NCBI GenBank assembly: GCA_002269645.1 | Contig: NIVC01001149.1 | Location: 62,001-126,000 of the forward strand | DNA length: 64,000 nucleotides | Source: Macrostomum lignano | Taxonomy: Eukaryota | Direction of reading: 5' to 3' | In this document: one piece after another, positions 1 through 64,000 of the stretch | Numbering within the stretch: the stretch's first letter is position 1 | Layout: each line of letters opens with the position of its first letter | Notes under the pieces: model-generated | What the model was told of the DNA's origin: nothing | Database searches by the model: none | Seen by the model: only the letters and a program-made list of their open reading frames with translations | Translations under genes and position numbers: made by a program

Positions 1-174
1 GATTTTTTTATCATCAGTTGGTTAGTACAGTATTACACTCGTAATGCGCCGATAGCAATATTCGCTCGTAAATCCAATGGGATCAAGAGATTTACATCAG
101 TGGACAGAATTTGATGGGTTTGTAACCTGGGTTTTGGCTTTAAAAGCATTTGCTATTCCTCTACATGTAAGAGT

Positions 175-300
175 ATTGATAATTGATTTCACCTGCCCTA
201 ATAGACAGATGTGCAACCGACAGCTCAGCCGCAGCTATTGTGCGGTGCATCTGAAGGCCGCGTACGGCTGTTCGGGGTTGCCACACACACCCTCAATTAC
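175..300 (-). mobile_element. 3' fragment of the tRNA/CORE-like SINE whose full copy is at 43557-43954
   Basis: Reverse complement matches the 3' part of the 43557 SINE (gtaattgagggtgtgtgtggc...cagatgc...aatagctgcggctgagctgtcggttgcacatctg...caggtg.aatcaatta). Confidence 0.85.
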
Positions 301-619
301 TTCAGGTAGAGTTTAGATTCCTCAGGTAGGGTTCAGATTCCTCAGGTAGGGTTCAGATTCCTCAGGTAGGGTTCAGATTCCTCAGGTAGGGTTCAGATTC
401 CTCAGGTAGGGTTCAGATTCCTCAGGTAGGGTTCAGATTCCTCAGGTAGGGTTCAGATTCCTCAGGTAGGGTTCAGATTCCTCAGGTAGGGTTCAGATTC
501 TTCAGGTAGGGTTTGGATTCTTCAGGTAGGGTTTGGATTCTTCAGGTAGGGTTCAGATTCCTCAGGTAGGGTTCAGATTCTTCAGGTAGGGTTTGGATTC
601 TTCAGGTAGGGTTCAGATT
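301..619. repeat. 20-bp minisatellite (CTCAGGTAGGGTTCAGATTC), about 16 copies
   Basis: Near-identical units seen directly. Confidence 0.97.
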
Positions 620-784
620 GTATGAAATTCCATGGCTCAATGTTCATTTGTGACTGCTAAAAGCTCGTTAAATGCATTGCAGGCCCTGCAGCTTCAGACC
701 TGATAGCTTGGAATGCATTTTATTACCAAATATGTATATGGGATATCATGCTCGCTTCTTTGTTGCATCAGCTGCTTCCCTTTC

Positions 785-1556
785 TTACAGTCTCTCTTCC
801 TCTCTCCCTTTCTCTCTCCCTCCTCTCCCTCTCTCCCTCCTCTCCCTCTCTCCCTCCTCTCCCTCTCTCCCTCCTCTCCCTCTCTCCCTCCTCTCCCTCC
901 TCTCCCTCCTCTCCCTCTCTCCCTCCTCTCCCTCTCTTCCTCCTCTCCCTCTCTCCCTCCTCTCCCTCCTCTCCCTCCTCTCCCTCTCTCCCTCCTCTCC
1001 CTCTCTCCCTCCTCTCCCTCTCTCCCTCCTCTCCCTCCTCTCCCTCCTCTCCCTCTCTCCCTCCTCTCCCTCTCTTCCTCCTCTCCCTCTCTCCCTCCTC
1101 TCCCTCCTCTCCCTCTCTCCCTCCTCTCCCTCTCTTCCTCCTCTCCCTCTCTTCCTCCTCTCCCTCTCTCCCTCCTCTCCCTCTCTCCCTCCTCTCCCTC
1201 CTCTCCCTCTCTCCCTCTCTCCCTCCTCTCCCTCCTCTCCCTCCTCTCCCTCTCTCCCTCCTCTCCCTCTCTTCCTCCTCTCCCTCTCTTCCTCCTCTCC
1301 CTCTCTCCCTCCTCTCCCTCTCTTCCTCCTCTCCCTCTCTTCCTCCTCTCCCTCTCTTCCTCCTCTCCCTCTCTTCCTCCTCTCCCTCTCTTCCTCCTCT
1401 CCCTCTCTTCCTCCTCTCCCTCTCTTCCTCCTCTCCCTCTCTTTCTCTTCTCCCTCCTCTCCTCTCTCCCTCCTCTCCCTCTCTTCCTCCTCTCCCTCTC
1501 TTTCTCTTCTCCCTCCTCTCCCTCTCTCCCTCCTCTCCCTCTCTTCCTCCTCTCCC
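785..1556. repeat. CT-rich pyrimidine tract (ctccct/ctcctc units)
   Basis: Almost pure C/T sequence; explains the stop-free S/L/P and R/E/G ORFs. Confidence 0.97.
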
Positions 1557-1631
1557 AATTAGGGACAGAATTTACCTTGATTTTGCTCCCAACTAGCTCG
1601 TATATAGATAGACTGTAAAAAATTAACCCGC

Positions 1632-2398
1632 AGTGACACGCACTAATCCAACGAAAACCATCACTGACCTAATCCAAGTGTCGATCAGTGACCCGCTTAA
1701 TGGCAAGTGATCTTCACTGACCCGAACTAATCCAAGTGGCCTTCAGTAACAGGCATTAATCCAAGTGGCCGTTAGTGAACTGCACTAATCCAATTGACCA
1801 TCAGTGACCCGAACTAATCCAAGTGACCACTACACAGATCTGGAGGCCGGACAGAATTACCTGAAATTTGCTCCCCACTACACAGATCTGGAGGCCGGAC
1901 AGAATTACCTGAAATTTGCTCCCCACTACACAGATCTGGAGGCCGGACAGAATTACCTGAAATTTGCTCCCCACTACACAGATCTGGAGGCCGGACAGAA
2001 TTACCTGAAATTTGCTCCCCACTACACAGATCTGGAGGCCGGACAGAATTACCTGAAATTTGCTCCCCACTACACAGATCTGGAGGCCGGACAGAATTAC
2101 CTGAAATTTGCTCCCCACTACAGAAATAGACTAAAGAAAAGTATTCCATGTGACCTTATGTGACCCGCATTAATCCAAGTGACCTTCAGTGACCCGCACT
2201 AATCCAAGTGGCCTTCAGTGACCCGCACTAATCCAAGTGAACATTAGTGACTAGCACTAATGCAAGTGACTATCACTGACCCGCACTAATCCAAGTGACT
2301 ATCACTGACCCGCACTAATCCAAGTGACTATCACTGACCCGCACTAATCCAAGTGACTATCACTGACCCGCACTAATTCAAGTGGCCTTCAGTGAGCC
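1632..2398. repeat. ~28-30-bp satellite (cagtgacccgcactaatccaagtgac) interrupted by a 48-bp array at about 1826-2122
   Basis: Diverged 28-30-mers on both sides of about 6 identical 48-mers (ccactacacagatctggaggccggacagaattacctgaaatttgctcc). Confidence 0.9.
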
Positions 2399-2813
2399 GC
2401 CATTCCTTCCCCGATACAGTTACATGAAGTACCGTTTTTTAGGTATCCAAACCATAAAGTTTGTTTTAAGCATTACGAGTAGAACTTATATACGAATACA
2501 AAAAAATGCTATAAGAACTATAGATGCCTAGCTAGGCCAGGCTGTCTCACCGGCCTCTGTATATCTTAGCAGCCTTGGCTGTCCTATACTTAAAACAAAG
2601 AGCCAGGCCCAACTCAGCATTTTCCCTCAAACACACAGAGCTCTTGGAACCGTTATAATCTTCATCTAACTGACTCACCGGCCTCTGTAAATCTCGGCAG
2701 CTTAGACCTCCTATACTTAGAACGAAGTAGGCTCTAAGTCTGCTTTTTCACTCAAACATAAAGGGAAAGTCTTGGGGCCGCTAAAACCTCTTCATCTAAG
2801 AGACTCACCCGCC

Positions 2814-3417
2814 TCAGTCAGTCAGTCAGTCAGTCAGTCAGTCAGTCAGTCAGTCAGTCAGTCAGTCAGTCAGTCAGTCAGTCAGTCAGTCAGTCAGTCA
2901 GTCAGTCAGTCAGTCAGTCAGTCAGTCAGTCAGTCAGTCAGTCAGTCAGTCAGTCAGTCAGTCAGTCAGTCAGTCAGTCAGTCAGTCAGTCAGTCAGTCA
3001 GTCAGTCAGTCAGTCAGTCAGTCAGTCAGTCAGTCAGTCAGTCAGTCAGTCAGTCAGTCAGTCAGTCAGTCAGTCAGTCAGTCAGTCAGTCAGTCAGTCA
3101 GTCAGTCAGTCAGTCAGTCAGTCAGTCAGTCAGTCAGTCAGTCAGTCAGTCAGTCAGTCAGTCAGTCAGTCAGTCAGTCAGTCAGTCAGTCAGTCAGTCA
3201 GTCAGTCAGTCAGTCAGTCAGTCAGTCAGTCAGTCAGTCAGTCAGTCAGTCAGTCAGTCAGTCAGTCAGTCAGTCAGTCAGTCAGTCAGTCAGTCAGTCA
3301 GTCAGTCAGTCAGTCAGTCAGTCAGTCAGTCGGTCAGTCAGTCAGTCAGTCAGTCAGTCAGTCAGTCAGTCAGTCAGTCAGTCAGTCAGTCAGTCAGTCA
3401 GTCAGTCAGTCAGTCAG
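2814..3417. repeat. (TCAG)n microsatellite, about 150 copies
   Basis: Uninterrupted except one TCGG variant near 3332. Confidence 0.99.
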
Positions 3418-4085
3418 AAAGAAGCGGAGAGAAGCTGGGATATCAAAAAGAAGGGGAGAGAAGTGGAGAAAAGCTGGGATATCAGAGAGAAGCGGAGAGA
3501 AGCTAGGATATCAGAGGGATGATGGCGCCAAGCTGGGAAGCTGAGAAATTGATGCACATAAAATACGTTAGAAGGCAAAGGTGCGAAAGAACGATTGGGC
3601 GCAAGGCCGTAGCCAGCGTATTTTTATCAAACACAGAATTGATGCAATATCAGATATCAGAAAGAAGCGGAGAGAAACTGTTATTATCAGAGAGAAGCGG
3701 AAAGAAGCTGGGATTATCAGAAAGAAGCGGAGAAAAGCTGGGATTATCAGAAAGAAGCGGAGAAAAGCTGGGATTATCAGAGGGAAGTTGAGAGAAGCTG
3801 AGATTATCAGAAAGAAGCGGAGAGAAGCTGGGATTATCACAGAGAAGCGGAGAGAAGCTGGGATTATCAGAGAGAAGCGGAGAGAAGCTGGGATTATCAG
3901 AAAGAAGCGGAGAAAAGCTGGGATTATCAGAAAGAAGCGGAGAAAAGCTGGGATTCTCAGAAAGAAGCGGAGAAAAGCTGAGATTATCAGAAAGAAGCGG
4001 AGAGAAGCTGGGATTATCACAGAGAAGCGGAGAGAAGCTGGGATTATCAGAGAGAAGCGGAGAGAAGCTGGGAAGTTGAGAAATT
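3418..4085. repeat. 30-bp minisatellite (agagaagcggagagaagctgggattatcag-like) in two blocks
   Basis: Direct repeats; source of the RKKRRKAGII-type ORFs. Confidence 0.93.
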
Positions 4086-6789
4086 AATGCATACAAAATA
4101 CGTTAGAAGGTTATAAGTTATATATTCTTACAACCTGTTAAAACCCACGGATTTTGAACCCTGTGGCGGCCAGGCTGTACGCGACCGGCAGCACCAGTGC
4201 AGCCATACTGGAAACCCCCCAACCTCTGTCTAGCTGAGGTGGGGTGGGTGCGCACCAAGCTAGCCGGCTCGCTAAGCCGGGGGGGGGGGGGTTGGCGTAG
4301 CCTATCACACGCCACGCCACCTTTTCGCACCTCCCTACTAGGCCCCTCAATCTCGCGCTGTTTGTAAATATTAATATACGCGCAAAGCAGCACAAAATAT
4401 TCGCTGCCAAATAAATATTATTGAATTAATTAAGGCCCTCCGCCTCATTGGTGCCCATGCAGCTTGACACCCATGCAGCGTGGAATGCTGGGCCTACGTG
4501 GTCGGCCCTGTGCGGTCCTGGCAGCCAACCGCCTTGGCCGACTTGGCAGCCCAGCAGCACCGCAGCCCAGCAACCACAGCAGTAGCAGCAACAATCAGCC
4601 CAGTCAGCCCGCCCCCTGGTAGCTCCGGGGTCTCGCCTTTCGGGCCCCGTTTGGACCAACCACCGCCACACGCTGCAGCTCATTCTAGGTTAGCACCGCC
4701 GCTGCTTGCCTAACGTCCCCAGCCTCTGTGCAGGAGCCTCGACCCGGCTTACGGCCGGCAACTGACTGTCGCGATTGCCTCTGGTGTGGTCCGGCCGCGC
4801 CTGCTGCTTTCGGCGCCCACCTGATTTTGCTGGCAGTTTACCATCTAAGCTCCAAAAGGTTACTATTTTTCTCTCACAGTTTTTGTAAAGTAACATTTCT
4901 TTCCTGTTGTAATAATGATAATGGTCAGCATTGTAGTCCAAGTCACTACGTACTGATAAATTTCATTGCAGCATAAGCTGCTTTGTCCACAAGCTGTGCA
5001 TGCAGTGCAGTTCCGTCGCTGGCTCCGGGACCTATACCTCTGCAGTCTGAATCGGTGGAGACTTGACGAGAGAGATCGATTTTAGTAATAATAAATGCCG
5101 CCAAAACATGCTGTAAGGTTTAACTGGAAAATCTGGAACGAGTTTGTTTGACATTGTTTTTTTCTTGTCTCTTTGACCCTTTTCAGTGAGTAAAATATCT
5201 GCACTTCAAAATGCATTCGTAAATTCAAAATCACTTGTGTCTTTAAGTGTTTACAACTGTGTAAAATTACTTTTCTGATAATAAATAAATTAACCGATAT
5301 AAACACATTTTTTAAATTGATTTTAACATTTTTTAAATTGATTTTAACATTTTTTATTGATAAATTTGATTACGATATTTATTAAAACCAGAGCAAGCTA
5401 TCGTATTAATCTTTGTGAAATTTTCATCTTAGAAAAAATATTGAATTATATATGATTTCGAGATTCGCACGAATATTATATGAAGGTGCTACAATCTGTA
5501 ATAGATGGTCGCCTTTTGCAGTTGGTCACCAGTACGGGAAATTCTGACGTCGCCTGGGTCATAATGGCGACGTCGCCGCGCGTGACAAAATGGCTGGTTT
5601 GGCGACGTTATTTTGCGACGTGTTACGACGTCGAGGCGACGGCATTGCTTGTCTGAATTGGAAATATATAACTCAGTAACTTTGAGAATCGCCATCACAG
5701 AAGATTCCGTCTGTGGTCGCCACTTTTGAGAGTGGCAGGTAAAGTCTCTCAATCTTGCCAGCGATGCAACTAATTACACGTACATTGTGTAATAGCTATG
5801 CAACGTGGCAGACTTTACTTGGTAAAATTATTTTCGGTAAATTAGAGAATCAAAGCGTCGCAAAATATTAAAAATTGGTGTCTTGAAGAGTATAGGTTTT
5901 TTGGTGAAATAAAAATCGTTTAAAATTCAATTTAGTGTGAAACTGGTGGAAAAATAAGAACAGTTGGTAGGAAAGAGTTATTATTTTTTGAGATAACGAC
6001 AGTCGTAAAACTTCGTGATGTCTTTGGTTGTTCCCTTATAAGTTTGAATGCGATCCGCGCCGCGCCGAACGCCAATTATTCTTTCTCTGGCCTGAGAGAG
6101 TGTTAGGAGAATTCGAGATCTAATTTCATCAATAAGTGTTCATTTCTTTCTATTTCTTCCCCAACAGACAGCAGGCATGTAAGTAGCCATATTTATTATT
6201 TTTAAGGTAAAATAGCTTTCCAGCTGTTTGATCTTTGACTTTGGTAATGTAAGGTTAAATAGCTTTCCAGCTGTTTAATCTTTAGTAATGTAATGTCAGA
6301 TTTATTGTAAATAATAGAAATAGGCCTAAGTTTTCTATTACTATTAGGGTAGGCTTACAGACTCCAGTGAGATTTCAAAAGTTTGGAAATGGAATGTATT
6401 ATATTAAGACATGCATCTGATAGATAGATGACAATAATCTAAATATACTAAATCTCTGAGGTTTGTATGCTTGTAGGGCCGGGCTTCTTGAAGTTTATGT
6501 TGATAAAATAGTTGCAATTTTGATAGGATCATAATTCCATCTCTAAAAAGGTTTTTGATGGTGCTGATTTCAAATTTGAGCTCTGTTTTTTGATAGCTTT
6601 AACCCAATTGGGCATTTCCGCCAAATAGGGACACAAATTGTGTCCAAGTGAGCAAAGAAAAAGAAAAATGTTGAAAGCAGGAAATCTAACTAGAATTTGT
6701 TATTAAATATCTTTTTTTATCTTGTAGAAGCACAAGAAATTTTCTTGTAACAATAAAAGTTGCCAATAAAAGTTATACTGATCTAAGAA

Positions 6790-9700
6790 TAGGGGGTCCA
6801 GTGAGCCTGTTTTTGGCTTGTGCAGAAAGGAAAAATGGCAAAAAAGTGGTCTTCTTTCTGTGGCTATAACTTTTGAAATAAGTGACATACTGCAACGATC
6901 TTACATTTGTTGGAAAGTAGACAAGTAGATCTTTCAAACAACATATTGCTTGTGTGTGTAGTACATACGACAAGAAAGTTGCAGACTATGAAACATGGTA
7001 TACATTTTTGTACATTTTTAAAACTGTGCCGAAATTGGAGAAAAATATGGGGTCAGGCAGCTCCAGTTTTCATTGAATGAGTGCAAAACTATCAAAAATG
7101 CATGCACATTGGATTGAGGGATCATTATGCAGACCATTTTGGCTGAAAAAATTTTCCCCAAAAAATGTACATGTACATGTACATCGAAAAATTCAAATGG
7201 CCATAACTTTTGAATGGAATGAGTCGACTCCCTAATTCTTTTTTCCACTTACTTCTGGTGACAAAAAGAACCTGTTACACCAAACAGGATGCTTCTAACC
7301 CTTGCCGCAGTGTGCTTACCAGAAATGGGCAAAATACATGTAAATCCCCATTAGAAACATGAAAATCGCACTTTTTTTAAAAATGGAAAGAGTCGACCGC
7401 GAGTTTTTTTCACCAAATGGTAGGGACATTGGTCATATATTTTGTCCTAAAAGCGATTTCCACTAGCCCTTGCCGCACTAGGTGAAAATTCTCAACATTG
7501 GTGCAGGCATACATGCAAATACATTACGGAGATAGGAAAATGTACAGCAAGGGGTTGAAAAGATGAAGGGGAATTGCTGCATGCACTTTTTTTGCAAAAC
7601 AGTATAGTAGGGCCCACTGTACCCTCTATACAATATATACAGCTATATATATGTGGTCAAATGGCTTCATACAAATCTGTACATCTAATTCCATACATGG
7701 AACATGGGGGTCAAAAGGAAGGCTTCCGCTGGAAGGCTGCTGGATACTGACCCCAGCAAAGCTATCCCAGCAAGCGACCCCTAGCATTCGTCTGGTCAAC
7801 GATGCTAACTTCCTTTCTAATAATTGTTCAGTAAGAAAACTGCTCAACTGATTGGTAAGTACAAGTCTTTATGCAGAAACATAGAAACTGTACATACATG
7901 ATACATACAATGATATATGTACTATATACATTCCCCCTATGCCCCCCTTCCCTCTACCATGCGATGCAGTGCTGGGCCACAAAGTACTTTAAGAAGGACT
8001 TAAGCTACTCATCATCGTCATCGCTGTCTAGCACGTGGAGGTCATTGTTCATCCAATCAGGCCGTCGTTGGACATCATAGTGTCCCGCATCTCGTTGAGC
8101 AGGACCAGCAGGCACTTATTGACCACGTGCCGGTCCGTCATCAGGAAGTTGATGCGGACGAAGAGGTTGCGCTTCATCTCGCGCCTAGCCTCCGCGCCGT
8201 CTTCCCCCGGCTTCACGATGTTGCAATAGGCATCAACGAGACGGTCGATGGATGTATCCATCTCGCGGGCGTACATCTGAGCAGTGCCGCCCTCGACCTG
8301 TCGCAGCGTCAGCGCCACCGTGCCGTCGCCAGTGTCGGCCTGAGTGGGTGGGTGAGTGGGTAGGTGGGCGAGTGGGTGAGTGGGTGGGTGGGTGAGTGGG
8401 TAGGTGGGTGGGTGGGTGAGTGGGTGGGTGGGTGGGTGAGTGGGTAGGTGGGTAGGTGAGTGGGTAGGTGGGTGGGTGTCATTCTCACTACAATTAAAAC
8501 TAACCTGCAGGACATTCCAGTGGTTGCCCTTCTTGCTAGTGGCGTCGGTCATCAGCGTCAGCGGCTGGTCAGTCCCGGCCGCGAGCAGGATGCTCTCCAT
8601 GGCCTTCGCCTTGGCGAGACTGTTGCCCACGCCGTACGTGACCGCGCTGATCAGCGAGTCCGATGGCAGCTTGTCGACGATCTGCCACTCGCAGAGGTCC
8701 TCCACGACAGTCCTGACGGTGTCGCGGACGGCTTGTACAGGGACGTGGCACTTGAGCACCAGGTCCATGCACGTGGAGATGACCCTGTTGGTGTACTGTT
8801 GTCCACCGGTAGGGCGCGGCTCGCGCGTCTGGAGCACATGCGTCTGGCTGGCACGGATGTAGTCCTGGAGATACTGGATCTGTTAGGTGTTAGGAATAAA
8901 GGTTGGATTCGAAGTGGAAGTTGAATGAATGACACAGAATATTTCTTTTGTCTGTGTCTGTCTGTTTCTCTGTCTGTCTGTCTGTCTGTCTCTGTCTGTC
9001 TGTCTTAATAGCTACACATTATTTATATTCAATGCCTCTTACGCGACTGTTTGTGGTAGACAACATATCGTGCATCTGGCGCAGTTCGGCCTGAAGGTCG
9101 CGGATGCGCTGCGCCGCAGCAGCTTCTGCCCGGGCAACCTGGCGACGCTTCTGAGACTGCTTGGCATCACGCATGGCCAGCAGCACCTGGGTCTTGATCC
9201 GCGCATGCTGCCGAGCTGCTTGCAGTCGGTCCTGAAGACGCCGGACCCGCTGCACCCAGACCTTCCGCAGTGGGCGCCGAGAGACCTCGGCATGCAGCTT
9301 CCACACAGTCTGCTCTGAGCTTGCCAGCTGGGCCCGCAGGTCCGCCACAGACGTTCGGAGCCCAGCCTCTACGCCCCGTTGCTCCTCAGGGGACGTGGCA
9401 GCAGCAGCAGCAGCAGAAGAGGACGCTTGGCCGACTGGTGTGCAAGGAATGGGCAGCGCCTGGGTTGCAGTCGCCATCACTCCACCAGGACAGACGAAAG
9501 CAGCCTCCATGAAGCTGGACCAGGCACTCTTCTTGCCAGCAGCCTCCTCACGCACCCTTGACCGCTGCAGGTCCCGCGACTTCGCCTTCAGCTTCAGCAC
9601 CACACGATGGAGAAGCCTGAGGCCGTCCGAGCTTGTCTCACTTGGCAAATCTATACACTCTGCCAAGGAGTCCCAGATCTCAGTGGTGGGCAACTTTGCG

Positions 9701-10671
9701 TCCATGGCGGTTTCCAGGGTGGCAAGCATGAGACCGTTAGTGACCCTGGTCTCCTGCCCTGCCTCAGTCCCCTTGGGCTTGGGCTCAGCCTGAAGCTCAG
9801 GCTCAGAATTAGGACTAGCCATGATGACCAGAAGCTATGCAAAGGCTGAAATGTCATGTAGTGTCATGGCCATGGCCCATGCCATGGGCATGGTCATGGA
9901 AATGGCCAAATGGGGATATGTTGTGACTTTGTGTCATTTTAGTAAAAGTTACTAATTCATTCTACTAATACTGCTAATGTCAAAAAAGCCATTTGAAACC
10001 ATTTGAAGGACAATAATCAATATGATAAGGTAAATGGAGATATACCTATATTGGCTATACTAAAAAAAAGACTATACCCTGGGCCTGGGCCTGGGATAAT
10101 TAGTTATTTACTTATTTTCTCCCATTTCCACTGAATTCCATACACCCTAGCAGCATATGTGCCTAGTAGAATATAAGATCCACAAGTGGCAACAAAGAGC
10201 TACAAAATGACACCAAAAACAATAAGATTGGTTTAGGAATTATGGAGATATACCCTAAATAAGTAAAAGTAATATATCCCGGGAAAAATAGTATTTAACA
10301 AATTTTTGCCAATCTCCACTAAAGTGCATTAATTCCAGCAACACATGTACACATCAGAATACAGGATCAAAAAGTGGAAACAAAATGCTACAAAATGACA
10401 CCAAAAGCACCAAGATTGGTTGAAAAATAAAAATGTTATACAGATTTTACTGCGAAAAACATGATTTTTCCTCCAAAAACAGCACAGTTTCTAGTGTATT
10501 TGAGATACGAAAAAAGATGCATTTTTTCAGAAGAAAAACCTCAATAACTTTTTTATTACTGAACCGATTTTCAAAACCTTGGTGTCATTTCAATCAGAAC
10601 ATCCAGATCTACAAAATGGCATAGTTAAAAGTTAAGAATTCAGAAAAAAAATTTTCTCACTGGACCCCCTA
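6790..10671 (-). mobile_element. TIR DNA transposon, 3882 bp, 16-bp perfect TIRs and 7-bp TSD (hAT-like termini)
   Basis: TAGGGGGTCCAGTGAG at 6790-6805 and its exact reverse complement at 10656-10671; CTAAGAA flanks both ends (6783-6789, 10672-10678); internal transposase-like gene. Confidence 0.88.
8049..9822 (-). CDS. Spliced, C-terminally truncated DDE-type transposase (exons 9822-9043, 8879-8505, 8339-8049; about 481 aa)
   Basis: Phase-0 GT-AG junctions (CGC|GTAAGA...AACAG|ATC; CAG|GTTAGT...CTCAG|GCC) join the ORFs in frame. N-terminal coiled-coil; RNase H-like motifs LTLMTDATSK and FLMTDRHVVNK; no C-terminal catalytic Glu region seen. Confidence 0.7.
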
Positions 10672-11717
10672 CTAAGAAGACGATTAATACCGTAAGAGAA
10701 TAAAATTTTATATTGAGGCATAATTGCTAGCTTATAATTAACTTTCTTTCAGTCAATATGACAATAATTTTTTAATTATTTCTAATTGCTTTTTTTATTG
10801 ACTTTTTAATTCAGATTTTGTTATTTTTGTGCATAAGTTCATACGATATTTTTTTAACTTTGTCATTGTCAAAATGTTTTTTTTCTGCAGGCGCGACATA
10901 CCGAACGTTTTATCTCTAATTTTACTTTTCAGTAACTAGCTGATCACCGTAACTATTCAGAATTTCCAGTGCAACTTTGTAAGCAGCAAGAATTGCTAAT
11001 TAATGGCATCTTGGTAACTGCAAATATTAATGTATACAATAAATGTGCTTGATTATAAAAATTATATTAATTAATTTCCATTCAAATTTCCAATTTTTTA
11101 TTGAGCAGATCAACCTCTCAGCCCAGGTCAATCTAGATTTTTTCAAGACAATTTACTGGCAGAATATCGATAATTTTTTATCTTCAACCAATTCTTTTCT
11201 CTCACTTTCCAGATTTCTGTCCAATCAGTGCACCAACTTTTGGAGTGACATCAATTAAATTGGATTTTCAGGATTTTTAAAGAAATTTTCTGGTTTAACA
11301 AAGATTTAATTTTAAAATTGATCATGGTTTATATGTAAATGTGGATCTCTTTAAATATAAATTAATTAAAGTACATAGAACTTTGCAATTGATCTGTTTT
11401 TTTAAAAGTAATGTTGCACCTCGACAATTGAAAAAGGAATTTTGACAGTGACAGCCAGTCTAAATGTAATAAACTAAAGTTAACAAATTTCATCTAGACA
11501 AGTGGCTCCAAGCATCATAGTCATTAGAATTAGCAATTACAAGACATTGTATTTTTAATAATTGTCACTTGACTCATTTCAAAAGGTTAACAATTTTTGC
11601 CAAGTTTTGCTGCTGATGAAATTCCATCATTGTCCATGCAGTATGGACTCAGAATTAAATTAGGCAGTCTCGCATTGCACGTATCAGTATTGTAGCTAGA
11701 TCAAAAAATGGATAGAT

Positions 11718-16881
<5,164 letters not shown>

Positions 16882-18186
16882 GAAGACAGGATAGAAGGTA
16901 AAATGAGTTTTTTATCTAAAATTTTTGTTGTTGTTAGTAAAAATGGTTAGTCTTTAGTGCAAGTGCAAGTTAAAAGTGCAAGTGTAAGTAGAACTGCCTG
17001 ACTAAAAGTGGAAAGCAATGTTTAATGTGATAATGCTAGATAAGTCTAACAGATAGTATATAAAAAGTATATATTCTTAGCTACTATGCCTTCAATGGCT
17101 AAAAAAGAAGTACATTTTCAAAGTATAATCCTCATTAATCATTGCATTATGCTTCCACAATCTAGAGAAAGTTTTTATAAAGCAATATTACAAGTAAATG
17201 TGGGGAAAATTAATTAATACTATGTAAATTACTATCTATGTACATACTATACTGCAAAATGTAAATTACATTTTTATTGATACATAAACAAGAAATTAAT
17301 GTGAAACTGTTTTATTTTCCAGCTTTTATACTTAATGATAGTCTTGTAAGACTGAATTTGAGAAAAAAACTAGCAAAAAAAAATAATAAAGGGTACAACA
17401 TGAAAATACATCTCATGTAAGTAGTGTGCTTACTACATTTAAATGTTAATATTTAAGGTATTTTGACAGATTAAGGTTCAGCAGACCACTTTTTGTGAAG
17501 CTCTGTATGTCAGCAATCCATAAATATATTGTTTTCAGCTAATGAAAAGCACTAAAAAAATTATTGGGTACAACATGAGTACAATCTTGTGGTTAAGATG
17601 TCACATCGAAAAAAAATTAATGTCTTAGAAAAATGTATTAAGCAAATTCTATTGCTAAAAATATACTGATATATCATCGCAAAGATGTTTTCCTTCATTT
17701 AAGCTAAAAAACGTGTAGATTGAAAGCCTTATGAGTAAATGAGAGGGTACAACATGAGTACAAATGATCCAAAAACTTACCATTTATAATTTTTGGTATA
17801 GCAAGAAAACTGACAAAAATCAATGACTTCTTGCAGGTGTTGTGACGAAAAGGAATGATTTTAACAAAGTTTAATGTGTTTTTTTCATGAAACAAAGAGA
17901 ATTACTATAAAGAATGTTTTCTTCGCTTTTTTATTCAATGTTAAAGTTAAAAATTGTGTGTTTGGACATCCAAAAAAGTGGCGTCTAAGTAAGTTTAAAA
18001 AGGTTTTTTCAACATTAATTTTGCCGATTAACAATCTAATATAGCTTTAAACTAAGCAAAAGTGGTTGTATTTTTCAGTTTAAGTCCTTGTTTGACTTCA
18101 ATTAGCTGGCTTAAGCTACAATTCATCATTTTCTGTTTGTTGAAGTGTAATTTTCCGATAGTGCCTAATTGGCGGAAATGCCCAAT

Positions 18187-19620
18187 TATATGTAGCTTAA
18201 AGCCAACCACCAGGGCATGGGGAATAGTGGGTTTTAGGGTGGGGAGATGAGATTCTTCATGAAGATTGATTTTATCAACATAAACTTTAATAAAGGCATG
18301 GAGACCTATTAAAGATTGTGTTGATTTATTTCAATCCTAATAGAAGGAGGGGTTATAGCTTAAAACCAACCACCAGGGCATGGGGAATGGGGGGTTTCAG
18401 GATGGGAAGATTCTTCATGAGGATTGATTATATAAACACCATACTCCGGAAGGTGACTGGTATGCCGGAGATTTCCGGCGTACCAAATGAGTTTTCCGAA
18501 AAATTGGCGTACCACCATTGGCGTGCTACCAATTCGAAAAAGCATTTGGCATACCACCTTTGGCGTACCACCAAGCTAAAGTTGAATTGGCGTACCACTT
18601 TTAGCGTACCATTGGCACCACCAGGCAAAAAAATCATTGTCAGAGTAAAAACTTTTTGTAATTTTGCGTAAATTACAACATACAAGATATGACTACATCA
18701 CACAACAATGTATTTTACGTAAAAATTGCATATATTTTTTCCTGCATTGTATAACTTGATTAATCATTTTATAAATACATTAATAAAATAATTTAGCCTA
18801 GTATAATTGGTAAATAAATTTCTGAGCACTGATTATATCTGTTATTTTTTAATAATTGTTAAAGTTTGTCCGCCATATTTTTACCGTTTTCAAAGTCAAA
18901 ATGTTTATTATTTCTTTCATACTAACATTAACAGATAAACAGATTTTTAGTGCCGCAACGTTATACACTAAGGGACCCCCACGTCTTTCTTTTGGCATAC
19001 CACTGGCGTACCACTTGAGAATCCTCCTTTTTCCTTCCAGCGTACCACATTACACTATCCGGACTATGGTATAAACATAAACTTTAATAGAGGCATGGAG
19101 ACCTATTGAAGATTGTGTTGATTTATTCCAATCCTAATAAAGGGAACGGTTGTAGCTTAAAGCCAACCACCGGGGCATGGGGAATGGGGGGTTTTAGGGT
19201 GGGGAGATTCTTCATGAGGATTGATTTTATCAACATAAACTTCAATAGGGGCATGTAGACCTATTCAAGATTACGTTGATAAATTCCAGTCCTAATTAGC
19301 AGGGCTTTTGAACGTGTGCAACTTTTTACCATACGGTTTTTCCCGCCATTAAAACCGCATTGTAATGTACAATACATAACAACACGGTTTTCAATGCGGG
19401 ATTCAATTTTTTCAATTCAAGTTTTTGATGGTGCTGATTTCAAATTTGAGATCCATTTTTTGGTAGCTTTAACCCAATTATATGTAGCTTGAAACCAACC
19501 ACCGGGGCATAGGGAATAGGGGGTTTTAGGGTGGGGAGATTCTTCATGGGGATTGATTTTATCAACATAAACTTTAAAAGAGACATGGAGACCTACTCAA
19601 GAATGTGTTGATGAATTCCG
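18187..19620. repeat. ~160-bp repeat family (ttaaagccaaccaccagggcatggggaat...gattgattttatcaacataaactttaat), about 5 copies with interruptions
   Basis: Recurrent units near 18190, 18360, 19070, 19160 and 19490. Confidence 0.85.
18438..19070. mobile_element. 633-bp MITE-like insertion in the 160-bp repeat
   Basis: TIR ACCATA(C/G)TCCGGA (12/13 match); ATAAAC duplicated at 18432-18437 and 19071-19076; internal GGCGTACCA motifs near both ends; host repeat resumes exactly after it. Confidence 0.8.
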
Positions 19621-20382
19621 CCATATTACAACAAATAGCATATATGAAAAAGACTTGAATGAAACACTCACCTTCATTAAATGCATCTTCTATGTTGATC
19701 CTCAATTGACAAATTGGACAAACGGACACCGGGGTTCAATAAATAGCTTAGTGTATAGATAACTTATAGTCTTGTACGGTTACTGGCTGGGAGTTGACAG
19801 GTGCGAAATGCGAATGTTGGAAGGTAGCTTTGGCTAGGTGTAAGTGAAAGTGTGCAAGTGCAAAAAATCAAGCGGGTTGTGACGTGGCAGTTTTTAAAAA
19901 ATGAACAGTGACACCTAATGGCCCACGGCTAGCCATGAAATCCACTAGTCAAAAATTCTCGGCTTAGCCGGTGGATCCACCGTGGACCCACGCCCGGCTA
20001 GCCGTAATGGCCGTGGACTTGTGATTTTTTATTGCCCCGTGCGCTACTCCGTACTAGGTAGAGTAGAGCATAATGAATATGGCAAATTCAGTGTACTGTG
20101 TACAAAAATACCGATTGCTGAGGAAGGACTAAAGGCATGAGCAAAAATGGTGAATAATTGTATTCCGCTTGGCTAATTATGAAATAAAGCATAAACCGTA
20201 ATAAAAAGTACTTTGTATTTCTAATACAATACAATAAATTTAATAAAATTTATATTGTTATTGATTCTTGTATTGTAATAAAAAATTAATAACAATGTTA
20301 ATCATTGGTCGATACACTTTTTAGACACACTAGCAAATTTTAAATATAAAATATCGAGAAAAATTTCAAGAAAAAATTATTC

Positions 20383-20452
20383 CTTAAAATGGACTCGAAC
20401 CAGAGACCTACCAAAAGCAAAGTAGGCGCCCTAACCACTAGGCCTAGAGACA
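20383..20452 (-). other. tRNA-derived sequence (pseudo-tRNA or SINE head)
   Basis: Minus strand ggcctagtggttagggcgcctact...ggtaggtctctggttcgagtcca has A box, anticodon-like stem and B box; acceptor stem does not pair. Confidence 0.5.
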
Positions 20453-22093
20453 CTTCCTAATCATACGTCAAATGCGCTATTATAAACCTATGAGAAACCT
20501 ATAGTAAGGCGTAAGCAGGCTAAAATTGGGATTGGGACATATTATTGGGACTGCCAGAGCACAAAAAAGCGCAAAGTACAATAACATAATTTCTTTCTAG
20601 ACCTAAAAAGGGAATCTTGTTCTCTAATTATTTCTAATTAAGTTATTCTTTGCTCCAACAAATGATGCTACATTTATGCATTTAATAATGCAATAGAATA
20701 TTGCTATTAAATAGAGAAACTTTAACTTAAAAAGCATAGGTCGCCTAATGTCATACATAAGCATAACCTCTATAAAATTATTTTCCGATTTGAAGTCTGG
20801 TTACGCAATCCAGTTACAACAAAGCAAAATGTAATTTTTAGACTTCAAATTTCAGAAGTCTGTAAAAGTAGCTCAAGACAAAATTTAAGCTTTTAGTAAT
20901 GCAAAATATCCTCATTTTCTGGTTAGGGTAAAAAGTTTGAATAGAAAACTTAAAGTTTTTCGCTGTGCAAAGTAGCTCGATCGTTCAATCTTGTTTGTTC
21001 GCTTCGCTCATACTATTCATACATTCTTTTATCGTAACTAGCTATAATTATTTGCTAAGCAGATTAACTTAAATTGCAAATTTGTATTACAAACAATTCA
21101 AAGCACTCATTCGCACTATTACTAGAAAAAAACTTTCTTTGAATTCACTATTCATCTTTTGTGCCTGTGATTGTTAACTACTAACTAGGCCTACTACTAT
21201 CCTACTACTAAGCTTAATTCTAAGTAAAATAAGCAGGTAAGGACGAGCCTGTACAATATGTGGCAGGGGTACTATCACTATATGACAGATTGACAGGGTC
21301 AGTATCACAAAAATTACTCTAAATAATTTTAGCAGTTCTTATTGTTCCAGTGACCATAGGCCTATAAATAACAAAATGGTTATTTTTATGGTTAACACAT
21401 AAAACCATATGTTTTATGTGTGGTTTTAAAATTTGTTTTAGGCTGCTGCTGCTGCTGTTGCTTCTTATGCTGCTGCTGTTGCCTTTGTTGCGGCTGTTGC
21501 GGCTGCTGCTTTTTTTTCTTCTGATTTTTCAGGTCGACAGAATTTTTGCGCTTAGGCATCTGAAATACATGATATATAGGGTACTGTAGAGGATATTATA
21601 AGTACCGCTTAATTTTAAGAAAAGGTTATGTGGCGCTAGTGATGAAACACAGCAGAAAAATACCTAGCCTATTCACAAGTATTATTCAATTACACGAATC
21701 CTTATCATGTTTTCTATGGGAGGGAAGGGCTCAGGAGATTGAGTGAATGCTTGCTATTGAAGAAAGCCCGATTTCAGGGGTGCTTGCTATTGGGAGGAGG
21801 CGCAGTGAATGCTTACTATCAGGAGACGATTCCAATTATTGCTTCCTTATTGCATCTTTAAATTAAATTTAAGCATTCTGAGGGGCAAATTTAGTGATGG
21901 TTCCAAGATTGTTAAGCTGACCTGCATTTTCAGTTCATAAATACGCACAGATACTAGTTTGCGAAAGAAAAGAGAAAGAAAATTAACACGGGCAACGAGA
22001 CGTTGATCAATATCGGCTAATATTGTTATATCAATCACTTCATGATATATTTCAATTCATTATGTCATAATTTTTAAAGTTCTGTATCTCTGC

Positions 22094-22367
22094 TGTCATA
22101 ATATAACGCAAAAGCGAGGCAGAAACGGAATAAAAAAGGGAAAAAAGTACGAAGGACTACGGACGAGCAGTACGAAAGATTGGGGGGGGGGCATGGTGAG
22201 CAAGAGCAATAGACGGCAAGATGCGTAGAACAATGAAGGGTAAAACAGATTGACAGAAATTACGTAGGGTTCGTGACGTCTTGGCCAGTGCACAATAGAA
22301 TGCACTGTTCACTTTCACGCCGGCGATGAGGCGCGTCACGTTCGTGAAAGAAAAGTTAATGTAAACA
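22094..22367. mobile_element. Possible solo LTR-like segment abutting the truncated gag
   Basis: TGT...ACA ends and an AATAAA; no similarity to the downstream 3' LTR; no TSD or PBS found. Confidence 0.3.
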
Positions 22368-25300
22368 ATGAGGACATAGCCACTTACAGCAGGAGGCTGA
22401 AGCAGCTGTCCGAAGCTTGCAAATTTACCGATTCGGCAGACCGGCTCAGAGATCAGTTTATCTTTGGACTCCAGAGTAAAGAGATTCTGCGGAAGCTACT
22501 GTCTGAGAAAATCGAAGACCTGACGTGGGACAAGGTAACGGCGGTAGCTGCGGCTTGCGAAGCGGTCCAGCGTGGGGAGAAAGACATGACCGGCTTGAAT
22601 GTACTGCAGATGCGTCAGACAAGTGGTCGACCGCAAAAAGGCAGCGAAGCCGGAAGGAAACGTTCACAAAAACCCACGAGTGAGGACAAGAACGCCAAGC
22701 AGGTCACTTGCTACTGCTGTGGGAAACCTGGTCATCTAAAGAGTGAATGCCGATTCAAATTCTTGAAGTGTGATAGCTGCGGAAAATTGGGTCACCTGAG
22801 ATCTGTCTGCAGAGCTTCGAAGACAAAGGCCGAAAGACACCGAGAGTCTTCAAGGGTTCGACTAGTGCTGCAATCACCATCAATGGAGAAGTGTGAAGAG
22901 GATCAATGCGACAAGATATTCTCCATGACAACCAGCAAGCAGAGAATTTTGCGCACAGTGAGTATTAACGGCACAAGTGTTGAAATGGTGTTTGATACGG
23001 GTGCGGATGCCTCATTGGTAACCAAACACTCATTCGAACAACTGTCACAGAGGACAGATGTTATGCCAGCCGACAGAACATTTAAGGACTATCAGGGCTG
23101 TGCAGTCCCGCTGTTTGGTAAGTCGATCGTCACAGTGCAGTTCAACGGCATCACAACACAGCTTCCTATCTTCATCGTGGATCGGCCAGGAGCTCCGAAC
23201 ATCTATGGGCTTGAGTGGATGCACGCCCTTGAGCCGCACCTGAATATTTACCAGGTAACGCATTTCGAAGCACATCTAGTTTTAAAGGACGAAGCCAGAC
23301 CCGTGTTTCTCAAGCCAAGACCTATACCATACGGCATTCGAGAGAGTGTGAAACAGGAACTGGACCGCCTGGAAAGTGAAGGAATTCTGAAGAAGATTGA
23401 TCAGAGCGAATGGGCAACGCCGATTGTGATTGTGAGAAAGCAGAGTGGAAAAATACGCATATGCGGCGACTACAAGGTGACTGTCAACAAATCCCTATGC
23501 GATATGGTCTCAACCACCCCATGCATTGAAGATGTGTTGAGCCAGTTGGGTGGAGCCAAGATCTTCTCTGTTCTCGATCTGACGAACGCTTACCTACAGT
23601 TACCAGTTGACGATGCGTCTGGAAGCATCCTAACTCTGAGCACCCCTTTCGGGTTATATCAGCCCAAAGCCCTTGCTTATGGTGTCAAACAGGCACCGGC
23701 AATTTTTCAGGGATATATGGACAAGCTATTAGCTTCGGAGAAAAATGTGGTTAGCTACCAGGACGACATCCTCATATATGGAAAAACGGAACAGGAACAC
23801 GACAACCAGATTAACGTTGTTACACGCATCCTACAGGAAAACAATGTCGTGGTTAACTATCAGAAAAGTGCACTCAAGCGCAGTAGAGTAAAGTTTCTGG
23901 GACTCGACATTGGCAGCGAAGGAATCTGTCCAGCAGAAGACAAGATGGAAGCCATACGGAGTTTAGCAGATCCAAGGTCTGTCAAGGAGCTTAGATCATT
24001 CCTGGGCCTGGTAGAGTTTTACTCCAGATTTATAAAAAATCTATCTACCATCAAAGAGCCTCTAGCGAAGCTCGTTCGACAGGATGAAGTGTGGCAATGG
24101 GGACCCATGGAACAGTCTGCGTTCCAGCTAATCAAGACTAGCATCTGTGAGTCGAAGGTCATTAAACCGTTTGATCCATCCGACTCAATTACAAGACTCA
24201 CAACGGACGCCTCTCCTTACGGTCTTGGAGCAGTGCTTGAACAATCCAAAGGACCGGTCATGTTTATATCGAAGACACTCAGTAAGCCGGAGCGTAACTA
24301 TGCACAAATTGAGCGCGAGGCGCTGGGAATCATCTGGGCTGTTAAGCGTCTCCATAAATACTTGTATGCTCGAAAGTTTGTACTAGTGACGGATCATCAT
24401 CCACTGAAGTATATATTTGATCCAGCAAAGAGCCTCAACAGCCTGGCTAGTGCTAGAATTCAGCGATGGGCGATCTCACTGGCATCGTATGACTATACCG
24501 TGGAATGCCGTCGATCTGAGGAGATTCCAGTAGCCGATGCGCTTTCAAGATTGACATCTACGAGCGCCGATAATGAGCAATTTGACGTCAGTACAGTTCA
24601 GGACACCGTACTCAACATGCCGGTGGATAAAAAAGAAATTCGCAGACAGTCGCTACGGGATCCAACAATGCGTAAGCTGTTTGCCCAAGTAAAACATGGA
24701 TGGACGGTAAGGGGAAAGAATCAGTTGCCAGAATTTTCCCGGCTACAAAGCGAGTTCTCTATTGAAGATGGAATCTTGTATCGGGGAATCAGAACTATTA
24801 TCCCCACTGTACTTCGTGATCAAGTGCTACGAACGCTTCATGATGGGCATTTAGGAGCGGAGAAAATGAAATCTATTGCCCGACAGTGCGTATGGTGGCC
24901 ATCAGTGGATGCGGACATTCAGCTGCGGGCAAAGGCATGCAAGGACTGCCAGCAGCAAAAAGATCATGCGAAGAGCGAATGGATTCCATGGCCACAGGAA
25001 ACCGAGAAGTGGAGCCGAGTCCATATAGACTATGCTGGTCCATTTAATAATGGAAAATATTGCCTCATAATGATTGACGCCTATAGTAAATGGGCTGAGG
25101 TCCATCTGATGAGTTTCACTACAACGGAAGAAACTATTCTGCGTCTTCGCCGCACATTCGCACAGGAAGGTGTGCCACTTACACTAGTGTCCGATAACGG
25201 ACCACAATTTACGTCCCAGCATATGGAAAACTGGCTACAGTCAATCGGGTGTAAGCACATTCTAACACCACCATATCATCCGCGATCGAATGGACAAGCG

Positions 25301-25882
25301 GAGAGATTCGTCCGTGATCTAAAAAACCACCTCAGAGCAGCACAGCAGGAAAGCTGCATGCAGGCCAACATAGATCGATTCTTGCTGCAGTATCGGAATG
25401 CAAAGCACGCTGCCACAGGGAAATCTCCAGCTGAAATGATGCGTGGTCATTTATTGCGTGGCCCGATCACCCAACTGTCAAAGCAACCGGTGTGGGTCAA
25501 GGTCTACAATGATCACCAACGCAAATGGGCACCTGGAGTCGTCATCAACTCTGAAGGCAAGGCTATTGTTAATGTTGAAGGTGAAGATGGAAACATCTCG
25601 AGAAGGCACCTGGAGCAGATAAAACCAAGAGTTACCGACGCTAAAGAGGCCGAGGAAGATACAAGTCATAGCGATTCTGGTTCAGAAGCAACATTTCAGA
25701 GTAAAATGAGTCCGGACTCATTGCCAACAGATCAAGCGCGCCCAGAAGACGCTGATAAACGCTATCCTACTCGTAATCGAAGGCCGCCTGATAGACTGCA
25801 GTACAAAAAAACTCGGGACACCAACCAAACAGAGCTTAACGTGAATCCAAGCGTAGTTTGCAATGGAAAGCTACTCTTGTGA
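22368..25882 (+). CDS. Single-frame gag-pol polyprotein (2 CCHC knuckles, protease, RT, RNase H, integrase); 5' partial
   Basis: Frame is open upstream of the 22586 Met (EDIATYSRRLKQLSEACKF...LRDQFIFG). CYCCGKPGHLKSEC, CDSCGKLGHLRSVC, FDTGA, YQDD, TDASPYGLGAVL, HDGHLG...C..C, IDYAGP, SDNGPQF, SNGQAER. Confidence 0.95.
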
Positions 25883-26175
25883 ACTGATTGTGTACCTGTT
25901 GTTTTTATTTTATTATTTGAAAGCGTGTCTCCACCTCATTATGAAACCATGAGGTGCATTCTTTTAGAGTATTTTTTATCTCGCATGGGAGGAGTGTTAG
26001 TATCGGCTTGTGTGTGCGTCGGTATGCTGTCTTTGGCCAAACCCATAGAGTTGTAATGAGCAAAGGCAGCGCTAAAGAATAAATAAAAAAGAATGAAAGA
26101 AGGCAAAGTAAGCCGCGAGAGCATGCAGCTTGATTGTCAAGTGAAAGTGATTCAATAATCGACTCCGAGCTAACA
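22368..26175 (+). mobile_element. Ty3/Gypsy (Mag-like) LTR retrotransposon lacking 5' LTR and gag N-terminus
   Basis: gag-pol frame, PPT GGGAGGAG at 25987-25994, 3' LTR 25995-26175 with TGTTAG...CTAACA ends. Confidence 0.92.
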
Positions 26176-26478
26176 AAAGCAATTCTGCACATTGACAATC
26201 CAGTTAATAATTCCATAAATACATTTCACGCATATGGATTGGTCAAAGCAATTCTGCACATTGACGATCCAGTTAATAACTCCATAAATACATTTCACGC
26301 ATATGGATTGGTCAAAGCAATTCTGCACATTGACGATCCAGTTAATAACTCCATAAATACATTTCACGCATATGGATTGGTCAAAGCAATTCTGCACATT
26401 GACGATCCAGTTAATAACTCCATAAATACATTTCACGCATATGGATTGGTCAAAGCAATTCTGCACATTGACGACCCA
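26176..26478. repeat. 69-bp tandem repeat, about 4.3 copies
   Basis: aaagcaattctgcacattgacgatccagttaataactccataaatacatttcacgcatatggattggtc units. Confidence 0.95.
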
Positions 26479-26631
26479 AAATATGAATAATGTCTTCTTT
26501 ACAGTAGTTCTGCTCCGTGGCCCGTGGGCCTCAGTATAAAGTGTGTTAACCCCACCTCTTTTCCACCTCTTCCGCGTGCCAGGGGATGATGATTCCGAGT
26601 TACTACTAGGTTAGCCTAGTCTAGACTGACT

Positions 26632-27390
26632 CTAGTTTTTTAGCCATGGGAACTGTTTTAACACCTCTGGGCGTCTCTCGCCGTAATCATAGAGGAGTTC
26701 CTCGCCTGCCTTGATGTCTCGAGTGGCCAGAAAGGCTAGGTGGGGCTTGTCGCCTAGACCAACCACAGTCGGCTTTAAATTTGCTTTCAGCCGACTATGA
26801 TTGATGTAGCGACCGACATACCCACTTGCATCGGTAGCATCGATGCCAAAGGCTCGGTCTCGCCAAGAGAAAAAGAAAAGAAATGAGCTAGACCTCCCTT
26901 GATCTTGAAGTTGCTGCTCCCAGTCGAGGCGGGCCTTCTGCCCCTGGATCAGGTTTCCGCCGTAGCAGCAGACAGTTTTGCCTTTTGCAAGGTCGATACG
27001 AGCGAAAGCGCCCAGACCCTCAGCATCTACGCCACCGGCATGAACCACAACATTACCGGTCTGTATCATTGTCTGGTGGTACATGTCGGCCATTGAGATC
27101 TGCCTCAGGGACGCGATCTCGGACGTCAGGGGCCGGTCTGCACTCCGTAAGCTAGCTCGGCCATGGGGCGTCATATGTGGGACCGGTATGCCGACCCCTT
27201 CCGGCGTAACATTAACGTCCGGAACAACTATTTCGCAATTAGCCATCTCCATCGCAGGCGCAGACACTATAGGAGAGGCGGCAGCGTGGCCAGAAGACTG
27301 CGCCGGTGACCTTCTAGAGACGTCAACCGGCGTACTGGTTGCAGGCGCATCTTCTTCGGCTTGCCGCTGGAGCCAAACGCTATAGGGAAT
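26632..27390 (-). CDS. Terminal exon encoding a PR-Set7/SETD8-like SET-domain lysine methyltransferase
   Basis: Acceptor ttaattgtcAG|ATT at 27391/27390; GLGAFA, CCYGGNLI, IDAT, GRYINHS, RDIKAGEELLYDYGER...FPWLK; upstream exons not identified. Confidence 0.85.
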   Translation of the reverse strand: MPYSVWLQRQAEEDAPATSTPVDVSRRSPAQSSGHAAASPIVSAPAMEMANCEIVVPDVNVTPEGVGIPVPHMTPHGRASLRSADRPLTSEIASLRQISMADMYHQTMIQTGNVVVHAGGVDAEGLGAFARIDLAKGKTVCCYGGNLIQGQKARLDWEQQLQDQGRSSSFLFFFSWRDRAFGIDATDASGYVGRYINHSRLKANLKPTVVGLGDKPHLAFLATRDIKAGEELLYDYGERRPEVLKQFPWLKN

Positions 27391-27480
27391 CTGACAATTA
27401 ATAAAAAATAAAAAAAGAAAATTTTGTAATGCGTTTGTATTACTCAAACATGCAGATTTAAAAATGCGTACAAGTATTTA

Positions 27481-27855
27481 CGAAGGGTGATCAAAAAGTT
27501 CTGCAACCTCTTGTCATAACTTTTAACTATGGAGTCGACAAAAGCCAAAAACTTATGCATATGTGGCTATATCTGTTTGCTATATTCATATGCATTTTTG
27601 GCTTCCTAATGTGTCCCAGTCAAATGTCACAGCCATATATTTTCCATGTGTTTTCAGTAGCTGATGGATCCATCAAAAGACAGTGTTTGCTTCTATATCT
27701 TTATGCGCATTCAACTTGGCTGCAGAGCGACTGAGATTCATACCGATCTGGTGAATGCTTTAGCTGAATCTGCTCCATCATTTGACATGGTTGCCCGCTG
27801 GCTGCGCCATTTCTTGAAAGGTCGGGACAGCTTCAACAATGATCCGAGATCTGAC
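27481..27855 (+). mobile_element. 5' fragment of a mariner transposon (TIR + N-terminal HTH)
   Basis: TA|CGAAGGGTGATCAAAAAGTT terminus; ORF 27664 IQLGCRATEIHTDL...APSFDMVARW...F.KGRDS..DPRS, truncated before the catalytic domain. Confidence 0.8.
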
Positions 27856-28208
27856 TTTGAAGACTTTGACTTTGAAGTTTGAAGATAGTATACAACCTCA
27901 TGTTCATTGATACAGAGAGAATTAGTGAGTCAGTAAGAGAGCAGGTTCTCACTTACAACTCTACTATCTTTTACTATTATGAATACCCTATTGTTGCACA
28001 GTTTGGGGCACTCGGCTGCCTGTTGCGTTTTTTTGAAAGAAAATATTCTGCTTGTCTCTACATTTTTAAAAGGCAGAAAATACCGAGATTTCTGCGCGGC
28101 CTATTGTTACTCAGTGGGATGTGTCGCACGATAAGTCAGTGTGAGTTGCGATGAGTGTAGCTGTGCCACTCTTTTAAGCATATTCAATATTGGGTGTGCG
28201 ATTTTTGT

Positions 28209-28812
28209 ATTTTGTTATAGCTGACTGAATATCTAAAGCATTTCCTAGAAATAATGGTTTACTGAAGGCCATTTTATATGTATAAAATTTATTATCGTTA
28301 AATTGGATGACACTTTCATATTGTATATACCTGAAATTGCATTGAATTGACCCGTGAATCTAACTTTTCTCATGGTTTTAGAGCTGAAATCGTAAAAATT
28401 GCACCTTTTCAGAAATTTTAAAAAAAATCACAAAAAATCGCTGTTTTCAGACCATTTTCACCTGTTTTTAGTCATTTTACTTATTTTTAGTAATTTTCAA
28501 AATGAGTAAAGGCATGAGGGCGAGGACACCCTCCTTTTTAAAAAGTATAAAAATTCTGAAAAAATCTGTTTTGCAAAATATTCCACAGGCCAATGCCCCC
28601 ACATGCCCTCACCCTCAACACCCTCACACAAGATATTTATATATCTTTATATTTATATAATTATATTTATATACTCATCACACACCCACTGGCAACTATG
28701 ACCTGGTGGTAGTAGTAGTATGATATAAGGGGCTGAGTCATCCAGCGAGCTGGCGCGAAATGCGCCCGAGCATTAAGTGTGGCGCAGCCTCTTATATCAT
28801 ACTACTACTTAC
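28209..28812. repeat. ~600-bp dispersed repeat ending in a long hairpin (copy 1)
   Basis: Aligns by eye with 49696-50255 (ttttgttatagctgactgaatatctaaag; gctgttttcagaccattttcacctgtttttagt; terminal fold-back). Confidence 0.85.
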
Positions 28813-31325
28813 GTTTTACTAGATTTCGAATGAGTCTCTCTTTCACAGACAAGTCACTGGTTGGAATCGCATCTAAATCAGCTATCATTTTTTCATCAGC
28901 TATATGCTTCTTTGCTAGAGCTTCTTCTGGATTTAAAGATGTTTTTTTCAGCATCTCTATGAGTCATTGCGGTCTAAATATCTAATCCTGTTCCTAGAAA
29001 AATCTGCTTACTGAAGCCCATTTTTACTGTGATATTTTAGTACAATTATTGTGCCAAGAAGCTAAAAATATCTCTATTTCCTTTTCCGGAATGTAATTCA
29101 GTTATATTCTTCAGAAATCTTTGGCATTTTTATAATGAAAAAATTGAAGACGCGTTTTTGTCAATCCAAAGATGGTAAAATGCTACTTTATTCGTATGAA
29201 GTTCTGGCTTGGCCAGCAAAAGATGTTTTTAACTTGCTACTTATGTAAGTAAAATGCTTTGAACGAAATTAAATGTTTCATTTTGACAATTCAGGATTTT
29301 CCTGACAATTGCAGCTAGTGTAGCTAGGACTTTAGAAGCTAGTCCTCCTCATGATCATCCGTGTCTGGGGCCGGCGCCGTGTCCGGGGCCGGCGCCACTG
29401 TCCGCGGACTTGGACTCCGGGCTCGGCAAACTGCGGAAATAAAGAACTAGCAATCTGAGCAACCCTTCAGGGTGGGCAAATATTAAACATACATTTTAAC
29501 TCTCAAGGCTTGTCGTATTGTTGTCAAGGGTTGCTGCATTGTCGTAACTATCTTCAGCAAGCATCCCCCAGTAGACAGCAAGAATTTCCACAGCAGACAG
29601 CAAGCATTCCCCCAGCAGACAGCAAGCTTTCCCTGCATTCAAGTAGAACTTCTAGGGGGTAGTCAGGAGGGGGTTGCTACTTTAGTTATATAAGATTTAG
29701 GGCCTGAACACGCAACTTAAGCTGCTGAAAGATGCAAGCGCTAAATGCAAATTCGAGTAACAGAAAGTCATTCCACACTTAGGAATGAAACGCTGCATTC
29801 AGAGTTTGGGGGAGTCAAGTTGTTTTTACTCACTTAGATGGAGGATTTCTGTAAAGAAACGACGCACTATATATTTTCAGTCGATGCCTAAGTGTGCATG
29901 TAATGATTGTGCGAAGGATTAGGGGACTACAAGTCAACGCAAGTTTCTAAGTGATGAAGCACACCCTTGACAAGTGAGTTAAGGGGGGATTAAGCGATGG
30001 CACAAGGTGCATAGAGTACATTACACATGCAACTCCACCCACAGCGCACAAGCCAAGTCACCAAGTCGCCAAGTCACCTCTTATTTTACAGTATAAGATT
30101 TCAATATCAATAAAAATGAACAGAGAAGGTAATCGTCAAGAAGAAACTAACCTCTAGCGTTGTATAATACAGCGTGTTTTCTTCAATGAATGAATCCATG
30201 GAAATCTGAAGAGATAAGTGAGATAAATTCACATATTCATTGATAAATCATTCATTGATAAATCTATAGGCAAAAACTTATAGACATGGTCGCCAGTCAC
30301 TATTAGAGACATGGCCACCATGTCAATGAAACTTGCATGGCAGCTGTATCATTAATATTGAATGGGTTCACACGACACTGTGGGTGGCCATGTCTCTAAT
30401 ATGGGAGCTTATAGGCACGGCTGCCATGCATAATAATCATCAATCACAAATTGGATGTAAAAATAGATTGACTGATTTGTAAAAAGTCAGAGTTTTTTGT
30501 ACTTATTTTAAATTAAACTTGTACTTAAGATTGAGTGTTACTTCTATTAAAAATAATTTAATTTATTTTTAGGCTATAGAAGAAAAAATAGCTATATGTA
30601 TATTATGCCTATGAATATACAAAAAGCTATCTTTTTATCAGTGTGCCATTGTGTAGTAACATGCAATTTTATCTAACTTATCTCTGCATTGTTTTCCAAT
30701 TAGAAAATAAAAAAAGTTAGAGCTGCCTCTTTCACCTCATTTTAAAATATGATTTCTTATGGGAATTCGTTTGTAATTTATTGATACACTTATTTTAGTG
30801 AGCACCAAGAGCTAGGCAAAACTTTTTTGCAAAATATAAATTTGTAATCATTTTTGCATAAGAAATTAAATGGAAAAATAAAAACCCATGGTGCTTAACA
30901 AAATAATTGCATTAAATTTTTATAGGCAAAATACATTGACTAAAACAATTTTCTTAATTGCAAGAATTTAATCAATTAATCCATATGATATATTATTGGA
31001 AAGTATTTTTCCAATAGAATATGTCTTTTTCTACCACTTATTTCTATTCTTTGTTATCTAGGTTATTTTTAAGCTAGAAAAAAGTTTTTTCACATTTTTT
31101 CATTTGGTCATATTTATATTTATCTCATTGAAGTCCCTACTAACAGCTATGGATATGGATCTTGCATTGCCATTGCCATTAAAATATGGGCAGTTGTTAT
31201 TGTTATGGTGACAAGCGTCTAGCGAGACAGTTAACACTTATGGTTATGGTTAACACTTGAAACAATTACCATCTAAGTAAGTACTGAGAAAAGTACTGAG
31301 AGAAAGGATGGGGAAATATACAAGA

Positions 31326-31333
31326 AAGATTCG

Positions 31334-31391
<58 letters not shown>
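31326..31391. repeat. (GA)n microsatellite
   Basis: Direct observation. Confidence 0.98.
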
Positions 31392-31414
<23 letters not shown>

Positions 31415-31496
31415 GTGCTGTGACCCTCTAATCTTGGGAACACCCGACTAGGACTCATTATTGAAGTTCATGTACCTGTACTAGACTGCTCAGGCC

Positions 31497-31660
31497 ATAC
31501 ATAAGACGCTACCAGACATACATAAGACGATACCAGACTAATACATAAGACGCTACCAGACTAATATATAAGACGCTACCAGACTAATACATAAGACGCT
31601 ACCAGACTAATATATAGGACGCTACCAGACTAATACATAAGACGCTATCCGTACGCTACT
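31497..31660. repeat. ~23-bp minisatellite (acataagacgctaccagactaat)
   Basis: About 6-7 tandem units. Confidence 0.92.
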
Positions 31661-33570
31661 GAAACCGCTATATTTAAATAAAAATTCCAAGAAATTACTA
31701 AGAAATATTAGTATAGAGGCAAAAAACCTGTCACAACTTGGTGGCATTAGTGGGATATTATCAAGAAAGAAGTCACCCCTACCACAACTTTGGTCCCTAC
31801 CACAACTTTGGTGGCAGCTTTAAGAATAATTTCATAGACAGAAGAATAACGCTTGTTACACTTTTAATTCCAACTAATGCTTGATTAGAACTTTTGACAA
31901 TTGACAATATATTCTTAACTTATTAATCTTAGCTTAGGAGTTTTTAAAAAAATTATATGCTTTTAAATGGCACTGCTACTGCTAGATTCATAGCTGTTAG
32001 AAAATGAACATTTGCAAAATTAAAATAAGAAATTATAAATGAAGCATTGCCAGCCATCATTATAAGATGTTTATACATTAAAGTTAGGCTTCCATTGCCA
32101 TTTACACTGTGACAGCTGTTAGAGAACTGGTTCTGGTGCTAGAACTAGTCATTACCAGTGGCTGTATCATATTTAACAGGTTATAACTGTTATAACTGAG
32201 TATAGCTCATAGGCAATGGCTAGATTCCTAGAGTTCCAGCACCGGAACCCATTTTCTAACGGCTATGGATCTGGCAGTGCCATTATTATAGAGATGGAAC
32301 AGATTTCTTAAAATTATTCTTAGTAGTATTGAATTATATGCTTCTATATGGCACTGCTGGATCCATAACTGCTAGAAAACGGGTTCCGGTGCCAGAACTC
32401 TAGCCATTACCATTGTCCATTACTGATTGAATATAGGCATATGCCTTGTCATGAAAATAACTTTGGCTGATAATTTTTACCAACGTTAAAACCAATGTTA
32501 AAATGTACAAAGCATGTGCATGATTCCACATGATGACTCACTCACCCGTCACCCCTCACTCCTTGGTCAGCTACCCCATAATTTTTGTCGTCTAGTATAT
32601 AGCCACCCCACTCTTACTATGTACATTTTAACATCAGTTTTAATGTTGGTAAAAACCAATCCGCCAAAGTTATATACATGCGTAGTCATGCAGCTCAGCA
32701 GCTGCAAGCAGAGCTGCAAAGATGGTTATGGCTAGAGTTCCAGCACCATAACTAGTCCCTAACAGCTGTGTAACTGACACTGCTGGATCTTCTATCTAGG
32801 GTAATATAGCCATAAGAAAACTGGCTACTGCCTATTGGCTTTGCTGCCAGAAGTCTACTCAAGCTAGCCTGAGCCTGTTGCCTTGCTTTTTTGGAACAAA
32901 AAACTTGACAAGGCAACTTTTGTTTTTTATCTTGAACTATATAGTTACTTAGAACTATATTCAAACTTATTTAGTTGCTGCGGGCCTTTAGACCACCACA
33001 AGTTTTAATGGTGGCCCAAAACTGGCATACATAGTAGGCATTTTTAGAATAGGGAAGAAATAGTAAGTCAGATTCAGATACCAATTGACATTCTTGTAAA
33101 ACTTGCAACTTATTCCCTTAACCTTGAAGTTTTACTTTCCTATAATGTTTGACAAAACTGGAGTGGAAGTTATTGTCCGCTTCTATGAATCTGTTTTTAT
33201 TAGGTTCGCTTGTTTCGCTTGTTTTTAGAAATGGCTGTCCAAGTCATGTTGATTAACATTTAAAGATTGGTCCAAATCAAAACTACACAGTATAACAACA
33301 ATGTACAAAAATAAATTTAGAACGCTATGCGTAGATATGAAATTCAATTAAAAATGTATAGTTGATTTTTTTTATTATAGCCTCTAATATACATGTTTTA
33401 AGCAAAGTTGTAAATACTACACACAATGTCCACCATGTCAAAATACTATTAGGCGGAAAATAAGAAAGACAAGAAGCATCATAAAACATTTCAAGTGAAA
33501 AATGGCAAGACAGTTTTAGCAATAATGAAAACAGAAAAACAGTGACACGAACGTGAGCATGTGTATATTT

Positions 33571-33627
33571 TCTTTTCCTCCTCCTTTTTTATCCGGGCTG
33601 GGGACCGGGAATAGCGGAATTAAAAGA
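33571..33627 (-). ncRNA. Twister ribozyme-like motif, type P1 (copy 1)
   Basis: UCUUU UAA UUCC GCU AUU C CCGG UCCC CAGC CCGG AUAAAAAA GGAG GA GGA AAAGA: P1, P2, P4, UAA cleavage loop, GC/GC pseudoknot and GA core align with the rice twister as recalled. Confidence 0.75.
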
Positions 33628-34120
33628 TTTGACTAAACGCAAGAATCACAAATTTGGTGGCCCTGAGAAGGGCTGTTTTGTCGTTCAGGGGTCACTCATT
33701 TATAGGTCGGTGACCAAGAACTTACGCACACCACGACTGCATAAGTGCAGTGGCAGTGGTCCACTTCTGCAAGCCGCCAGACTGGCCAGCGTGGCTAGGC
33801 TTGGCACTTTGCCAGTTGCGGCACGTTTGGCAGCCAAACGAACTGACCAACGATATTTTGCAAAAACGGTCCGCACTGCGCAGCGTTGCCAGTCGAAACC
33901 GGGCTTAGGCGGCGCGGAGGTAGAACACGAGCTGGCGCTGGAGCTGGCACAGCTGGCCCCTTGCACCATGAAGTTTGCCCCCAAAAGCAGCCTGGCCCAT
34001 TGCAGATTGCGTAGAAATCATTGTCTCTTGGACAATGTTTCCTACGGCACGTATTCGCCAGCAACTTTCGGCAGCAGCCTTAATGGTGCAAGGGGCACCA
34101 TTCATCTTCTGCCACCTCAG
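33571..34120 (-). mobile_element. Unclassified retroposed element ending in the twister motif
   Basis: 33571-33720 recurs at 40973-41125; 33985-34066 recurs inverted at about 41131-41215; upstream boundary uncertain. Confidence 0.55.
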
Positions 34121-34727
34121 TAGCAGACTGGCGCGACAATAGACAGCCCTGGAATCATTTTGTGAACAGAAATGATAATCCCACAAAAAATAAAAAACTA
34201 GCCAACATCTAGCCAACTGCCCACCTAGCCACCCAACTCCCCATCTAGCCACCCAACTCCCCACCTAGCCACCAACGATCCACCTCCGCTTATCTCTACT
34301 CATCTCCGCTCCAGCCTGAGGTAAAAAATAATAGAAAAACAAGGCTACTGTACATATGCTTTGTGCATGATAAAACAACATCGTTGGTGCGTGTTTTTTG
34401 GATTTGTCATCAACAAGTAATTAGTGATGCCATATTGTATTGCATTTTGTGAGTGGCGCGTCCGCTTACAGTACTCCTTAGTCTTTAGACTTACACTAGC
34501 AATCTACGCCCCCCGTTGGGGAGCCAAAGAAATGCAATACACGTTTTTTTAATAAACTACATGTATCCTTGAAATCTTAAAAAATCTCCTGTCAAACCTT
34601 GTAAGCCTTGACATGTCAGTAATTCCCCCCCCCCCACAAGCTTTAACATATCAACTTCCCCCCTTGACATCTCAGCAATGCCCCAAATAAGCCTTGGAAA
34701 TCTAAAAATATCTGTCAACCTTCTAAC

Positions 34728-34772
34728 CCTAACCCTAGCCTAACCCTAACCCTAACCCTAACCCTAACCCTA
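34728..34772 (+). repeat. Interstitial (CCCTAA)n run inside a degenerate ~460-bp repeat
   Basis: taaccctaaccctaacc run; flanking blocks recur near 34500, 34940 and 35415. Confidence 0.85.
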
Positions 34773-35699
34773 ACCTAACCCTAAAGCATTGAAATTTCAG
34801 TAATTCTCTCTAAGAGTCATTATAGCACTACTACAGCATTATAGCGATTCCCTGCAAGCCTCGACATCGTAGAGATTCCCAAATGAATCTCTTAACTTCG
34901 ACATGAAGCTTATTTTATTTTTTACATTACGCTTTTTTTATCAGCGATCCCTCCCCAGAGGAGGCATCAAATAATGTAATAAAAAGTTTTCAATAAACTA
35001 CATGTAGCTTCTGACTTTAGCCTTGAAATCTCATTTATACCCCCGTGAACCTTGACATCTCAGATATTCCCCCCGTAAGTCTTAACATGTCAGCGATGGC
35101 CCCCATAAACCTTGAAATCTAAAAAATCCCCTGTTATTCTGTTAACCTTGAAATCCGATAAAATATAACCCTCAACCCACACCTGACCTAAACCTAACTT
35201 TAACCCAACCTAAAGCCTTGAAATCTCAGCAATTCTTCTCCCCTAAGCCTTGACATTTTAGTGATTCCTTCTTTAAGAATCACAGCACTATAACGATTTC
35301 CACCAAGCTTTGACATCGTAGCAATTCCCAAATGAATCTTTTAACTTCGACATGACTTTTCTTTTATGTATACGTAGTGCTACTTTTATTTTTTACATGA
35401 CTCTTCTTCTATCAGCGCCCCCCCCCGTGGCGAGCCAACAAATAATGCAATAAAAAATTGAGTAAAGTACATGAACTTTGAAGTAGCTTCTGACTTTTGC
35501 TTTGACATCTCAGAACCCCCCCCCGTAATCTCAGTTATTCTCTGAGAGCCTTTACGTCTCAGTTTTTCTCCCCAGCACAGCATTATAGCTGCATTTAATT
35601 TTTACATGACACCCTTCATGTCTGACATGACGCTTCTTTTATTCTACCATGATGCTTCTTAATTTTTTAAATGACACTTTCATTAGTTTTTAAATGAGG

Positions 35700-36950
35700 C
35701 TCCTATGATTTTTTCATGACGCTTCTATGATTTTTACATGACACTTCTATGATTTTTTATATGACGCTTCTATGATTGTTTATATGACGCTTCTATGCTT
35801 TTTACATGACGCTTCTATGATTTTTTTACATAACGCTTCCATGATTGTTTACATGACGCTTCTATGATTGTTTACATGACGCTTCTATGATTGTTTACAT
35901 GACGCTTCTATGATTTTTTACATGACGCTTCTATGATTATTTCATGACGCTTCTACGATTTCTGCAGGACGCTTCAATGATTTTTACATGACGCTTTTAT
36001 GATTTTTACATGACGCTTCTATGATTGTTTACATGACGCTTCTATGATTGTTTATACGACGCTTCTATGATTTTTACATGACGCTTCTATGCTTTTTACA
36101 TGACGCTTCTATGATTGTTTACATGACGCTTCTATGATTGTTTCATGACGCTTCTATGATTGTTTACATGACGCTTCTATGATTGTTTACATGACGCTTC
36201 TATGATTGTTTACATGACGCTTCTATGATTGTTTATACGACGCTTCTATGATTTTTACATGACGCTTCTATGCTTTTTACATGACGCTTCTATGATTTTT
36301 TACATGACGCTTCTATGATTGTTTCATGACGCTTCTATGATTGTTTACATGACGCTTCTATGATTTTTTACATGACGCTTCTATGATTGTTTACATGACG
36401 CTTCTATGATTGTTTATACGACGCTTCTATGATTTTTACATGACGCTTCTATGCTTTTTACATGACGCTTTTATGATTTTTTACATGACGCTTCTATGAT
36501 TGTTTCATGACGCTTCTATGATTTTTTACATGGCGCTTCTATGATTGTTTACATGACGCTTCTATGATTTTTTACATGACGCTTCTATGATTGTTTACAT
36601 GACGCTTCCATGATTTTTTACATGACGCTTCTATGATTGTTTACATGACGCTTCTATGATTGTTTACATGACGCTTCTATGATTGTTTACATGACGCTTC
36701 TATGATTGTTTACATGACGCTTCTATGATTTTTATATGACGCTTCTATGATTGTTTACATGACGCTTCTATGATTGTTTACATGACGCTTCTATGATTGT
36801 TTAAATGATGCTTCTATGATTGTTTACATGACGCTTCTATGATTTTTTACATGACGCTTCTATGATTTTTTACATGACGCTTCTATGATTGTTTACATGT
36901 CGCTTCTATGATTTTTTACATGACGCTTCTATGATTTTTACATGACGATT
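35700..36950. repeat. 22-24-bp minisatellite (acatgacgcttctatgatt[g/t]ttt), about 50+ copies
   Basis: Direct observation. Confidence 0.98.
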
Positions 36951-37539
36951 CTTTTTAAAAAGTCTTTTAGTTTTCCTGACGTTGAAAAGCTTTAATTAAA
37001 AAATTATACTCTATGAAAATTCGAACCATCGTCGCTGCATTTAACAGTTCAGTTTGTTCACCTCTAGGCTAGCTCTCATCGTTTTGATAACATCAAATTT
37101 TGCACTTATATAATTCAACACTTTAAAATCCAAGCATAGAGTAAATCACACGAAGCAGTTATGACATAATCAGTTTCTCAGTCAGTCAGTATCAGTTAAC
37201 AATATGGTTACGCAATCTAAATCAAGTCTGGTGCTACGCTTCCACACTGCATTTTCAATTCAAGTCGGAGTTACAATTCAGTTATGATGCAATCTATTTC
37301 AGAATCAGAATTCAACCAGTCAGTTTTTTCTCTAGCATTCTTACAATGCATTTCAAGTCGAAAAGTTTGCTTGACCTTTGCAAAAAAGCATGTTTTTCGA
37401 ATATTTAATGCCTTTAGCATCAAGAAATTTCTTAGCCACGATGCATGTACAGTCACGGGAAAATTTCTGATCGAACAGTGCAAGTTCGAACAAAATCGGT
37501 ACAGCCATTTTTTCTCTAATCGATCACATAGACACAGAC

Positions 37540-40500
37540 AGACCATTTTTAGTATATACGAGGCCAACTCCTCCTCTGGAGGAGAAAGGGGAAGAATTCC
37601 CATCACCGGTACTCCATTCCCTGAAATGCCATTCCCTGAATCCCATCATCCAACTTCTCTCCGCGAAACTGAACATCATCGAAATCTTCTCCGTAAAAGA
37701 GAACTCCATCAAACACCTCTCCGTGAAACTGACATTCATCAAAATCCCCTCCGAGAAATAGAAATCCTCTCCGTGAAACTGGACTCCATGGAAATCCTCT
37801 CCGTGAAACTGACATTCATCAAAATCCCCTCCGAGAAACAGAAATCCTCTCCGTGAAACTGGACTCCATGGAAATCCTCTCCGTGAAACTGACATTCATC
37901 AAAATCCCCTCCGAGAAACAGAAATCCTCTCCGTGAAACTGGACTCCATGGAAATCCTCTCCGTGAAACTGACATCCATCAAAATCGTCTCCGCGAAACA
38001 GAAATTCTCTCCATTAAACTGGACTGAATCGAAATTTTCTCCGTAAAAAAGAATCAACTCTCAGGATTTAGTGGTTAGGGTTAGGGTTAGGGTTAGGGTT
38101 AGAGCTACAACGCAGCAGCGTGTTGAACCAATTGAATTAATTGAATGCGCAACCGATTTCACAGTCAGTCAGTATCAGTCTCGGTAAAAGTTAACAAAAA
38201 GATTGCGCAAACTAAATCAACCCTCCAATACACAGCGACTGACCCCCTTCCAATACGCAGTGGCAATTAAAAGTTGAACCCCCCCTCCCACCAACTTTTG
38301 GGGGTTGGTCGAACCCCCATTGAACTCCAAAATGAGTACACTGCCGAAAGTTAAAAGTATGGAAATCGTTTTTTAAATGCTGTGCTTTTTGTTTTCACAT
38401 TTAAAGCAAACAACTTATATCCCCGAACTCAGTATTGCAAGATCTTTCCAGTAATATAAGTCTCTCTTCTGAAAGTTTAAAACTCGAGGAACAGTTAGCG
38501 CTTGAAATTTCCTGATTTAAAGCATTAAAGTATCGAGTGTACGTTCACAGCCTGCTAAAGAGGCTCGCAAGTTTATTCATTAAATTTTACTGCCCAGCAA
38601 ATACACATGGCTGCCTATTGAATGCCGCCGATAATAAAACCAATTAAATCTCGACACAGTCCTAGCTATCTCCTTACACTGTACAACTGCTATGTACACT
38701 CAGCCCAAGCCCAACCCCCTCCCATTCCGGGGGAATCGTTAAATTTAATTGAACCCCCCAACACGCGGGGGTTATTTGCATTGAACGCGGAACACGCGCA
38801 CCCACCACCCCTCAATACACAGCGGCCCGCGGGCGGAGGTTGGGGTGGCTATTTTTACAAACTGGCTGCAGCCCCAGGCAGAGTGGCCAAAGAAGGTTAT
38901 TGAGGGTTAAAAAAACAGTTTTCTGCTTTTCTAGGGATCTTAAAATGAAAAAATGAAAGATTAAAATTGCTATAAACCCAATCCGGAAAATTTGCAGTTT
39001 TCCCATATAAGTTTCAACGCTGACTTGCCAGTAGTCTAGGAGAAAAATTGCAACACACAAACAAACAACGCACCAGTTTTAGTATTAAGACGAGGCCAAC
39101 TCCTCCTCTGGAGGAGAAAGGGGAAGAATTCCCATTACCGGTACTCCATTCCCTGAAATGCCATTCCCTGAATCCCATCATCCAACTCCTCTCCGCGAAA
39201 CTGAACATCATCGAAATCTTCTCCGTAAAAGAGAACTCCATCAAACACCTCTCCGTGAAACTGACATTCATCAAAATCCCCTCCGAGAAATAGAAATCCT
39301 CTCCGTGAAACTGGACTCCATGGAAATCCTCTCCGTGAAACTGACATTCATCAAAATCCCCTCCGAGAAACAGAAATCCTCTCCGTGAAACTGGACTCCA
39401 TGGAAATCCTCTCCGTGAAACTGACATTCATCAAAATCCCCTCCGAGAAACAGAAATCCTCTCCGTGAAACTGGACTCCATGGAAATCCTCTCCGTGAAA
39501 CTGACATCCATCAAAATCGTCTCCGCGAAACAGAAATTCTCTCCATTAAACTGGACTGAATCGAAATTTTCTCCGTAAAAAAGAATCAACTCTCAGGATT
39601 TAGTGGTTAGGGTTAGGGTTAGGGTTAGGGTTAGAGCTACAACGCAGCAGCGTGTTGAATTAATTGAATGCGCAACCGATTTCACAGTCAGTCAGTATCA
39701 GTCTCGGTAAAAGTTAACAAAAATATTGCGCAAACTAAATCAACCCTCCAATACACAGCGACTGACCCCCTTCCTATACGCAGTGGCAATTAAAAGTTGA
39801 ACCCCCCCCTCCCACCAACTGTTGGGGGGTTGGTCGAACCATCATTGAACTCCAAAATGAGTACACTGCCGAAAGTTAAAAGTATGGAAATCGTTTTTTA
39901 AATGCTGTGCTTTTTGTTTTCACATTTAAAGCAAATAACTTATATCCCGAACTCAGTATTGCAAGATCTTTCCAGTAATATAAGTCTCTCCTCTGAAAGT
40001 TTAAAACTCGAGGAACAGTTAGCGCTTGAAATTTCCTGATTTAAAGCATTAAAGTATCGAGTGTACGTTCACAGCCTGCTAAAGAGGCTCGCAAGTTTAT
40101 TCATTAAATTTTACTGCCCAGCAAATACACATGGCTGCCTATTGAATGCCGCCGATAATAAAACCAATTAAATCTCGACACAGTCCTAGCTATCTCCTTA
40201 CACTGTACAACTGCTATGTACACTCAGCCCAAGCCCAACCCCCTCCCATTCCGGGGGAATCGTTAAATTTAATTGAACCCCCCAACACGCGGGGGGGGGT
40301 TATTTGCATTGAACGCGGAACACGCGCACCCACCACCCCTCAATACACGGCGGCCCGCGGGCGGAGGTTGGGGTGGCTATTTTTACAAACTGGCAGCAGC
40401 CCCAGGCAGAGTGGCCAAAGAAGGTTATTGAGGGTTAAAAAAACAGTTTTCTGCTTTTTTAGGGATCTTAAAATGTAAAAATGAAAGATTAAAATAGCTA

Positions 40501-40620
40501 TAAACCCAATCCGGAAAATTTGCAGTTTTCCCATATAAGTTTCAACGCTGACTTGCCAGTAGTTTAGGAGAAAAATTGCAACACACAAACAAACATCGCA
40601 CCACTTTTAGTATTAAGAGA
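37540..40620. repeat. Recent tandem duplication, unit about 1.53 kb (2 copies + stub), each with ctccgtgaaact subrepeats and (TTAGGG)5
   Basis: gaggccaactcctcctctgg at 37560 and 39092; stub at about 40600-40620; TTAGGG runs at 38073-38102 and about 39604-39633. Confidence 0.93.
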
Positions 40621-40972
40621 GGATTGTGTACGTTGCAAACTCGTAATACACGAATACTAAAACTCTTAATTACAAGTTTTGCAATAGTATAGTTTCAGCT
40701 TTGCGTGCCTCTATTTTCTGTGTCCCTCACTAAGGGAGGAGGGGTAGAAGAATGGAGGAGAGAAGGGTAGAATGTAGGCGAGAAGGGGTAGAATGAGGAG
40801 AGAATATTTATTTGCACCTCAATGCACCAATACAGGACCCACACAATTGAAAACAATATTAAATCGAGCAGAAAACACGCAGCTTTATGCACTCGCAGTA
40901 TCGTTATATTCAGCTGTTCCAATGCAGCTCCTAGCAGGCCAAGCCCGAACCCTTTCCCTTCCCCAGCCCGAA

Positions 40973-41031
40973 CCTTTCTCTCCTCTTTTTTCATTCCGGG
41001 GGCTGGGGACCGGCAATGGCGGAGTTAAAAG
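40973..41031 (-). ncRNA. Twister ribozyme-like motif, type P1 (copy 2)
   Basis: UCUUU UAA CUCC GCC AUU G CCGG UCCC CAGC C CCGG AAUGAAAAA AGAG GA GAG AAAGG. Confidence 0.72.
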
Positions 41032-41539
41032 ATTTGACTAGCGCAAGCATCAATAATTTGGTGGCCCTGAGAAGGCCGCTTTAGCGTTCAGGGGTCACTC
41101 ATTCTATAGGTCGGTGACCCAAAACCTATAGGTTGCTGGCCAATACGTGCCGTAGGAAACATTGTCCAAGAGACAATGATTTCTACGCAATCTACAATGT
41201 GCCAGGCTGCTTTTTAGTGGTCACCTCAGAAGTCAACATCCGTACGGAACTCCAAGTCGCCCATGGACATCATCACACCGGCCTTCTCGAAGTTCATGAA
41301 GTCAAACGGATTTCCCATAAAAACTCACGAGTGCTTTTGCTTTCTTCCAAAAACTTTGCGAACTCTGTCTCAAAGCGCAAAAATGCCATCTCTTCAACCT
41401 TTCGGCGACTTTGCAACCAAGCAGCTGAAAATGGATGAAAACCAATTTTTCATTCAGACTGATAATATATGAAAAAATAATAAATATGAACATACAATAT
41501 CACAATGACATACGAATTAATTCAAACAAATAAAATACT

Positions 41540-44400
41540 AACTGATCGACATGATGCGTGCGAAGTTCATAGTGTCAGCGACGTAATTCAGAAAATTATC
41601 GATTATCATGCACCATCTCCTTTACTTGAAGTCCAAATCTGCGGAATGCAGCCAAATGCGCTCAAAGCTTTCGCCATCTATCAGGCCCACAGACTCGGTG
41701 GCACGAATGCCGAACAACAACTGACAAAGAAGAACGTGACCATAAACGTGCAACACCGGCAAGACAAAAGTTAATATTGGATCGCAGAATCAACCAGCCA
41801 GTTTGCAACTTATGTCGTAAGATACGATTATTGAAACGTGGGGAGGAATATCGCGCAGCATCTGCTGAACCATGCACTCGCTGTAGTTAAGGCTGTAAAA
41901 CAAGCAAAATAACTGGTGTTCAAAAATCATAAAGGATAACTAGTACTCGTAAGCACTGAAAGGAATTACCGCTCGCCAGGAGTAGTCACTAGTATTTACT
42001 AGTCAAAATAATCCCGACGCCTGTTCATCAATTTCTAAAGTTAATAAAAATTTTAAAAAAATTATCGTTTGTATGATTTAAGAAGAATAACAAATTTCTA
42101 GTCAGATAGCCCAACATTTTTAGTTAATACAAACAATAACACCACGATGACACAGATAATAAATATTTTCTATGGCATAAAACTATACAAAATTACTGCG
42201 CGAATACTAACTACTACGACGTTAAAATATAATTCTCATAGACATGACTAGAGAGATAGACAAGATCTAGACAAAAATCTATGCAGTAAACGAAATAAGG
42301 GCAAAGCCCATGTACTGACATAAAGTACAGTGGAATTGCTATCGCATGTAGATGTAGCAACCTTAACTTAATTTAATTAGTGTACAGTGCCCTACGATTC
42401 TACGAGTTGATTAATATTTTAATTTTGAATTCAACGAATGTGAAATTTTAAATTTCCGCGTGAATTTTTATTTTGTTTCAATTTTTAGTTTGTTTTAACT
42501 TCATGCGAAAATTCTAAAATTATTTGAATTTGAATAAAATTAGTCTTTTTCGCATAATATTTACAAACGGATGCAGTATATTACCTCCAAGGACAAATCC
42601 AAGTACAAAGGCGATTAATTTTATGCCTTTATCAAACATCTAGAAATTAGAAAACTGGCACTTCGTGAATTAGGAAATTGGCCTGTCTATCAATTATAAA
42701 TATCTCGCTTGGTACCTTACTTTGCTAAAAAAACATTCAAAACGAAAATGGGTGACTAACTAGTCCTCGTTTCTTGCGCCTGTACTATTTTTCTCTGACC
42801 AAATTTCCACTAAATTTAAAAACAGAAGACTATAGATTCGTAGCATATTGCAATTCTAAGCTAAGCTAGACATAAAAGAAAGAAAATGATTACAATTTAG
42901 GACCAACCGGCCACGTTTGCTTGCCAAAGACAAAGCCGTCTTCATCCAGTATACATTAATATACGAGAAATGAGTCCCGGATGTGCAGCGTTTTTAGCTT
43001 GCTTCATTGCTAGTACAGTGCTAGTACGCTAGTGCGCACTAGCGTTCCACACTCACCCCACCCCACCCCACCCCTCTCCGCTCGTGGGCTGGCCCTCTCT
43101 AAGGGAGCCCATCCCACCGTGGGCTGGGTCCCGTTAACGGGCTATTTTTAGCGTGGGATGGGCTCCGCTATCGGCGGGCCGTTAGGTGCGTGGACTCACT
43201 ATCTAGTCAGGTATTTTTTGTTAAGTGGATTGTCTGTCTAGTCCACGGCCGTTAGGTGGCGGAGGAACGAAAGAGCAGAAGGGGGAAGGGTCCAGCGAGC
43301 GCACAAGGGGAGGAGTGCAGCTATCTAGAATTGCATACACTGAGCAATTGTACGCGGCAGGCCAGGCAACAACAGTACAGGCAAGCGCCAAATTTGGCGG
43401 CTTCCACTAACTAACCCTAGGCTAGAAAAACTTCCTAATTTTTATGTTAATGAGCCTCATTATGATGACTCGATTGCGCCATATTGTGCAACTTCTTAGC
43501 GCCAAGGAAGGCTGCTTAGAGTGCATGGAGGCAGCAGAACAGTTCCTATTACAGATGGCGGAGTAGCCTAGTAAGGGGTTGTAGCCTAGTAAGGGGTTGT
43601 AGCCTAGTAAGGGGTTGTAGCCTAGTAAGGGGTTGTAGCCTAGTAAGGGGTTGTAGCCTAGTGGTTAGGGCGTCGGACTCACGACTTGAAGGTCGGGGGT
43701 TCGATTCCCGATCCCTCTGCAACAATTTGTGTCCTTGAGCAAGACACTTAACTCTGCGTTGTTTCAGTTTACCCAGCTGTAAAATGGGTACCAGCATTAG
43801 CTGGGGTAATTGAGGGTGTGTGTGGCGACCCCCCAGTCCTTGGACTGAACAGCCGTACGCAGCCTTCAGATGCGCCGCGCAATAGCTGCGGCTGAGCTGT
43901 CGGTTGCACATCTGCCCATTGGGCAGGTGTAATCAATTATTATAAAATTATTATTATTACAGATACTAGCAGCGTACAACAGCGCCTAAGATGTGACTGC
44001 GGCCCTATGCTTGCAGCAGAAAGCTGCGGCCACATCACTGCTATATAAAAGATACATGTTGGTGTGAATTTTACTTACATTCCACTTTCGAACTGCATGA
44101 GGTGGATTGTGGCCATGAGCAGCTTCAAGACAGGTCTTACACACCTGAAGGTGACAGCTTTCACAACGAAATAAGCCCTCTGATTCCTAACAGATAAAGC
44201 AATTGCCTTTGATAAAAAAGTAAGCTGCCACACCATCAGCCAGCTGTTCACTGAGCAATGCCCATTTCTCCTTTTCACATCGGGCATCATAACGGCTAGG
44301 GCCATTGGGTTCTTCAAGCAGCTAAAAATCTCCCACTGTAACTTCACCTTCTACAGCCTAGGCTCCTGAAGAGTCCCCGAAACGACTTTGCCTGAAGCAT
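41540..44400 (-). pseudogene. Decayed, spliced KDZ (Kyakuja-Dileera-Zisupton) transposase with N-terminal cysteine cluster
   Basis: Minus strand 41890-41560 translates as SYDISCK...LPVLHVYGHVLLCQ...VGLIDGESFERIW (KDZ core, with stops). About 44200-44076 gives CFIC*ESEGLFRCESCHLQVCKTCLEAAHGHNPPHAVRKWN followed by a GTAAGT donor. Confidence 0.7.
43557..43954 (+). mobile_element. tRNA-derived CORE-like SINE with (ATT)n tail
   Basis: A box TAGCCTAGTGG, B box GGTTCGATTCC (43698-43708), CORE-like tgtgtccttgagcaagacacttaac...ctgtaaaatggg; TSD TATTACAGAT at 43547-43556 and 43955-43964. Confidence 0.92.
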
Positions 44401-44618
44401 GACATTAAATCATGTTGCATAAAAATATTGTCAGCAGTAAAAAGGGTTGCAAGCTGTAAAGCAGTTCCAATTAGCACTAATACTGGCAAATTTTATTGTC
44501 TAGATTGTCTAGGCATAATGCTGCTATGTAATTTGTGGGCAAGTATCATTACTTTATATAAAAGTTTATTAGTATAAACAAGCTCAAACAAAATAATACA
44601 TTTGAAGTAATAACACAG

Positions 44619-45902
44619 TTATAACACTCCACGGTCGGCTCGAACAGTTGCTGTCAGCAGTGTGCTGCGTTCGTACAGAAAAGTCGCAAGCCGTACTGAA
44701 GCAAACCACTTGTCGACGAAAAGGTGATAGCCGAAACCGAGCAGGTCCTTGCAAAGGTGCACTACGATTTTCTCGCTTAGAGACAGCTGGTCACAACCGA
44801 GGTCGTCGCCAAAATGAGAGTTCTCTTCAGCAGTCGAATGTACTAGAAAGTTATACAGGTAGCCAGATGCAGACTCACAGGCGCAGTACATTTTAATTCC
44901 AACTCTGGCTCTCTTCGATGGGATGTACTGCCTAAACTGAAGGCGCCCCTTGTACAGAATCAGGGACTCGTCGACGCTGACCTGCTGCTCCGGCTGGTAC
45001 ACGTTCGCGCAGAGCTGCTGAGCCAGACGGAGCAGCGGCCGAATCTTGTGCAGTGGGTCGTTCGAGGCGGGTGCTCGTGCATCGTAGAAACGAAGGAAGG
45101 CCAGCAGCTGCTTGAATCGGTCACGGGTCAAGCCATTGGGCGATTGAAAAAACGGAGTACTGTGAATGACACTGGTGCTCCAGTAATCATGCAGTTCCGG
45201 CTTCCGTGAGATGCCCATGAACAGGTACATACCCAACAGCTTGGATATCTCACTGCGGTTTGTGTCCTTCCATGACTTCAGCAAGCTCGAAACATCTCCA
45301 TCATGTGTCGCCTGCTCATACTCAGCCCAAGCTTTTGCGTTTGTCCACTCCACGATCTTATCCAGCAGCTCATCGGTTAGAAACAGTCGTAGAAAATATT
45401 GGATGTCTTCACGGTCTTCGGGAAGGACAATGCTGGGGTTTACACCCGAAATTCCAGTGAAACTGGGGCCGTCTTCAACAATGTCTTCGCCTGGCTCCAC
45501 AAACTGCCAATCGTCTTCTACTTCGCTGATAGTGACCGACTCAGACGACTCGGAGTTCTCCGCTATTCCAGCGTCACTTTCGGAGTCGGAAGTCAACAGA
45601 ATATCCATATTTGGATTGATTTGAATTACATGAATAGAATTGTACAGAATTTGGCACAGCCCTTAATATACTAAAACTGGACTGTCTATGGCCAGTCTTG
45701 TACAGTTTTGATAAGCGTGTGTGCAACCCATTCCAAATGTACATTCTCCTTCAACCCTAGATTAGACCAGCGATGGCTGGCTTATCGGCAGGAGTGGCAA
45801 TGCAATTCAGTTCACTGAAAACTTGAAATAGTCTATGGTCAGCTCTGCTGACCATGCCGGCAGGAACGGAGCTTTCTATTTAGGAATTCAGGCTTGAAAA
45901 GG
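44619..45902 (-). mobile_element. 3'-truncated piggyBac (PGBD4-like transposase ORF 45608-44619)
   Basis: TTAA|CCTTTTCAAGCC terminus at 45906-45890; acidic N-terminus; YWST, RDRF, DPLHKIRP, VDESLILYKGR, QYIPSKRARVGIK, HLFVDKWFAS; third Asp and second TIR absent. Confidence 0.9.
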
Positions 45903-48900
45903 TTAAAGACCTTTGCTATTGCCAGAAAGGGACAATTAGAATTTTCAATCCTGTTGTCTCCAATAAAATAGTACGTATCTTAAAATAACATGCTTTCCTT
46001 TCTGAATTGTAGAACCAATTTCAAAATAGTTGCACAAAACAACTCCATCCTAAACAGGGATCTTATGCCAAAATAGCACTTTGGCATCTCAAAATCACAA
46101 ATGGCACCTTGATTTTGGAGTTCAGGTGCCAAATAACACCTTAAAATTGTGTTTCAATGTACCACTTACACCTCCTAGTTTGTCAAGCTGCCTCGGCACT
46201 TCAACTTAAAGCTGAGGGGGATAGAGAAGGACAAGAGGAAATAATAGCTACAGGGGCATTATTAGGAATATAATCGTTAATAGCAGGGAAACATTAAGGG
46301 GCAAAGAATGAAAAAGGTGCCAACTGCCAGGAAGGGATAGAGAGCAAAGGGAAGATAATAGTCTAAGGAAAAAAGAGGGAAACCATAGAGCAAGGTAATA
46401 GGATTGGCCACAGGGGCAAAGGGAGGGTATAGAAGAAGGTAGAGATGATGGGTAATGGCGCCAGGTAGCCACCTTGCTAGATCACCTAATAGGGTACCAT
46501 GTGGCTAAAATACACTTAATCAAGTAATATATAAAATTAAGTACCCTATAATAGGATATTGGTCCATGAAATATACCAAGAAAGTTAGTTTGTTTCCCAT
46601 GGATCAGTGTCCTTATAGTAGCCTAAAACAATGTTCACTGAAATCCTATCGCATTGTCTGTACACCGTATAGGTATATTAATTAGTCCAGTACTAGCTGG
46701 CTGTTAGTTAGTATTTACTTCACACTAGGGCCTCTGAATTGAATCGACATTATGAGTTAATACAGATAATGATGCGTAATATAAGATGCAGTGCAGTGGC
46801 TATTGGCTAATGGATTAAGTATTGACTCGTGCAGTGCAGTCGTGCAGTGGCTTGATAAAGACAGTATCAGGACTTGACCCGCAAATAATGAAAAGGTTAT
46901 TGTACATTTATCGTTTTGTTCAGATATTTCAACACAGAAATCGATTGTGAATCACGTAAATTAACATGGCGACATATCCCAAAATAAATACGAAAGAAAT
47001 AAAGGATCAATCACAATTGAACATAACTCCAAATTGACTAAAGTGATAAATCAGCGACAATTCTAATTCAATCGAAAATCTAAGTCTCATTCATTCATCT
47101 AAACTTGAAAGCAATCGAAATAACCGACACGGAAAACGCGAAATTCTGCAGTCAATCGCAAATCACTTGTGAACCATAGACTCCATTGAATTGCTAGTAT
47201 GCCTTTGCTTGGCACGCATTTTTTAATTCAGTTCATAGGCTCTACCCATGCGCGACTATTTCTGTATCAGCGAGCCAAATATAAACGGGGGACGACCCCA
47301 GACAGAATACAAATGACCTAGCCATCGACCAATACACAGCAGCGAAAACCAACCCCATTTCACAGGCCAATCGGCGATTATAACTGATACTAAAATTAGC
47401 AGCAAAGGTTGTTTCTAAACTCTACATTTTAAGAACAAAAATGAAAAGGAAAATACCAGTGGCCTCTTACATCTTCGGCCCAGCGCAGTTGGTTCAAAAT
47501 ACCTATGGCCAGCGCACAAATTCTCTACCCACCGTTCCAGTCGGTTATGGTTCGAACTCGACCAATAATAGAGGTAAAGGAAACAACTTTGCAAAGATGG
47601 CTCTCGTATTAACAGTAACAACAGTAACAAACCAGCAAACATAGCGGGAAAGTTTCATTCAAATTTCAATAGCATTCGTCAGAATCAAGACCGAGTCTGC
47701 GTTTTGCAGCCAGAAAGTGTCTATGGCCCGATTCCGACCCATCCGACTGAAACGGAGAGTGACAAATATCTTTACCGTCTTGAAGAGGTTAAGTCTCGAG
47801 CATTTTCTCTTGTCGGAAGCCTTCTTAGCTCTTTGTAGCGTATGTAGTGCTGCCCACCAGTTCCTTCAGGTCTCAGCCTTCGGTGAGGTGAGCTTCCCGT
47901 CGTAACAAAAGAAATAAGTCAACGAATTCAGCACAACGTGCAGATTTGCAGCTTAACGTACAGGGCGTCTCGTCAGCAGTACCTGTCGGGCTTGGTTGGT
48001 GGATGGGAGGGCTGCGTTAGCCTCTCGTAGGCTCGGGTTGGCTTTAGTGGGTCTCAGTTAGACCAATAGTAGAGGGTTAGTTGTACGCAGCACGGGCGTT
48101 CAGTTCTGACAGACACTTAGAGAACGAGTGACTCAGACTCGGAAACTTAGACTCTCAGAAACTAGCGAACAAGAAACTCCTTGACGGAAAAAAGGGGGAG
48201 GGGGTCCTTATTTATAGCACGGTATTCTCCTCTGCCCGAGAACGCACAAAACCTCGTGACTTGTTACCTCGTTGCCTATCAATTAGTGCCCATTTATCAA
48301 CGTGCACAAGATATACTCTGAATGACTTTAAATATGGTGGGCATTTGCAATTTGTGTGTTTTAATATTTCTGCTTTATATTCATCATAGGCTTTATCAAT
48401 TTCTTCAATTAGTCGAGCCTTTCGACTAGGGTCTCTTGTTTGAGAAAAGGTATAATAGAATAATAGTATTTATTATAATTTATAATAGTATTTTTTGTAG
48501 CAGAGCATTTCGAACATTTGGGTTATCAGCTTCCATTTTTTCTAGGAAAATTAAACAATTACAATTGGTTTTGGGAGCAGCTTCAGCTTTTCCTCCAAGG
48601 TGTCGAACGGTCGATTGTCTATCCCTTCGCCGTTGGGATTGAGATTTTTTCCCTTGCTTAGCTTCCAAGAGGCATTTGCATGTGAAGCAACTGCTACGGT
48701 GAGCTTGTTGAAGGTGTGGATTAGATCAGCTTTGTTCAGTTCCGATATGTCGAGACTTGAGTCTTCAGCATACTCCTGGTAGTCAGTCATTACAGCTATT
48801 CCAGTTCTCTTAATAGTGTCCAAATTAATTTTCAAATTAGTCATGAATGTTGCCTTCTCGCGTGGCTTCTTCTCATCAGTTGACCTTTCTTATGGAGTTA

Positions 48901-49695
48901 TTTTGTCGGATATCGTTGTTAGCACTCGAAGAGGATCCTTGTCGGCATCGCCAAGTTCATTGATTGCAATTATTACACTTGTGTCATCTGCCAACTGAAC
49001 CTCCTTGAGATTTTTTATCTTAGATTCGATAATTTTCTTACCACCAGCCATGTCGAAATCAAGAATAGTTACTGATGATGTGCCAGTTAGAGTCTATGCT
49101 ATGAAGCTGCAACGATGAATCTAAATACCCTTCAAATTCTGAGAGATGAAAAAGAAAGGTGGGTTGGACAAATAAGGGTTCGTCTTTGCGAAGGGAAGCT
49201 TTTGAACGTAACGACCACTACCATATATGGTATTATTTCTCCTCTCCATGAATGGGCTAGTATGGAATATCATACTACAGGTGAGGCAGGGACGCAAGAA
49301 GTTTTTAGAAAGAAAGATTGCGAAAACATTCGCACACTCAAAAGTGACTCATCCCTTCATATAAGTCTATTACTAGGGTTTTTGGATTTACAAAGGTGTT
49401 TTTCTCTTACGTCTCTGGAGTACTGCGGTGTGAGAGCAGGTGTGAGGGAGGCATTGTTCTCCTGAGCAAGAGCAAGTTTCTTTTTTGTTGAGTCGGATAG
49501 AGAGTTAAGGCACGCTGGCTGATGCAAAGTACCGGTATGTGATGGGCATAATTTTTATTGAAGAAAGGGTAAGCTGCCAAGGAGTTCTGACACATCATCA
49601 GCATTGTGAGTCAGCTGTTTGCTTGCGAAAGAGAGAAAATTATATGATGTTATATGAAATTCTCCTGGTTGTTTTCCAGTGGAGATGGGTGGTAG

Positions 49696-50255
49696 TTTTG
49701 TTATAGCTGACTGAATATCTAAAGAAGAACCTAGAAATAATGTTTACTGAAGGTCATTTTTATAATGAAAAGAGTAAGCAATCTTAAATTTAATGCCAAT
49801 TTCAATTTGTATTCGCCTGAAATTGCATTGAATTAACCCCCAAACCACACATTTCTCGTGGTTTTACTCACGAGATCTCGAAAATGACACTTTTTCCAAA
49901 TATTTAAAAACGACAAAAAAATCGCTGTTTTCAGACCATTTTCACCTGTTTTTAGTGATTTTCAAATGAGTAAGGGCATGAGGGTCAGGGCACCCCCTTT
50001 TTTAAGTGTAAAAAATTCTGAAAATCGGTGTTCTGCGAAATATACCATATGCCAATGCCCCTCCATGGGCATTGAGGGTGAGGAGCCAATGCTCCTCACC
50101 CTCTGCCCCCACGCCATGTCTATACCCGCCTGTTGTAACTCTGACCTCCTGGTTGTAGTAGTATAATAAAAGGGGATGAGCCATCTTGTGAGTGGCGCGA
50201 ACTGCGCCCGAACACTTGATGTGGCCCAGCTCCATTTCACTATACTACTACTCAC
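49696..50255. repeat. ~560-bp dispersed repeat ending in a long hairpin (copy 2)
   Basis: Homologous to 28209-28812. Confidence 0.85.
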
Positions 50256-51515
50256 GTGTTCTAACTGCAGATGTACTTGTCCACGAAGACAACCAAATCT
50301 TCTGTTTGCAACGATTCCGACGCATATCTTTAAAAGCATCTTCCACATCCTTAATTGTTTGAGCGATTGCCGTCTTTCCAAAATTTGAAAGCTTGACGGA
50401 GACGACTTCAACATCTGACTGCGTTATCAGTAGCCCTCTCTTCCCAAAGTTGTACTTTATCTTTACTATGCCCCGATGTCTTCCTTGACTTTCTGTTTCT
50501 TGTCCAACATCAACTTCGACAATTACGTGTCAGCTTGTCATATAATAAACAACACTTTTTAAAAATAGTTTGTATAAGTCGATGCCACCCGAATCAATTT
50601 TCCAGTGATTAAATTGCAGTCCCTAGGACAGCTCTATCATTTCAACTAGTGGTAAAAAATCTAGAGACAGATTGGTAGCGAAGTCTGCTCCGAAAACTCT
50701 AAACTCAGCCCGCTGGGAGGCTAGATGCACTGGCACTGTGCACAACAGTGCGCAACACAACAGTAACTAATTTAGTAAGAAAGTTTTGCATCGCCAGAAG
50801 ACCTACAGTGTCGCCGGGTGTCGCCGGGTGGCCTCCTGTACCAACAGAGGATCAAATGTGAGGCATTTTTTCTAGTTTTAGCAAACGTTTTATAATACAG
50901 TTTAGCTTTCAGTTTCATATGTAGGCCTCAATTAAATCGATTGAATAAACTCTTTTGATAGTAACTAATTTAGTAAGAAATGTTTTGCATCTCCAGAAGA
51001 CTTACAGTGTCGTCGGGTGACGCCGTGACGGCGGATGCAGCGCCATTGGCGGGGCCGGCCTGACTCTGGAGATGCAAAAGTTTGTCTGCAGCCAGGTATT
51101 TTATTTCGATGTTATTTGCAAGCTCTGAATCAAAGTGGGGGCATTTTGTGCTAGAGTTAGCCAGTTTTAAATTTAATATTGTAGCTCATTAATTGTGTGA
51201 CATAGTGACACGATGAACTTTGCTATAGGTTGCATGCACTGTAGTGTTGACTCACTAGCAGTGAAGTTGTTATTGATCGGCTTAGAGATTGTATTTTATT
51301 CCACCCCACCCCATGCGCGCGTTTGAATCTGTCTACACCCACCACCTCAGTGCTAAATAATAAATGAGAACAGCCTAGCTCTCAAGCGAGCACCTTTTAC
51401 TCACTCCTGCAATTCGACACTTCTGCCTCGCTTAACAAAGTTATCACAAATTGCTACAGTAAGTAATGACTAACAACAATTTACAATAAATATATTGACA
51501 GCTACACAAAATTAC

Positions 51516-52100
51516 CTCTAGTCCAGCCTGATGCACGGCCTGCCGCAGGAGGCTGTAGGCCTCGGCAATTTCGCCATGCTCGTAATCTGGGCCACTAGTC
51601 TGTTGAAAGTTAATATGAAATACGGTTCACATGATATTGTTTAAACAACTACTGATTCTTATTGCAAGTCGAAATTCTTGGCATGAAAGTAACAAAATGT
51701 GCATGCATTGTTAGCCTAACTTTCTAAACATAAAACTTACCAAAGACTGCTGCTCGGCAGCCGCCGAGAGCCTTCGTCTTTTGCTGCCGGCAGTTTCGGC
51801 GTCTTCAGTAACACTGCTGGCACTTGGGCTCGGCCGGCTTACAGCGGCAGACTCACCCTGTCGGCAGCTTCAGCGACAGTGCCAGCGCCGACACTGGCGC
51901 TTGCGCTCGGCCGACTTACGGCGGCAGGGTGCGGCGGCAGATTCGCAGGCCAGGCACCGCTGGCCAAAAAGTCTTCAAAACTGTTAAAATATTCTTGCGA
52001 ATAGTTTAACAGTAATTCCGTTTTGTCGAAAATTGCCTTCAGCTGCGCAGGAGTTTGGGACTGCACCGCCTTCATGTGGTCCCAAAGGCCAGCTCGCAGC
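51516..52100 (-). pseudogene. Exon-like GC-rich segments of an unidentified spliced gene (52100-51741, 51599-51516)
   Basis: AG acceptors and GTAAGT/GTAATT donors; protein-like translation LRAGLWDHMKAVQSQTPAQLKAIFDK...; in-frame stop; no recognised family. Confidence 0.35.
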
Positions 52101-52364
52101 CTGAAGCAGGTGCAAAAAACTGCACATTAATACTCATCGCTTGGTTTTTGCATGCGAAAACTTAAGCGTCACATCAATTACTTTTTGATTGGCCAGATGT
52201 TTTTTCCGCGAGATGTGATTGGAGATTGTCCGATCTCATCTGCTTGTTGTTTTGGCAGGCTTGGCCATCTGGTTGCAATTGAAATAGAATTTAGCTCTTT
52301 TTTATAGTTAATTGTAAATCAACTGTGTAATGATACATAGCATTCTATAATTAATACATCATGA

Positions 52365-53077
52365 TGTAACCGCCCTTGTCGCCCGTCCGCTCCGTTGGGA
52401 GACGAACGCATGACCAGAGGGGACAATGACCGTAGGCTGCCTATGACCGGGCAATGACCTGACGGACCTCCAGCACCAGACTGTCCCGCCCACATGATTG
52501 ATAGCTTTGGTAGCGCTTCGTGACCAGAGGGCCAAGGACCCACATGGACCCCACCTGTAGCCAAGGTGCAATAGTTGGTCACTCGGTCATAGTATGACCG
52601 AGTGGCTGCCACCACTCTATGTGACCTGGCGCACCTGGATCTTACTACCAAACCTCTCGAGGCTAGAGCCCCGCCTGGATTGGTTACCAGGGGATTTGGG
52701 CGAACAGGGGAGACACATGCAGCCGAGTACATGGACTCTGCTTGGGGCATGATAGCGAACTCTGGGCTCAATCTAAAGGATTTCTCAGCAGGAGATCCTT
52801 TGTGGCTGTGAGCGAGGCTGATTTGCGGCTTCAATTACTAAGAGTAGTGTGAGGCGAACATGTGCTGTCTATAGTTTAGATTGCTCAGGGCGAAGGGACG
52901 CGTCAGCATGGGGTTGCAACCTTCCTACTGTCATTCTGTGCCAAGACCCGCTAATTCCCTCTACTGCACACACACACGGACCCGCAGCACTCACACACAG
53001 GCGGGCTTTGCACGGGGAGAGCTTACCCAAACTTCCTTATGCTTTGCCACCCCGGGAGAAAGGCTTAGCAAGCCATG
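52365..53077. mobile_element. Possible solo LTR / GC-rich insertion
   Basis: Starts TGTAACC; sharp GC island in AT-rich DNA; CATGA occurs at both flanks; right end lacks a clean CA. Confidence 0.35.
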
Positions 53078-53204
53078 AGTGATGTTAGTTAATAGGTAAT
53101 AATTAGGCCCTTAGGCAAATTAAGTAACTGAAAAACTTTTCAAACAATTTTTTGAAACGATTAGATAACAAAGATAGCAAATTTAATCTTTGCTAACCCA
53201 GCTA

Positions 53205-53345
53205 GCTGCCCTGCCCCGCCAACCCAGCCGCCCTGCCCCGCCAACCCAGCTGCCCTGCCCCTTATCTAGCTGCCTATCCCCAACCTAGCTGCCCTACCCC
53301 CCCCCAACACAGCTGCCCTGCCCCCGAAACCTAGCTGCCTATCCC
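53205..53345. repeat. ~20-bp C-rich minisatellite (gctgccctgccccgccaaccca)
   Basis: Direct observation. Confidence 0.8.
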
Positions 53346-53469
53346 CCAACGATCAAATTATAATCATTTTATCATTTTTCTGTGCTAACAAATGAGCGCA
53401 AGAATGAATTAGTCGGCAAGAACTAAAATTTCTCGATCTTCGTAGAAAACATTTTCTCCTTCACTGCTT

Positions 53470-53840
53470 CTTGGCCCGCCGAAGTTCGGCCCTCTGCCTC
53501 TTGGGCCGCCAGAGTGCGGCCCCTTGGAATTCGGCCCGCCGAAGTTCGCCCCGCAAGAGTGCGGCTCGCCGGAGTGCGGCCCGCCGGAGTGCGGCCCACC
53601 GGAGTGCGGCCCGCCGGAGTGCGGCCCGCCGGAGTGCGGCCCGCCGTAGTGCGGCCCGCCGAAGTGCGGCCCGCCGGAGTGCGGCCCGCCGAAGTGCGGT
53701 CCCTTGGAGTTCAGCTTGCCGGAGTGCAGCCCGCCGGAAAGCAGCTCGCCGGAGTTCGGCCCTCTGCTTCTTGGGCCGCCAGAGTGCGGCCCCTTGGAGT
53801 TCGGCTTGCCGGAGTTCGGCCCGCCAGAGTGCGGCCCGTC
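53470..53840. repeat. 15-bp minisatellite (gccggagtgcggccc)
   Basis: Direct observation; source of AARRS/RPAGV ORFs. Confidence 0.93.
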
Positions 53841-55789
53841 CGGCCAGTTAAGATATTCGAATTGCTCGTTGACTTCGGATTTGCTGACGTCGCCTGGAAC
53901 TGGAAAGAAATCAAATATTATGCCTTAGTCATTTGAAATTATTGTATTTTTCTTAACACTTATATTACTTGCCTCATATGAGAAAACTAATAATTTAGAA
54001 CGTTAGTAAAACGTTTATGTGGTGAACGAAGAACGAAATGTAGAACAAACGAACAAGTTCGCCATTTAAATTCACAGGTCCTTATAGACAAAAATGCAAA
54101 AGTTATTTCATCACCTTTAAAGACGGATAACTCAGTCTCAGTGATTAAGGGGAAACAGAAACAGAACATGCTACATGTGTTTTAATCTCAAAACACAAAC
54201 TGATCTCCAGTAAATAAAATTACCTTTATCGCATTGCTTAATGAAGCAGTGCAAATAAAAAAATAACTTAAAAATGTTAGCAATGGTAAATGGCCGAGAA
54301 GCTTCTAAAAATTTGTTCAATTAGAGCATTATTCATTCAGCAAGAGAAAGCGTGAGACAGTAATTAACCGATTAGAGGTGGCTCATACCTCTGCCACTTG
54401 CCGCGCCAATTGATGGGGTTCTACGTCTTCTGGGCTGCATGAAAAGTATGGCTGCCTATTCTCGCGGGCCACAATAAAAAAATCTCCACGATGGGTCCTT
54501 GCGAAGCTAAATTTTTGCGATAGGTGACAGCAAGTTTTATAGTGATATAAAAGTGAGTCTGCTAAGCAAATATAAAAATGCTGTTACCATTTTCTCTATC
54601 GTTGAGAGCTTCGGGGCAGTCTTAGCTGCCGTTTGCAGCGAGCCGTTGTTTTTCCGTCTCGCTGAGAGACCTAAACTTGGCTGCCAACTCCTTCTGTTGA
54701 TCTGATAATATCAAAATATCATGATATAATAGCATTTAGAAACGAGCATTTTACTGTTTATGGTAAACACGCAGTATTTTATACATATAGGAAATGATTA
54801 AATCCTTTTTGCAATACTCTATTTGCAAGAATAAAAAATTCTATGGCACTCCTTAATATCCGCAGGAAAACATAATGTTCAACTATTGTTGTTAGTCTTG
54901 GTCATATCCTTAAACATGTCATCATGATTGAACAGATCAAATTTAATTTGAGAATCATATATAAATAATTTCTTCATATAATTAGCTTGTATTCAATAGT
55001 GATTTTAGATAAGAGAAACTGGTATTACTACATACAAAATTGACGAAATTAGCCAAATTAAAGTTTTACTTAGACGATTTCGGACACTTCTAAATCTGCG
55101 CGAAAATGCGTGGCGCAACAGCCAAATTACCGGGGTGACATCGATCGAGCAAAATGCTTTTTATTTGTTATTCGGACAAAAAATATTTACACTCTCAGTA
55201 AACGCAAAGGTAATGTGCCGCTTGGATAGAATAAATTTTTGCAGCTACGCAAAAACAACTGAAGTAATGCGCGCAACATAGAGCTGCCCGCAGAAACTTC
55301 GCTACACAGCAACTACAAACCGCTGGTACAGAACTGCGCATCGCCAGGGTGTAAGTCCCACGAACACGTATCACTTCAGACAATCGTTCAGGTCACAATA
55401 ATGTTTATTAAATTACTCTCACTTTGCCTCTGTTCGCTAAGGTCGTCGCGGAACCGGTGATAGCACACGGAGCATCGATCGTCCTCCGCTTGAGCCAGTG
55501 GTCACTGCAGCCGAAGCCTGGCAGCATTTATCTGATCCTTGCAAAATAGAATATCTTTTCTGGCATTCCAAATCCCAAATGGCTTTCATAAACGCACAGT
55601 TCCCCGTTGGAAAGCCGAATACAAAGTGCGGCGTCAGCGTTAGCTGACTCGCATGTACGCACCATGCATGAGAGTGATGCTTCTGATGTAAATAATGATG
55701 CTTATTATCTTTTTTGATAATACCGAAACGAAACAATCTTTTAAGTTTCGAACATAAATAGAGACAGTACACAGGGGCACAGTGGGAGC

Positions 55790-56365
55790 CTGGAAGTGGT
55801 TGCCATGGAAGGGGTAGCCTGGGAGGAGTAGCCTGGAAGGGCTGCCTGGGAAGGGTAGAGTAGGAGGGGAGCCTGAGGGGCTGTCTGGGGGATGCCTAGG
55901 AGAGGTAGAGTGGCAGGGGTAGCCTGGGAGGGTTAGCCTAGGAGGGTTGCCTAGGAGAGGTAGCCTGGGAAGGGTATAGTGGGAGGGGTAAACTCGACGG
56001 GATAGCTTTGGATAGCTCCCTGGGAAGGGTATCCTGGGAGTGTTAGCCTGGGAGGGCTGCCTGGGAAGGGTAGCCAGGAAGGATTGCCTGGAGAGGTAGC
56101 CTAGAAAGGGTAGCCTGGGAAGGGTAGCCTGGTAAGGGTAGCCTGGGAAGGGTAGCCTGGTAAGGGTAGCCTGGGAAGGGTAGCCTGGGAGGGATAGAAT
56201 GGGAGGAAGCCTGATGGGTTTAATAGAAGGGTAGCCATTAAGTGGTAGCCTAGTAGGGCTGTCTGGGAAGGGTAGCAGCCTAAGAGAGGTTGAATGGGAA
56301 GGGTAGCCTGGGAAGGCTGTCTGGGAGGGGTAGAGTAGGAGGGGTAGCCTAGAGGGAAGGCTGCC
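55790..56365. repeat. Degenerate 15-bp G-rich minisatellite (gggaagggtagcct)
   Basis: Direct observation. Confidence 0.88.
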
Positions 56366-56879
56366 TTGAACCATGTCATGGCTACCATGTCAAACATTAA
56401 AGAGCCACCATGTCAAACATATACGTGACTCCATGTCAAACATCAAACATAAAAGAGACACCGTTTAAAACATAAAAAGTGTCACGCCAAAAAAATGGAG
56501 CCACTATAAAATTAAGGAAATTGTTGCACTAGCTAATTTTTCTCTGGTGGATGCTTGCTATTTAAGGATGGATACTTGCTATCTGAGGGTTGCTTGCTAT
56601 CTGAGGGATGCTTGCTATCTGAGGGATGCTTGCTATTGGGGGGATGCTTGCTATCGGAAGGATGCTTTGCTACTGGGGTAACTTGCTATTAGGACATGCT
56701 TGCTCTTGGGGGTGGAATGCGGAACTCGCACCTGCGTGTCAGCCTCGCACAGTGCCTGTAGTGGCTTGTACTATGACATTTTGGGCGGACTACAATAGTC
56801 GCTCATCACGCTCAGGAGCCTAGATGAGTCTGGTCATGCGTGTCAGCCTCGCACAGTGCCTGTACTGGCGGGTCTATTA

Positions 56880-57395
56880 TAATTTCCCGCAGGAATTTTT
56901 CCCGCCGAGCTTTCCCCGCACGATTTTTTCCCGCACGAGATTTTCCCGCAGCGAGTTTTTCCCGCGACGAAAATTTGCTGCAGGAGCTTTCCCCGCACGA
57001 GATTCTCCCGCAGCGAGTTTTTACCGCAGCGAGAGTTTCCCGCAGGAAATTTCCCCGTCGAGATTTTCCTGCCGAGCTTTTACCGCCGAGATTTTCCCGC
57101 ACGAATTTTCCCCGCACAGACTTTTTCCAGCAGAAAGATTTTCCCGCAAGAAATTTCTCGTGATTGCCAGTTTACCTTAAGAAAGAAATTATAAAAAGGA
57201 AAGCTATTAGCAGAGACGCGATTTTCTTTGATAAATTCGACACAGGCAGCCAGCCAGGCAGACAGACAGACAGACAGACAGGTAGGTAGGAAGGTAGGAA
57301 GGTAAACAGGCAATCACGAGAAATTTCTTGCGGGAAAATCTCGGCGGTAAAAGCTCGGCAGGGAAATCTCGACGGGGAAATTTCCTGCGGGAAAC
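56880..57395. repeat. ttttcccgca-type ~15-bp array with an inverted partial copy at 57310-57395
   Basis: 57310-57395 is the reverse complement of parts of 57030-57170. Confidence 0.85.
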
Positions 57396-57917
57396 TCTCA
57401 GACACACAGCCCTCAGATACCCAGCACTCAGACACCCAGCACTCAGACACACAGCACTCAGACACCCAGCACTCAGTCACACAGCACTCAGACACCCAGC
57501 CCTCAGACACCTCGCCCTCAGACACCCAGCCCTCAGACACCCAGCCCTCAGACACCTCGCCCTCAGACACCCAGCACTCAGACACACAGCCCTCAGACAC
57601 CCAGCCCTCAGACACCTCGCCCTCAGACACCCAGCACTCAGACACACAGCCCTCAGATACCCAGCACTCAGACACACAGCACTCAGACACACAGCACTCA
57701 GACACCCAGAACTCAGACACCCAGCACTCAGACATTCAGCACTCAGACACCCAGCACTCAGACACCCAGCACTCAGACACACAGCCCTCAGATACCCAGC
57801 ACTCAGACACCCAGCACTCAGACACACAGCACTCAGACACCCAGCACTCAGACATTCAGCACTCAGACACCCAGCACTCAGACATTCAGCACTCAGACAC
57901 ACAGCACTCAGACACAG
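57395..57917. repeat. 15-bp minisatellite (ctcagacacccagca), about 35 copies
   Basis: Direct observation. Confidence 0.96.
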
Positions 57918-57919
57918 CA

Positions 57920-58275
57920 CGGTTTGGGCCGGTGCTGAACTTCGGGCTCCATTCCAGAGCCTTAAGTTGACATTAGATCCCCATTTTATCCCCTTTATAC
58001 CCTGGGGCCCCAAGGAAGGGAGCCGGATGGGATGTCTCGGCGATTCTAGTCGTCTGGGCCGACAAGTTATCGATTGCAGTCGGTTTGGGCCGGAGCTCAA
58101 CTTCGGGCTCTATTCCAGAGCCTTAAGTTGACATGAGATCCCCATTTTATCCCCTTTATCCCCTGGGACCCCAAGGAAGGGAGCCGGATGGGATGTCTCG
58201 GCTTATTCTAGTCGTCTGGGCCGACAAGTTATCGATTGCAGTCGGTTTGGGCCGGAGCTGAACTTCGGGCTCCAT
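57920..58275. repeat. ~161-bp tandem repeat, about 2.2 copies
   Basis: cggtttgggccgg.gct.aacttcgggctc at about 57920, 58081 and 58242. Confidence 0.9.
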
Positions 58276-58819
58276 TCTGGTGCTGTACATAGCGAATGTA
58301 CAGTGTTTTGGAATAACTTTATTTATAGCCTTCTCTGCACCCCGAGAGTGGAGAGGCTACGTTTAGCCATGACAGTTTAGTGAGAAATTCTAACCACTGC
58401 CCTCCCCTCTGTATAGGCAAACTCTCCAGCAGTTTAACAGTGGATGGCAATTGGCAAATCGAGGCAATCCAGCATGGTTTGTAAAAGCGAAAGATTTATG
58501 AAAAGGCGATGCAATGCAATGAAATACAACCCTACTAAATTAGGCACACCATGGAAATTTTAAGTTTCTCTTAAAAGTACTTTGAAATTTAAATGGCCTA
58601 AGAAATGCGTATTTCCTTGGTTGTTAGACTGATGCAGACTGCAGTGGAGCTGAAGATACACAAATTCCTTTCAGGGCTGCAAATCGGCAAGAAAGATGAC
58701 GTGATCAAAGCATGAGAATAACGATAAGAGTACTACGTCCCACAAACTGGCTTTCGAAGCAGGGATCGGCAGACTTTTACTTCAAAAGCCAGATAAAGAA
58801 TCCAGCTTATGTGCGGGCC

Positions 58820-60168
58820 AGATGAGAGTGGAAAGGAGAAGGAATAGACTATTAGAAGAGAGGAGAGGAGAGGGGGATATGAGAAAACATGGAAGATAAG
58901 AGGAGAGACAAGTGGTGAGGAGAGAGCAGAGAAGAAGGGAGGAAGAAGCGAGAGGAGGGGAGAAAGGAGGGAGAGGAAAGAGTAAAGGTGAGAAGAGGGG
59001 AGAGATGAGACAGAGGATCGATGAGAGGAGAGTAGAGAAGAGTGAGAAGAGAGTAGATATGAGAGAGCAGAAAGAAGATGACAGAGGGTCAAGAGGAGAG
59101 GAGAGATTAGAGAGGAGAGAGTAGAAAGGATAGAGAAGAGAGGAGATAAGAGGGGGAGAGAGGAGTGAGAAGAGAAGAGATAAGAGGGGGAGAGAGGAGT
59201 GAGAAGAGAAAAGATAGAGATAAGAGAGGGGTGTAAGAAGAGGGGAGAAAGGAGAGATGAGATTGTAGAGATGAGACAGATTAAAGGAGAGTGCAGAGAG
59301 ACGAGAGAAGATAATAGAGGAGAGAGAGTACAGAAGAGGGAAGAGAAAAGAAAAGAGGAGTAAGGAAAGAGAGGAGTCAGCAGAGGTGAAAGAGAAGAGT
59401 ACAGAGGAGATAAGTGAAAGAACGTATTAGAGAGTAAAGATGACAGATGAGAGAGCAGAGATAAGGGTGAACAGACGGGAGATGGGAGAGTAGAGAGAAC
59501 AGAGGAGAGATAAGAGAGAAGAGATTACAGAGACTAGAGGAGAGAGGAGACACAGAGGATCGATGAGAGGAGAGTAAAGAATAGTGAGAAGAGAGTAGAG
59601 ATGAGAGAGCAGAAAGAAGATGACCAGAGGGTCAAGAGGAGAGGAGAGAGTAGAAAAGATAGAGAAGAGAGGAGATAAGAGGGGGAGAGAGGAGTGAGAA
59701 GAGAAGAGATAGATATAAGAGAGGGCTGTAAGAAGAGGGGAGAAAGGAGAGATGAGATTGTAGAGATAAGACAAATGAAAGGAGAGATGAGAGAGTAAAG
59801 ATGAGAGATGAAAAAGGTGAGAGGAGAGTGCAGAGAGACGAGAGAAGATAATAGAGGAGAGAGAGTATAGAAGAGGGAAGAGAAAAGAAGAGAGGAGTAA
59901 GGAAAGAGAGGAGTCAGAAGAGGTGAAAGAGAAGAGTACAGAGGAGATAAGTGAGAGAACGTATTAGAGAGTAAAGATAACAGATGAGAGAGCAGAGATG
60001 AGGGTGAACAGACGAGAGATGGGAGAGTAGAGAGAACAGAGGAGAGATAAGAGAGAAGAGATTACAGAGACTAGAGGAGAGAGGAGAGACAGGGAGAGAG
60101 AAGAGGAAACAGGAGAATGAAGAGGGGAGAGAGTAGAGAGGAGAAGAGAGATGGGAGAGGAGAGATGA

Positions 60169-60246
<78 letters not shown>

Positions 60247-60915
60247 GAGCAGAGAGAAACGAGAAGAGATAATAGAGAAAAGATAAAAGAAGAGAAAGGA
60301 GACAAGACAAGAGAGAAGAGAGGTGAGGGAAGAGACGAGTGACGAGGGGAGAGAGAAGAGATAAAACAAGAAAAGAGATGAGAGGAAAGAGAGAGAGGAA
60401 AGAGGTGAGAGAAGAGACGAGAGAAGAGGGGAGAGAGAGGAGAGAGGAGAGAGGAGAGAGTTAAGAGAAGAGAGAAAAGAATAGAGAGGAGAAGGAAGAG
60501 ACGAGAGAAGAGGGGGAGAGAGGAGAGAGAGGAGAAGAGAGAAAACGAAAAAGTAGAGAGGAGAGAGGAGAGGAGAGAGAAAAGAAAAGGGAAGAGATGA
60601 GATAAGAGATATGAAAGAGAAGAGAGATGAGGGAAGATACGAAAGAAGATAGGAGAGAGGAGAGGAGAGAGAAAACGAAAGAGTAGAGAGGAGAGAGGAG
60701 AGGAGAGAGAAAACGAAAAGTAGAGAGGAGACAGGAGAGAGGAGAGAAGAGAGAAAACGAAAAGTAGAGAGGAGAGAGAGAGAAAAGAGTAGAGAGAAGA
60801 GACACGAGATAAGAGAGATGAGGGACGATATGAGAGAGGATGAGAGAGGAGAGAAGAGAGAAGAGAGAGTAGAGATGAGGGACGAGAGAGAAGAGAGGAA
60901 ACAGAAGAGAAGATA
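58820..60915. repeat. 2.1-kb purine (A/G) tract with internal duplications and a (GA)n core
   Basis: Nearly all A/G; block 59450-59545 recurs near 59990-60085. Confidence 0.95.
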
Positions 60916-61357
60916 GATGTTTCAAAGGATCCAAGGTACGTAGGGAGAGTCAGAGGCAGAGGCCAGAGTTTGCCATTACATGTTTTAGAGTCAGACAGAC
61001 ATTGCCCGACATTCTCCGCAGCACCCCAGCCAACAATATCAATGTTTGCTTCAAATCCTAATTTTACACGAATGTGTCCATTTTATGTCTACCTCTATCC
61101 TACTAACTATTAACAAGTTTTTGTTTGTGTATGACCTTAGATTTCAGAATACATGCAAAAGTAGTTCCGGGGATTGGAATTCCCCGGGTTCAAAATCCGC
61201 GGGTTTCAACAGCTTGTTGCTCTATAATCCCATTAATTCTATATCGGTTGTTTCCAAACAAAGATGGTTGAATTAGTTTGAAAAACTTCGAGCATAATAG
61301 TTCTTTTACCTGCCGCTTGCCTAATCCCTAATGCGTCACTTTCAGAACAGAATTCTC

Positions 61358-64000
61358 TGTTATGTTATGATAGACTCATAGACTCATTCTCTGTGTGTTT
61401 GATTTATGTCTATGGACACGACTAATAAACGAGTGTTAAAGAGCACTTATAACTACACAGCTGCTCTATATCCATACAAGCATCTGGAAACATTAGACTT
61501 CTGTGTCGCAACACAACATGGTGTCAGAGGTGCACTTGTGAAGAGCTCTGGATTTGAATTGTCAAACGCAGTACTGTGCTCAACTGGATCTGGATTCAAA
61601 TGGATGGCGGGCTCAAACCCCCAAAGCCATTCTGCTTTGATGAGCACAAGGCGGAAAACTGGAGTAAATGGATTTCTGCGTTCGAGCTCTATATGACTGC
61701 AACCAAGCGTGACGAATCACCGGCTAAAGTGCAAATAGCGACACTGCTAACAGCCATCGGAGAAGAAGGTCGTGAGATTTATTCAACTTTTGAGAAATCG
61801 GAAGGAGACGAAGAGCTGTCGAAAGTGACGAAACTGTTCGAAGAATATTGCAAGCCGAGTGCGAACGAAACTTTCGAGCGCTACAAATTTCGGCAACGCA
61901 GGCAGAACGAGCATGAGAGCATTGACTCATTCGTCAGCGGCCTGAAACAACTTATCAAGACATGCTCATTCGAGAAGCCAGCCTACGAATTGACGGTGAA
62001 CGAATCAATAATCAGAGATCAGATTGTCCTCGGAATCAGAGACACAGAGTTGCGAGAACGGCTTCTACGTGAGCAGGAGTTGACGCTAGATAAGGCTATA
62101 TCTATCTGCCGTGCAATTGAATCATCAAAGACCCAAGTGCGGATCATGACGGGAAACACCTCAGGAGAGATTTCGAAATACATCCAGAAAGAAGTCAATT
62201 CTGTTGTGAAGCCTCGCTCAACAGGCAGACCAGATCTCAAGTACAAGGAGAGATGACCGAACAAAAGGTTTGGGTCCAATGGAAAGCCGATGGTAGGAAA
62301 GTCGGAGGGTTGCTCATTCTGTGGTAAGAAACACAAGAAAGGTTCATGCCCTGCATATGGCAAGACGTGCAAATCTTGCGGAAAGCAAAACCACTTCAGC
62401 AACGTTTGTCGGAATAAGACCGTAAGAGCCTTGGATCGAAATACAAATGAAAGCTCAGAATCTGATCGTCAAGATTCGTGGGTCATGTCAGCATCTCTGC
62501 GACCGGGTGGCAACGACAGAGACAGTAGAACAACTGTTGGTATCAAAATCGAAGGTCAGCTGGTGAATTGCAAATGCGACACAGGAGCGGACGCAAATGT
62601 ACTCCCTGAACATCTGCTTAGGCGGATTGCACCAAACACGTCGATACAAGCAACGTCTTGCAGACTCTTTTGCTATAAAAGGTCGCGCCTAACAGTCGCA
62701 GGGAAGGTACAATTGAAACTGGAATATGAAGGAGTCAAGCATGAAAATGAATTTATTGTGATTAAAGAGAGGCTCATTCCACTCATCGGATGGAAAACTG
62801 CAGAAGAGATAGGCCTGGTGAAATTCAACTTCGGAGTTTCTGTTCAACCTGAAGGGTTTAAGTCCACGTGGACAGATGAAAGATTTCTTCGAGAGTATCC
62901 CGATGTCTTTGAAGGAACAGGTTGCTTACCTGGGAGTTATCACATCAGCCTGCGCGATGACAAAGAATCTTGGACGGATCGCCCTCGAAGAATCCCGTTT
63001 GCAGCAATGCAACCTTTGAAGGCTGAATTAGATCGCCTGGTTTCGGATGGACTCATCACCAAGTGTGATGAGCCCACGAAGTACGTTTCAAATGTGGTCG
63101 TCGTCTGGAAGGCAGACAAGACTATACGTCTTTGCCTAGACCCTCAGCATCTGAATGCCAACATAATGAGAGAGTAGTATCAGATACCGTCTTATGACGA
63201 AATTATTGCAGAAATCGGAAACGCTGCTCTGTTCTCAACTTTTGATGCGACTGCGAGTTTTCACCAGATTGCATTGGATTATGAAAGTTCGTTGATGACG
63301 TGCTTTCACACACCTTTTGGACGATATCGTTGGCTGAAAATGCCCTATGGAATTTGTTCCGCATCGGAAGTCTACCAGAAGCGAGTTCGGGAGGAGATCT
63401 CGGACAAGATCACAAACTGCAACAATTTTATTGACGACTTCATTGTTTGGGGCAAGACTGTCGAAGAACACGATGAAGCTGTGAAGCAGCTTATGGAAAT
63501 GTGCCGTGCGAAGAATTTGCGCCTGAATTATAAAAAGCGGAAAGTCGGATTGAAGGAGTTGAAATTCCTCGGCAACATACTTTCGCACACCGGAATAAAA
63601 GTCGACCCAGACAAAGTAAAAGCAATGCGCGATATGCCCCGACCAGATACTCTATCCGGCAATGAGAGAAAGCAGCAACTTATGCGATTTCTAGGATGTG
63701 CAAATTTTTTGTCCAAATTTATTTCGGATCTGTCATCTAAGGCAGCACCGCTACGCACATTGCTGACGAAGAATGCTCAGTGGAACTGGACAAATGAACA
63801 CGAAAAAGCGTACGAATCAATTTTGCAGAGTCTTTGCGACACACCAGTCTTAGCTCGCTATAACCCGAATGCACCACTTACTCTGTCAGTCGATGCTAGT
63901 CAACACGGTCTCGGAGCAACTATCCTGCAAGATGGACACCCGCTGGAATACGCTTCGTCATCATTGACGCCATCCCAACGGAAGTATGCTCAGATCGAAA
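61358..64000 (+). mobile_element. Ty3/Gypsy (Mag-like) LTR retrotransposon, 5' part (runs off the window); gag-pol with in-frame stops at 62254 and 63175
   Basis: 5' LTR about 61358-61518 (TGTT...AACA); PBS TGGTGTCAGAGGTG (tRNA-Leu-like) 61519-61532; gag (W..W...FELY, FRQRRQ..HESID), CCHC knuckles, CDTGA protease, RT FIDD, RNase H VDASQHGLGA. Confidence 0.93.

Follow-up and report, generated by a model that had tools for sequence, protein, structure and literature searches.

Twister ribozymes sit at the 5′ end of the Schistosoma LINE Perere-3 (PMC8501958), and apart from this 5′ processing of Perere-3 the roles of eukaryotic twisters are largely unknown. Perere-3 belongs to the RTE clade; its ribozyme opens the element, the TSD directly adjoins the cleavage site, the sequence upstream varies, and an APE/RT ORF follows downstream. 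Among plant twisters, Osa-1-4 of Oryza sativa is a type-P1 form without P3 and P5, in which G13, G30, A46 and G48 are the only positions where every substitution leaves less than 0.2 of relative activity (PMC5113685). P3 is an auxiliary twister stem (PMC5113685; PMC11662667), and twisters without auxiliary stems form the most active class (0.85; PMC11662667). Small ribozymes of other classes also mark repeated elements. Metazoan non-LTR retrozymes and hammerhead satellites (Smalpha, newt satellite 2, coral and mussel repeats) are non-coding units of 150-450 nt that carry one type I hammerhead, and the HDV-like ribozymes of R2 and other LINEs define the 5′ end of the element RNA from a longer host transcript and stay with the conserved RNA.

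Macrostomum lignano is a free-living, transgenesis-ready flatworm model, and the literature searched includes no account of ribozymes in this species. Here we describe two twister copies in a stretch of 64,000 nucleotides of M. lignano DNA (the window), each lying at the 3′ edge of a short repeat that we call unit E. The sequence-only reading that preceded this analysis had stated the 5′-terminal position in Perere-3 correctly (PMC8501958), and had proposed the reverse arrangement for the DNA described here.

Twister motifs in the window

Covariance-model searches with the Rfam model RF03160 (twister-P1) and a base-by-base mapping place twisters at two sites.

33571..33627, minus strand: twister copy 1 (type P1, no P3), predicted cut U33622^A33621; from RF03160, the pair table and the MFE fold
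40973..41032, minus strand: twister copy 2 (degenerate), predicted cut U41027^A41026; from RF03160 and the pair table

Copy 1 matches the model at 33572-33626 with 46.4 bits (E=3.8e-9 in a 601-nt search; E=4.1e-7 in the whole 64-kb window with all 4227 Rfam families), and copy 2 matches at 40974-41031 with 32.9 bits (E=2.8e-5 locally, E=0.003 window-wide). Neither copy reaches the RF03160 gathering score of 67.2, which is why a default Rfam scan is silent on twisters in this DNA. The twister-P1 model bears out the sequence-only reading in its E values (4e-7 and 0.003 window-wide) but not at the curated cut-off. The P3 positions of the model are deleted in both alignments, where a 5-nt linker stands instead, and the missing P3 is the obvious candidate for the source of the score deficit. 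A hand-made core descriptor, TAA-N4-GC-N5-CCGGTCCCNAGCCNGG with at most two mismatches, finds these two sites only, against 0.00 expected from shuffles. The MFE fold of copy 1 gives P1, P2 and P4; folding alone is uninformative for the 55-mers (z=0.35 and -1.14). Being homologous, the two copies amount to a single independent occurrence.

Judged from its sequence, the 3′-terminal 55 nt of unit E is a genuine twister of the compact, P3-less type-P1 form. A type-P1 twister on the minus strand had already been recognized from the letters, and the RF03160 matches and the base mapping agree with that assignment. What is new here is a member of a known ribozyme class in an unusual position, not a new kind of system.

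State of the two ribozyme copies

All helices assigned in the sequence-only reading are reproduced in the pair table, and its scission between 33622 and 33621 coincides with U33622^A33621 in the base mapping. P1 is fully paired in both copies (5/5 each; UCUUU/AAAGA in copy 1), as is P4 (CCGG/CCGG, 4/4 in both), and the scissile U is followed by a second A in each (U33622^A33621-A33620 in copy 1; U41027^A41026-A41025 in copy 2). P2 has all four pairs in copy 1 (UUCC/GGAG, one of them G.U) and three of four in copy 2, where there is a C.A mismatch. The pseudoknot T2 (PK1) is complete, with 2/2 pairs in copy 1 (G33615-C33597 and C33614-G33598) and the equivalent 2/2 in copy 2. T1 (PK2) retains two of its three pairs in each: the outer position is a C33603.A33576 mismatch in copy 1, and in copy 2 the middle pair is broken (C41007.A40979) by a G-to-A change at a mutation-intolerant guanine, the equivalent of Osa-1-4 G48. 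The catalytic residues assigned by the mapping are A33621 (general acid, +1), the general-base G33580 and then A33579 in copy 1, and A41026, G40982 and A40981 in copy 2. L4, which in the reference twister has 9 nt (UCCCAAGCC) and supplies both pseudoknot strands, reads UCCCCAGCC in both copies, with an A-to-C change at the position normally engaged in the trans A.A contact; L4 of copy 2 is longer by two C.

The disruptive changes are copy-specific and uncompensated in the pair table. This confirms the earlier observation of different mismatches in the two copies with an intact consensus behind them, and the CAGC loop change described there as common to both copies is likewise reproduced in the mapping. 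Because the damage differs between the copies, the inferred ancestor is a near-perfect twister. Built by choosing the consensus-like state wherever the copies differ, it reads UAA-CUCC-GC-CAUUG-CCGG-UCCCCAGCC-CCGG-AUAAA(A)n-GGAG-GAGGG-AAAG, has T1 3/3 and matches the twister consensus at all core positions but one. Such an ancestor was probably an efficient cleaver.

Copy 1 retains the equivalents of Osa-1-4 G13, G30, A46 and G48, together with A+1, A+2 and the general-base G, and its sole defects are the outer T1 C.A and the shared L4 A-to-C. In other twisters, activity did not differ significantly after an A-to-C change at the trans A.A contact, C.A was among the better tolerated mismatches of a T1-type pseudoknot, L2 length was free, and two imperfections in the larger pseudoknot went with a mean fraction cleaved of 0.55 versus 0.76 (PMC11662667). 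The deviations of copy 1 appear to belong to these tolerated kinds, and by extrapolation from other twisters copy 1 may still cleave, at a reduced level. At Osa-1-4 G48 no substitution is tolerated (PMC5113685), and copy 2 is probably dead or a very weak cleaver.

The architecture is that of known twisters, and its P3-less, Osa-1-4-like form had escaped the sequence-only reading. Osa-1-4 and the M. lignano copies have in common P1, the U^AA, a 4-bp P2, GC plus a 5-nt linker in place of P3 (GCCAAUG in Osa-1-4, GCCAUUG in copy 2), P4 CCGG, a 9-nt L4, CCGG, an A-rich L2 3′ strand, P2′, GAGGG and P1′. The M. lignano copies differ from Osa-1-4 in the C for the first A of L4, in an AU-rich P1 of 5 bp, in an L2 3′ strand that is three A longer, in the copy-specific damage of T1 (both copies) and P2 (copy 2), in their animal host and in the placement of the motif in a repeat. 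The Osa-1-4 sequence used for this alignment fits every numbered position cited in PMC5113685. The Perere-3 twisters and T-variants of Schistosoma mansoni share with the M. lignano copies a flatworm host, a setting in repetitive DNA and the strings P2 CUCC/GGAG, GC, CCG-GUCCC-AGC-CCGG and GGAG-GAGGG (PMC8501958), whereas the S. mansoni copies have a long P3 that the M. lignano copies lack. The identity of P2 CUCC/GGAG and its flanking core makes a common flatworm twister lineage plausible.

Repeat unit E and its boundaries

Alignment of the two loci defines unit E, and a first hairpin near its 5′ end was read from the sequence.

33571..33732, minus strand: unit E copy 1 (~155-160 nt), consisting of hairpin 1, a histone-type stem-loop, a 33-nt spacer and the twister; from the alignment
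40973..41136, minus strand: unit E copy 2, its 5′ edge adjoining a 92-nt palindromic repeat (repeat X); from the alignment
33690..33715, minus strand: hairpin 1 of copy 1, GGUCAC/GUGACC with a 14-nt loop containing TATAAA (33699-33704); read from the sequence
41092-41120, minus strand: the equivalent of hairpin 1 in copy 2; read from the sequence

The copies lie in the same orientation, 7.4 kb apart, with 84% identity over 157 columns (copy 1 against 40974-41128) and a GC content of ~50%. Similarity begins at ~33730, and its end at 33572/40974 lies no more than 1 nt from the 3′ strand of P1; ~100 nt upstream of the motif are shared, and the 100 nt beyond each end give no convincing alignment. 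These alignments agree with the sequence-only reading on the common sequence upstream, on the divergence right after P1 and on a motif that closes the shared sequence at its 3′ edge, opposite to the twister's place in Perere-3. The term 'dispersed element' used there claims too much for two same-orientation copies 7.4 kb apart in one window: blastn at word sizes 7 and 9 finds in the 64 kb only the two copies and repeat X. With no more than two homologous copies to compare, all boundary arguments go back to one event, and the 3′ boundary could fall at P1 by chance, with a rough estimate of a few percent.

In aligned blocks the ribozyme segment is 74-80% identical, against 80-83% for the rest of unit E. 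That the ribozyme is no better conserved than the remaining unit points to decay and not to maintained function, which the sequence-only reading had missed, and the copies now look as if they are drifting neutrally. Hairpin 1 is present in the MFE folds of both copies, and its loop and 3′ arm contain stop codons in all three frames; its TATAAA is a sequence match only, and nothing identifies it as a promoter. A six-frame peptide query joined from E, X and the GC-rich block lying upstream of copy 1 had no match at E<=10 among 5.8 billion proteins.

Histone-type stem-loop

Between hairpin 1 and the twister, each copy carries a candidate histone-type stem-loop.

33656..33674, minus strand: histone-type 3′ stem-loop of copy 1, AGCCCU-UCUC-AGGGCC followed by ACCAAA; from RF00032 and a pattern match
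41060..41078, minus strand: histone-type stem-loop of copy 2, with one C missing from the 5′ stem strand; from RF00032 and a pattern match

The RF00032 model scores copy 1 at 21.5 bits (33635-33679; E=0.0021 locally, 0.22 window-wide) and copy 2 at 15.9 bits, both below the gathering score of 34. Compared with the consensus GGCYCTTYTNAGRGCCACC, copy 1 has one mismatch (18/19) and copy 2 has two, and at up to two mismatches the consensus occurs in the 64 kb only in the two E copies, with 0.01 expected by chance. Each stem has a different single defect, which points to an ancestor with the perfect form GGCCCU-UCUC-AGGGCC. In copy 1 the stem-loop lies 33 nt before the predicted cut; the sequence-only reading had passed it over.

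Like the histone mRNA stem-loop (RF00032), these elements have a 6-bp GGYYYU/ARRRCC stem (5/6 pairs in copy 1), a UYUN loop, an A-rich 5′ flank and an ACCA 3′ flank. They differ from it in their score under the curated threshold and in the lack of an upstream histone ORF and of a purine-rich downstream element, no such HDE being recognisable in the 33-nt spacer before the twister. In replication-dependent histone genes the stem-loop lies 30-60 nt after the stop codon, a location not seen in unit E. Searches by tblastn with H2A, H2B, H3 and H4 queries found no core-histone coding sequence in the 64 kb (the best match, E=0.89, is distant from the locus), and the ten ORFs around the two copies show no Pfam domain at E<=1. 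In JGI/ENA metagenome contigs the combined stem-loop and twister pattern gave 35 matches, all by chance and none with the twister L4; these lay in GC-rich, mostly bacterial-looking sequence. No paper in the literature searched links a twister to a histone stem-loop. An upstream auxiliary stem of P0 type, with a linker, is known for ~10% of twisters (PMC11662667).

A small-RNA gene was also considered for this part of the unit. Its signals would be the TATAAA ~25 nt upstream of the stem-loop, an Sm-like site at AAUUUGUGA and a Pol III stop formed by the TTTT in P1. Such a gene has no support from any Rfam family, and it is disfavoured because a Pol III stop inside P1 would prevent transcription of the twister.

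Neighbourhood and mobile-element features

The 7.25 kb between the copies consist of satellite and duplicated DNA, including a 1.5-kb tandem duplication and minisatellites. The only other sequence common to both flanks is the 92-nt palindromic repeat X, which is inverted and 96% identical, and therefore of a different age from E. Two ORFs of the window carry an RT, and both are on the plus strand (11989-14931 and 22586-25882), each over 7 kb away from both copies of E; they are a LINE (RVT_1 and RNase H) and a Ty3/gypsy pol. The LINE ORF is 96-100% identical to UniRef proteins of M. lignano. On the minus strand, neither 23.5-33.5 kb nor 31-41 kb contains an RT or endonuclease ORF. There is no hammerhead ribozyme in the window (Rfam, E<=1), and no tandem 150-450-bp repeat of E or adjacent second unit. 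On inspection by eye, the flanks GTTTTG and AAAATA differ and give no 4-bp TSD, a poly(A) tail is missing, copy 2 is not followed by a TGG-type PBS, and copy 1 is not preceded by a polypurine tract.

Two element types find no support in these features. A plant-type LTR retrozyme has a pair of ribozyme-bearing LTRs around a non-coding core of 600-1000 nt, together with a 4-bp TSD, a PBS and a PPT; the locus would have 'LTRs' of only 155 nt with 84% identity around a 7.25-kb core of satellites, and by eye no TSD, PBS or PPT. A Penelope-like element has pLTRs with minimal hammerheads on both sides of an ORF for RT plus GIY-YIG; the locus would have no hammerhead and no same-strand RT ORF beside either copy. 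With no tandem array, LTR features or RT partner, membership in either group is not supported, and the retrozyme- or Penelope-like unit suggested in the sequence-only reading is not borne out in this window, where tandem repeats, TSD/PBS/PPT, a hammerhead and a same-strand RT ORF are all missing.

Unit E nonetheless resembles ribozyme-bearing repeats in several respects. Like the metazoan retrozymes and hammerhead satellites, it is a non-coding unit in the 150-450-nt range with one small self-cleaving ribozyme, lies in low-complexity, TE-rich DNA and makes a monomer-processing role plausible; it differs from them in its twister, in copies that are not tandem in the window and in its GC content of ~50%. 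With the HDV-like ribozymes of R2 and other LINEs it shares a small ribozyme that would define an RNA end of a repeated element from a longer host transcript. In R2 and those LINEs it is the 5′ end that is defined, and the ribozyme remains part of the conserved RNA, whereas the twister of E would leave with the non-conserved 3′ product. Compared with Perere-3, it is the upstream sequence that is conserved in M. lignano and the downstream sequence that is not, and no RT follows.

Discussion

We favour the reading, to which we give a probability of roughly one half, that the two sites are diverged and decaying copies of a short non-coding unit ending in a twister that set the 3′ end of its RNA. 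Upon minus-strand transcription of E, the ribozyme would fold through P1, P2, P4 and the pseudoknots T1 and T2 and would cut between U33622 and A33621. The upstream RNA would be released ending in a 2′,3′-cyclic phosphate, 33 nt beyond the ACCA that follows the histone-type stem-loop, and the ribozyme would remain on the downstream, non-conserved fragment. With the conserved RNA as the 5′ cleavage product, the twister would act as a 3′-end-setting or transcript-trimming device for E. A twister located at the 3′ edge of the unit and cutting 5′ of itself could not be passed on through the RNA it has cleaved, so RNA-mediated copying needs extra assumptions.

Several other explanations have to be weighed against this one. 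A local, DNA-level duplication of a solitary twister locus, with E not mobile and later indels trimming the shared part to 155 nt, is unlikely. The presence of only two copies, 7.4 kb apart in the same orientation, fits such an event, as do the interval full of tandem duplications and minisatellites, which marks the region as duplication-prone, the 5′ edge of copy 2, which is fixed by the adjacent repeat X of 92 nt, and the absence by eye of a TSD or poly(A) tail. However, similarity that ends within 1 nt of the P1 end is improbable for a random breakpoint, and the flanks share nothing else but X, inverted, 96% identical and of different age. We are more sceptical of a retrozyme-like cycle with a twister for the hammerhead, in which transcripts would be cut at two ribozymes, closed into circles by a ligase of tRNA type and copied back into DNA by the enzyme of a LINE or PLE. 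If reverse transcription of a circular or uncleaved template were primed on the purine-rich 3′ strand of its twister (GGAGGAGGRAAAG), this would explain both the 3′ boundary, which falls at this purine-rich tract, and a variable 5′ truncation. The copies are direct repeats in one orientation, and their ~155 nt are within the 150-450-nt range of metazoan retrozyme monomers (PMC7229834); twister pairs make circular RNAs in engineered systems (work cited in PMC7229834). This cycle is opposed by the lack of a tandem arrangement in the window, by the satellite and duplicated DNA that fills the 7.25 kb between the copies, and by the absence by eye of a 4-bp TSD, a PBS by copy 2 and a polypurine tract before copy 1. 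Moreover, cleaved RNA would give rise to circularly permuted monomers that carry the twister at their 5′ end, a form not seen here, and the ribozyme is not preferentially conserved.

The stem-loop raises a further reading, improbable in our judgement, of a ribozyme-assisted 3′-end cassette of a polymerase II gene, in which the twister would cut nascent RNA 33 nt past the stem-loop, replacing or adding to U7/HDE cleavage, and the two loci would be orphaned relics. The near-canonical stem-loop (18/19 to GGCYCTTYTNAGRGCCACC, 0.01 expected) with its A-rich 5′ and ACCAAA 3′ flanks, the local RF00032 E value of 0.0021, the different single stem defects that imply a perfect ancestral stem-loop, the missing purine-rich HDE in the spacer and a unit that starts ~15-20 nt before stop codons in all three frames all fit such a cassette. 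Yet the window has no core-histone coding sequence (tblastn best E=0.89) and the ten ORFs near the copies no Pfam domain (E<=1), the RF00032 matches are below the gathering score with a window-wide E of 0.22, the combined pattern gave only chance matches in the JGI/ENA metagenome contigs, no paper in the literature searched joins the two motifs, and the hairpin could equally be a P0-type auxiliary stem with linker. A Perere-3/RTE-type 5′ ribozyme is very unlikely, although this is the only experimentally supported twister role in flatworms (PMC8501958), truncated twisters are described as a general feature of RTE 5′ ends (PMC7761336), and P2 and core sequence are the same as in the S. mansoni copies. 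Here the twister would be the first 55 nt of a non-LTR retrotransposon, trimming upstream read-through, with the LINE body lost in both copies. This predicts the reverse of what is observed, namely ~100 nt conserved upstream and divergence at once downstream, and the 10 kb downstream of each copy contain no minus-strand APE/RT ORF; LINE copies are 5′-truncated, so a body-less ribozyme is the least expected remnant, and it would be needed twice at the same base. Hardly credible, finally, is a chance resemblance that is not ribozyme-derived. Both matches are below the Rfam gathering score and the MFE of the 55-mer is not unusual (z=0.35), but the E value of 4.1e-7 for the window across all families becomes ~0.005 when scaled linearly to the M. 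lignano assembly of roughly 0.8 Gb, the pseudoknot partners that a nested model leaves unscored are also present, and the inferred ancestor fits the consensus at every core position but one.

The evidence thus supports a modest claim only, that of a bona fide but decaying twister pair of known architecture. Should E prove a real family, its conserved sequence, being the 5′ cleavage product, would make it a natural example of an RNA 3′ end set by a twister, and a twister in this position would be the opposite of the LINE paradigm. The adjacent histone-type stem-loop offers a concrete hypothesis, which we hold to be a long shot: the SLBP-type stem-loop and the twister would form one conserved Macrostomum cassette, in which the primary cut, 33 nt beyond the stem-loop, falls to the ribozyme and not to U7 snRNP/CPSF73, and the cassette would serve either a gene family or a new short mobile unit with a 3′-terminal twister where retrozymes use hammerheads. 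If true, this would be a natural ribozyme-driven, polyadenylation-independent module for 3′-end formation or termination, and since M. lignano is ready for transgenesis, the question is testable genetically in this animal.

Type-P1 twister motifs

The window was scanned with 4227 Rfam families, at gathering thresholds and at E-value thresholds. Only a tRNA passes the gathering thresholds anywhere in the window. Under E-value thresholds RF03160, the model for type-P1 twisters (the class proposed by the sequence-only reading), matches two minus-strand sites, 33572-33626 (copy 1; 46.4 bits, local E 3.8e-9) and 40974-41031 (copy 2; 32.9 bits, local E 2.8e-5), both below the curated 67.2 bits. Across the whole window and all 4227 families, these correspond to E-values of 4.1e-7 and 0.003. 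A twister core descriptor likewise finds these two sites only, against 0.00 expected from shuffles. Base-by-base mapping also places the predicted scission of copy 1 where that reading had put it, between 33622 and 33621.

Base-by-base mapping of the two twister copies (minus strand)
P1 helix: copy 1, UCUUU/AAAGA, 5/5; copy 2, 5/5, one U.G
Predicted cleavage site: copy 1, U33622^A33621, then A33620; copy 2, U41027^A41026, then A41025
P2 helix: copy 1, UUCC/GGAG, 4/4, one G.U; copy 2, 3/4, C.A
T2 pseudoknot: copy 1, 2/2; copy 2, 2/2
P4 helix: copy 1, CCGG/CCGG, 4/4; copy 2, 4/4
L4 loop: copy 1, UCCCCAGCC; copy 2, longer by two C
General-base G and following A: copy 1, G33580, A33579; copy 2, G40982, A40981
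T1 pseudoknot: copy 1, 2/3, outer pair C.A; copy 2, 2/3, middle pair broken (C41007.A40979)

Both copies share the layout of rice Osa-1-4, whose linker GCCAAUG resembles GCCAUUG in copy 2. The Osa-1-4 sequence we aligned agrees with every numbered residue quoted for that ribozyme (PMC5113685). P2 CUCC/GGAG and the adjacent core strings of S. mansoni twisters (PMC8501958) are the same as here. In both alignments the P3 hairpin positions of RF03160 are deleted, with a 5-nt linker instead. P3 is an auxiliary stem, and among more than 2,600 natural sequences tested, twisters without auxiliary stems form the most active class (mean fraction cleaved 0.85; PMC11662667).

Unit E and its stem-loop

Both twisters form the 3′ ends of a shared repeat, unit E. 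The window has only two copies of it, 7.4 kb apart and oriented alike, which are 84% identical over 157 columns. Similarity stops no more than one base from the P1 3′ strand, and 100 nt past each end of E give no convincing alignment. Along the minus strand E consists, in 5′ to 3′ order, of hairpin 1, a stem-loop hairpin, a 33-nt spacer and the twister.

33572-33724 and 40974-41128, minus: unit E
Within E, minus: hairpin 1, GGUCAC/GUGACC, loop containing TATAAA
Within E, minus: second hairpin, AGCCCU-UCUC-AGGGCC, then ACCAAA

The loop and 3′ arm of hairpin 1 carry stop codons in all three frames, and six-frame peptides of the locus gave no protein match. The second hairpin differs by one mismatch from GGCYCTTYTNAGRGCCACC, the textbook histone stem-loop consensus. 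With up to two mismatches allowed, this consensus occurs in the 64 kb only in the two E copies (0.01 expected). The histone 3′ stem-loop model RF00032 matches at 21.5 bits, short of its gathering score of 34, with E 0.0021 locally and 0.22 window-wide. Each copy has one stem defect, different between copies, and therefore the ancestral stem would have been perfect, GGCCCU-UCUC-AGGGCC.

Other repeats lie near E. Repeat X (92 nt, imperfectly palindromic, central hairpin CATTGTCTCTTGGACAATG) lies at 33975-34066 (plus) and 41131-41224 (minus), with 96% identity and opposite orientations relative to E. At the first locus it sits within a 141-nt palindrome (33956-34096) whose ends are 14-nt inverted repeats, GCCCCTTGCACCAT/ATGGTGCAAGGGGC; at the second it borders E directly on the 5′ side. 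Repeat X resembles a young MITE or foldback element. Directly 3′ of the copy 2 twister (40936-40977, minus), a short sequence is duplicated in tandem, GAAAGGTTCGGGCTGGGGAAGG / GAAAGGGTTCGGGCTTGG; since the duplication begins within the P1 3′ strand, this junction has been remodelled.

Expected cleavage activity

In saturation mutagenesis of Osa-1-4, every substitution fell below 0.2 relative activity only at G13, G30, A46 and G48; P1, P2, P4 and the L2 loop were robust and the pseudoknots sensitive (PMC5113685). Copy 1 retains all four equivalents, and that of G48 is A in copy 2. The first L4 A, at the trans A.A contact, is C in both copies. Natural twisters with this change show no significant difference from controls, and C.A mismatches in the trans-A.A pseudoknot are among the better tolerated; two imperfections there reduce the mean fraction cleaved to 0.55, against 0.76 (PMC11662667). 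Extrapolating from these other twisters, the common ancestor of the copies is expected to be a good cleaver, copy 1 partial, and copy 2 weak or dead. Because the twister segment shows no excess conservation (74-80% identity in aligned blocks, versus 80-83% for the remainder of E), and its damaging substitutions are copy-specific and uncompensated, the pattern looks like neutral decay of a once-functional motif and gives no hint that catalysis is now under selection.

Genomic setting

Macrostomum lignano is a free-living flatworm. The window is dense in transposable elements, with minisatellites and a 1.5-kb tandem duplication.

11989-14931, plus: 980-aa LINE ORF, RVT_1 and RNase H
22586-25882, plus: Ty3/gypsy-type pol (protease, RT, RNase H, integrase)
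26632-27447, minus: SET-domain ORF
44619-45608, minus: piggyBac-type DDE transposase fragment

The LINE ORF is 96-100% identical to many UniRef M. lignano proteins, which assigns the window to that species. No ribozyme adjoins any of these four at E up to 1, no gene of recognisable function touches the E copies, and ORFs tested around either copy contain no Pfam domain.

The 1.5-kb duplication (37500-40600) is 98-100% identical; its 80-nt (30+50-nt) repeats hold long ORFs open on both strands, e.g. MSVSRRGFPWSPVSRRGFLFLGGDFDECQFHGEDF... Minisatellite arrays with 23-nt units lie at 31495-31678 and 35600-37000, the latter with a higher-order period of ~181 nt. Between the E copies lie short telomere-like interstitial tracts, (TTAGGG)n / (CCCTAA)n, at 34753-34793, 38067-38107 and 39599-39639. 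A tRNA-Val(CAC) occupies 43646-43720 (plus; Rfam 37.4 bits; ARAGORN). Its 5′ end is repeated ahead of it as five 18-nt tandem units (GTAGCCTAGTAAGGGGTT), units and tRNA together spanning 43545-43720 (plus); either the head of a tRNA-derived SINE or slippage at a tRNA gene might account for this.

Possible explanations for a 3′-terminal twister

We favor, at roughly even odds (about 0.5), diverged, twister-ended E copies in which the twister would set the RNA 3′ end. The ribozyme would cut at its own 5′ side, and because conserved sequence lies upstream of the cut, with non-conserved sequence after the ribozyme, the conserved product would be the 5′ fragment. This would end in a 2′,3′-cyclic phosphate 33 nt past the stem-loop's ACCA, and the ribozyme would depart with downstream RNA. 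The simplest function would be setting the 3′ end of unit E RNA or trimming read-through transcripts.

With two copies known, E might be a single local DNA duplication and no real family, but this leaves the stop of similarity at the end of P1 unexplained, and we consider it unlikely. The sequence-only reading had inferred that the twister marks a 3′ end or repeat boundary, as in a retrozyme- or Penelope-like unit. The twister and its 3′-terminal position held up; membership in those families did not. If RT were primed at the purine-rich 3′ strand of a template that is circular or was left uncleaved, the E boundary would be accounted for, but the tandem arrangement that defines retrozymes (PMC7229834) is absent from the window and no LTR-type hallmarks are seen by eye at the locus, making a twister-bearing circular-RNA element quite unlikely.

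Very doubtful is a histone-type 3′-end cassette in which the ribozyme takes over U7-directed cleavage: the stem-loop is sub-threshold, the whole window has no core-histone coding sequence, metagenome contigs gave only chance matches to the combined stem-loop and twister pattern, and the literature searched links no twister to a histone stem-loop. Equally, this hairpin might belong to the twister as an auxiliary P0-type stem on its upstream side, joined through a linker, an accessory known from other twisters. Pure chance resemblance is barely credible given the E-values.

Perere-3 is the experimentally supported flatworm twister case; there a LINE begins with the twister, a target-site duplication adjoins the cleavage site, sequence upstream is variable and APE/RT lie downstream (PMC8501958). 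Unit E has the mirror-image arrangement and none of these features, and its conservation pattern contradicts a Perere-3-like 5′ ribozyme, which is highly improbable. The literature searched describes no ribozymes in M. lignano. The compact architecture is already known and the motif is a member of a known ribozyme class; a twister at the unit's 3′ end would, if general, be an unusual placement.
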